Shown here in pieces: positions 1 to 64,000 of a DNA stretch of 64,000 nucleotides (position 1 is the first letter of the stretch; the number at the start of each line of letters is the position of its first letter). Where the stretch lies: NCBI RefSeq assembly GCF_038025025.1, contig NW_027117345.1, forward strand, positions 620,001 to 684,000, written 5' to 3'. A model generated the notes under the pieces. The model searched no databases. It had not been told where the DNA came from and saw nothing but the letters and a program-made list of their open reading frames with translations. The position numbers and the translations under genes are program-made. Source of the stretch: Phyllosticta citribraziliensis (lineage: Eukaryota).

Positions 1-303
1 GCGCCAGCCTTTTTTGCAATCGATGGCCAGCCGCACGCTGGCTTGCAGCAGTCCCAGGTCGTTGTCGTTGTGCTGTTGGCTTGCTGTTAGGAGAGAGGCT
101 GGCGGCTGGGTGGATGGGACAGGGGGTGTGCGTTGCAGCGCTTACCCGGGTTTGCTCTGCGACTTGACCTGGACTCCTTTGCCTTGGTTTGGTCCCCCTG
201 GCCCGCGGAGCCCCCCTGGCGACGGCTCGCCCACATCGCCTTGGCTCACCGCGGCGGCGTACGTCCCCACGGCTGTGGCAAGAAGTAAAAAGAAGGACTT
301 CAT
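1..303 (-). CDS. Secreted GH45 endoglucanase-like protein, 5' part (runs off the left edge)
   Basis: ATG at 303 gives MKSFFLLLATAVGTYAAA (signal peptide). Intron 73-145 (GTAAGC...CTAAC...CAG) splices in frame to GTTTTTWDCCKPACGWPSIAKKAG, matching the GH45 N-terminal motif TTRYWDCCKPSCxW. Not in the ORF track. Confidence 0.85.
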
Positions 304-3133
304 AATGAACAGGGAAGGAGCGACAAGAATATGATCAAACTGAAGGAGCCGTAAAGACAGTAGCGATGTATTGGAAAGATTCGGATTCGCGTCGCAAAGG
401 TAAGGTTATTATGCCCAAGGAAAACCGTCCTATGAAATTTGCAAGTGATCTCCTTTAAATTCCCTTGGCGTGAGTCTTAGTAACATTGTTGTGGCTGAAG
501 AGAAGTGTTTCGAGGCTCGCTGCAGCTGTTTTGGCTAAACATGCTACCGAGTGTGGCACGCAGCCGCACTGCCACTGGTACCTTGTCGACGCGATCAAAT
601 GAAGCCTCGCAACGTCTTCCTTAGTTGCTCAGGGACAGCCAGGAGAGCCAAATCGAACCTGTTATTGGAAGCTGGTGGACAACAACACCTGAGACGACAT
701 GAACGACGGACGACTTTCCGTCAAGCATTGTTTCGAGTGCCCTACTCAGGGTTGGTTTCTTCTCAGAATCTATGGACCAACTATGTTCGCCTGTTCTTTT
801 GTTCAGCAAGCATGGATCCTTGTACCACCGTCACATCGGTGTCTGCTACGGCGATCAAACGTGTCCGCCGCAGTCAATCACTGTACTTGGGGCTCAAAAT
901 ACTCCAGTGCCGCATGATCGCCGTTCAGAAGCGCAGCGCTTGTTCTGGACGTTGAATGCTGCGCAGGCAGATGGTCTTTTTCGGTGTTTCTGCAGCTAAA
1001 AGGAGATCATGTACCGCGAAATTGGACCGAGCTTGTCTGTCGTGGGCGAAATGCGATCATTATACGAAAGAGAGGCGGCTCAGACCCTTGAAACTGTGTT
1101 TCCATTTAGCTTACATGCATGATCCTTTCCCATCGTTTCGATCCATGACGTCAGTCGCGAACATGTGTCAATGCGACTCGGCAGTTGGCTGGAGCGAGCT
1201 GTTGATCAAGCCGGACAAGTTGAGGCCGCATGAAGGTGCGGAGGTTAGCAGAACTGTTCGAATTCTGGCAGTGGCTATTTTCGTCATTCAGAGTAACCGT
1301 TCCGGAAGTAAAGTAGATTGCCGGGCGCGTGGGATGGTGCGGAGTATAGAGCGGGTCCAACCGTCTGATGATGGCCGCCTGAACGCTTAACTGGAGTCGA
1401 TCGATGGTAGGCTGATCAAATGCTGAATAACCCCAGTCGACGCCGTAAGTCACTGCCGAGTGTTGAAGCACGAAAGTTCCTCATGTTCCGCCGCCATGTT
1501 GGGTCGTGGAGGGGGGCAAAGAATTGATGACTGGACGAGCATCAGGGGAACCGCCGGAGCTTTATTATTTTTATCAATCATTTTTTGCATAAGACTTACA
1601 AACTGGGGGCGTCTTTGCTTCCCCAACAACCCATTACTACCGTTCAAACTCCAAGCTCCAGCCACAGCCCTGACCGCCTTCCCGGTATAAACTGAACCAC
1701 GGCACTGCTCAATCAAAGAAATCGATAGCCGGTACGGATCGTGATGCGCAATGGAGCGGGCCGCCGAGACCCTGAGATCGTCGCTCGTTCGGTGGTTCCG
1801 ATGACCACTAGAAGCAATCTTAAATCAACGACAATGCTTGCAGGTTGTTGAACGTCATGGATTTCGTTATGAGGAGGTTTTGGCCCCAAAACATTGGACC
1901 ATGGCAGCACGCTGCCAGCCAACAGTTTTATCTGTTGTGTCGGCGACAAGACCTCTTTTCAGGTTCTGTCTGCTCTTTCAATGGCTCGTTCGGACAAGAT
2001 CGCATTGGAAGTCCAGCTTTGGGACTCGTGGGAGGTCTGTGCTGTGGAGATGTTGTAAACACTGGACCCTCTGGAAAACGGCGAGTGCGAGAACTCGGTG
2101 CAATCACGTGACAATACAGTTCATAAATTATACAAACCGTTCTTAAAAAGATGTCGGGCGGTTGGCGCAATGGTAGCGCATTGGTTTTCGGCGTAAGCTT
2201 CATCACCAAAGGTTGTGGGTTCAATCCCCATGCCGCTCGGATCTTTTGTTCTTTTGCAGTTTTGTTTTGGTGATCTTCATGCAGAGGCCGAGGAGCAGCT
2301 GCTGTGCCTCCGGCAGAGTGACGTGTGTGTTTTGGGGGGTGTCAGTGGGTGGGTTGTGGAAGAAGCCGAAGCCTACGTTGCGCAAGATGCCGTGGCGGTG
2401 GGCTGCAGCGGGACGTCACATCAAGACGACTTGGACTCAGTCGATCCGACCGAACGAACCGTCCCCGGCCGTCGACATGTCCCGTGTACATATGGATCAC
2501 TCGGTTGGACGACAAACGCATGCAGAGTGACAGATCCGAACTTTTTCATTTGTTTTCCAAACAGGCTTGGGCCGACGACAGTACTATTCATCGCACAGGC
2601 TCGCCATCGGCCCCTCCTCAGCTCCGCCTCGTTCGCTGGGCAAGACATGAAGCCCACCAACCGCAGAACGAGGCTCCCTACTGGCGTAGGCCTCATGCCG
2701 GCGACGAAGAAAAAACAACGCTGCGCCAGGCAATGAGGAAGGTGGCCAGTCCCGACACACTCGCCTTTCCCTCCGCATCCTCTGCCATCATTGTCGCGTC
2801 TTTTCTCGTACAGGTCATAAGGAAAAATGCAAAAAACAATAGACACAAGAGCAAACGTACTCCGAACAGTCGTGGCGATCCAAGTGTACAACACGTCGCC
2901 CCGTGGAGGACTAAAGATGGTCATCAACGACCCAGGCGACTGTGCAAAAACAGCAAAGTATGAAAACATGATTAGTACGGAAACGCAGGGAATCCAAGGC
3001 CGAAGCCAACCCCTGTCTGAGTGTCCGAAAAGATAATATCCGAAAGAAAGAGAACCGAATGCACCATCCCAGTGAAGGGGGCGCCATAATAATAGTTGAC
3101 TGGCCCATAGGAGGGCTCGTGTCAATGTTGGTA

Positions 3134-3162
3134 GTGGTGGTGGTGGTGGTGGTGGTGGTGGT
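3134..3162. repeat. (GTG)n trinucleotide microsatellite
   Basis: About nine to ten perfect GTG units read directly, about 250 nt downstream of the C2H2 gene stop. Confidence 0.95.
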
Positions 3163-3411
3163 CGCGGCGGCAGTTGGGAGCACTGCTCTCGAGTTTTCGA
3201 CTTCGACATGTTCCGCTGATCGGCCGAATGAGAGGTGCGTCGCGCGCTCAGCCTGAGTCTCGCCTTCGTGGAGATTAGCGCGGCACTCGTTTCGTAATTG
3301 GGATGCATGGTACTTGCAAGTTGTGTGGCCCTGCAGCTCTCAGAAAATTGGCGTGAAAGGCGAACAACGAAGGCGAGGGCACAAGCGCGAATGGGGAAGC
3401 GTGCGGAAACA

Positions 3412-5263
3412 TTACCTTGAATCCGATTTTTCGTGCTTCACCTTGACCTTTGGATTTTGGAGTTTTTCAATCATTTTGTTGGCCTCCTCTGGTGCCTCGT
3501 GCGAGTGCAAAAGATTCTTCAGCTCCGGGAAGCTGACCGAAGCGTTCCGTGCCTTCTTTCCCGACATTGCCTCCTTGAGGTGAGTCTCGTAATGAGCCTT
3601 GCGATTGTCGTTGCGCGAAAATCGCCGTCCGCATCCAGGGACGACGCAAGGGAACGGGCGCTCCTTGCTGTGGGTGTTCTCGTGCCGCTTCAGGTGCTCC
3701 GGGCGCGCAAAAGTCTTGGTGCAGCCTTCGAATCTGCAGCGCTGCTTTTTTGTTTCGCCAGCAGTGCTGCAGTATCTTCCGGACTTGGGGTCTTTCTGGA
3801 TGTCGGCCTGGAAACGAAAGTCGACGGCGCATCCATCGAGGTTGGCAGTAAAGCTATCCATGCGGTTTTCGCAGCGGTGCTTGCGCTTGGTAATGCCGCT
3901 TGGGCCGCTGGGACCAATGCGCCTGTCCTTTTGGCGATGTCGTCGTTGGGGCGAGATGAGCTCGCTGCGACTTCTGTGGTCGAGGTATGCGTCATCGGCC
4001 TCGCGTTTGATGGAAGTGTGCCCGTCCCCCAACTGCCCCCCATATCTTGAGCACTGGGATGTGGACGAACTGTACCCGTCATACGAACCAAAGCTTTCTT
4101 CCAGACTCTGATCTGAGTTCATCTCGGGGTACGTCCGGCTGTCAGCCTCGTGAACAGTGTCTCCTGGATGTACGACACTGTCCTGGAAAATCGGCATTTC
4201 CAGACCGGCTCCTACCTGAGGCCAAGTGTAGTCCATGTTCAGACTTCCACTGTTCATGGGAGGAGCTCCGTATGCTTCGGCGGTCATGCCCTGCAACGAC
4301 AGGGCAGAGGTGGTAGGGTGGTGGGCGGGCCACATTTCAGAGTGAGACTGGAGCTCAGCAGCAGGCAAGAGAGTCCTTGCACCGTTCGGCATGCTGTCGA
4401 AAGACTGATAATCCGTAGGGGCCGGAAGTCCCAGAGTGTCGTTGTCAGAGCCAGTCGGCCGGACGGCCGATGTGTATGGCGTCGCTGGTTCGACCATGAC
4501 CCACCCGGGTTGCCGTCGTTCAGGTTGAATTCCCATTCGTCCAGGTTTGCCATGACCAAAGTCCATGGCAGATGGCCAATGGTCGTGGTTGTTGTACTCG
4601 TCGGCGTCGTGGTCGTTGGCGGTGTGTGCCGACCCATGGTCAAAAGACATGTCGTTTGGACGGACCATCATCCAGTCGCTCTCCCCAACCACTTCCCGGG
4701 ATGTGTGAGGCGTGGGAGGTAGGTTAGAATAATATGCCGAGCTGTTGCTTGAGAAACTGTTGGCGCAAGATGCGGAGGACTGCATGGACGCGATGGAATC
4801 CCTGCGACCTTCGTAGGCCGATGAAGTAGGAGTCAAGTACCCCGAGGGGGTATAGCCTGGAGCTGAATGTGGGTTCATTTCCATTCCGTCTTTGGTGACA
4901 GCCGAAGCCCTGGCCCCCAAGAAGCGATCGCGACTGTTCCGGAAATCTGAGTGTGTGAACGGTCAGCCTGTGTGAAAGGTCAGCCTTGCGGCATCGATGG
5001 ATCGACAAGGCGATGGCACGAACAGAATGGAGATATATGGACAGAGGAATGGTGACCTTCCCGAGCAGAGAGAGCGCAAAGGAACGTATGTGGGAGGGTG
5101 GTAGAAGGAGTGTAAGGACCGAAGAAGGCTGAAGACCACGGGACAGGAGGTCGTTCAAGGGTCCCTTGATGGGGTTTTTGAAGGACACTGACTATTCGGC
5201 ACGGCCGGCAGCAACGCCGTTGCCGGACGTTGAAGTCATAAAGCACAACTCACCGTTGTACAT
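3412..5263 (-). CDS. BrlA-like two-finger C2H2 transcription factor
   Basis: C-terminal fingers [53 protein letters not shown] (about 3580-3738) and a Ser/Pro-rich N-terminus. Long model: exon 5254-5263 (ATG TAC AAC G), intron 4947-5253 (GTGAGT...GCTGAC...CAG), exon 3412-4946, 514 aa. Short model starts at ATG 4884, 490 aa. The C2H2 call is firm; the upstream exon and BrlA relationship are less so. Confidence 0.88.
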
Positions 5264-5271
5264 CGTTGCAT
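4875..5271 (-). promoter_or_regulatory. Putative overlapping uORF (29 aa after splicing) of the BrlA-like gene
   Basis: ATG at 5271, 8 nt upstream of the long-form ATG and out of frame with it. Across intron 4947-5253 it reads [29 protein letters not shown] and stops at TGA 4877-4875, overlapping the in-frame ATG at 4878 (ATGA). Confidence 0.4.
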
Positions 5272-6614
5272 TTGGCGCGCTTCTGTGTACGCGACTTCTG
5301 GGATGTCCTCGGAATGGTGGCCAAATGTCGCGTCTCGACTCGGACAATCTTCACCAGCCTGACAGGCGCGGCGCTGTGCGAGTTTCGACCGGCAGGACGG
5401 GGATCGAGATGGAGGGTGGCGCAAAGTGAAGGCTGGAGGCTTCAAGACGCGACAATCTCCCAACCAGATTTCGGATCGTGAATCAGCTGCAAGGGAGGCC
5501 AGGGCAGTTGAAAAATTGTGGGGTCTAGGTCTTTGTGGGACAGCAGGCCAGCAATTTCGAGTTTTTGAGTGAGAAGAAGCCGAACCTTCTCGATATGAGA
5601 TGGAAAAGAGACTTCTTATGGGGGGCACGCAATAGTGTCTTCGGGCTCACCGACCTGTGCTGTCCAGATAATCGAGGTACCTCAACGGGAGTAGTGCTCG
5701 GTGCTTGCCCCACGGATACGGTAAGTACGAACACCTACGGTTGAATGAACCAACAGAGTAGGTGGATGCAACGTCTGGGTCGTGGAATGATACTACCCTA
5801 ACGTGGGAGGCACAACCATGGAAACAACCTGCGCCGCCACAAACTAAAGTTCCTCGACCGCGGCACCGCCCCGACGTCTGTCCACGCCATCCAACGCTCT
5901 TGCAAGGCCTAGCACTAGGGTTTCTGGGAGCTGGATGCAGCTGAGGTTGTCAGGTTGGACCCTAGACGGGGGCAACCGAGCAGCAAAGCAACCGACTGGC
6001 TGCATATGCAAGCTTTCAATTACTTGCAGCATCAACCAACGCTCGACGAAACAGAGCAGGCGGCCGTCAAAGCTTGCCATTCCTGACGCGCACAGTCGAC
6101 ACTTGCAGTTTTCGGAACGCAGATCAGGCCTGGAATGGCACCCTCCTCTTTAAACGGTGCCAAGGCTGTGTTGTGTGCCGCTGCAGCCCTTTGGGATGCA
6201 AAATCAGCCAATCGATGGCCTGCTCAGGACGTCCAGAGCTTGATCGAACTTGGCCCAAAGCGGCACCAGATAGATGCACGATTGGGTACCGCCAGCGCGG
6301 ATGGGCGAAGGATGATGAGGTCGACAGACTCGAAGGCGACGTGACCAGGTCTGGAGGCTTGGCTGAGGCTCGGGCTGATGGCAATAATGGCCGACGAGAC
6401 GGCGCAAGAGTCAACCAGGCCGGCCGTGTGAAGGTTTTGAAGAGAGGCTGGCCGGATTTGGCCTGCGGCGGTGACACGACATGGATGAGATGCAGGATTG
6501 AAATTGCTTTGGCCCGATGAGAATCGTAATCCAACCGGCTCCAGGTCGGTAGATTCGGCAGTCATTCAGCAGGTTGTGTTTCAAGCGCTGCGGGAGCACA
6601 AATGTTCCGGAATG
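5024..6614. promoter_or_regulatory. Cluster of CATTCY (AbaA/TEA-type) sites
   Basis: CATTCY on either strand at 5024, 5046, 5311, 5784, 6078, 6132 and 6609. Confidence 0.4.
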
Positions 6615-9600
6615 CATGATCTGACGGCGGCTTTTCCTTCTGCCTGACCTGGAGTCGCTGCTGTGGGTGCCCGCGGCCGGTGGGTTGCTCGCCAGAAGAG
6701 CAGAGGTGAGCAGTCACAAGCAAAGCGTCGGGTTGGACAAATTTCCCGGCCGGCGAGCGGCGTCGATTAGACTTTGGAGAGCGAGAGGTGGTGTTGGAGG
6801 TGGTGGTGTTGTAGTAGTCGGGGCGCCCTGCATGCGGCGCAGCGATGGACCGGGAAGCCGAGCGAGCGCCGGCAGGCCGCAGATGTCAACCTAACCTTCT
6901 CCTACTCTCCACCCAAACCTCTTCGGTTCTCTCCACGCCGTCGCCATCTCACACCACGGTTGCCGGCGTCCTTCACGTTCTCCAGTCGTCTGCCCACTTG
7001 AACCTCCCGGGCCCCCAGCCCCAGTGCCTCGCCTACCGCACTCTGGCTCTTCGCGACCTTGACGCGTCTTCCATGGCTTGCATCTCGACCTGCCGCCGCA
7101 TGTGCCACCAGACGCGCTCCAAACATGAGCCGAGGAGGAGGCTGGCAAAGCCCTGCCCTGCCCTGCCAGGGCGGCGCGTCTGTGGCCACATTGGGTCCAG
7201 CCGCTCTTGACCTCTTCGGGTGATCGACTGAGCTTGACGCCGTGTCGTGGGGGTCCAAAGCAACCCTCCTCATCCTTCTCTTCCTCCTCCTGCATGCTGC
7301 TCAGGCACCTGAGTCGGTCGCCCATCTTGAAACGCCTTGGACGGTGGCACAAGAGCCAGACTGGCCAAAGTTTGATAAGACCAAGGCCCACTGTTGCCGC
7401 CATCTAGCCCACGGCGATCGGATCGGGATGGCCTTCACTTCGAACCCGATAGTCAGCCAGACAGCCGACAGCTTCATGCGCACTGTTTCTGCCGTAGCAA
7501 CCACGCTTGGCTGCGCCAACAACCCCCATTGGTCCATTGGTGACACCCATTTTGACCCGGATGACTTGCCGTCACTGTTCCATTGACGACCGAGTCCTGC
7601 ACCACCGTCTCTCTCGAATTTGCTTCATGCCATCCACGCTGAAAGTGATCGTCAGCAATGTTCAACTGTCATGCCATTGGGGCGAATGGCGTCACTAGCG
7701 GCATGTGGCTCCGCGACTCCGCTAAACAGCCCTACCCGGAGCCGTCTCTGGATGAGCCCGTAGCATTACCCTACGTCAGATTGTGGTTTTCCAAGGAAAC
7801 TCCAAGGAGCGGGCAGACACCTGAAAAATTGCGACAAAGACACATCCAAGTGTGTTACGCAAGAATATTGCGCTAGACCGGCCGCAAATCGACGCCAGAC
7901 TTGATTCTGATCATGCACGTAAGTGGGGTCCGCCGTCGATGATGCCCCGTGCGCTGGTGGTCTCATTGTCCTGTCACTCTCAACGTGGGCGTGGTCATTT
8001 CTGTGCAAAATTTGCAAGTCACGTCGAGTTCCTTTTCCATTCTTGCCGTCATGCCATTCTGCACGATGGAGCAATATCGGACGGCATGTACGCGCCGTGC
8101 AGCGCCTGCGGACCCTGGCCATGATCTTGCGGCTCTGGTGTTTTGGACAAAACACATCCATCTGCACCAGTCTTGCGCAATTGTGGGGAGCTGGTGCAGC
8201 TTGGAGAAGATTGGTATGGGCCTTGCAGTTCGCGCTGGTCCCCGGCCCCCTTGTCCCTGCTACAGATCCCCCTTGTTACGGAAACCTGCATGCTTAGCCA
8301 TGGTAGATCCTAGAATCGACACCAGACTGCCAGGATACAATTCGGTTAGCCACAGACTACTGCGCACATCAAACTCACCGCAACTTCAACGGCTTCTTCT
8401 CGTCCAGTCGAAGTGACATACAGCTGAGCACAGATGAACAGGCAGGACCCTGAAAACGGAGCAGAGTGCACAGTCCAAGAGGCTACTTTTTGGAGGCCCA
8501 CATATCTAGCCTTACTAGCCTTTTTTTCCCGGATATCCTAATGGATCGTCGACCATTGAAGCACGCTGACCAAGTTGGCAATTTGTATCCCTGCAAACGG
8601 CGAACCGCATTTCAAACTCCACTTCGACCTGCGGTAACACCAACCGCCAACTCTCCTAGACCGCCTTTTGCTCTTTGCAAGAGCCAACTCGAAAACATGA
8701 GCAAATTTATTGGCTACAGGCAAGTCGTCTTTGACGGTCATGTGTTCGGAGGACAAGAAATTTGTCGCGCCCAGACCTGTGTATCCTCGTGTCGAAAGAT
8801 TTTTGCCAAGTATCAAGCTTCATGTTCGAGCTGCTCAACAAGTTTTCAAGCCATCCGCTAGAATCTTGGCGTATTACGCCATATTGAGTATCGAGACGGC
8901 AAGTCCCATCGCTGGGGCATTGATTTAAGCCGTTGAACAGACCAGAATCGCGCAGAGCTCGATTCCTTTGGCTCTGACGCTAGGCCAGATAGTGTCCTAC
9001 TAGCACGGGCTCGCTATTCTCGATGAAGAGGTTCCGCATCCGGCCCAAACAGATTCGAGAGACCTTTTACCAGGAGAAATTCTCAGCATGGCTTGCGCAT
9101 GGCGTCGTGGGCGCTCTGGATCTCGGCCCGCATACCTCGGCCTCTCCGAGTTCAGCCCTTCTGCCTCATCCGAGAAGCGCCTGAAGGATCTAGCCGTCGG
9201 GGAGATAGCCAGACAGAGACTTGGTCCCGCTCAGCCTGACAACGAAGGATCAAATATCTGCCGCTGGTGCGTGGTGCGATCGAAACCTGTCGAGAGGGAC
9301 TCAAGATTCGTCTGGGGCTCGAGGACAACGCAGACAATGCCTTCTCACATGCGATGAGTCTTTCTAAGATTGGGACTGCGCTCTAGCGCGCCAGTATAGA
9401 CTAATGACAAATTCGTCTCAGAATGAACGTGACTCGCTGTGTGGATGGACGGCTTTGATCTCGCCGTGACTCCCACTGGTTGCGCCTGAGTTTTCTTTCC
9501 ATGTAAGTGCACCTCATGATCGCTGGCTCGACCGCGTCTGCTCTCGGGAGAAGCTTTGAAGAGCGAAGAATTTCTGGGCGAGGGCATGTCGAGTTGTCGT

Positions 9601-12600
9601 TGCAAGCCTTCTTGGCGTGCCCGGCTATTTATCACGCGGAACAATTTTGCATCTGATTCAGCAGCGGTGGTTGAGGCCCCGACTTGAGCCTTTTCCTGCT
9701 GACATTGCGAACTTGACTTGCTCGTGCATCCGAGTGTAAACCTACTCTACATAGCCACCTGACCGCCGACCAGGAACGTTCCATGGGTATTCGACGCGAA
9801 TTCCGCGCAAATCGTACGATTTTCCAGTGTGTGTCCCTAGCTTCGGGCGTTGCGCACCATTGTCGCGGCTGCTTTCCGCAAACATTTGGGTACGATTACA
9901 TAGCGTTTCCAAAATCGCTTCTCCCTCCCTCGTCTCCGACTCACCGAAACAGTTCAAGACATGTGTCAATGAATTGGGCAAACTTACACGGAATGGAAGA
10001 GTGAAGAGGATTGAACAAGGTTTTCTTGATCTCAACCGAACATCGATTTTGGAGATTGAGCACTCTTGCCACGTTTCTAGCACGTTTGTTGGTCCTGGAT
10101 GAAAAGCCGAGTGAGGAACAATCTCGATGACACTGACAAGATCGCCACGTTTCTTGCCCCCTTGTGATGACTTTCGAGCGTCAACACCCCGGATTCTGAG
10201 TCGAAGCAGGGAAGTCTGTCATCTTGTGAGAAGTTTCGCTTTTTATCGTCTTGCTGCAGTCGCAAGTGAGAGCAGTCCGATTTGCTGGAATTTCATCATC
10301 CAAAGTTTCAAAAGATCGCTATATCGCACGGTAAGTTTGGACCTGACGATGTGCAGTAAGACGGAAGAATCACTCTGTTTCGACACCATTGACTTGCTTC
10401 AAGAAGATGGCGCGGGCGCGCGGTTGCCGACGATGGATGTTTTGCAACTGTCTGTCGGTCACTGTCACTGGAATGCAAAGAACTTCCCACTCGCTGGACA
10501 ATGTCTTGCCCATCAAGTCGAAAGAATCTGCCGATTTCGACGGCGCATTCCAGTACTTCAAGTGGAGGAATTCCCAAAAGCCACGGCAGTTTGCGCCTTC
10601 GTAGAAAGTATTGCTTTGGTCCACTCAATCCCAGAAGCCTTCGTGCAGAACAAACCGAGCGAGATTCCCTTCCCGTCCCATCGTGTCTAGTCCATCTAGT
10701 GTCTGCCCTATTTTCCGAATCCGTCGACGAATAGGAAACTCAACTACCACTACTAGGGTGATGATCCTGGCTGGCGAGAAAAAGGACGACACAAACACCT
10801 CCACACCATCTGGGCGAATGTCGACTCACCCTGCCAACTCAATCGACCCCTCCTCGCCTCGCGTAGTCTCGCCTTGCACACCATCACCACCTCCGCCACG
10901 AGCAGCACCCTTTTTCTCTCCCCTTCCCTTTTGTGAGCCCGCTACTACACCACCACGCGCCTACCACGCGGGCGACGTTATTGTTCCTGTTCTTGTACTT
11001 GCGCCTGTCCCCGTCTGCCCCTGCCAGCCCCTGCCCTTCTTCTGCAAACGTGCGTATGTCCCTTTTGTTCTCCTTTCCTCCCTCCCCTGCCCTATAGTCC
11101 AACTAGTCAGCCGTCAAGCGCACCTCCACGCGCGATGATGCGCGCACGTTTGCCTTGGCGATGTGGTGCACTCAGACCCTCATCACCCCTTGCCCCCTTT
11201 CCGGTCTGCCACCTGCCAATTGACACCTGGGGCGAGCTGCAAAGGAGAGAGAGATAGAGAAGAAGGAGGTGGCTGCCACGCGCTCTCCACGTGTGTTAGC
11301 TGTCTAAGAAGGTACTCAGTTGATGCTGTTCCTGAGGACGTCATTCGATCGCAACCCCTCTTTAGATCGATCGTCTAGGCAATAGGGGTCTATTAGCTAT
11401 ACCTTGCCGCCTGCTTGTCCAGGTACTTGACTACTGCTCCACTCCCCCCTTGGCCTCGCTTGCCTTCGCAGGGTTGTCGGAAAAAATGACAGCGTCTCTC
11501 CGAACCACACCTTTCGGCCCCTATCTTTTAAATAGACTGTCTCCTCCCAGTCCCTCCCGCATGGGTCTCCTGCCGACGAGATGAGCATTGATATGGTACC
11601 AGTGATGCAAAACCCAAGCCTGTGGACGTTGCCGTCGTATAGACAGGGAAAATCTATACGTGCGACGGTGGCGGCGAGCTTGAATCGACGACGGATGCAC
11701 AGAGCTGCTACGAATCGCCGTATGGCAGGCATAACACATGAAGCCGAGAAGGCCTCGAGATGGAAAGTCGAAGTCATTGAACCGCAGCAAGTTGTCATTA
11801 CTGGGCGAGCACTGAGGGTGGCATCACACATGGCGTCTTTGTTATCACTGTCCTCTTGCTTTCAGATTGGAGGGCAAAAGAAAGCCTGTCGGTTCTGACG
11901 CTGGATCTGAATCGGTGGACGATGCCAAAGGAAGACTTCTCCCTGAAGTGTACATTTTTCACCGCCCAATGAACAACCCCGGACCGCGTACACTGTAACA
12001 TACACTTTCCACCACCCGCTACTGGCAAAAATCGCAGACACTCTCTTCTTGACCGATTCAGTCCAATTAAGCGGTGGCGGCAGCGGCGGCAGCAGCCAAC
12101 GTCCCGCACTTACTTGCGCAAGGGGTGACGCTGCGAGGTGGGCACTACAGCGACCCTCCCAACCAACCAACCACAACCAAAGCCGTTGGCTGGACCAGAA
12201 GATAGGGAAAACGAAAGAGGACAACAGCAGGCGGGAGAAAATGCACGCCGCATCAACGACACAGCAGCAGCAGGAGCGGCGGCGTCAACGCGCGGCATTC
12301 CGCGCACGACAGCAGCATCTATGGGCGCGCGAACCAGCACGGCGTCTGCCGGCCGACTGCCCATTGACGGACACCCATGTCGGTGTACAGGTGGATGGAG
12401 TGACGGCAAGGTGGCGGCGGTCGTGGTAGTGGTGGTGGTGGGGAAAAGGGGAGGGGAGGGGAGGGGAGGACAATCCTTCCGGGGAGCCGGGAGGGACGGG
12501 ACTTCGCTCCATGTCGTCAAAGGTGTGACAAGAACGGCTTCGAGCAGCGCAGTGTGGTGTGGTGTGGTGTAGAGGAGGATGGCAGGAAGCGGAACAGGCC

Positions 12601-13227
12601 GTCTGGCCGGCCATAAGTGACATCCGTCGTCGTGATGGTGTGAGGTCAGAGGCTGGCAGGCAGCCGGTGACGCGTGACAGGTCGAGGCGAGGAAAGGAAT
12701 GAGGGGGACGATCAAAGCGCGTGGGTGGTGCTAGCGGAGAAAGTAGCCGTGGAGGAATTCTAGAAAGAATGGTTGCGACACATCGGGGCAGGTGTGGAAT
12801 GTGAGAGGTTTGCACCGAAAAAAATGCACGCTCTGCCTCTCATGTTGTACCAATCCGGGTCACTGCCGCTAGCAAAACTTTTTTCATTGGAAAGAGAGAA
12901 CGGTCTGGAGTATCGACGGCTTGTACCGCGCATTATAGAGTTCTGGTAGCCAAAAATTCGATTTTCATCTAGACTGGACGTGTCAACATTTTTCATCAGG
13001 TCATGAGTGGCGCTCGCTGAACGACAGTGGCAAAATCCAGAAGCAATGACGAGTAGAATTATGCAAAACTTGAGAACTGGTTTCATGGTTTGCGTTCACG
13101 CCTCCCGGGAGTAGCCCCGGTGCCTTGACAGTGAAAATCGAGAGGCAACAAGCCGCGGTCAGGCATCGCTCTTCTATGCCTTGGCTGGGAGTCAAATGAA
13201 CATGAGAGGGTATCATAGGGTTTTAAA

Positions 13228-14631
13228 TCAGAGTTCCTTCTTCCAGAAGTGCTCAGGTGCGTGGCTCGTTTCGTAGTCGACGTGCACGTAGCATCGCTCA
13301 ACATCAGGCAGACTCTCCAGTTTGGTCTGAAGGGCCTCTGCCACATCATGGGTATTCCGGAGCGAGTCGTCGGAATCCATGACGATGTCGACCTCGACAA
13401 TCAGACGCGGACCACTGTGCCAGGCGCGCACAGTGTCAATGGCCTTGATGGAAGGAGAGTGTGTCATGGAAATGTAAGTGATGAGCTGGAGGAAACTCGT
13501 GTCGGCCGAGACGCCAATGAGCAGTTGGAACTCAGACCACGCAGTGCGCTGCCACAGGAAAATGATGAGACAGGAGATGGCAATAGCACCAGCGGGATCA
13601 ATCCACCACAAAAGCTTGCTGCCTCCAACAGACGTCAGGATACCGAAGCCGTTGATGAAGAGGTCGTTACGGTGATCCTCCCAGAGGATTCGGATTTGGC
13701 TGTACTTGTTGCGGAGTGCCCAGCAGTAGAGGAACAGGGCGAACTTTGTGAAGAAAGCAGTTGCAACAGCAATGACAGAGGGCAGGTGGAGCTCGCGGTC
13801 AGTCTCGCCCGAGGCCAACTCGCGCATGGACATGACGATGATGATCAGGGAGACGGAAGTCATGAGAAAGCAAAAGAAGATGTTGCCAGCCGTCTCGATG
13901 CGGGCCTTGCCTGAGGGAAACTTGCGAGGGTCAACGCGCTTGACGGCGCGGTTTGAGAGCATGAGAGTGATGTTGGACATTGGGTCGAAGATGGCGTCGG
14001 CCATGGTGGTGAAGAGGGACAGCGAGCCGGAAGATATGGCACCGTACAGCTGGAGGACGACCAAGACGACGTTGGCAGCAAAGGAACCGTTGATGGCAAT
14101 CTTGACTCGGAGGTTCTCTTCTCCCTCGGCCTCGCGGGCATGGCGAACGTGCTCCGACACGGGCTTCAGGAGGCGCTCAATGTTTTCATTTTGGGTCTCG
14201 TAAAACTGCTCAATCTTGCGTGCTCTGTGGGCCTTTTTGTTGGTGACAAAGGGACCACAACCATCGCGTTTGCGCGACGTGTTTGCCGTGATTTGCTCCA
14301 GCTCGTTGGGCGGCTTGATCTTGCCGGACAGATTGAAGGGGTCATTTTCCTGATTGTAACCGGGCAGGGTCTGACGCTCGAGGTCGGATGAAGTGGCTCC
14401 TCCAGAGACTCTAGTGGCAGTCCTGTGTTGATTGGAGCTGGCGGATCTCGGCGTCATGGGTTCAAAGGCAGTGCTAGTGGCCTCCTTGGCCGTCGAGGTC
14501 GCGGCTTCGGGTTCATCCGGGCCGCTAGCAGGCGTTAGGACGACAAAGTTGGAAGGAGTACCCGCAGGAGGGCTCTGATGCAACGGGTGCGGCCGGAGCG
14601 AGATGGCGTGTCGCAGATTAGGGTCCGACAT
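13228..14631 (-). CDS. Cation diffusion facilitator (CDF) / metal tolerance protein, Mn-CDF-like
   Basis: Intronless ORF from ATG 14631 (MSDPNLR...). Motifs SLSLFTTMADAIFD, FPSGKARIE, DHRND, IDPAGAI and a C-terminal dimerisation domain DTVRAWHSG...HDVAEALQTKLESLPDVERCYVHVDYE. Confidence 0.93.
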   Translation of the reverse strand: MSDPNLRHAISLRPHPLHQSPPAGTPSNFVVLTPASGPDEPEAATSTAKEATSTAFEPMTPRSASSNQHRTATRVSGGATSSDLERQTLPGYNQENDPFNLSGKIKPPNELEQITANTSRKRDGCGPFVTNKKAHRARKIEQFYETQNENIERLLKPVSEHVRHAREAEGEENLRVKIAINGSFAANVVLVVLQLYGAISSGSLSLFTTMADAIFDPMSNITLMLSNRAVKRVDPRKFPSGKARIETAGNIFFCFLMTSVSLIIIVMSMRELASGETDRELHLPSVIAVATAFFTKFALFLYCWALRNKYSQIRILWEDHRNDLFINGFGILTSVGGSKLLWWIDPAGAIAISCLIIFLWQRTAWSEFQLLIGVSADTSFLQLITYISMTHSPSIKAIDTVRAWHSGPRLIVEVDIVMDSDDSLRNTHDVAEALQTKLESLPDVERCYVHVDYETSHAPEHFWKKEL

Positions 14632-15100
14632 GATGATGGCGATGGTTGGTTGGTTGATAGGCAAAGGGTTGGCGATGGGAGAAGGTGGTGCAGAGGTGTG
14701 GAGGCTTGGGAGGAGAATGTGGGGAAAAGAGGCCGAATCCAGGCGCAAAGGCCAGCGACCGGATCTGATAAAGAAGACGGATGGGCAGCTGACAGGGAGT
14801 TGATGGACAACAATAGACAGTTCCCGGGAAGAAACAATTGAAACAAAACGAGGCGCGTTTGGTCAGATGTGAGGCGGCGACAGGAGGCTAAGGAGTAGCT
14901 ACAGCGCGTACATACCTTACCTACATGTCCCTACCCGGCGATGTCCTGGCTTCCATTGACCGCCGCACCCGCCGCACGCCGGATCAATGCTTGACCGGCC
15001 CCCCGCACCGCCCGCCCTGACCGGCATTCATGCGGCAGAATTCCAACGTCCCAAACTTTTCTCTGGCGCATCTCTGCTCGCCGTAATCCACCACCCCACC

Positions 15101-17637
15101 ATGTCGCCCCGTGACCTCGATGACGACTTTGTCTTTACCATCTCCGATAATGACGATGAGATCCCCGATCTCGACGGCGAGCCCGACGCCCCGGCGCCGG
15201 CCCAACCGAAAAAGCGCAAGCGGGACTCCGACGCCCAAGACCTAAACGGCTCCAAGAAGAAGAACAAGAAGAGCAAGAAGCAAAAGAAGGAGCCAACCCC
15301 CGAGCCCGAGTCTGAACCTGAAGATGCCGAGCGCGATTGGGCCGCCGACGGCGAGGACGACGGCGCCCTCGCGTCCGACTTTGAATTTCTGGTTGGCGAC
15401 ATGGCTACCGGCATCACCGACGACTTTGACGGCTGGGGGCTAGACAAGGAGAGCGAAAAGAAGAAGGGAGACAAGAAGGCTGTCGACATCGACGAAATCA
15501 TTGCTCGCAGACGTCAGACCCAGGAGCAACCCGAGTCTGCGTCTGACGACGGTGAAGGCGAAGGCGGAGGCGAAGGCGACGGCGAGTTTGCTGGATTCGA
15601 CGAGGATGAAACCCTGGCCGACGATGCCTTTGGCATGGGAGCACAGGACGCAGATGAGTCTGGCGACGATGCAGAAGATGAGAGCGGGTCAGACGAGGAA
15701 GGCGAAGACTCTGGAGCTTCTGATGAAGAGGAGGAAGATGAAGACGAGGCCAAGCCCGTGGCCCATCCGGATGATGTCGAGTCGCAGTCGTCCGATGACG
15801 AAGAGGAAGAGGACGCCGTTGAAGCGGAGCGCAGGAAGGCCTTCTTTGCTCCCGAGGACAACAGCATCCCCAAGACCACCAAAGGCAAAGGGACATTCCA
15901 GGACATGTCACTGTCGCGTCCAATTCTCAAGGGCTTGGCTGCTGTGGGCTTCACAGACCCAACTCCCATCCAAGCAAAGACCGTCCCCGTCGCATTACTG
16001 GGAAAGGATATCGTTGGTGGTGCCGTGACCGGTTCCGGTAAAACAGCTGCCTTTGTTATTCCCATCCTCGAACGTCTCCTTTACCGGCCCAAAAAGGTGC
16101 CTACTACGCGCGTCACCATCCTCGTTCCCACGCGTGAGCTGGCGGTCCAGTGTTTCAACGTAGCAAAGAAGCTTGCTGCATTCACCGACATCACTTTTGC
16201 GCAGATTGTCGGTGGTTTCAGTCTGCGGGAGCAGGAAAACATCCTCAGACAGCGCCCCGACGTCGTCATTGCGACTCCTGGACGTTTCATCGATCACATG
16301 CGCAACTCTGCCAGCTTTTCCGTCGACACGCTCGAGATCCTGGTCCTCGACGAGGCTGACCGCATGCTCGAGGATGGTTTCGCCGATGAGCTGAACGAAA
16401 TCCTCAACACGATTCCCAAGTCCCGCCAGACGATGCTGTTCTCGGCGACCATGACCGACACGGTCGACAAGCTGATCCGCGTCGGCCTGAACCGGCCCGT
16501 CAGACTCATGGTCGACGCGAAGAAGGCTACGGTGTCTGGCCTCGTGCAAGAGTTTGTCCGCCTGCGCGCAGGCAAGGATGACAGGCGCATGGCTGTGCTT
16601 CTCTATCTTTGCAAAAAGGTCTTTACAGAACGCGTCATCATATTCTTCAGGTCAAAGAAGGACGCCCACAATGCACGCATCATGTTTGGTCTCTGCGGTA
16701 TCAAAGCTGCGGAGCTTCACGGTAGCATGAGCCAGGAGCAGGTAAGCAGCATCCCAAACATTTCATTTCTACAGTGTCATGGGCAAGTCTAACACCCCAA
16801 CAGCGTATCCATGCCGTCGAGTCGTTCCGTAACAACAACGCCACGCACCTCCTCGCCACCGACTTGGCTTCGCGTGGTCTCGACATCAAAAATGTCAACA
16901 CGGTTCTCAACTACTCTGCCCCGCAAAGCCACGACATCTACCTGCATCGTATCGGACGTACGGCGCGTGCCGGTGCCACGGGACGCGCCTGCACCATCGC
17001 CGCAGAGCCGGACCGCAAAGTCGTCAAGGCGGCGGTAAAGGCAGCGCGGGCCCAAAGCAACGCCAAGATAGTGTCGCGGCAGGTGCCGAGCGACGAGATC
17101 GAGGCATGGTTCAGCAAGCTAGCCGCGCTCGAGGACGAGGTGGAAGCGGTGCTCAAGGAAGAAAAGGAAGAGAAGGCGCTGTCGCAGGCCGAGATGGAGG
17201 TGCGCAAGGGCGAGAACCTGGTGACGCACGCCGACGAGATCATGGCGCGCCCCCGGCGCACGTGGTTCGAGACCGAAAAGGACAAGAAGGCCGCCCGCGA
17301 CGCGGGGTGGCGCCAGCTGAACGACGACGAGGCTGCGGCCGTCAAGGTCAAGGGCAAGACGAAGCTGAGCAATAAGGAGAAGAAGCGCCTCGATGCGCGC
17401 GACGAGCGCAAGAAGGACGGCGGCGCCGGCATGGGCTGGAAGAAGGGTGCCGCTGAGCGCGCGGGTAAGGGCGCCCTCGAGGACGCGAAGAAGGCGAAGA
17501 TGAAGGCAAACATGAACAAGGCCAAGGCGAAGGCGAAGGGTCCGCCGCCGCCGGCGGCGGCTGCGGAGTCGAAATCGAAATCGAAACCGCCCCACAAGGC
17601 GAAGAAGCCTGCGGCGAGGGGCCCGAAGAAGACCTAG
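15101..17637 (+). CDS. DRS1: ATP-dependent DEAD-box RNA helicase DRS1 (60S biogenesis)
   Basis: Acidic N-terminus with [11 protein letters not shown] motif, [25 protein letters not shown]; intron 16742-16803 (GTAAGC...CTAAC...CAG); [13 protein letters not shown] and RPRRTWFE in exon 2. Confidence 0.95.
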
Positions 17638-18830
17638 CGTGTGAGCTGTCGGATCTTGTCATTGCATTTGAAAGCGGCGTATATTGGATTACTCAAAAGC
17701 ACCTTTTGTCTTTAAACATGTAGATTTCTTTAGCCAGCATAGCATGTTCACCGTCGGCAGCGTGGAGAAAGGCCGCCGTGACTCGCACGGAAGACAATCA
17801 GACTGGTCAAATAGCAAGTTAATCGCTCAATTAGTCAAAGCAGCGCAAGGACTCCATCTATGCACTGCGCCCAAACTGCCGTCCAGCCCAGATACCCAAC
17901 CAAGCAAACGCCCCCGGAAAACACTACACAACACACTACAATACAAAGAGCAACACGCAGACGAGACCCGTAAGCAGAGCGCCAAAGCCAGTGCAACAAA
18001 GCGTTTGATTGACGCGCAAAACCACCATCATAGCGTCGCTCACCCACGACCCGCACATGCAATGCATCTCTTCCTTTCTTTGCCCCCATTCATCGTTACG
18101 GCGTAGCAGCCGTCCACAAACGCAATGCATGCACCAACCCCCACCCCGTATTCCCCTTTCCTTTTTTCGCAATGCCGATTCATCGAACCCAACTTCAGTT
18201 CAAGACGCAAAAGCTGAGTGGACGAAGACGACGAGGAAATCCATCGTGAGAACAGTGAGATGAGTAGGGCAACAGCGTCATTCAACCAACCATGCAAGAG
18301 AACACAGCGGCTGGTCAACCAGGCGACTATTTTCCCTTGCAGAGAGAGCGTCTTGATCACATGCGCACGAGACGAGGAAGCAGTCGTCGACGCACTACCA
18401 CCACACTAATATTTACAACAGGATACACCAGGAGATTTGAGGCGCGTGTGACTTGCGACGTGACGCGCGTAGGCGGACGCGACAGGTGTGTGTATGTGAC
18501 GGGATCGCGTGAATTTTCGAGCCAGGGGCGTGGGAGAAGGCGTGCGCATGAGAAGTGGGCATGGTAGCTTCGATACCGGCGCAGTAACTAGCTCAGTTGG
18601 ATAGCCCCGCGGGGGCAGCCGGGAGGGCCTTGACAGCGCGAGGGCGAACCCCTGCCGAGACGCTGCGCTACGGATGCCGCCAATGACACCGGTGCCTGCA
18701 GGAGAGTGCCGGACGAGGAGGCAGACCGACCGGTCGTCTGGGCAGGTGCTGGTGACCGGTCTGGGTTTGATTTGCAGTCGATACCAGAGCATGTACCGTT
18801 GACCATTGAGAGTCGGCAATAAACCAAGAT

Positions 18831-21800
18831 TTACTGCGGAGGGGTCAAGGAGGATGTTGGTGACGGTGCGGCTTTGGTAGCTGCGAGCGCGGCTTGCAGG
18901 CCAACGATGCGCAGACTGCGGCCACGACGCGGCTTCCCGGCCATCAGAGCCGCAGTAGGCTGCTGGCTGTCCTCCCAGCTGCGGAAGACGGCCTTCATGT
19001 CGCGAGGAACGCCCTCCAGGACGACGGTGCTGACTGGGACAAAGGGTCTGTCATCCAACGAGGCGGCAAGGATGCCATATTCGTGCGCGAACATAAGAGC
19101 CGTGCTAAAGGCGAGACATTGGCTTTGAGAGAGAGCGCCGACGACACTTTGGAACAGTTAGCACAACCTGAACTGCTAAGAACGGAAAACACCTACATGT
19201 AGATTTCGAAGAACGCATCCAAAACGTAAATGTTCTCGGCCTCAATGTCCGCTTGGCTGAAGGGAGCAATCTCAATGACCTCGGCGGTCATGTTGGGCTT
19301 GGAAGTCCCGGGGTTCTGTTCTTGTGTTGGCGATTGTTGGCCATTTTGACTGCCAGTGCTTTGTGCAGAGACACGCCGCATCAAGGCGGGCCACAAGGAG
19401 CTCACCTGGAAGCTACTGCCTGCCTGCTGCGCCTTTTCATCGATCCGGAACAACCGAACTCTGTACTTTTCATGCCGAGCCTTGAGACGCCAGTGATCCG
19501 CCGACCGGGGTACCTTCTTTGGACCATCAGGAACGGGGAAGAGATTGAGGAAAGCGTCGGACTCCTTGCCCTCGTCCACCTCTTCAATCTCGGGCGTCAG
19601 ACCCAAGTCCATGCCAATGAGACGAGCACACCCAAGTTCTTCGGCATTGCAACCAACGCCCTTCCACAAGAAGACCTTTCCAGCAAGCAGGCCAGTCCGC
19701 GACGAGATGAGGAACGGGAATCCAGAACAAAGGTTGGCCAGGTTGAGGTCGACCTCATCGAAGGCCATGTGGCCCAGGTGCTGCCTTCCACAGAGCATGT
19801 ACTCCTTCGAGTGATCGATCCGAGATCCCTTCCTGGTGATGACGATACCCCCAAGAGCTTGGAAAAAGTATGGAGTCTCCTTGCCTTGTCTTGTCATGAC
19901 CAACTTTCCTCCAGCGTCACGGGCAAACTTGCGGGCGAAAAGCTGTGCATCCTCGACAGCGGGCTCTGGCACCTGCGAGCCAATCCAGTGATACACCTCG
20001 ATGGTCTTGGAGCCGTTGGGAAGGGAGAAAGAGTGCGTGCAGAGGTACATCAAGTTGTCGAACAAGATGTGCTCCTCCTGGCTGGGTACTGGAGCGAGCT
20101 TGCCATCTCCAGAGATTTCTTGAATTTCCTTGCGCAGAGTCTTGATTTTTTGCGTGCCCAGCGGATCGCCCGTTAATACAGCGTTTGTGTCAATGTCCAG
20201 CTTGCCGTTCGTAATAGGAGCCTCATCGAAGAAGTCGGCAAACAGGCGTCCTGCTTCAGATTGTTGAGGAATGGCCGAATCCACAGAGGGCTTGCGCGAA
20301 ATTGACGAAACAGAGTCGTTCTTCCTCGGAGGCTTTGGAGGAAGCTCGCTGATTGCGGGCGTTGCGATGAGCTTCGACTCAAACTTGCTCGGGAATCGAT
20401 TCTCCTTGTTGTCTCCTAATTTGCCGATCCCCAGACCTGTTGGAGGCTTTGGCAGTTCCTTGTTGACAGGGGAGTTGTTATCTGATCTCGAAGGAAGCTT
20501 GATGGGAGACTTGGCGCGTGGTGAAGGCAGTGCAGGGGACTCCTGCGGGCGGCCCCACATGGCGGCCGCACTCTTGACAGAGCTTACGCCTTCGCCAGTG
20601 AATTTTTCATCCTTGGCCGGGGTCGCCGGCTTCTCCTCTTCATCCTTCGCTGGCGTTGCCGGCTTCTTCTCGTCTTCATCCTTCTCTGGCGAAGCGATTT
20701 TGAGGTCTTTCGCCAGTGCAGTCAACGGCCTCGTGCCCCCTATGGAAGCACTGGACGACAAAGGTTTCCGCGGTTGGGGCGAAACGATTTGAGGATCCTT
20801 AGGACTTGGCTTTTGGGGTTCACCAAGCCCGACTGGGCTCTGACGGCCTGAACTTGCAGGAGAAACAAGCTGCTGGCTGGCCCGAGAGGCGATCGACTTG
20901 ACCGACTTTGGAGAATCAGGAAGCGTCGAGTTAGGGTCCTTGATGTTCTGCTTCAAAGCAGCGATGCGCGAGGCGGCTTGGGACTTAGTTGGAGATTCCA
21001 AGCTTGGTGTAGGCGAGCTCTTCGCAGATTCGGTGGTCTCTTTCGGAGGTTCAACCTTGGTTTCGAGAGGTTTCGGTGGACTGGGAGATTTCCTGGTCAA
21101 AGAAGGGCCTCCACCTTCGAGCTTTTCGAGCGTGGTCGGCTCCTTTGCAGGTTCATGCTTTTTGGTTTTCTCCGAGGCTCCTGAACTCGATCGCTTGGCC
21201 TCAATCTGCACGGACATCCTCTTCGAGAGATCAGGACTTTTGACAGGGACAACAGGCTCTGGTGGGCTGTCGAGCTTGGCAGAGACTCTTCTCATGACCT
21301 CCTCCGACTTCTTTGGAGCTATGGGTCTAGGCTTCGACAGAGTGTCGCGGTAGCCCAAGTACGGGGACGACGACTTGGTTTCCTTGACCTCCTCGCTCGG
21401 CGGTGATGGGCTTGAAAGAATCTCCTTTCGCATCACTGATGGTGTTTCTGAAGGTGCGTGAGCCTCCTTGGTTGGCGAGGCTGCCCCAGATGCTGGTGTT
21501 GAGTTTGGAGCAGAAGACTTGGCCTTAGGAGCCCGCCGTTTCGGTCCCTTGGCGCGTCCCTTGGTAGCGTGAGTAAGTTCCTTCGTGGTACCTGCCTCCG
21601 GGGGTTCTATCGTGGCCGCAGCGCTTGGTCCAGACGGTCCTCGTGCCCCAGGAGCACCTGCGGACATGGGAGACGGCCCGCGGGCCAGCATGGTAGCCAA
21701 CGCAGGATTGAAGCGCTCGGCTAGCTTACCGGAAGATCTCTTGGACTCTGCCGCATCACTTTCTTTCTCGTCCTTCTTGAGATCGGTCGACCCTGCATTG

Positions 21801-24800
21801 AAGGGTTTCCTCAAGGGCTTCTCGTCGACCTTTCCAGGCTCATCTTTCTTGGTTGCCACGAGAGGTTCCTTCGTCGGCGAAGTGGTGCGATCTGGAAGCT
21901 TAGCGGAAATCCGTTCTTGAGACTTTGACGGGACCTCCTTTTCCTTGGTATCTGTCCCTGACGTCTTTGTGGGCGATGTTGCCGGAGAGTTGAAGCGGTC
22001 GGGGATTTTGACAGGAGACCGAGATTGAAGTCTGTTGGGCGGCTCGATGTCTTTGGTCGGAGACTCGAGAACGCCAGTATTCCAGCGGTCGCTAATCTTG
22101 CCCGGTGTTCTTTGCTGTACGGGTTTGACAGGCGCCTCCTTCTTCTCGGGTTCCTTTTCCGAGATGCTCTTGCTCATGGTAGGTCTCTTCTGAAGTGACC
22201 TGACCGTTGGTTCAGCCTCCTTTTTTTCCTCTTGCGCAGGAGCCTTGTCTAGGATATCCTTCTCCATGGTAGGCTTTCTTGAAGGCGGCTTGATTGGCGA
22301 CTCTGCCGCTTTTTCCTTTTCTTGCTTAGGAGTCTTTTCCGGTACGCTTTTCTCCATGGTGAGTTTCCTCGAAGGCGGCTTGACTTCAGAATCCTTGTGC
22401 TTTGATTGCTCAGCCGCTTTTTCCGGCACGCTCTTCTCCGCAGTGAGCTTTCTTGAAGGCGGCTTGACTGGCGATTCAGCCTCTTTTGCTACAGGCACCT
22501 TTTCCGGAGAACTCTTTTCCTGCTCCTTCTCCGGCTCATCGGAGTTCGCTGGCACAGGCTTCTCCTCATCGATGCTCTTCCCTCTCGTCGACTCCCCGAC
22601 GTCTATTTGCTTTGCCTCCTCTTTCGAACCAAGCGCCTGAGGCTTCGAGGCAGGGCTTCCCTTATTGAGATCTTTGAACCTTGCTAGCGCTTCCGGCACC
22701 TTCTTTTCCTCGGTGCTGTCTTTGGAGGTCTTGGACATGCTGTCATTTCTGCCAAGATTTCTACGTGCTTTTAGCGCCTCTGGTGTTGCCGCTGGCGGCT
22801 TGCTGGCAGAGGCAACCCGGGCATGAGTACCACCCGTCTCTTTCGCCTTCTGTTGAATGGATTCTCTTTGCTTGACCAAGCTATCCCTCAGCTCGTCTTT
22901 CTTTTGCCGGGGAGGGACGCCTCCAGTCTCATTCAGGGCCGCTTTGCCGCGGTTGATGTTATCCCTGAACGTGTCAGGGGCAACAAACTTTTCCTGCTGC
23001 GTCTTTTTGAGCTTGCCGAAGACATTTTGAAATTCAGCAACCTGCTCGCTCTTAGAGCCCCCGGTTGGAGGAGGAGCGCGGGACTTGAGGTTCGCTCGGA
23101 AATCTGGTGCAGGACGGGATGAGGAAGCCGTCTCGGACTTGCCGACAGGGGTTCTCTTGGTTGACGCGGCTGCCGGTGAACCGCTGGCAGAGTCTGGTTT
23201 GTCCATCTTTTCAGAGGGCGACTTGGGGTTTAGTGCAGCAACAGTCTCAGTCGCCGTCTCCATTGCGGGAGATGATGGAGTTTTGTTGGTAGTTCTAGGT
23301 GATGTTGCTGAGACTCCGGATGATTCAGGAGCTTGAGGTTGCTGGCGGTCGGTAATTTCCTCGGACGGGCTCAGGCCCCAGTCTGGCGGTCGCGCGACAC
23401 TTCCCGGCGCAGATCCGCGTAAAGCGTCTCTGGGGAATTTGGTAGGGCTGGCGGGAGTTGCGGGGCTCTGCGTGTCAGTTTTGTCGCTCTTCTTGGCCGT
23501 CGCATCCTCGCTGCTCGCTTTTTGAGCCTCTGCGCTGGCCTTTTCCTTTTCCGCCTTGATCCTATTGATTTCCGCCTTCCAGCTTGGTTCCTGCGGCGGT
23601 GGCTGGGCTTGCCGAGGCGACTCAGCCCGCGTGCTCAGCGCCGTCTCCAACCAACTCGTCTTTGTAGGACTGCGGCTCCAGCGCTTCGACTGTCCCGACT
23701 GCTCGTCCAACGACGTGACCGACCTACCTCTGCTGTGTCGCTGAGAAATCGAGTGCCGTACGCCGCCGTCTCTGGCCGACTGTTCAACCTTGTCCCCCGC
23801 AACCGGTGTCACAGTACTATTGCTATGCCCAGAGCCAGGTCGCGAACCTCCCTCACGGGAGAGGAAGCCAGGCGTAGGCTCTAGCTTCGGCAAGCTACCT
23901 CCAAGTCCACCAGCAAGGCTAGCTGTGGAATTTTGTCTGCTCAGACCTCCGCCGCCCGTGTGCACGCTCCATCTCTTATTCTGGCTATCGGATCGACGCA
24001 TCATTGCGCTTTGGACAAACCCACCCATGCCTTTGGTGGGAGACGGAGGTCTTTCCTGCGAAAGACGCGCCTGCGAAGGGGATATGGTCGGCCGTTGTAG
24101 GCCATCATCGCCCTCGGTCGACGGAGGGGGAATCTTGACCGAATCCAATGGCGAGGACTTGATGTCCGAGTTGCTGTATCCGGACACGGAGGTGTCTCGC
24201 GAAAAGCGATTGCTCCAGGCGGCGCTATCCCTCGTTGAGCCGATCCTGGACGGAGAGCTTGAGCGGGCGCTATCTGGAGGCGGACTGACGGCGCTGCTTG
24301 CCGTCGAGTCGCGCAGAGGCGCCGCAGGCAGCGGTCTGCGGCCTGGCATGACGTCGGCGCCTGTCGCGACTTCTTCCTGACTGCGGCGATAAGCTGGGGA
24401 GCCAATGCCGCGATCAGGAGTCTGCTTGAACCACGAAGGGTCCTTGGAGCCTAACGAGCGTGCGATTTCCGATCTCGAAACGAGCTCTTCGGCGGCAGCA
24501 GGCGTCGAGGGCGCTGGGGTGGATGATTTGGAAGCGGAATTGTCTGGGGAGGCATAGCTGAGGGGTCGGCGACCGGCTGACGAATTGGGACGGCGCTGCT
24601 GCCACGAGACGGTGTTGGAACGGGAGAGGGAGGACGTTTGCGAGGGTTTGGGCGAGGCAATGGCGGGCGCGGCAGTTTCGTCATGGGCTGGGTCGGAGCC
24701 GACGAGGCGCTGCAGCGTGTCTCGGTGCGACATGTGGCGTGTAGGCGAGTCCATGTCCTGTCGGGATTCCAAAGAGGAATCTTGAGGGCCAATGGACGAG

Positions 24801-25123
24801 GGAGAAGCGACTTGGGAGGTCGACTTGTCGGGCGACAACGAGCGTTGGCGCTCTGGGCCGAGTTAGTGAATGAGGTGGGTTTGGTTCAAAACACAAAACA
24901 ACGCGGGCGGGGAGGGCTCACCAGCTCTGCGGGCGGCCCGCTCAGCGCGACCTTGCAGGATCTGTTCTTCGAGGAGACGGCTGCGCTCGGCGTCTTCCTT
25001 GTCGCGCTTCTCGGTGAGCTGGCGGACGTGGGCGAGGAAGCTGTTGGGGCTATTTGGACTGGTGGGCTCAGCTGGAGCTGGAGCTGGCGATGTAGCGGGC
25101 GCTGGGGACGTGGAGCGCGACAT
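18831..25123 (-). CDS. Large DUF4045 / gelsolin-repeat (villin-like) protein
   Basis: Exon 24922-25123 (FLAHVRQLTEKRDKEDAERSRLLEEQILQGRAERAARRA), intron 24853-24921, exon 19197-24852, intron 19147-19196 (GTAGGT...GCTAAC...AAG), exon 18831-19146. SPTKGMGGFVQSAMMRRSDS motif; gelsolin-like C-terminus (VYHWIG, QGKETPYFFQALGG, LCSGFPFLI, FLWKG, EGKESDAF, IYVLDAFFEIY). Confidence 0.88.
20606..20684 (-). repeat. 33-bp intragenic tandem repeat (EKPATPAKDE x2)
   Basis: Protein KDEDEKKPATPAKDEEEKPATPAKDEK; TTCATCC recurs at 20606, 20639 and 20675. Confidence 0.8.
22150..22480 (-). repeat. 84-90-bp degenerate intragenic tandem repeat, 3-4 copies
   Basis: GAAGGCGGCTTGA at 22281, 22371 and 22455; protein units KPPSRKLTAEKSVPEK / KPPSRKLTMEKSVPEK / KPPSRKPTMEKDILDK plus a decayed fourth. 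Confidence 0.85.
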
Positions 25124-25387
25124 GTCCTTGGGGGCAGAGGCGTAGGAGGAGCGGAGGCTAGGGGAGGTAGGCTATCCCCGTGCAGTGGGTGGAGGGGTGT
25201 TCGAGGTAAGGCGAGGCAGACGGTCGCTGCGGTGGTGTGGTTGGACGGGTGCCGCTTCAGTACAGTACAGACATGGCGGCAGTAAACATGATGCGTCCCC
25301 GGCCCGTGGGTGGCGCCAGGGCCGTCAATTGTCAATTTACGACACCAGCTACCTAGTCTACATGCAGTCTAAGTCCTCCTTGCAGCT

Positions 25388-26234
25388 TCAGAACAGGAAC
25401 AGCCGGTCCCTGGCGTCCTGGATCACCCACCGCAGGCCCTCGTCCAGGTTCAGGCCCGTCATGGCGCTGCAAGACATGATGGTCCACTTGTGCGTCGTGA
25501 TGGAGTCGAGATGGAGGCCCTGGGTTGCTTGGGTCAGTAGAGCGAGCGAGTGCGACGGGCCACAAACCTCTCTGATGTCGTCGTCGGCCATGGATCCGCC
25601 CACGTCGCTCTTGTTCTTGAAGACGAGCAGGCTCGCTCCCATGAGGCGCTGTCCGGGGGCCCAGTTAGCGGGTGCAGGGGTCACGTCTCTCGCAAAAACA
25701 AACACACGAACCTCCTCCAGCAGCAGCCCCCGAAGCTCTTTGCCGCAATCCTCCAGCCGCTCCCGGTCCGTCGCGTCCACGACCCAGATGAGCGTGTCCG
25801 TCTTTTCAAAGTAGTTCTTCCAGTACGTCCGCAGCGTCTTCTGTCCGCCGACGTCCCCTATCGCATTCACCCCGTCCTCAGTCGCCGTCGCACTGCATCG
25901 GGGGAGGCGACCATCTTACAGATGTTGAGTTTATACCTTTCTGTCCCGTCAACCGAGCCCACGGCAGGCCATGCGCTATTCCGGGCGCCGATTCACTTAC
26001 CCGTCGTATTCAATCGTCTTGATGATGAACCCGAGCGTTGGGCTGACGCTATTGACATCCTCCTTCATGATGCGCTTGACTATGGTCGTCTTGCCCGCAT
26101 TGTCAAGGCCGCTGTCCGCTCGTCAGCTCAGCCACTCACTCACTCCCCATGAATCATAGTCAGGGCATGACTGACAGCATCAAGATGCGCATCTCCTTGT
26201 CCTTCAACCGGGCTTTGCGCAGGATTGACAACAT
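25388..26234 (-). CDS. ARL2: ADP-ribosylation factor-like GTPase Arl2 (Alp41/Cin4)
   Basis: Six exons; introns 26112-26175, 25937-26000, 25858-25919, 25649-25711 and 25520-25567. Spliced protein [29 protein letters not shown]...[10 protein letters not shown]...[26 protein letters not shown]...NKSD...CSAMTG. Confidence 0.95.
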
Positions 26235-26736
26235 TTTCGCAGCGTCAGGTCGGAAACTGCAGGATGCACTATGTAGGTGCAGTGTTGCGAAGCACCAACA
26301 GATCCTTTGGCCGCAGCTATACCGCTTTAGACCGTGCGCATTCAACACCAACCAGGTCCATCCCCCACGACCCGCCTTGGCCGTGTCACCCAAAACAACA
26401 AAGAGACGAGTCGCTTGCATTCATTCTTGCTGTTTCCAACGTTGAAACTTGCAACGTCAATTGTCATCATGTTTCGCCTGCTGCATATCTCACGCTGCGC
26501 TTCATCTTTTCTTCCCCACGGATCACCAACGATTCCACTTGAGTAACCGCCTCATCATGCGTGCATGGATGCAGAGGTAGGCACTTTTCATTCTTCTTCG
26601 TCGTTCAGCTAGGTCGGCATTAAGCTAGTACGGCCCATGCCCAACCTGCCGTAGCTCAGCTCCTCTCGGCCCGCCCGCATGCATGCATGCACAAGGAAGC
26701 GTCCGTCTCCCGTCCTCCAACACCACCCGTCTCACC

Positions 26737-27466
26737 TCAAGAGCAGGCCGGGCTCGTCGAGGGAGCAACTACCGCGTTCGACGGGTTCGTCTGTCCACAC
26801 CCATACGCCGCGCCAAGAGCCGTGTCGTCGATTGCCGCGTTGTAGGCCGAGCCGCAGTTGGGATCACTAAGCATTCAGATGGTGGTGGTGAGCCTCTGCT
26901 TGGCAAAAAACCCCCCTTCAACGGCCAAGTCGACATTTCACGTACCTTGCGCCACCACTCGCGTTTTCAAAGTACGAGCAGATGTCGTGCGAGAAGCAGT
27001 CTTGCGTGTATACGTTGCCGATTGCGGTGCCCGAGCACCCAGCACCGCAGCGCCCGTTGCAGCTGTACCTACAGACACGAACGAAATGGGTCAACGCGAG
27101 TACTCAGGTGAAGAATTTGGTACCAATGAGAAGGGATGATGAGATGAGAAAAGTTCAACATGAGTCAAGCAAACAGCAGACCGCAGACAAGAGAGACAGG
27201 ACAGTCACAAAAGAAACAAAAAGCGAAAAGGGGTTATGGCCCAAAAATAATAAAGATCAAACGTACTCTCCACCCGCCGAATTGGTTCCGTAGTTGCTGC
27301 CCACGACGCCCGAAAAAGAGCACGTCTGGCCCGCGCTGTTGGTCCACGTCGCCGTCGCCGTCGAGCCGACAGTCAGGCACGTTACGGACGCGTTGACGAC
27401 GGCGACGGGCACGGCGACGAGCAAGAGCGCTGCGTGGAAGACGATTCGAGAGGGAGACCAAGCCAT
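26737..27466 (-). CDS. Small secreted cysteine-rich protein (150 aa, 10 Cys)
   Basis: Signal peptide MAWSPSRIVFHAALLLVAVPVAVVNA; introns 27069-27266 and 26867-26945 (both GTACGT...TAG) keep the frame; core YSCNGRCGAGCSG...YTQDCFSHDICSYFENASGGASDPNCGSAYNAAIDD. Confidence 0.88.
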
Positions 27467-28799
27467 GGCGTATGTTTGTCTGCCGGTGCGAGCCGGGCAA
27501 TGATTGGTGGGTGGTTGGATTTGTCTGGCTGGCTGGCGAGTGCGACTGGTTGGAGCGAGCGAGCGAATGGGGATGGATGGATAGATAAATGCCTACCACA
27601 CGCACGGTTTTATAACCAAGCAGCCCAGGCTCCACGACCCACGACGAGCGGAGCGCCGAAGGGGGGAGTGCACAGAGAGATAGAGAGGGCACGGAGGAAA
27701 ACAGCAAAGGCCAGATGCGGCTACATGATCACCAACGACGCGACACCGGGGCAAACCCATACAAAGTCGGCCGGACCGGACGACGGAGCGGTCATACACG
27801 TTGGCCACCTCCCATGCGCCCGCCTATCTCTCTTTCACACGCACCTGTCCTTTTCCTACGTCTGAAGAAGAGGGGTGGCAGAGAATCCACCTCGGGCCAC
27901 GGCGACCATGACGACGGACGGTGAGCGTCGATCGCCCGCTTCGCACCGAGTGAGCACTGGCGCCGCTTGCGTGACAATAGCCGCCGGTGAGAGCATCGCG
28001 GGGAGCGCGACTGACCTGCCCAAGCGGGTTGCCTGCTCCGCCATTCAGCCACTCGCAAGATTGGATGCTGACAGGCTTGGCTGCGAGGAATGGTCGCAAT
28101 TGTGTCGTTTGTACAGGACGTGGTTGTGGGTATTGTTGTATGCGGACAGGGGGAGAGAGAGAGGCCTTGAACATAAGGTGAAAGCACGGTTGTATATGCT
28201 TGCTGACCTACATGCTTCGATACAAATCTCAAAGTAAATGTAAATACATGAACACCATCTAAATTCCACATGCACAAGTTGAGGGGTGGCAAGCCAAAGC
28301 GCAGAGGGGCCGCAACTCGTGGTAATTCTAAGCGAGAGTCGGCCATTGGCGGCGGCGGTGCTTCTCTGGGGAAGAGGAGAAAATGGCCGAGGCAAGTCGG
28401 TTCGTATTTTTTGGCTGAATGAAGATGATGATGAAGACGCCATCGACTGCTTTGGGTCTCTGATGCCGGAGGCACTACTGCTGTTGTGGCGGCGTTGTGA
28501 TTAGGCACGTACATCAAGCTATTTGGTGTTCCATTAGTCCGTTCTCCTTTTTCCCTCTCATTAGGCCAGAAGCCCCCATCGAGCAGGAAGCAAGACGAAG
28601 CTGCGAGGTCAAGTACATTTGGTGCTGAGAGTGCAGTAACACACACAACTTTGAACAAATAGATACGAATAAATCTACAAATCTCAATCCAGAAACGTCG
28701 AGTTACGCCGGGCAATGCAACTTTTATGTCGTCCGAAGCGAAAAGGAGATAACAAAAACGAGACGCTTTTTCCTTTTAATAGATCCACTATTACTCACT

Positions 28800-31700
28800 C
28801 TATTGGAGCATGCCCTCCAGACTCTCACCCAGAACCTCTTCGATCCGCCTGATCCATCTAGCCGTCTCTTGTTCGACCTGCTCATCTTCATCCTCCTGCA
28901 GCTCACTAATGAAGGGCAGCATCTCAGGAAGCAGACCGAGCCACTCCTCTCCGATCGCTTCCGTAAGGGCATGTTCTGCCTTGACAGCGGCGAGGCGCGT
29001 CGACGCGCTGTCGGAGCGCATGTACTTGAGAATGGCGCCGTTGAGGGCCTTGTGGTGGTCGGGAGAGTTGGCCGCAACGGCGAGGGCAGTGAGTGACGGG
29101 ATAATGTGCGACTCGGAAAGCGGTTGGGAAGCGAACGCGGGGATGAGGGAGAGCAGCGGGCCGGAGATGACGGAGAAGTGGGACGGCGCCGTCCAGAAAT
29201 CTAGTTTTGAAATGTCAGTAAGTACACCTCTTCATATCAGTTGTTGGACAGTGTCGTTCGCTTACCATCCTCGTCGTTCTCAAAGCTCTTCGCCAACGCA
29301 CTCAGGGTCGACTCCAGCAAATGAACGTATTCGGAGCTTTTCTCAGATGTCTTGCCGAGGACTTCTGCCGCCAGGTCAAGCATGTAGCTCGAGTAACCCG
29401 TGACAATGCTCTTCAACTTGTCAAAGAAGCTGTCCAAGAAAACAAACAGACTTGTCGCGCGGAGCATCCTGCCGCGATCCTCCTTCTTCGGCAGCCCTGA
29501 GGCAGTCCATTCAACGAGACGTACGAAGAAAGGCCGGAAAGTAGCATCATTGAGCTTCATAACCGTCGTAATGGCGACAGCATTGATCTGTCGCTCGACC
29601 TCTCCAATCTCTTCGATAAGCTCCTCAGCGTCTTCATCTGACACCTTCGTCCCCATGAGCTTCGTCCTCCGCAGGTCGAATGCCTTGATCAAGAATTCGA
29701 ACAACTGCTGAGCATTCTTCACGACGGTGCTCTTCGAACGCATCTCAATGGCTCTGTGCAGGGCCGCAAGATGCTCCTTTGGCGCCGGGTATCCTGCCTG
29801 AACAGCACTGTCCCAGTTGCGTTCGGCCGCGCCAAACATCTCCTTCGCATCAACCTGTTGGGCGACCAAAAGATAGAATTGCTGACGGTTAGCATCATCC
29901 TCTTCGCTAAGATCTGCAGCAGCAGACTTGTGGGAGAGCTGCAGGGCCGAGTCGAGGTGGTGCCCCGAAAACATGAACGGGATGTGCTCCAGGATTGCGC
30001 AGAGCAAAGCATACACGGCATTGTGGAGGCTTGATTTTGACTCGGCCGCGATGCTCTCTTCCAGGTATGCAAAGGCTTTTGGCAAGACCTTTGGAATGAG
30101 TGGAATGAAATCGTCCCGGAGGATTTCGACGATCGAAGTAAGACAGAGCAGGGACATGATACGCAGGCGGTCTTCCTTGCTACCCAGGGACTGTTCACCA
30201 GCGATTGCCTCCGCAGCCATTGCGACCGCCGAGGTGTCCTTCTTGCCGAACTTCTCGGAAATTTGATCGATACAAGCAACGGCAGTGTGCTTGAGGTTGG
30301 AGTCGTCCGTGTTTGTGATGACAGAAATGATGCGAGGCAAGAACTGGAGCAGAGCAGTCCTGGCGGAGACGTTGTTCGGCTTGACTTCGATGGCCTGAGC
30401 CTCAACGGCTTTGAGGGCCGTTCGGCGGACCTCGACATTGGAATGGTTGAGGAGGCTGTCGGTGGATTTCACCAGCTCAGGTGTGGGAAGAAGGCGGAGA
30501 ATACTGGACAAGACTCGGCCGCAAGCGTCCCGCAAGATTGCCGTGTCCTTGAACTTCAAAGAAAGCTCAATAGTCCTCTCGAGGAGCTGAGTAAACACAG
30601 TGCGGATTGCAGCAGCGTTCTCGTTGTCATCCTTCAAAGCCTTCAAAACCTTGTTGTGAAGCTGGACGTCGCGCAAGAGGTCCGCGAGGGATTCAAACAG
30701 ATGAACCGCTGCCTTCTGGATTTGGTCGGGATCCTTCTCATTGAGGCTGAAGAGGGCGTCCGAGACCGTGCGCTTGGGTTGCAGCGCATCCTCGACCAAG
30801 TCGAGATATCTCTTCGATGCCTTCAAGTTGGTCGCAGGATCAAACAGTCGCATGAGGTCTACAGTGAATCGCTTCACGGCCTTGTCGGTGGGGTACCGCT
30901 CAAGAAGCATCGCCACAATCGCAAAGAGGGAGTCGTCTGGACCCATGGTCTTGGTGAGCTGTCCGAAAAGGCCGAGTCGGCGATGGAGAGGGATGTGCTC
31001 GTAAGCTGCCGTGAAGCTCAACAACAGCTCGGCCGCACCGAGCACGAGGTCCCTCTTGCGTTTCCGCAAAGATGCAGCAAGCGGAGGAATGACTCGGGAG
31101 ATGGTCTGGTCGATGACGTGTGCAGAGTACTCATCCGTCTGACGCAACGTTGAGGAGCTCATGAAGGTGAAGATTGGCATGACGCTGTGGAGAACCGTGT
31201 CTGGTACACTCGTTGCCAGGCTGGAGATGAGCAAAAGCGCAGAGTTCTGGACCTGTGGGTTGGCATTTTGGCGGACGCAGTCAACAAGAAGGTCTGCCCG
31301 GATTGCAGACTGATCGATAGTCTCGGAGGTGGTCTTCAACTGATCGACAATGGCCAGCAACGACGTGATAATCAAGCTTTGCAGGTATACAAGACTAGAT
31401 TGCGTCTGAATCTTGTACTGTTGCAGTTCTCCGAGGATCTGGAAAAGACCACGCAGGAGCTCGGGGTGGTTCTCGGGAGAGGATCCTTCCACAAGCTCCA
31501 AAACCAGCGTCAACTTCTCAATTGCCTTGGTCGTGTCTTCGGTGTCCCTAACATCGAAGCGGGCCATTTCGGCTTTGCTTGTGCGTCTTCTTTTGGAAGC
31601 TGGTGGATTTTCAGGCAGTTGGACAGCAGTGGGAACGCTGTCCAGAAAGGAGACCAGAGCCTGTGTCGGAAGATCAACAGCCCTCAAAGTCTCCAGCGCG

Positions 31701-34311
31701 TTCTCTCTTTTGCTTTGCGCAGCGGCAGTCTCCGAGGGGTCCAGGGCAAGATCCAACAGGGACTGCGCAGCCTCTTGCTTGATGTTGACCTTCAAAGAAG
31801 GCCAGATCGCCCTCAGACGCTCGAAGGCAGCTTGTCGAATATTCGACCTATCAGAACCAAATTGGCCGCCAATAATCTTTTGCAAGAGTTGAACGCCCTC
31901 GGCATCACGGGAGCCGATGGCTCTGAGGTGGGAGCGATCAACCTCGAGGAGATCTAGCGATTCGAGTTTGCAAATCGAGGTGGCCTCGGCTTGAGACAGA
32001 GAGAGCCATTTCTCAACAGCAGGGAGGACAACTTGCACACGAGCTGCAGAAGCGCTTTTTCCAACGCCGTCGAAGAACGAAAGTAGCCCAAGTCTCACCC
32101 TCAGCAGAGGCGTGTTGACAGCATGACTGCTCAAAAAGTTGCAGAGGCCAGCCCGCAGAGCGCTTTTGAGTTCGGGTCCGTGGGCAGGCGAGCCAGCATG
32201 CTTGTGGACACGATCATCCACAGCGCTCTGCAAAACATGCTTGATGTGGTTGCCGTCCAAGATGCACTCTTCAAGGGAAGGCACCACGGCTGTCGAAAGA
32301 ATTTTGAATGCATCCTCCGGCGAAAGCCACTTGATCGACTTGGATGAGGAACCGTAGATGCTGTCCTGAGCCCAGATCGAGGTTTTTGTGGCTTTCTTAG
32401 CGGTCTTGCTGGTGAGAGTTGCGGCGAGTCCTGCAGCTGCTCTGCGTACACCTGCAGACTTGTCGGACAAGGCGTTGAGAACGTAGGGTATCAGCCCTTG
32501 GAAGTCGGCAGAGCCGTCGCTGAGGCTGCTCAGGTGTTCTGTAGCAAGACGTAGCGCGGAGCTCCGCGCCAAAGCCGGTTGAGATTCGCACCAAAAGCGG
32601 GCGAGGAAGGTCAAAAACAGGGTATCATGGTCGGCAAGAAGAGGGGCGTGGGAGAAATTTTTCAGCTTTTCTTCGGAAGACACGCAACCAAGGAAAGCCT
32701 TGGACAGAGTGGCGGAGAGCTTCGAGTCGTGGGTCGCAAGGAGAGACTGCTCTGTCGATTGCGCGGGAAGGGTAGAAACCAGGTCCTCGCTGGCGTCCGG
32801 GAGTGCTGGAAGTGAATCATCCATGTCCACGTCTTCTGTTTCCTGTTTCGATTCTATGGCGGGCCTCATCACGATCTTCAAGCGCATCTCCAGTTGCTCT
32901 ACGTCCATGCCCTCGTCCTCAATGACTTTCGTGACGGTGCGTCCAATGGCCTCGGACTGGTGGAGGCGAATGATCAAGTCTGCCAATTGGTCACGCTGCT
33001 CGGCAGTGACATCCGCGGCTTGATCGATTCGGTGGATTGTTACAAGAAGAGACTTGACAATGATCGCCATTTGCCGATCATCGTAAATCTGTGCCTGGAG
33101 CGTCTTCTCAACCACATCCAGCCATGATGTTGTGTCGGAAGAAGCGGATTTCCCAAACTTCTCGACAATGGTAAGAACCAGGCCAAAGGCGAGTCTATCG
33201 GAACGGCATTGCTGCGATAGGTCCAAAAGTCTGTCTGCCAACCGTTCCAGTCTGAGCAGTCCACGAGCAACCGTCTTTGGGAGTTTTGCGCCTTGTCGCT
33301 CTTGAGCTAGAATCGCCACGGATACTAGCGCCCCATCGAGAGTATCCAGGGACCAGCTGTAGACAATCGCCTCCATCATCCCGTTCAATACTTTGTCGTC
33401 GAGCGACGCCTTGGATGCCATGACGGTCATGATCATGTAACATCCGATCTTCAGCTCGGGCGCATTCTTCAGGGATAGTGCCTCATTGAGGACTGGCAGT
33501 ATACGGAGCAGGAGGTCTTCCTCTCGCTGGCGTTGAATGTTTCCCCTGCCGGACTTCGTCTCGTCGAGCTGGGCGTCCACAGCCTGTGTAGCCACGCTTG
33601 CCCAGAATGAGAGCAGAGCAGGCGATTGGTGGTGGGATTTTGTAACTTTCAGGACATATTGATTTAATGCCGAAAAGAACGAAGGAGTATGGGTGGCTGT
33701 GTAAACAATCGTTTGGCGGGGCGGATTCTGGTAGGAGGTCATGTATGGGTACAGGAATCGGTACGTCGGGGATATTTTGCGCGGAACGATGGAAAGCAAC
33801 GTGAGAAACACCGGATGGTCGTGGTAGGGCAGGAAGGTGAGAATTGCGAACTCGGCGTTGTATTCGTGTATCCTGTGAAATTGCAATGGTCAGTAATCCC
33901 GTAGCGCGAGAGATTCCGTGTGCCAACCACTCACCTGAACCGCCTCACGAGCCATTCTACAGCCTTGACTGCAGGTCTGAGGAGCAGTCTGGCACCTACC
34001 AGCCCCAGGAAGCCCTCGATGGCGGCGTCAAGCTCTTCATTTTCTGCCTTGGTCATTTGCGTCCTATCCTCCGTCTTGCTCTGTTCGCTGAACAGATTCT
34101 GAGCAAAAGCCGCGAATCTCGGGTCCAATAGACATAACTCCTGGAAGCCTTCGTGGCATATTTGGTAAAGGGTGTTGAAATCCTGAGAAGCGGCGATCTT
34201 TGGTTCGAAGAGCAGCGATTTGCCGTGCGCGGCTTTTTGCGCCTTGATGTCGAGTTGATGAGTGCTCGTGGCGGCAATGGCCGCGAGCTGCTGCTGGAGC
34301 GAGGAGGTCAT
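28800..34311 (-). CDS. UTP10: U3 snoRNA-associated protein 10 (HEAT-repeat, BP28CT)
   Basis: MTSSLQQQLAAIA...SLLFEPKIAASQD; EWLVRRFRIHEYN across intron 33873-33934; KLNDATFRPFFVRLVEW; intron 29201-29265; C-terminal LGLLPEMLPFISELQEDEDEQVE...LGESLEGMLQ. Confidence 0.96.
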
Positions 34312-34608
34312 GTTGGCGTGTTTGGTTCAGATCCTCCAGCCAGGACCGTATCCATGGAAAGGCGAGTTCTCGGGTGGGGAGACGTGGGCGCGAGTGTTGA
34401 GCTGTGGATGCTAAGAAGCGCGGAGGATTGGCGACAAAAAACGAGTCGACGAGTCGGATTTAATTCGCTCACCGCCCAACTTTTCTGCCGCATCGGCGTT
34501 TCGTGCTGCCGATGACCTCACCTACCTCATTGCAGCTCCCGTCGTCGCTATGGAACCTCGCCAGGTTTGTACTCTCGCAGCATTCCCATCTGACTGCGCC
34601 AATTAACG

Positions 34609-34884
34609 ATGGATCAGGACTCCAAGCCACCTGTCCCCAAATTTTCAAGCTTCAAGCCCAAAGCCCCAGCGGAGCCCCCTAAAACAAACGAGCGCACTTC
34701 AACTCGTTCAGAGGGTCGTCCCAGGGTCGAAGAAACCCCGGAAAACGAGGGTAGGGATCGAACACGTCGCTCTCGGCTTGGATCCAAGCTTCACGAAAAT
34801 CATGAAAGGCGACATGGTCACACCGGTCCCCGAAGACAATACCCTGACCACCGTCGCCGCGAAGAGAGCCACCACAGTCGACGG

Positions 34885-34919
<35 letters not shown>

Positions 34920-37900
34920 AAGTCGCAGCGAAAGGCACCGCCCATCAGAACTGAGTCGTGAACACAAGCCATACAGCGAAGCCAAACTGCAAAATGGAGA
35001 TCGAGAGAAGGACTATTTTGTAGTCGATCGCAAGGGTGATCCGGACAATCTCGTCTATGGAAAACTTCACCGATGGAGTATTCCTAATTATACCAGGGCG
35101 GGCGCTGGATATATTCTGGGTCTATCCTCAGATTTCAGAATCGACAGATTTGAGTCAGATGACAAAGGCATTGCTATCACCTTCAAAGGTCATCACGGCA
35201 AACCTGAACGTCGACTTCTTTCTCGGCAGCATCGAGCGCAGGACATGCCCACTCTGAGAGTTGTCAAACCAATGAGTGACTTGCAAGACGAATTTGACAG
35301 CACCCTAGACTTCATACCCGTCCGCAGCAGAAAGCGTAAACGTGGTTCTGAAGAACCAGATGTGGAAGGTGAGCAGATTGATTACCGGTCGATCGAGGGC
35401 AAAGCAAAGGCCAAAAACGCTTTGGATGATTCGGATCTTGAAGACGCCGATGACAACATGGACGGCGATGCCTACCAGGACTTTTTGTCCGAAACCAAAG
35501 CGCGCAACGCCGTCCTCACAAGAAAGGTTCAAGAAGAGCCTCATAGTTTTTCGGCATGGTTAGATCTGATAAATCACCAAGAGGCAATGATCCGGATTGG
35601 TTCTCTTGATGTTCACCGCCAACTCAAAGCCACGGAGCGGCATGCACTTGCTTCTCTTAGACTCGAAATTTACGAGAGGGCCTTGAAAGAAGTCAAAGAC
35701 GAACGCCTTATCCTCGGTCTCATGAACGAAAGCTCAAAAATCCACGGCAGGGAAGAGCACTTCAAAAAATGGAGGCAATGTCTGCAAGACCACCCCGAAA
35801 GCACAAGCCTGTGGATCAAATACATCGATGCTCTCCAAACCAATCTTGCCGAGTATCGTTACGAGAGCTGTCACGCAAAGTATTTGGACTGCCTCCGCCT
35901 CTTGTCGAGTCAGAGCTCTCGGACCAACTACAGCCTTCGTCTCTATCTCTTCCTCCGTTTGACGAGCATGATGCGAGATGCAGGGTATCAAGAGCGTGCG
36001 ATGGCACTGTGGCAAGCCCTTTTTGAATACCAATTCTTTCGGCCTGACGGAACATCACTCCAAGACTTCGAGGAATTCTGGGAAAGCGAGTGCCCGCGCA
36101 TTGGCGAGCCTGGGAGTCAGGGGTGGGCCATCCACCGACAACAAGAACAATGGCCAGACCCTCCAGATACTGGAACAGCCGTTCCTAACAATGTCTCAGA
36201 CAGCAAGAACGTATTCGATAGCTTTGTTACGAACGAGCTGCGGCTTGCAAGAGCATTCGAGTTTCCAGGAAGAACCATCGACGAGGCTGGCGAAGACGAT
36301 CCATTCCATGTCGTATTGTTCAACGATATACAAAGTGAACTCGAGCTCCTTCAAGACAAACTCCCGCCTGTCATGCTGGTCGAGGCTTATTTGTGTTTCT
36401 GGGGTTTGCCGCCTCTTGCGACCTCGGAACTGGAGACAAGGAAATGGTGGCTAGATCCTTTCCTCCGACATGAGAAGCTCGACTGCTGCAGTTATGAGGG
36501 GGCTGCTTCGCACGAAGCAAAGACAGGTCACTCGACAGCCTTTGACGATGCATGGAAGCCCCAAATGACCTACTCGCAAGTATCAACTGGCGATCTCTTT
36601 GACGGCAATCTCTTTGATCAAGTCTGCCTCCGGAATCAGCAGGAGTGGCTCAAAAGGACTCTCAAGGCCTTAGCTAACAAAGTCGACTCCGACGCTGTAG
36701 GAGAGTACTACCTGGCGTTCGAATGGTGCTGCAATCCGACCAGTGCCGCCAAAGCAGCAAAGGCCATCCTGAAAAAGCAGTCCTCGAGTCTGCGTTTGTA
36801 CAATGCTTACGCGCTGGTCGAGAGCCGGTCTGGCAAGAAAGCTGAAGCGAATCGAGTCTTCGCTACCGCCCTTGGATTGAGCGCGCAACTTGGCCATGAT
36901 GCCCAGAAGATGTCCATCCTGCTGTGGCGTTCATGGATCTGGGAAGCCCTTCGCGAGGAAGACGCTGCCGCGGTGCGACATCGAGTATCGTCAATTGGAG
37001 ACACAAAACCAAAACCAGAGCCACCAGCTTCAACCGAAGAGAACCAGCAATTCAGCCCGTCTACTCTCCTCAAGGTTCGCCGCGCCCTTTCCGAAGGCCG
37101 TGACCACTCCCTCTCAACCAATGAGCCCATGCTCGCGGTCCAGTACACCGAATGCCTTGCCATCCTCGAATACCTTCACAGTCAGCTCGATATCGCCGCC
37201 GCCCTCGAGCCCTTCAACCATCTTTCCAAGGAGCTGGAGTCACGCAAGCAGCTCTACTCCACGGCCCACGAAGCCGCACACCAAGCCAAGTACCGGCTGC
37301 TGACGCACCACGCACGGCGCACCAGGCTTTTCAAGCCGTCGATCATACGCGAGGAGCTGCAGACAAGCGTGGCCCTATTCCCCAACAACACGGGCTTCTT
37401 GTCACTCTTCGCGAGCCACGAGGCGCGCTTCCGCATCGACGACCGCCTGCGCGCCATCCTGCAGGACGTGGTGCTATCGCAGAAGGGGACATATAACGAC
37501 GACGCCGCCGCCGGCCCGTCCGTCATCGCCTGGCACTTCTCGATCCACAGCGAAATCGCGCGCAGCCGGGCCGCCGCCGCCGTCGGAACAGGCAGCAGCA
37601 GCAGCCACGCGGTGCGCGCCGCTTTCGAAAAAGCGCTTGCCAGCGACGCCGCCGGGAGCAACAGCGCCGCGCTGTGGTCCTCGTACGTCGTCTACCTCGC
37701 GCGCCAGCTCGGCGACGCGCGCGCCGCCAAAGCCGCCTTCTTCCGCGGCCTCCTGCACCTGCCCTTCGCCAAGCACTTCGTCCTGCTGGCGTTTGAGGTG
37801 CTCGGGGAGTCGGTCCTCGGGTTCCGGGATGCACGGAGCCTGTACAATACGCTGCATGAGAAGGAGTTGAGGGTGAGGGTGGATATTGATGCCGAGTTGG

Positions 37901-37968
37901 ACCGGGTGGAGAGGGTGGCTGAGGAGAGGAGGGCTCGTGATGTGATGGGCGAGCGGGATGACCATTAG
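34609..37968 (+). CDS. NRDE2: NRDE-2 / Nrl1-like nuclear RNA surveillance and splicing factor
   Basis: Intronless 1119-aa ORF; N-terminal VPKFSSFKPK, DRKGDPDNLVYG...IPNY, AGYQERAMALWQALFE, FEEFWESECPRIGEPG, DDPFHVVLFNDI, C-terminal EKELRVRVDI. Confidence 0.9.
34887..34919 (+). repeat. (CAGGAG)n hexamer repeat encoding an RS tract
   Basis: Five and a half perfect units giving RSRSRSRSRSRS in NRDE2. Confidence 0.9.
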
Positions 37969-38890
37969 GGGCCTTGGATTGGGAATTCGGGGAATTGAGT
38001 GCGTTTATTCAATGCATTCTTAATCAATGGTTCGCCCAGCTGCAAGTTTTTTGAAGTGTGACCGTCTGAGGCTTGTGCCGAAAGTTATGGGGTACACAAT
38101 AATGGAATCCGGGAAGCAGATGACGACAGATGGGGGGGCATCCGTACGGTCTACTGGGCAGCCGACGGGAAGTATTCACTTCACTGTAGCCAGAGCTCCA
38201 GGGGGCATTCAAGTATCCACATGGAATGGTAACGGGCAGCATTCAAGCTTGTCAACAAACCTTATTCATCTAAGCAAAACCAGGTTAATAGCTCGTACGC
38301 GACTCATTGCGCCCAAAGCCATGTGAACTCAATAATCCACTCAATCTCATTGCATTCTATCTTTTTGGTGGTCAAAAAACCGACCCTGATACCAATATCC
38401 CACGCCATCCCCACGTCGTTCTGCCAACTATTCGCATAACGCCGACTGCAAAGAGACAAACCGACCACCAAATCCCGTCTGGGTATAAAACTCGTGATTG
38501 ACCAATGCCACGGCAGCCAGTCACCCAGCCGGAAAAACTGCAGCCAAGAACGATGTAATTACCGAGTTGGAAAAAGGCAACGATGGTGTTTTGACGGGGT
38601 AAAAGACGCCGAAAGGAGAAGCGCAAGGAGAGGGAAAATGTGACTGTGTCGAGTCGGGTATCGCGAAGTAAGAGTCTGCCGTGGGTGCCAAAGGCGCAGC
38701 AGATGCAAGACTTGATCGAGGTCAAAGAGGAACAGAGCAGCATGCCGTTGCACCAAAAGAAAAGAAGTCGCAGTCGATTACGCCAGACGGAACCAACGAT
38801 GGACGCTGCAAAGAGCTTTCAGAACCAAGAGTAGGCCATATGCAGAACCAGGAGCCGAAAACGGAAAGTGGTGGCGCAAGGATTTTTCAT

Positions 38891-41475
38891 CTAGCTGGTT
38901 CCAGTACCGTCGGCACCAGGGAAGATGGGCTTGTCGCCGCGGCGCAAAGTGACAGAGAAACGGCCAGTGCCGCCCGCGGGGCGATGGTCGAAGCACGCCT
39001 CATCGGCAGCCTCGGCGTTGTCCCAGGCGAATGAAGCTCGGAACAAGATCGTCAGCACCATTTGCTCGGACATGGGCAGGTGTTGGATGATTTCGCCAAG
39101 GCCCGGGTCGTGGACTGGTATCATGAGGTCCTCAAGAGCCTCGCTACGTTGAGTGACGTACTCTATTTGTTTCGCGGTAAGATGCATTTGATGAAAGTCG
39201 TGTCCGAAGCTGGGGTCGAGGTCTTCAAAGCGATACGGATCATTGTAGAGGAAGCAGTAGCCGCAAGAGATTACTTCGACGTGCTCCAATGGGAGCTCTT
39301 CGCGCCTGTTCTCCGACTGGCAACCTGGTAGGTCGGCCATGCACCTGCCAGGGGAGATTTTGTCCAGAACCTTGGCCCAAGACTCTGGATGCATTCTTGA
39401 AAAAGGCATCGGAGGAGGCAGCGGCGGCAGCGGTGCAGCAGGCGCTTGTGGACCACCTCCTGCTTGTGGACCACCGCCGTTGCCAGCGAGAAAGTCTGCG
39501 GGCTCATGTTGAGGAAGAAGCTGCGGAAGATTACGCGCGGGCGAAATTTCGAGACCCGGACGGAAGTTCTGTCTAACAGCTGCCCGGATAAGCTGGTTTG
39601 CGGTTATGCCCTGGGCTGGAGCGTTTGCATTGGGACCAGGCACGTTGACTTGTCCAGCAGTGACAGGCGGTCCAGCGATGCTTGCCAGCGCAGGATGGAA
39701 GTGTCCACCGGCAAGAAATTGTGCAGTAGCATGAGGCATGCCTTGAGCAATCAGGGCCTGAGTTTGAGCATTGGTATTAGCATTCGCAGCGGGGGCAGTG
39801 GCCGCGGCCGCGGCAGCAGCTGGCGCATGGTGTTGTGGAGGAGCAGGACCATGTGCCCTGTATCCGAGAAGCGACACGGACTCCAGAGTCAGCTTGCGGA
39901 GACGATGCTTGCCGTTGAGCCGGGCCAAGTCGGTGATGGCGCCCGCCGTCGCCCAACAATTCTTGATGTGGAGATCTTCGACATGAGGGAAAGCCACAAC
40001 ACTGTCAAAAGAGAACGTTGTGTGCCACCTTTGTAGCGAAGGCTTTTTGGACATTAATGGGGCAGGCAAGAGGTGCATGTTGCGGCCATAGAGACCCTTT
40101 TCGTGCTCACCGCCACTGGCCCAGCCGAAAGACAGATGCGTAACATTGGTGAGCGGAGAGATGAACTTCTTCAGCAGGTGGTTGAAGACGGGCACGGCTC
40201 TTGACGGCCTCACATAAGACGAGGTAGCTCCTCCAAATTCGTTCACGTGGACTTCACGGAACTGGCCGGCTACAAAAAGCTTGAGCGTGCGAAGATTTGG
40301 AAGCGAGGCCCAAAAGTCGGAACGGCAAACTAATTGCAAAAAGTCGGCGGGTAGACGAGCAATGTTCAGTGTATGGACCTGGGCCGAAGGCGGCAGAAAG
40401 TCGATGACTGAAATAATGTATGACGAAAGAAAGGCTTGCTGGGCCCACCAATTCTCCAGAAGCAACTCGATCTGGCGACTAGACAAGCGGCTTGGACGAA
40501 TGGGATGGCTCCTGATTTGGTCTTGTTTTCCGGTATCCTGAGAGACCACTAGAAAACCAGAATTGTGCTCGGGCACCTTGTTGGCGGGCATCCCAGTTCC
40601 AATCGCCTCCCAGAGAAGCTGGCGACTTAGATATGGCATCTCAGGGCTAGAGTCCGCATAGCAAATGCCGTAGTCAGATTCGACCAGATGCAGAGACGAA
40701 CACCAGAGATCGACTTTGTCTTCGCTGCGGTGGTAGCGGGCCTTGATCAGCTCCCAAAGATTCTGCTTGGCAGTCGACTCGCGTGAAGGGACTTTGAATC
40801 TGTTCTTAACAATAGGCTCCCTTTCATTCAGAACCTGATCGCGAATGGACTTGTCGGGACCTGCGAGCCAACCCAAGCCATTGTCAACAGAAATGGCCAG
40901 CTCCTCAACCTGACGGAGCTCCGAGAACGCTGCGCACACTCCAAATCCCTCGTCGGTGTCTCCTTCGAGGGCTTGCAGATGGTCGAAACGCAGATAATAC
41001 GGCGCCGGCCAATCGTAGTGGCCCCAGTAGGACTCACGCGGCTCAAGCAAGTGCTTTGCGGGTGGAGCCGCAAGGATCGCTGTGTAGCGTAAGTATCCGA
41101 TCCCTTTGAGGGACTATCAAGCGCCTTACCTTCGGGGAGCTCGAAGCGTAAACCAAAGTTCTTGATGCTGTTGCCAAAGCTTCCGAAAATGTTGGTGTTG
41201 ACTTTTTTCTCCTTTCCCTTTCTGGACACGGTCGCCAACGAGGGATATGCATGCTCGAAGATGCCCAAGTGGTATGGAACCTCGACGGCTTCGAACAGGA
41301 TGGGAGCCAAAAAGAAGTTGACCTCCTTGCACGTGAGGCGCAAGGCTTTTACGTCTCCAATGGAAAGGTGAGAGCATATGAGCTGGTAGACCTCCTGGGG
41401 CAGATTGGGATTTTCAGACGAATTGTTGATGGGCCAAGTTGGATTATGGGTTGACGACGAAGGCGCAGAGTCCAT
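38891..41475 (-). CDS. F-box domain protein (fungal, LRR-like C-terminal region)
   Basis: ATG 41475; F-box LPQEVYQLICSHLSIGDVKALRLTCK; intron 41080-41129 joins in frame to the 719-aa ORF (ELAISVDNGLGWLAGPD, LPNLRTLKL, GWASGGEH, FDHRPAGGTGRFS). Confidence 0.85.
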
Positions 41476-42671
41476 GCGGTCATCTTGAGTGCTCGCACAA
41501 GTGCCAGCCACGCCTGCCGCCTCGATACAAGGCGGAGAGCGGGGATGATGATGGGGACAAGGAAATGGCTGGTCAAGAAGCAGGAGAGGACATGCGCTGT
41601 ACCTGAGCGGTCGCAGAAATGCTTTGTTTAGGTCGGGCCACACGTCGCTGCCGCGGGGCATTTCCATGCCGAACTTGAACAGCGCGCGAGGCTCCAAATC
41701 CATGACGGCCAAGGCAGCTCTTGAATTGGCAGCCTCGTGGGAGAAATGGGGAGCATGCTCAGCGTCGCTAGGCCTCTGCTTGACTCCGTCAATGTACATA
41801 TCTATGGTGCAGTTAAGCATTCCTTTTGAAACCAAATGGACCGCGGGGGGACTTACTCAAAGAAGGAATGTTGGCCCGGAAGGCCATGTCTGCATGTGGC
41901 AGGCCGGGCACCTGAAGAGCAGTCGTTGCTTGCGTCAAACGAGAGACGCCGTTGAGAGAATGCCGGCCGGTGATGAGGAAGAGATGAAGTGTGTGTGCTG
42001 GGACAGAGGTCGTTGACAGTCGAGGTCCACGAGGCGACAAGAGGGCGGAACGGCAGCTAACCCGAATACGGAAGCCGCCTGCCCATAGGGCTGACCAGGG
42101 CCGGGGTGGTCCGAGGCTTCAGTCATTTCCTTCCTTGTTGATCGAATGCTCCCCGTCAGTCATCTGTTAGAGCATATGATTGCTCTTTGACTGAGGTGTT
42201 CCCTAATATGGTTGTGTGTACCACGAATTTTGCGACCGAGCCTTGGTTGGTTCTCGGTCGCGTCGGCACCTCCAAGAACAAAATCCTTGAAGGGTCAAGA
42301 AAAGTCACTGTTGAAGGGTGTGTGGAAATTTTGTCATGAAAGAGAACAGCGGAATCAGCGCCATTTTTCGTCGCAGGCACAGAGACAATATCCTATTCAA
42401 TGCCCAGCTATCAAGAGGCACGCCACCAAGTGATCAGAGATATATTGGTTCCCGCAACCTTCTGGAGGTAGCCACGTCCTCCTCACCGCAAGACAAACAA
42501 ACAAACCAAGCCGACAATAATAGATTAAGAAGGTGCTACGAGCCCAAAGTTTCGATTTTGCTCCCCGAGACACACGGACAAGCCCCGGGGCGGACTTCGA
42601 GTGGAAAGTAAAAACCGTGCGCATATACATCATAGGTGGTAGTAGTATGGCCAGCCAGCCAGCTTTTCTCA

Positions 42672-43546
42672 TCAGAGCAGGGCAAACGCAACCGACCCAA
42701 CCGCCAGCGCCAACCCAGCCAGCGCAACCCTCGATCTCGCAGCCAGGCCCCTCGCGGCTTGTTCGGCCGCAGCTGTCGGAGGTGGCGTCGTGTTCTCGGG
42801 CTGCTTGGCGGCCAACGCCTTGAAAGCGTCGACTGTCTGATCCCCTGATGGCGGACTGCGTTGAGAATATCCAAATTAGCAAGGTGCGAGACCGCCTGGG
42901 AAGCGGAGCGATGGCAACTTACGCGTTGATGGCGCCCACCATGCCCTTTTGGCAGTGCTTTCCTTGGCTGCAGTAGAACCAGCGAGGCCGGTCGTCCGTG
43001 ATCTTGATGGTAAAGGCGAGGATGCTGTTGCTGGCGGCGACGCTGGTGGGCATGAAGCCGGAGAAGAAGGCGTCTTTGCTGTTGATGGGTTGGCAGGGTG
43101 CGTCAAATGTCGATTCTACAACCGAGTGGTTCTGCAGCAAACACGAATCCAAAGTTAGCCCTTATCCTTTGTGACGCCATGTCTTCACAGCAGCAAGACC
43201 TTCTCGTACGAACATTTGGATGAAATTGGAACTGGACAAACGAGCCTACTGGCGCCTGGACGGAATCCGGGAAGAAGGCGAGGGCATTGTCCTGGTTGCT
43301 CACTTGCACCACAATCACTCGATCGCCAGGTCCCGCAGAAGTGCCGCCTTGCTGCTGAGGTTGTTGCGCATCTTGTCGCTTGAAGATAGAACCACCGCGT
43401 AGTGATGGATTCATCATGGAACCAAGCCGTGGGGCAGGCAGTCCGGCGCGAGGCACGGCAAAGTCCATGTGCGGTCTGGGTCGAAAGGTCGCAAGCGTTG
43501 AGCTTGCACTGAGAAGCGCAGCAAACAGGTGCTTGGTTAACAACAT
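42672..43546 (-). CDS. Extracellular cupredoxin-domain protein, probably GPI-anchored
   Basis: Signal peptide; introns 43132-43213 and 42856-42922; VQFQFHPNNHSVVESTFDAPCQP...WFYCSQGKHCQKGMVGAIN (His/Cys/His/Met type-1 copper ligands); hydrophobic C-terminus VALAGLALAVGSVAFALL. Confidence 0.88.
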
Positions 43547-44570
43547 GGCGACACTGGAAGGCAGAAACGAAAGGAATCCGGGTACTAGATCAAGGAAAGA
43601 AAGGCCCTATGCTGAACTCTGGTCTAGCCAGGAAACGAAGTGAAGAGATTGGGAGGGAGAGACCGCCTTGGGCGCGCAAGGATATGTGAACGTGGGCAGA
43701 AGTAATGTCGAGACAGAATAACTAGCAAAAGAACTTGAATTTTGGTGGAGGCTACCATGCCCACTCTATTATGTTGCGCATAGACCAAGTAGCTTGCCCA
43801 CCCCGTCTCATATCTCGAGGCTTTGCCTCACAAGCATCCTTCGTGACAGAGGCTGCGGGGTAGCCGTGCTTCAGACTGGGATGTCGGGAGGTCGGCGAAT
43901 ATCAAATGGAGCTGGTAAGCTTGAGTACAAGTGCCATGCCGGGTGGCACTATCCCTCGTTGACAGAAGCGCTAAGGCGATTGACTTGAGGATCATGTAGG
44001 CCAACACCAAAGAAGCGGCAAGAGAGCCAGAAACACCAACGGCCATTGGTGCTCGGTAGAGTGGTTGCCGGATTAGTCGTTAAACGTGCAGACTGATTGG
44101 CGATGCTCCTAGTGGAGTTGACAGAATGGGCGTGCTAGGTTTGAGCACCGTCGCGCCACTCAGAGATGCGACGTCTCTCGGACCACCTTTTCCTTCAAAC
44201 ACGGCTGGGTGAAGGACAAACCGACTTTGCATATCCGGAAACCTCCATACCATACCAAGACCAGCCAGGTCAAATGACCAAAGCGAGAGAGATCGGGTAG
44301 AAAGGACCCATGATAAATCCTGGAGCGGTTTCCACACATCATATATGCTTGCGGAGCGCCGGGGATTTCGCCCTTTGATGGCGAATTTTGAATCTTGAAA
44401 ATGTCCATGACCAGCTGGGGTCCCTTCGATACTCTTCCAAATTCATGGCGGCGAATCTTATGGCGCATAAGAAGGACTCGCTTTCATGGCAGCGCGCGAG
44501 GAGGATATTGCGGCAGTCTTATGGTCAACCTGTGGGGTTTCCATATCTTCAGTCCAGTATGGATCGCTGA

Positions 44571-45265
44571 TCAAAAGTCCAGCAGGAGTTGCGGCGCCAG
44601 CTTTTCAAGGTCCTCGACCTGCAAGTAAGGCATTCAGTCAGCTTACACTTTTCGGCAAGACTTCCGTCAAGGCCGTAGCTCACCTGCAGAAAGCCATCGC
44701 CGGCTCCACCCAGGCTCTCCTCCTCGGTTTGCCTTCCAATCATCGCCCGAGCCAGTGCCTCTCTGACAAAAGTCTCCACGTACTTCTGTGTCACAGCCAT
44801 GGCCTCTTTGCCTATCCGCACCTCTTTGTCCTCTAGCCCCTCGTGTAACAAGGCATTCAGCAGCTTTGCTGGTATGGGGTCTTTTGCAGTCGCGCCGAAG
44901 GCGTTTTGGGACGGCGGCAAGGCAGTCTCGTGATGTGGGGACGGGGAAACGCGGTGTGTGGACGAGCTGCGACGTCGGCTTGGTACCGGCGCGCGAGACG
45001 TGTCATTCAGGTCATCTGCAGAGAAATCGTCCTCAATGTCTGACATGTCGATTGAACCGGACGAGATGACTGTCGTCGCTGGTTTGAACGCGGCGCCTGG
45101 GCGAGCAGTTGTCGAGCTTGGCCCGGCTCGCGGCGGTGCGACTCTGGCCTGGGTGCGCAAGGTGGCTGTCTGGCTAGGACCGGCCTCGACCGCGCTTGCT
45201 TGGTTTTTCAGTTGCCGAGGTGGTTTGAAGGCCTTGTTGGCGCTTTGCTGGCGTATCGGAGGCAT
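44571..45265 (-). CDS. MHF2: Centromere protein X / MHF2 histone-fold protein
   Basis: IPAKLLNALLHEGL...RIGKEAMAVTQKYVETFVREALARA...GFLQ, intron 44619-44683, VEDLEKLAPQLLLDF-stop (CENP-X signature). Confidence 0.9.
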
Positions 45266-45902
45266 GGTCGCAATGGGCCGGCTTAGTGTGGATGGTAGGC
45301 AATGCAGAGATGGATGAGAGTTGTTTGGTCGAGGATGGATAAAGGCAGAGCAACTTGGGAAGGGCAAGATGAGCGCGTCTCCGGCCCGCCGCGAGCAACC
45401 ACGCAATCACGTGTAGCCAAAGCACCCATCGGTAAATCCCAGTCACGCGACAGCAGCGTCATTTGGCGCTTAGGTTGGTAAATTGCACAATGTCAAGCAG
45501 GTGCCCCTGACGCAATCTTCGATGCAATGTAGGTACATGTATTATGGCGGGCCGCTGGGCCGCCGGCAGCTGGGTAGCTCGGTCATAGTAGGTAAAAAGG
45601 ACTGGGTATATGCTGCGCCGCAATGCTCACAAAAGTAATATCAACGCCGCCTTCTTGAGAGAACCAGGAACGCCTTGCAGATGGCGCCCCTAAACGCCAC
45701 AAAATATGCAGATGTGACTCCATGCAGCCGCCCTTGTGCAACCTCTTCTCTGCCCTTCAAGACACGTTGGTCATGCGGCTGCAGCCAGGAGCAAGACCAG
45801 AACGAACAAGCAAAAGAAAAAAGTCCATTTCGCATCCAATCAGAAGAGAAAGAGAGACAAAAGCGACCTTGATGAGATTAAAGGAAAAGGTAGAACATCC
45901 AG

Positions 45903-47107
45903 TCACTTTTTGAACAGTGCTATGAAACTCTTCCTTTTGCTCATCTTGGGCATAGGTTTCGACTCTGGAATGGCCGGCGCTTTGTAGCCGCTGAGGTTCG
46001 GTGTCGACTTCATGGGCGCCATTGATTTTCTTTTGGCAGTTCTAACGTTCAATTTGCTGTCGACCGGTGACAGGTCTTTTGCCTCGCCCGTGCTGGGAGC
46101 GCGTTCAGGTATCGGCGTCGAGACATCGAACGGAAGAGGGCTCGTTGGCGTGACAATGCTCGCAGATGCCAGCGAGCCGTTGCGTGAGGGCGGCGACGTC
46201 TTTGCCCGAAGCATGAAGGATCGCCTGGACTGCTTTGTCGTCGGACGCTTCACTTCACCGTTGGCCTCGGCCTGCTTCTTCTGTTCGCGTTCGATTTCGC
46301 CTAGCACGGTCCGACCATTCGTGGCAAGGTTTGATTCCTCCAAGGGATGGAATCGGATGACGCCCCTTTCCGGTGTCACGTTCAGGATCTCGTCCAGAAA
46401 TTGTTGAAGTAGAGCGGCATTGCGCTTGTTCGTCACTGGCTGCACCAGCGAAGGCACAGTCGTTATGCTTAGAACGTAGGCGGGTTCGAAGGAGCCGCTG
46501 AGCAGCAGGCAGGTCGAATGCTGGAGGCTGATCATGATGCTGGCCTCGGGTCTTTGGAAGCGCTGAGAGAGCTGCGAGGAAAGATCCGTGACTAGCGTGT
46601 ACTCGTCTTTAATCTGCAAGCGCATTAGGACCCAGCCAAACGCAGACATGGAAGTGGGTGGTTTTCACGCACAATGACATTGGTCTTGAGCTCTGCCACG
46701 ACGGGCGAGTCCTTGACCACGCGATCTCTCGCCGTGCCCACCGCATCCTTGTCGCTGAACTGGCCCTCATAGTATTGCGTCCTCCGCTTCGACTTGACGC
46801 TACGGGGCGTGCTGTGGGTGTCCGGGTCGAGTCTCTCTCCAGAGGGACCCCTGTCTACGGGCCGCATGATGTTCTTGCGCTCCTCGAGGGTCTCGCCCTC
46901 GGGTATGGTGCCGATGGGCGACTTTGGCGGAGGCTCGAGCGAAATGTTGGTGGGGACAGGAGAGAGCTGGTCCTTTTCCCCGGCGGGCACAATCAGAGTG
47001 GTGCCAACAGCCTTGGGGAATTGATCGGCAGGGTCGGCCATGGTCGACATGCTCGCCCTCTCATTTGAGATGTTGGAAGGATCCTGGCTATGGACGGAAT
47101 GAGGCAT
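45903..47107 (-). CDS. MIF/tautomerase-domain protein with disordered termini
   Basis: SPVVAELKTNVI, intron 46614-46672, IKDEYTLVTDLSSQLSQRFQRPE...LSGSFEPAYVLSI...QPVTNKRNAALLQ...RGVIRF...NLATNGRT. The start codon is uncertain. Confidence 0.82.
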
Positions 47108-47862
47108 GACTCTTGGGGGATACGTGGAGATGATGGGGAGCAATGGCGAGGCGAGAAAGCTGATGATGGGATTAAGTAAAGCAGAGGAATCCTTTGGGAT
47201 CTAGAGACGACGGCAAAGGGCGGACGTAGGTTGTACATGTGACATTCCTCGAGGGGCTCTGGGTAGGCAGGTGGCGTGGGGATGTCAGAGGCGCTACTGG
47301 ATAAGGCGTGGAGGCTGCGAGCGTGGCGTCGCGCGGCGGTAGCTGGAAGGGACGGACGCACCAAGGAGGACAGGCAGAGGGGGGAAGAGAAGAGGAGAGA
47401 GAAAAATGAAATTGACGTGGGAGGGGGGGGCGATGGTGTTGTTAAGACTGGGGGAGCGGCGCACAAGGCGACGTTCGAGATATGAAATGCATGCAGGCGC
47501 AGAGGGAAAAACAACATGTACGGTAAGTAGATTGATTGCTGGGACGGGAGTGGAGAGCATCATCCATCAGTGAGTGGTTTGGTTTGGTTTGGGACCGCAA
47601 GACGCGCATCCACGCATCCGCATGTGGAACCCTAGTCGCTGCGACGAGTGCGGAAAGGCTCGTCGCCTTATCGCCAGCTCGTAAATGATGCTGAGGCCTT
47701 TGACTGTGGCACCCGGCGGCGCTGCGAACTGATATCGACTCTCGGTCTCTGGGGCGGGTGAGAAATCGACGGCGTGCAGTGGGTGGCAAGATGGACTTGG
47801 GATAGAGTGGGTGGTGTGTGGTGTTGGTGCGACGAGACGAGACGAGACTCCCTCTGGATGCA

Positions 47863-47888
47863 TCTCTCTCTCTCTCTCTCTCTCTCTC
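47863..47888. repeat. (TC)13 microsatellite
   Basis: Read directly. Confidence 0.95.
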
Positions 47889-48823
47889 GCTTCTCGTATC
47901 TCTGTCTCCTCCTCCAAAACAACAAAACCCGTCTGCGCACAAAAATAGGCCTGCCACCGCGATCCCTTGCAAGCCACCGTCGGTCGTCCTTCTGCACGGC
48001 TTCCTTGTGCCGCGTCATTCCGCAGCGACTCCAACGGTTGTCATTCGCACCCCCAGCGGAACGTTGCACCGCCGGGCCCTTAGCCCGTCGCTCCCTGGGG
48101 CTCTCCACCTCACCCCGAAGAGATAACCAGCAACCATGGCTACCACTATCTAGCATGCGCATGCATACGCGTCCCGCGACCTTTTCCGTCGTTGTTTTCG
48201 TGCTCTGCTCCACCATGTCCGGTCTATCTTCACTCTCTTGAAGACTCCCTCCTCCTCCGCACTCCAATGCCCCGTTACCTAATGGCGCGACCTTTTGAAA
48301 TGACCTCTGACAGCACACAGCGTTGCACCGTGCCGCTGCAGCCCGCAAATGCTCTGCCCCATACCACTTAGGTACATGTCGTAGTACCTGTACTGTACCT
48401 ACCACCAGTGTACCATGCTTCATCGCGACTTCATTCGCCTGCTGCCCTCTTCCGCTTTCACCGACAATTGACCCGGCCCCTTGGCCTTCAATCCTTCAAT
48501 CTTTTACTCGCCACGCTGCGTCGTTCTAGACTTCGACTCGAACCCCCGTGCAGGTCTACGGCAAATACACGAGATTCCAAAACCAATGCCCGAGTAACAA
48601 TTCTTGAACGTCTTTCCTTCCGGTGAAAATCGCCCAGTCTCAACGGCTTCCACGTGTTGACCGCCATTGTGGACGTGTATGTAAGAATTGACTGAGACGA
48701 TAGAGTATGTAATGACCTTTTTCCTGGCATGAGGGTATCATTTGATCGTTTTCCTTTCCCATACGACCATTCTTGCCAAAACAAAACTCCTCTTCCTCGT
48801 GAACCCCTGCCCGGCCCTTTCGC

Positions 48824-50072
48824 TCAGGCACCGACACCCTTCATCTTGGCTGCCTTTCTCTCAGCGTCCTTCCTCTCGTCGACTCGGCTCAAAAAGTCCA
48901 TCCGGCCCAGGTAGCCCTCCTTCGCGCGCCCGTATTCGTCCAGCTCGTCCGCAATGCCCTCGCGATCCACGTACCCGGCCCAATCCAACCTGCTCTTGTC
49001 CACCGTATTGAGCTTCTGTGCCTTGTCAAGCCGCCGCGCGCCTGCCACTGCTGCGCGTTCTGCTGCTGTCATGCCGTCTCTCTGGTTTGCATGAGGAACA
49101 GGCGACAAGGCTGCGAGGGTCGGATCAAGCAGCCTACGCCTGTTCGCCCATGTGAGTTGTTTATCGGGTGGCAAGCCTTTCACTTCTCCGGTAGGATTCG
49201 GGTCGAAGCGCGATGGGCGGCGCAGAGGGCGGCGAACTTTGAGTTTGCCATCGTCGGATGCGGTCGCGGGCGAGCCATCTGGAGGAGGGGTGGCTGAGGC
49301 ACTACTCCTGGGCGCAGATTTCCGTTCTCTCAATTGTTGGTCCTGCTGTTGCTTTTGCGCTTCTTGCTGCGTGAGATACAGCCTTGCTTCGGCCGAGTTC
49401 TTTGGCACCTGACGCTCTTCTGTTATGCGGTCTCCGGCAAAGTCGTAGGTCCGCTTGATAGTGATTGTTTCTTCGTCTTCGGGCGCCGTCGCGGCGGCGA
49501 CCGTCGTGCCCGTCGGCTGTTGAACGTCGCCATTCGCAGGGGCAGCAGGCGGTAATGGTTCGGGAGGTTTTGCGACGGGTGCTGAGGCTAGTTTTGACCA
49601 TATTTCATCGATGTCTGCGGTTGCGCCCTCAGTGTCGGCCAAAGGCCGTCGTTCCTTTTGCCTGCAATGCGCGACTCTGTTAGTCTCTGCTCCTTTGAAA
49701 ACCCATGCGTCGATGGAGCACTCACTCAGTCCTCCTTTGTGCCCTCGTCTTTACAAGACCGCCTTCCCCACCGTCGGCATCGCTGAGGTGCAGGTCTTCG
49801 TCTCCTCCCGAGGCGTCCTTTCTGCCTGTCCGCCGTTTCTTTCGCGCCACGGTTATCGTCGCCTCATCACCAGAATCAAGTTCGTCGTCATTGAGCGCGT
49901 CCCGCTTTCGCTTGGTCTTGGTCTTTCGGTTGGATGCGCGGGTGTTGGACTCGTCGTCGGTGTCGGAGCTGGAAGACTCCTCTGCTGCCACGACGGCGTC
50001 GGGATTGAACTCTTCATCGGAAGCCGAGTTGTAGTTCTCGTCCGTGCCGAGTAGGCCAGGTAATTCAGCCAT
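48824..50072 (-). CDS. SWC5: SWR1-complex protein 5 (BCNT domain)
   Basis: DENYNSASDEEFNP; intron 49662-49725; ITIKRTYDFAGDRITEERQVPKNSAEA; BCNT KLNTVDKSRLDWAGYVDREGIADEL...GYLGRMDFL. Confidence 0.93.
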
Positions 50073-50611
50073 GGGTCAAGTGAGGAGGAATGGCAGACAA
50101 GTTGGTTGAATGTAGAGCAGCACGTAGTCGCGAGCGAACAGTGGCGCAAGGATGCGAGGTGATCGGCGCTGGGATTTTGCTAGGGTAAAGCAGTGCTCGT
50201 TGCATAAAACACGCTCGACTTGCCCCTCAACTGCATTTTTGAATTCCTCCCTAATTTCTGGTGCCTGTGTGGCCGTTCAAATATCGATTGAGTCTTTTTA
50301 ACAGGCCAGCAAGACTCGTGTTGAGCTCCCTCGTCGACATCTGCCACAATGCATCCCAGCATTCGTCAATCGTCACATTCATGCTTTTAGTTCTTTCGCT
50401 AGGGGTATTCTCACAGCCCCGCTCGGCAGTCCACTCGTCATCATACCAGCCAGAAACTGGTCGTACTGGTCCCCTTGAAATCAGCGAAGGCGCTATGCAA
50501 TCAGCACAACCGGCCTTCGTCCTCCACAAGCACGCCTACACACAGACGCCATGCTATGCAACAAAGCAGAAGCAACAGTCAAGACCCTCTCGCCACAGCC
50601 CTCGTCATCTC

Positions 50612-53405
50612 TCAACCACTCATGATCGTGTCGATCGTCGTATCACCCTCGCCATCCCCATCGCGCTGGGAATCGTAGTCCAGGTCAAAGATCTTGTAGT
50701 GCTTCAAGTCCTCGCCCAAAACGCATACGATGCGCCTATCCTTGCGGCCGTTCACTTCAAGCCGAAGTGGGACAAAGTGATCGCCAGCACGAAAGACGTG
50801 CTTGACATAGCGGCTCCAGCGCTCCGAGTCGGCCGCTTCGAACTGCCAGCCGTCCCTGTTTTCGAGAGGTATAGCTGATCCACCTGGGAGCGCATGTGCC
50901 AATGTTTCTTGCGCAAAAGTTGACGTTGTGAACTGTGCTGTCGGTGCAAAGTCGCGCGAGTAGGCCGAGTAGGGCAGGAAGAGGAGATATGAGGTGGCGC
51001 CATGTTGGAGAAGAAGTAACAGAGACGAGTCGTCGGCGAATTTGACGTCCTTGATCGTGCCACCCAAAAACTCGACTGTGTTTGATTGCATAGATCGAAC
51101 GTCATTCTCGATGTTTTCAAACTTGTCGGCGTGAACAATGCGATGGAGGCGGACTATTTGGTGGTTAGGCGTAATCTTGCAATTTTGAAGGCAGAGCTTG
51201 TTCACCTTGGCTCTTGTTTCCAGAAGGAACAATTGCAACGTATGTTGTCAAGTTGGACAGCTCTTCGAGTCTCTGTCTCTGGTGTTAGCGTGCGACTTTC
51301 TGGAAGGAGAACTGAGCAGACCTCGTGGACCATCCGCATGTCTCGGGCATGCGAAGCCTCTTCTGCCTCGAGGATGAGACCACAACTCAGACCGCAGTTG
51401 GCGGCCTGCCATGCCGTGATTTGCGCAAACAATCTGTCACATTGCGCTTGTAAGAGCTGTGTCACTGACCAAGTGCACAAGCTACCCTCTTGCACAGGCC
51501 GGTCCATTTTGAGGAAGTGCATGTTGTTCTTCACGTTTTCGTACTCCACCACCTCCAGCTTGAAGATGCCCAGGTCTTGTTGACGCCTCAAGAATGGGGT
51601 TAGGTTGCTCTCCTTTAGAGTCCTGGGAATGTACGCCAGTAGCTGGGCATAGTCAACACCAGCGTCCTTCTCGGCTTCTTCATTTGCCTGGGTCGATGGA
51701 TCCGCGGCCTGAGTATCGATTTCGTGACGCAACCATTTCGAGAATGCGAGAAATTGGCGACGCTCTTCTCCAGCATAGATTAGGATGTTGTGGCCCAAGA
51801 GCCGGAGAGATCGAATGGTCTCAAGAATCTCGGTGAGTTCTTCAGGGGGCACGTTGATAATTGAGCTAGACCCCGTGTACCTCGCCAGGCCACGCAGCAT
51901 GCTGACGACAATGCTACAGCGGTCGAGTGCGGGAAGCAGATTCTCGTGAGTCATTTCCAGAACTTTGGTGTATCCCTGCGTAGCAGCTTGATCCCAACGT
52001 TTGTGGCCCTAAGCAAAGTGCCATGTTAGCTTCATCCGCCTGCATCGTCCCGAGTCTGCCTTACACTTTCTGTCAACTCATCAGTCAACCATTCTTTGAT
52101 GGTCTTCGGGCAATGGCCGGTGGCTGCGAGGTGATAGAGGCTTTGGACCAAGTCAGGTTCGCCCTTTGACGCCAGAGTCTCATCAATATTCAACATAAAC
52201 TTCGACGGAAGATCTCGAGCATGATTGAAATAAGCTATGATGGTCTTCAGGCAGGCTCGAAGATACAGCAGGAGACTCTGAAGCTGTGCCGTTTTGGAAG
52301 CGATTAAGTGCAGGTATATTCCCGTCGTTGGTATGAAGCGGAGTGTCAACGGAGCAAGAGCCAGTTTGACATGCTGCGGTTTCTTTCCTCTGACCTCCAT
52401 CAACGACAAGTGACTGCAAGAGTACGGATGCGAAGCAGTGAGAAGCGGGAGCGTGTTTGACAATGACCAGTCTCCTGGAAGCCGCATGGCGCCAATCTCC
52501 AAGGAATCATAAATGGTGGGACTGATGGATCCATCTTCGCATCCAACCAGAAGCACGTCAACAGTATTGTGATCCTTCAGGTGCTGAGAGTGGAAAATCG
52601 CATCGATTGACTGCTGCGAGCTAAAAGCGTCCGAGGAGCTTGCTCTCGACATCATCTGCAATGGATTTGCCGGCGGCGCAGGGATGACGGGAAGTTTTGG
52701 AAGTACATCTTGGACGTCAATCAACGCAATTTGGTCTGGAAGATCTGGTGCTATTCCAAGCTTTTGCATGTCCGGCTGGCGCTCGAGAAAGTCGTCTAAC
52801 GTGACCTCGTCTTGCTTTTCAGCCCATTCATCGGTGGTAGCAAGCAGATTGCCTGACACCGAGTCATGGCCATTGGATGTCGCTTTGGAAGAACCGGTGC
52901 GGTCTTTGACGGAATCCACGTCTATAAAATTGACACCCCAGCCAAGGCAAGAGACTTTTGGGGCGGAGGTTTCATCGCCCAAAGACGCGGACGAGGCCTC
53001 TCGAAGGACTTGCTTGACGGTTTTTCCAGTTTCAGACGAGACAATGTCGATACTTCCATCGTCCCAGGCGACGGCAAGGTGCTGACCTGCGTGCGAGAAG
53101 AATGTTAACATCTGGAGGTTTGATGCGCGTCACATGATGGCGACAATGCGTTTGACGGGAGTCAAGAAGACGGGTCTTTGGTTACCATTGAATTTCCAAC
53201 ATATCGACTCGACGGCGCTGCCCATTTTGCGCTTGAGACCGAAAGCTCGTTGGCCATTGAGTCGATACACGTCGATGTTTTCATCCTTGGTGACGACGGC
53301 AACGAGGTCCATCGTCGGACAGTACGAAAACAGATGAGGGTAGATGGGCTGCTGGAGCGCCTTTTCGGCCTGCAGCATCAGCGATGGCGCCTGTGCAGGC
53401 TCCAT
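50612..53405 (-). CDS. APC4: Anaphase-promoting complex subunit 4 (Cut20/Lid1)
   Basis: YCPTMDLVA...VYRLNGQR, WKFNG/QHLAVAWDDG; SLYHLAATGHC...EWLTDEL/GHKRWD; THENLLPALDRCSIVVSMLRGLA; FLAFSKWLRHEID. Introns 53087-53185, 52009-52064, 51273-51321 and 51154-51205. Confidence 0.92.
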
Positions 53406-53996
53406 GGTGCGCTGTCGGCATGCAGTGAGACGTGTGGTGGGCCCAAGGCAAAGCAATCGAGAGAATTGATCAATCCATAACGTGGTCGCAGTCGGGTCTG
53501 GCGCGGAAACTGAGGCGCGTCGCTTCAGATCGCGTCCGCGCATGGTAGGCACGTGGCACAGGAATTTCTGCGGCACTCCGGCTGCACCCCACAAAGACGA
53601 CGAGAAGTGGAGCTTATGGATGCTCCTTATGACCCTCACGTCCCTCGTAATTGTTGAAAAGTGCTCAGGGGCTCTGGGGCTTAAATGCTCCATGTAGATT
53701 ACTTTCCAAAGTGCACGAATGCTCCCTGTCTGCACTCTACTATCCACCAAGCCTGGACAACTCATGCCTTTGCCGCCTCACAACCACCACATTTGCAAAG
53801 TGCTTTGATCGGCTCACGGTGAGCTTCGGGGGGTGGTTTACGCATTACAAGGTCTAAGATTGAGCTCCTTCGGCTTAGTGACTTTATCGATGACCCCACG
53901 CTCAAGCGCTCCCGGCCCACCCCTGTCATTGTTCCATGGCCCAGGAGCCCGAATGCTCCCAAATCCACCCCCTGACCCCCATGTGCACACAATTCA

Positions 53997-55641
53997 TCAA
54001 ACTATATCGTAGGCCTCGGCAATCGATTTGACTTCTCTCGAGAAAGATATATCTTCGTTCTCGTTGAGCAGAGTGACGTTTGAGACCTAGTCCAGTTAGT
54101 CATGGTCGCTTCTTCCAGGCTGGGAACTTACGTCGACTTCCACAAACGGCTTCGTCTTGGCGAAGCGCACTCTCATTGGCAAGAACTCGGCATCGCTCTC
54201 TGCTTGAGCCTCAAATTCAAAGCTGCCGTTGGAGTTGGCGGCGTCGACGTTGCCAATGTTCCATTCCAGACTGTCCCCGGAGACCTCGTAGACAGCATCG
54301 AGACTTGAAACGGACGGTTCGCTTGTGCTGTAGGGGATGGTGACGGCCACGTCCTTCAGAGAATCATCGCCTGACAGCTTGTACTCGACAATCACGCTGT
54401 ACGTGTTGACTCCCGCCTCGGAGGCCCAAACAGTAAAGGTGATTGGGAGGTCGTCGAGGACCTCTGAGCCGAATGTGTGCTGCCACCGGACGACGGGAAT
54501 CTTCGCGTTGATTGCGAACCCCTTCGAGGCATCTGCTGCCTGAACAATCTTGTCGCTCGCGAATAATGGCCGATTGACCTTGGGGTTGAGATTGATTTGC
54601 ACTCCGCGCGTGTTGCCAACGTCCATGTGCAGCCTGGCCTGCGCAAGCGCGGGATCAGAAATGCGTAGTTGCAATTCACCCTTCACAGTGAAGACCTTGA
54701 CAGAGCCATCCTTGCTCAACTTGGCGTCAAAATTCTCGGCAATGATGATGTGGAACCCGTTGCCGTCCGCAGATGTGGGAGCGCGAGCGGCGGGCGTTGA
54801 TGCCGATGCGGGCGTCGGAGTACTGGATATCAGAGGCGCTTCTGGCTCCGGGCCAAGGTCCGCGCGGACAGCATCGAACATGTTGGTGGTCTTGGACTTT
54901 TTGCCCAGCTGCATGCCCTTCCCTCTGACCGGCATGGTCTTCTTGTTCTCGTTCTTGGCCGCATAGTAGCTGTCATAGGTATCGGGGACGGGGGATTGGA
55001 CAGGTGGCGTGTATGTAGGGTAGGAGGGCGTGCGTGGGACTGCCCCGGCGCGACCACTGCGAGACATTTCCTTGCGTTGCATCTCGAGCTGCTTGGCCTT
55101 CCTCTTGCGCTCTTCACTGGCTTCCAATTCCTTGTTACGTGCAATTATTTCCTGGATTCTCTCCTCGTGAGACTCCATGTCCAGGAACGTCTTGATCTGC
55201 GACAAGGTCAGGTTCTCGCGATAGCCCAGGGTGACGAGCTCATCAAAGGCGCTGAGGAGCTCAAAGGCATTGCGAAGAATCTCGCGCTCGTCTAGACTCT
55301 TGCAGATGCTGGAGACGACCTGGGCAAACAAATGCAGCGAGTCGATATCTTGAAGGATGTTGGATTGGCGGTTCGTGATCAGGACCATGTACAACTCGTC
55401 AAGGGGCTGGTAGACGTAGCGGACATTGTCCTGCTCAACGGTCGTGTGCTGGGTTCCGGAGTCGGCAAGCTTAGGGAAAGATGCAAGCAGGGCTTCGATT
55501 CGGGACCGCTGCATCTCACGGAATTGGCGCGAGAGCACGGCTTTGCCGCCTCTGGTGCATATGGAGGCTGCCAGGACAACCTAGGGGACAGACGAGTTAG
55601 CAAGCGCAGGGTCAATTGGAGGCCTCCACTGGACGCACCAT
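53997..55641 (-). CDS. RET2: Coatomer subunit delta
   Basis: ATG-only first coding exon, intron 55581-55638, VVLAASICTRGGKAVLSRQFREMQRSRIEALLASFPKL...SNILQDIDSL; mu-homology domain; intron 54087-54131; ends AYDIV-stop. Confidence 0.95.
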
Positions 55642-56322
55642 GTTGGACGGGAAGAGCGCGAGACGGTGGGCAATCCAGATGGACCAGGGCGTTCGTATCA
55701 AGGAAGAGAGCAATGGAGGGTGCTGCTGTGGGAGGTGGAGGGCAATGTTTCTCAACACCTAGGTGGCTTCTTCCGTTCCAATCCCCGGTACGCTGCCCGC
55801 CCGTGGGAGCAGCCAGCTGGAGACCGTGGTCCGAGCGCCCTCCATTCCTTGGCTCGCTTACCTAACTTTTCCGTACCGAAACTAAACCCTCCCCGGCCCA
55901 CCGTTCCTTCCTTCGGTTCCCGTCCGTGCCTGTGTCTGCCCTGCCTGCCTGCCTGCCTGTGGCCTTGGTTCTCCCGTCGCGTCGTTTTCCCGTCACCGTC
56001 ACCTCTTGCCCGCCACCTGCACGCACACTGCACCTCTCTCCAGTTGCCCGTTCGTTTGCCACGACGCGACCTGACCCTCATCGCCATCTACCACAGACGC
56101 CTGCTCGTCTTAGCATTCTCCTCTGCCCCAATCCTACCATCGACCGAAGACAAAGTCTGCACCTCTACGACCTGAGAACCGCGCGACCGACCAAGCCAGA
56201 GCTTACCCGCTCACCCCGCCTGCTTCTTACTGATTTGCAGCACGCCACTTGGAGTACCGCACTCATTCCACCATCCGCCGAGGCTGCACGATACCCACGT
56301 CGCAAACAGCCACTGCGGCGTC

Positions 56323-59195
56323 ATGGCCATGGCTGCCAACCAAACCCTCCCCGGCCTGCAGGTCACAGCGCCAGAAGAAGACATGGAAATTTCAGACTAC
56401 GAGCGGACTGCCGATGACATCGACATCGACATTGACATAAGCGTGGAGCCCATCCGAGAAGAGGACGACGACTACATGGTAGACGACCGCTCGGAACACG
56501 AGAACAAAGACGACATCATGCTGGACAGTGATGGCCAAGAAGATGAAGATGGCATGATGCAGGACAACTTTTCTGTCCCCGATGAACATCTGACTGATGC
56601 CAGCGACATTGGCTACGTTGATATTGAAGTGAAAGAGGCCCCGCAGGAACCTGCCGACACGGACGTCCGAGATGGAGACCAAGTTGACGACTTCATTGAC
56701 TACGATGACAATGTCACCCTTGAACCAAAAGAAGAAGACCAGCTTCCGATGCAACAATCGGAAGCCGCGCCGCCCATGCCCCCAAACGCACCTGAAAACA
56801 GCCAAGGCGTTGGCCCTTCGGAGACAGGGGATGCTTCATTCCAGCAAGTCGCCGAGAACAGTCCCGTCTCGCATCAAGTCGAGTCTCTTCGTCAAGAGCC
56901 AGATCCACAAGACCCGCACACTTCTGAAGACACTTCCCACGAACAGACTGACAAAGACGTGGAAAGCTCCGATATGCCCGCCAACCCCTCGGAAGAGCCG
57001 GCGGACAAATCGCCCGTTGGAGCCTCCCAGGAGAGCCATGTCAGCGGACACCCGCCTGAGACGGACGCAAGCGTTCCCGAGGAAGCACTCAAAGACCAAG
57101 AAGCTCCCGAGAAAAGCAGCGACCAGAATTTGGCTCAGTCCCCCAAGAATGTTGACAGTTTGCCGGTGCCTGAGCCATCTCATGGAACGAACCAAGAAGA
57201 GACCCGGGCAGAAGGTCTCGATGGTGCCGTGAACTTGACTCACGAAAAGCAGAATGGGGAAGAGCAGCAAAGCACATCGACGCATTCTCTGCATCCCGTT
57301 GTGGTCGTTTACAACGAAGAAGAAATATCTCTCTTCCCTCCCAGCGATGGTGACACGTCTGGAAGCTATTACTTCCTTCAGGATGAGGAGCTTGCCCACG
57401 GAAGCATCCGATCTCTCCTCGACGCATGTAGGCAGGTTCTAGGTGACACGGTTCAGCACGAAGACGAGTTGGAGATAGATGTAGCGGAACTCGGCCTTCG
57501 CGTCAGTGAGGTATGTACAACGCATTTCACGCGATGCATTTTGCGCTAACACGTTGTCAGGAATCGCTTGATGCCGCCCAGTGCACCTTTGCCCAAGTCC
57601 TTGATGCTTACATTCAGCTGCATCGAAATGATGGCGTCGAGAATCCCGGGCCACTTTACGTGGCTTTGAGCACGAGAACCAAGTTCTCCGCTCGTTTGGG
57701 GTCCATCATGAAAACCGTCTCTGATGGAAAGGGAATGTCGCAGCTGCCCTTTCCCGATTACGCTGCCGAGGAGGAGCCATACTCTGATTCTCCAGATCAC
57801 CATCAGCAGGAATCCGAAGGTCACGCAGAGGAAAGCGGCCGAGCACCCGATGTAAAAGACGCCGCCAACGTCTCGGCTCGCGGAAGCCTTGCTCGTGAAC
57901 GAGGTGACGATCTCGATAGCAGTGTGAGCCAGGGACAAGAAGTTGTGCCCAGCTTGCATAGTACCGGTGCTGGAGCCGACCCCGGCTCGGCTGACACAAA
58001 ACCTGAAGAAAGCTTGGCGACGGATGGAACTCACTATTTGGATACCCACGAGGCCGGAGAAGAGCCATACGCTGATGAGCTTCCTGAGTACAATTCTGAG
58101 GACGAAAACACAACTCGTGCTGGAGACAGCACGGGGGTGTTTGCAACGGGCGACTTTTCAGCGGCATCACATCACGACCAGAGCGACTTGGACGATGTAC
58201 ACAAAGGCGACGATGGCGAGTCGCACGGCTCATCGACCGTTCGGGGAGACAACACACCCGCAACCACAGAGCACGGCACTTTGGCAACCAGTCACGCGGC
58301 AGAACCCGCGGCTCAACATCCTCAAACAGAGACTGAATCCTTTGTCGGAACGGTCGATGTTCAGGAGTTTGGCTATGGGGGTAGCGCCGATGTAGCAGGC
58401 CAAGAGGGCAACGACGGTGAAGAAAATGAAGATGCTGAAGAGCACGAGCCACACGTAGATGAGGATGGATACGCTGGAGAAGAGAACGAGGATCACGGAA
58501 GCAGTGCTCAAGGTTTTGACCAGAGCGGATATGTCGGCAGAGAGTATGAGTACGCCGAAGATGACCCTAACCCACAGCAACAAGATGCCGATTTCAACGA
58601 TGAGGAACAATTCGATCTGCCTAGCGACGATGAGCACGATGGGTACGACGACCAGGAACCCCAGGCCTTCGACGAAAAGATCCACGTCCAAGAGAAAGGC
58701 AACGATTCGAACGAGGCAGGAATTGCCGACCAAGAAGCAGGCGAGTACGTGGTTGTCGAGAATGAGGATGCCTATGAAGAGGGCGACCCTGAAGCCAATG
58801 ATCACGATGGACGCTCTACGCATGATGATCAGTCCGATGACGCCTACGCCAATCAGACAGCGGAGAACAACGAGGATGCGACGCTTGCAGAGCTTGGGGC
58901 CGACGCGCAGCGGACTGCCGATGATCAATATCACCCAGCAAGTCCCATTGGAGGTGGAGTTGACGACGATACCATTGACTACGACGACGAGGAACTTTCA
59001 CGTCAGTCGGAAGAAGAGGCCTCGACGGCTGAAGGTGTCGCTGCATCTCCGTCCAGCTTCAAAAGAACCTGGGAGGAGTTTGATCACGGCGAGAAGACCG
59101 CTGACAACGACCAAGGTAAGCCAAGTTCACACGCAACGACACTGGATCGGCAAGCTCACGGTCGCGCAGCTCTCAAGAAAGTCAAGTCCGGGTGA
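56323..59195 (+). CDS. Asp/Glu-rich protein with a central DUF2420 (Rmr1-like) domain
   Basis: HPVVVVYNEEEISLFPP...LLDACRQVLG...ELEIDVAELGLRVSE, intron 57511-57560, FAQVLDAYIQLHRNDGVENPGPLYVALSTR; probable second intron 59116-59169. Confidence 0.8.
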
Positions 59196-60757
59196 TGGCC
59201 CTGTCGAAAGCCCGGGATGAGGACTGCACAGCCACGAAAGCTCGTTTTCCCACGGTGCCCCCAACCCCCATTCCGATGTTGGCGCTTCCTCCAGTTCCAC
59301 CGCGCGTCCAACAAAGAACCCTTGCCCCCGTGTACACGTAACTTGAAGACAGCTAGCCCTGCTCCGGACTTGCGGCCGAAGGGCCATGCCTCAGCAGTGC
59401 AAACGGATCCGAAGCAAAGCCGCGGCTCGAAGACTCGACGATACATAGCGAGCGGATGGATGACGACGGCCTCGGATTTGCCAGGAGCGATGTCAAGATG
59501 GCTGGGAACTAACGACGCAGGCAATGAAGCAGTAAGTGCGAGCTCGACATGAAAGTTCACTAACCCGGCCCGACCCGAAAGCCCCTTCGCCTCAGCAGCG
59601 CTTCCCGCCCAGCCTTGCCTGGTCTGCACCAGGGGACCAAGGCGTGGCTTTTGTAGCTGTGCATGTCCACACGCGATTTGCCAAGGGCTTGGGCACTTTA
59701 CCGGGGAGTTTGATTTTATTTGAGTCTGAATTTTCTTTTTCTTTTTTCTTCGGTCACGATGGGGATGGGGACGGAGATGGAGGATCGAGGAGTCTGGCGT
59801 TGCAAGGCTGCGTGCAGATGGAAAGCCTTGATGCGGCAGGCCAGATATACCCAGGTTGATGGACGTTGATCGACGGGAGTTTTGGAGGAGAGGGGGACGC
59901 GAAAAACGGCGGGCTGGTTGCAGTAGCAGCGTAGTTGTAGCAGTGCAGTCAGTCAGTGCCTTGTCGTAGCTACATGTAGCCAAGGCGGAGAATGGAGGAG
60001 TGAGGAAAACGAGAGGACGCGCCAGTGCAGAGCCGCAGAGGAGGGAGATGAGATGGCAGAGGGCCGGCAGTCGAGTGTTTCAGGCCACGCAACGCGGCGG
60101 GACCAAAATAGCAGAGCAGAGAGAGGTTCCTTGTCCATGAATAATGAATGCTGCTGCCATGGATGCATCCTTATGTAACGCCTGCGACGAGCCGCCCGGT
60201 GCCTCCTGACATGAACCAAGGGAGGCAAAAGACGACACGAAGACGCTCAGTACCGTACGGCCTCATTCCGCTCGTTCCCACTCTGGGTCCAGTCCAGAGC
60301 TACCCTACCCTACCGTAAGCCCAGGGCCCCAGCCAGGCACGCCCAATCGACCTGACACTTGGACCACCTACGCAACTCGACACTCTCTCTCTCCAGTCTC
60401 GCTCGCTCTACAGCCGCGCGCCGCTCCACTTGTATTGCCCACCCGTCCATCCGTCCGCTCGCTGCTCTCTTGCTCTCTCTCTCTCTCGCGACACTGTCTC
60501 TTTCTCCTCTCATTCAACCTTTCGCACATCCCCGCCCCCGCCCCTTTCTCTGCTCTGCTCGCCCTCGACGAACCCGCTTGCTGGTCCCAACACCGGACAC
60601 ATCCCGCCCGAGACCATCTGCGCACCGGCCGCGGCGATCACTACAACCTCGCCTCTCTGACCCGCCTACCGTCTGCTGCCCAGCTCTTCTTCTGCTGCCA
60701 AAGGAGAGCTCTACAATTTTGCTTTGCTGCCGGTCGTGGACTGCCGTCCTAGACAAC

Positions 60758-62542
60758 ATGGTAGAAGACAAGTACGCCGAATCGCCCTACCTACCTACCT
60801 GCCTGCCTCCACCCGCGCGCCGTGCCTGGCCTCGCCCTCGTCCGAGGAGCGCTGCACCAACTCCCGCAACTCCACCCAAGGAGGTCGACCTCAGTACTGA
60901 CTCTTGTATTTCAGATATGTCGGGCTGATGCTGGCCATATCCTCGTCATTGGCCATTGGTGAGCCCCTCCCCCCTTTGCTTTGCAACTTCCCGCAACCGA
61001 CTCTTGGACTGACCAAAGTTACAGGCACAAGCTTTGTTCTCACCAAAAAGGTTCGTCGCGCCAACGCCACCGACCTCTCGACACGCCCTGCGAGCTCGCT
61101 TTCCGTCCGACACAAGCTGACCGGTGGCAAAGGGATTGAATCAAGCTGGGGAACGCCATGGCTTTGACGGAAGTGGTTTCGCCTACCTCCGGTCTTCGAT
61201 ATGGTGGGGAGGCATCGTGACAAGTGCGCAACAGCCTGCATGGTTGCAATGGATTGGGGCTGACACTGCGCAGTGGTTATTGGCGAAATCGCAAATTTCG
61301 CCGCATATGCCTTTGCTCCAGCCATCCTGGTGACTCCTCTGGGCGCACTCTCTGTGCTCATTGGGTGAGTGGAAAGACCAAAAGCTTCAGGACATGATGC
61401 TCATCCGCGCCTTAGTTCTGTACTCGGTGTATACTTTCTCGGGGAAATTCTTGGGACCCTGGGCAAGATCGGATGCGCAACTTGCCTGATTGGATCTGTC
61501 ATCATCGTTCTCCATGCTCCACCGGACAAAGAGGTTCAAACGGTTGACGAGATTCTCCACTTTGCGATTCAGCCAGGTAAAGTTCTCCCTTTCGTCGCGG
61601 ACATGTCGCTTGATTTTTCTAACTAATCCCAATTCTAGGCTTTCTGCTCTACTGCCTCATAGTGACAGTCTTCTCCATCTCGATGATCTACAAAGTCGCA
61701 CCAAAACACGGCCGTCAGAACCCTTTGATCTACCTTTCAATCTGCTCGACCGTCGGATCGCTTTCAGTCATGGCCGTCAAGGCTTTCGGCATCGCCTTGA
61801 AGCTGACCCTAGCTGGCAACAACCAATTTACACACCCGAGCACTTACGTCTTCGCAATCGTCGTTGTTGTTTGCGTCCTGACGCAAATGAACTACTTCAA
61901 CAAGGCTCTGAGCCAGTTCTCGACAAACATGTACGCTTCCAAGATGGCCACAGGCTGTCCGGTTTTGCTAATGGTCCCAGTGTCAATCCTCTATACTACG
62001 TAACGTTTACGACTTTTACGCTAATTGCTTCGTCCATCCTCTTCCGAGGCTTCAACACCACATCGGCGGTGAATACAATCTCGCTGATCTGTGGATTTCT
62101 GGTGATCTTTAGCGGCGTGTACCTGCTCAACCTATCCCGTGGCGACCCCGAAGGCAACTCGCACCTCGCACACAAGTTTGACGATGCCGTCCCGACTGAC
62201 GGCATAGCCAACTACCAGACTCGGCGCTCAATGCAGTCCCGCCGCTCCGGAGACAGCGCATTTTCAAGCAGACACAGCCTTGGTGACAGGGAAGGGTTGA
62301 TGCGCGGCTTCCAGCAGAGGGACATTGATCTAGAGGGTGGCAGGGGCACCTTCGGACTCGGGGAGCTGGCCGACGACTCGGATGAAGTCGAAGATGACGG
62401 GAGCGGGAGAAAACGGACAAGCTTCGACAACCCAACAACAAACACTGAACTCCTCGGTCGAGGGAGCGGGTCTGGAAGTTCGACTCCCTCGGGGCTCTCG
62501 AAAGAAAAGCGGTCCATGACAAGTAAGAGCATGGAGACATGA
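60758..62542 (+). CDS. NIPA-family (DUF803) magnesium transporter
   Basis: Eight exons; introns 60772-60914, 60959-61024, 61051-61132, 61224-61273, 61365-61415, 61577-61638 and 61931-61980. [29 protein letters not shown]...WWGG...[25 protein letters not shown]...QMNYFNKAL...[11 protein letters not shown]. Confidence 0.93.
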
Positions 62543-63826
62543 TGTGAAAGAAGGACGTTTGTCGCCGGGTTTGGGGTCTCCTTGGTCCTCGTTCGCCAGG
62601 TCAACGATTCGCTGGCGAGGCGGCAAGGAAGACACTTGAACTTTGCACTGGAGTAAAGGCGTTGGGCATGGAGGAGTTGGGTTATTCCCGCATCTTGTTG
62701 TTTTATCTTGGCTCGGAAGGCCAAATTCTTCTCGAACGGAAACTTGCCTTGGACGGACGAAACCAGAGTCGGCAAGTATTGCATCAGCAAGCGTGAGTCG
62801 CTCCTGGTGGCGGATTGGCCAAGTGCTTATCCTCAATCATCCATCTCGACTGTTGATACGCTCCTCTCTCGACTCTCTTCTGCTTCCTCCACGTCTTATC
62901 ATTCTTCCTATTTCAACACTGGAAGCGCACCGCTCCACGATTGTGAGCACTTCTTAGCTTCTTCGAGGTCTCACACTTGCATACGCGGTGTGGGAGATGT
63001 CTATTGAATTCTGCAAGGAGGACCTGGACGCAAGGGACCTTCAGTCAGTCACTCGCGCCAGAAGGAGAGGGCGAGATGTCGCAATATCCCCATCCAGTGG
63101 TCTGACTGTATTGTGACCTTGCTCGTCCAATGTTAGTCTTATTTTTTTATTTATTTTCTTTGGGTTGTACAATACCGGGAAAAAAGGGTCAGGCACGGTA
63201 GGGGGTTTTCTCGGTTGTCGGTCGGTCAGTGGTTTGGGTTTTCTTCCGGCGAGCTTTTGGCGGGCATGGGCTGGGGATCTGGACGGGGGTTTCTGCTTCA
63301 AGTGCATGAGGTGGAGATGTAGGTGCTGTTTTGCAAGAGCGGTGTTGGTGGTCTTGGTGTTGGGGTGTGGATTTGCCCGCTGTTTGGACCGACCATTGCC
63401 ATCCGCCGCCGTCGCGATTGCCGTTACCGCCGGGGAGAGGAGAGGATAGATGAAGGAGATATCAGCTAGACGAGCGGTATTCGGAAGACAAATCTGAACT
63501 AAACTGATTATTTGTTGGAATCCTGAATCCTCTCTGCCTGCCTGGCCTTGTCCATGGACCCCAACTGGAATACAGACGGATTCCAAATGTATGTGGACAT
63601 TGCAAACAACATATAAAGTGGTGTGGGTAGTAGTCAGCCCCGATGGATCTCAGTCGAAGCTCAAGAGTCAAAATCCCTGTCGCATATGACGTCGTGCTAG
63701 ACATGGACCAGGGCCAAGCTTGATGAGCCCTCGTCGACGTCTCCAATCAGCCCACTACTGCCATGTCACGCTTATATCCAGAGCCATCGCGCGTCCCCGC
63801 GAGCACTGCATCAACATCGCCCCAAC

Positions 63827-64000
63827 ATGGCCACACTGAGAGTTCACGGAGGCGGGAGCCTCCTCAACTGGCACGCCACGACTCCGCGCGTTTACATCAC
63901 GGCCGAGAGCGACGATTTTGACGAATACACACTCGAAGCCTGGCGCGACGAGGGCTTCGACGTCATGTACGTCCCTTTTGGCGAAGGCGGGAAGCAGTAC
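63827..64000 (+). CDS. 5' part of a probable dienelactone hydrolase-like protein (runs off the right edge)
   Basis: ATG 63827 is open to the window end: MATLRVHGGGSLLNWHATTPRVYITAESDDFDEYTLEAWRDEGFDVMYVPFGEGGKQY. This resembles the N-terminus of a conserved fungal family. Not in the ORF track. Confidence 0.6.
   Translation, partial: MATLRVHGGGSLLNWHATTPRVYITAESDDFDEYTLEAWRDEGFDVMYVPFGEGGKQY

Follow-up and report, generated by a model that had tools for sequence, protein, structure and literature searches.

Two nested transcripts are described for brlA of Aspergillus nidulans: brlA-beta starts upstream, is spliced, has a short upstream ORF and gives a protein 23 residues longer, and brlA-alpha starts inside the brlA-beta intron (10.1101/627414; PMC3563288; PMC8779605; PMC12810187). 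An earlier note, made from the sequence of a 64-kb stretch of Phyllosticta citribraziliensis DNA (the whole of which we call the window, and to which all positions refer), proposed the same design for a BrlA-like gene on its minus strand. In that model a beta-like transcript joins a start-codon micro-exon to the gene at 5254|4946 and adds 24 residues, and an alpha-like transcript starts inside the 307-nt intron so defined. We asked which messages the locus makes, where translation begins in them, and whether a second, longer leader is likely.

The gene and its zinc fingers

The main ORF encodes a protein of 490 aa, and an entry in the ESM Atlas is the same protein letter for letter.

3412 to 4884, minus strand: main ORF, 490 aa, from ATG 4884 to TAA 3414-3412 (ORF translation; identical ESM Atlas sequence)
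3577 to 3747, minus strand: two C2H2 zinc fingers, residues about 380-436 (Pfam and PDB matches)

The Pfam family zf-C2H2 (PF00096) matched in two stretches (E = 1.9e-08, the best at residues 382-405), and two- and three-finger domains in the PDB (ZNF410, KLF4/5, WT1, YY1) matched residues about 376-438 (108 distinct sequences at E ≤ 0.01). One feature by which we tested the BrlA label, a pair of C2H2 fingers near the C-terminus, was found by both. Judged by its predicted product, the locus encodes a transcription factor with two C2H2 fingers, from a family widespread in filamentous ascomycetes; ORF, Pfam and PDB matches agree that the gene of the earlier note, with its C-terminal two-finger factor, is real.

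Relatives and the BrlA name

A first protein search gave 51 matches at E ≤ 1e-3 among 3039 candidates. The nearest relative (P0002) is 72% identical and unnamed, four further unnamed relatives (P0003-P0006) are 51-53% identical, and three named ones, from Diplodia seriata, Diplodia corticola and Neofusicoccum ribis, are 49-51% identical. More distant full-length relatives occur in Cenococcum and Bogoriella. Going by the named records, the organism is a Dothideomycete closest to Botryosphaeriales. A profile search of 1.84 billion representatives returned 43,861 matches at E ≤ 1e-3, mostly many-finger proteins, and even the 256 proteins at E ≤ 1e-30 were a mixture of full-length relatives and many-finger proteins. 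From the best 150 listed of the 43,861 we took for alignment the 35 relatives (251-588 aa) with one or two matching stretches, most of them covering the bulk of the profile. The alignment of 42 sequences (41 relatives) has 17 invariant columns, and its common blocks are an N-terminal LTP...RRDS, a central TGGK.VKKERR and the two C-terminal fingers. Likeness to the ascomycete C2H2 family was thus found over the full length (N-terminal block, central block and fingers), and the predicted protein is a member of this broad family.

Whether it should be called BrlA is a separate matter. The UniRef label on both Diplodia proteins begins "C2H2 type master regulator of conidiop", which we complete as conidiophore development; in the ESM Atlas the protein adjoins clusters automatically named brlA (score 0.98, 206/256 features), and "master regulator of conidiophore development brlA" is the automatic name of the nearest named relatives and of the Atlas clusters. 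Aspergillus BrlA was absent from the 51 matches of the first search, from the 56 matches retrieved with a profile of 42 family members and from the best 150 of the 43,861, where it may be masked by the word filter or by the sheer number of finger proteins; the profile of 42 likewise retrieved no named Hypocreales BrlA among its 56 matches. The Aspergillus proteins among the matches are SteA. Published surveys place BrlA in Eurotiomycetes only (PMC6231087; 10.1101/627414), an account of Botryosphaeria dothidea and B. kuwatsukai reports no unambiguous brlA (PMC6317582), and a Hypocrealean "BrlA" is called from similarity to A. nidulans in the fingers only, with 36.6% identity over 20% coverage (PMC9604561). 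"BrlA-like" is a label that comes from automatic names and finger similarity, and orthology is unproven. What stands of the earlier name is the pair of C-terminal fingers and the automatic brlA labels; Aspergillus BrlA itself is not among the matches.

A candidate start-codon micro-exon

The elements on which the two-transcript model was built lie upstream of ATG 4884.

5254 to 5263, minus strand: candidate start-codon micro-exon ATG TAC AAC G, with A at -3 (sequence; confirmed by no contig)
5248 to 5253, minus strand: candidate donor GTGAGT (sequence; a contig of run X7, described below, is unspliced across it)
4947 to 4948, minus strand: acceptor AG of the earlier note, in ...CTCAG ending at 4947 (sequence)

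All of them are present as sequence, the in-phase acceptor included. When 5254 is joined to 4946 in silico, the frame is kept and 24 residues are placed ahead of ATG 4884, for a product of 514 aa. The other properties claimed for the interval were also verified: it is 307 nt long, its sense strand is 62.5% pyrimidine (against 48% in the coding region), and ATATAT lies at 5038-5033 on the minus strand. GCTGAC is present twice, at 4984-4979 and 4966-4961, and in unspliced form the frame above the acceptor is shut by TGA 4965-4963.

As a measure of chance, this is the sole arrangement of ATG, phase-1 exon end, stop-free frame and GTRAGT donor within 1 kb upstream of acceptor 4947. At least one such arrangement arose in 3.1% of 2000 dinucleotide-preserving shuffles of 5400-4969, and with a looser GTRHGT donor in 12.5% of 2000 shuffles. 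The micro-exon arrangement looks unusual, yet alone it is not compelling.

Splice joints in RNA-like contigs

Nine runs matched the locus, and contigs of four of them (X1, X9, X7 and X8, with word shares of 0.85, 0.45, 0.08 and 0.05) were aligned to 2900-6300 at 85% likeness. X7 and X8 are recorded as RNA, the RNA status of X1 is a guess of the tool, and X9 is DNA-like. Such contigs show cover and bridging, never starts, ends, strand or level. X1 comes from the same organism, with 22 of its 23 contigs at least 99% alike and no listed differences, and X7 and X8 come from a related fungus, about 92-93% alike. All three joints in X1 contigs (4966 to 5023, 3262 to 3415 and 3261 to 3316) have GT-AG or GC-AG ends on the gene strand, which would not be expected from DNA, and we therefore took X1 as RNA-like.

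Two of the joints concern the 3' end of the gene.

3264 to 3415, minus strand: alternative intron of 152 nt, with a GTAATG donor that overlaps the stop codon (X1 joint 3262 to 3415; an X8 contig is also joined at 3415)
3264 to 3317, minus strand: alternative 54-nt GC-AG intron, GCAAGT...AAG, in the 3' untranslated region (X1 joint 3261 to 3316, shifted by 2)

The two introns have one common acceptor. Removal of the longer one gives a product of 494 aa, and removal of the shorter one keeps the 490-aa ORF intact; the depths of the two forms are 2769 and 1324, each being one value for a whole contig. The splice at 3415 was also found in X7 and X8, and since both show it we take these runs as spliced RNA of the related fungus. 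X1 contigs run far past the stop codon, one of them about 327 nt beyond 2900, which points to a long 3' untranslated region. Within it a simple repeat at 3120-3176 reads as a proline run in a mechanical ORF at 2421-3308, which is probably not a gene.

The third joint lies in the leader, and it differs from the one that had been proposed.

4968 to 5023, minus strand: 56-nt leader intron, GTTCGT...GCTGAC...CACAG (X1 joint 4966 to 5023; ends checked in the sequence)
5024 to 5053, minus strand: part of the leader exon, inside the proposed 307-nt intron (X1 contig, 30-31 letters beyond the joint)

The X1 contig with this joint continues through the coding region down to 3889, and GCTGAC lies 12 nt ahead of the AG of the intron. 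Exon 2 starts at 4967, with TGA 4965-4963 in the coding frame. Because of this stop, a message of the X1 type cannot carry the 24-residue extension and must start at ATG 4884. Taken from 5083, the leader (5083..5024 joined to 4967..4885) contains no ATG, which likewise makes ATG 4884 the start codon of the X1 message.

The junction 5254|4946 was in no contig of the four runs, X1 having no cover over about 5054-5273, micro-exon included. That gap is neutral as evidence, as are the lack of X1 contigs inside the small intron, of X8 contigs above 4947, and of X7 contigs over 4947-5098 or above 5371. An X7 RNA contig covering 5099-5371 runs unspliced through the proposed donor. Contigs of X7 and X8 stop at 4946 and 4947 without loose letters, and X9 continues; since X7 and X8 come from one study, these ends are less than a weak hint. 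Depth was 5810 for the coding contig and 396 for the upstream contig, again one value per contig. ATATAT at 5038-5033 was considered as a TATA box of the X1 message and rejected, since it is transcribed within the leader exon.

The splice 5254|4946 thus failed to appear in use, and the X1 message uses 5023-4968. The claim that a message starts inside the 307-nt intron fares better: 5024-5053 is exonic, as that claim would have it, but contigs show no start, and the longer spliced transcript to which the term intron refers was unseen in the four runs. The extra 24-residue start is a well-formed possibility, and unconfirmed.

A tandem duplication supplies the acceptor

The acceptor used in X1 sits 21 nt upstream of the one in the earlier note, at a short repeat.

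4952 to 4985, no strand assigned: 17-nt tandem duplication, two copies (4952-4968 and 4969-4985), 94% alike (repeat analysis)

Each copy carries a GCTGAC branch motif, and the AG used as acceptor in X1 is made where the two copies meet (A 4969, G 4968). In the relative represented by X9, one contig lacks exactly 17 nt at 4952. Without the duplication the sole acceptor is 4947, and in genomes of that kind the small intron probably has AG 4947..4948 as its ancestral acceptor. The read-through models of five relatives, which are protein models only, read S-D or S-G in the acceptor region before the conserved block, as TCAG would.

The consequence for the micro-exon is direct. No upstream exon spliced to 4967 can extend the protein, because TGA 4965-4963 lies in the coding frame; the micro-exon spliced there gives an ORF of 4 codons ending at that TGA, and left unspliced it opens an ORF of 23 codons. 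The 24 residues would be added only by splicing to the older acceptor at 4947.

The upstream region and the question of a second start

Upstream of the micro-exon the X1 contigs resume, over a region whose two strands differ in composition.

5274 to 6300, no strand assigned: upstream region under one 1520-nt X1 contig, which runs to about 6793 (contig cover)
5272 to 5819, minus strand: 548 nt free of ATG, the longest such minus-strand run in the 64-kb window (ATG scan)
5041 to 5160, minus strand: block rich in pyrimidines, C+T 68-75% per 40 nt, which overlaps the leader exon and extends upstream of it (composition)

No long ORF was found in 5274-6793, and no Rfam match in 5274-7600 or 2400-8000. 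Over 5274-6793 the minus strand has 8 ATGs against 19.1 expected (P ≤ 0.001, 1000 shuffles), and the plus strand 29. Among all windows of 1520 nt, the minus-strand ATG ratio is lowest in the one starting at 5301 (0.46, with the 5th percentile at 0.63); others reach 0.50-0.55, and the depletion is extreme, not unique. The first ATGs after the ATG-free stretch are 5271, with C at -3 and an ORF of 11 codons, and 5263, with A at -3. A long leader of a translated message, on the gene strand, would be expected to show depletion of this kind.

Our preferred explanation begins with the observed message, in which 5023-4968 is spliced out and ATG 4884 starts a protein of 490 aa, or of 494 aa with the stop-codon intron removed. 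The start of this message would lie shortly upstream of 5053, within the pyrimidine-rich block, and its leader would be free of ATG; we read the block as a CT-type core promoter, as known from filamentous-fungal promoters in general. A second, longer minus-strand leader would, at about even odds, come from upstream and pass through the ATG-depleted 5819-5272, for which the X1 contig over 5274-6300 and beyond and the X7 RNA contig over 5099-5371 both speak. The candidate upstream ORFs predicted in this leader open at ATG 5271 (11 codons) and at ATG 5263, where the ORF would mostly be short (4 codons with the X1 acceptor, 23 unspliced) and would tune translation, not extend the protein. Against this explanation, we infer both that the message begins in the pyrimidine block and which strand the upstream RNA comes from, the RNA status of X1 is a guess, and the M-Y-H-A start of the relative P0006, discussed below, speaks for a similar exon being used as coding sequence, in that species at any rate. 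Taken as a whole (the 56-nt leader intron, the start at ATG 4884 and a possible second, longer leader), we give the explanation an equal chance of being right or wrong; a second start upstream is in itself plausible, at roughly even odds.

The same RNA could instead come from a single bidirectional promoter, with the micro-exon a product of chance and the RNA from 5274 onward a divergent, non-coding plus-strand transcript. The X1 upstream contig stops at exactly 5274 without loose letters, and the plus strand has a pyrimidine-purine step there (T|G) and CATAAAG at 5237-5243, 37-31 nt upstream, so that this contig end fits a divergent plus-strand start equally well. The dearth of notable ORFs and of Rfam families in 5274-7600 agrees with such a transcript, and 29 plus-strand ATGs would be tolerable in an untranslated RNA. 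However, a single promoter leaves the depletion of ATGs on the minus strand specifically without explanation, the X7 RNA contig at 5099-5371 extends below the supposed plus-strand start, and chance must also account for the micro-exon arrangement (p about 0.03) and for a relative whose protein starts M-Y. We consider a single promoter possible, if doubtful.

The region has two other features. CATTCY motifs, which we take, as a lead only, to be sites of AbaA/TEA factors, number 8 in 4882-6614 against about 2.1 expected, with 6 on the gene strand and two within the leader exon (5024-5029 and 5046-5051); the cluster is the densest in the 64 kb, a count of 8 being reached by 0.3% of windows. In addition, 5200-10500 holds more than 5 kb of upstream sequence without a long ORF, the longest stop-to-stop frame being 191 aa, and large gene-poor regions often adjoin developmental regulators. 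With its long ORF-free upstream region, ATG-poor strand and CATTCY cluster, the locus looks like a developmental gene under heavy regulation. An account of Botryosphaeria reports the abaA orthologue as missing there (PMC6317582).

N-termini of the relatives

Five protein models (P0002, P0003, P0004, P0006 and P0008) reach above the internal Met, and all five keep the frame open from acceptor to internal Met with in-frame length differences, in favour of the two-transcript model of the earlier note. Four of the five, however, read through the acceptor region (S-D or S-G) and a K/E-A-D triplet, as GCTGAC gives in that frame, which identifies these four as ORFs called on DNA that had not been spliced; the calling itself selects for frames that stay open. 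Compared with the window by eye and uncounted, the non-coding sequence ahead of the acceptor, as the P0002 ORF reads it, looked about as conserved as the extension, so conservation of the extension does not show that it is coding.

P0006 differs from the others. It starts M-Y-H-A and then matches the extension; it is 82% identical to P0003 overall, and the alignment begins at residue 4 against residue 12, which is the acceptor position. At 2175 nt, its longest contig is roughly as long as a message. P0006 could derive from a spliced message that includes a micro-exon homologue, and its first four codons could equally be the pyrimidine-rich 3' end of an unspliced intron.

Homology of the extension to the true N-termini of distant relatives, suggested by eye from "LK[VIL]EG" and "LRIDT", received no support: with an HMM of 29 distant N-termini, six extension-bearing sequences scored slightly lower with the extension than without it (60.0 vs 60.7; 44.5 vs 47.1). 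Searching with the first 160 residues of P0006 brought back the same 9 proteins and no others. Two metagenome loci (L001 and L002) are relatives at 30-32% and are uninformative on the micro-exon; in L002 the ORF is unbroken and has its own Met. Separately, R-R-x-S is conserved before the internal Met in P0003, P0004, P0006 and P0008 (Botryosphaeriaceae-like) and is lacking in the window and P0002; it has the form of a basic-kinase site.

On balance we find the beta- and alpha-like pair of the earlier note unlikely. It draws on an arrangement that is the only one within 1 kb and rare in shuffles, on ATG 5263 with its A at -3 coming after a 548-nt ATG-free stretch, on 5024-5053 being exonic in another message, on P0006, and on the precedent of the 23 residues added by A. 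nidulans brlA-beta (PMC3563288; 10.1101/627414). Set against this are the lack of the junction in any contig of the four runs, the X7 read-through of the donor, an observed acceptor (4968) that turns the micro-exon into a 4-codon ORF, the selection of the relatives' open frames, the distant N-termini profile that gains nothing from the extension, and the second reading of the first codons of P0006. In Phyllosticta citribraziliensis itself a 24-residue isoform is likewise improbable.

Comparison with known systems

The locus can be set beside three kinds of known arrangement. Like A. nidulans brlA, it encodes a C-terminal two-finger C2H2 factor, has a candidate upstream ATG exon (24 residues here, 23 in BrlA-beta) and sequence inside the candidate long intron that is exonic in another message, and might have short upstream ORFs in a long leader, which are predicted here. 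Unlike it, the junction of beta type is unseen, and the locus has a 56-nt leader intron of its own whose acceptor blocks the extension. For Metarhizium robertsii BrlA, two starts mapped by RACE are described that share the same ORF; the longer leader exceeds the other by 835 nt and holds several predicted upstream ORFs (PMC8779605). With two transcripts that differ in leader length, it is the closest match to our preferred reading, although there the starts come from RACE, and here the second one is inferred from the scarcity of ATGs and from contig cover. The name "BrlA" in M. robertsii also derives from finger-only similarity, and we liken the two by transcript layout, not family membership. 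Finally, the leader intron is like ordinary fungal leader introns in being short (56 nt), in its CTGAC-type branch motif near the AG and in its use of the first AG after the branch, and unlike them in that the AG is new, from the junction of a 17-nt duplication, and a stop is placed in the frame of the upstream start. If the preferred reading is right, the locus would resemble A. nidulans brlA in sequence potential and Metarhizium robertsii in what is made.

The observation behind the earlier note was thus confirmed as sequence, and its interpretation is partly supported. The smaller intron of the X1 message, with its duplication-born acceptor, excludes the extension. That the nested two-promoter design of brlA, with its start-codon micro-exon, long intron and internal promoter, was kept in a Dothideomycete lineage said to lack brlA, and that the 17-nt duplication here turned the upstream start codon into a 4-codon upstream ORF, strikes us as a long shot. 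If it were true, the nested design would predate Eurotiomycetes and belong to the wider C2H2 family, and the duplication would be recent and a natural switch from control by protein isoform to translational control.

For annotation, RNA-like evidence is enough to place the start codon at 4884, the leader intron and the two alternative 3' introns. The 24-residue extension is tempting, but junction reads are needed before it is annotated. Should the second upstream start prove true, dual-transcript control like that of brlA would reach into the Dothideomycetes, and the age of the dual-transcript design would become directly testable.
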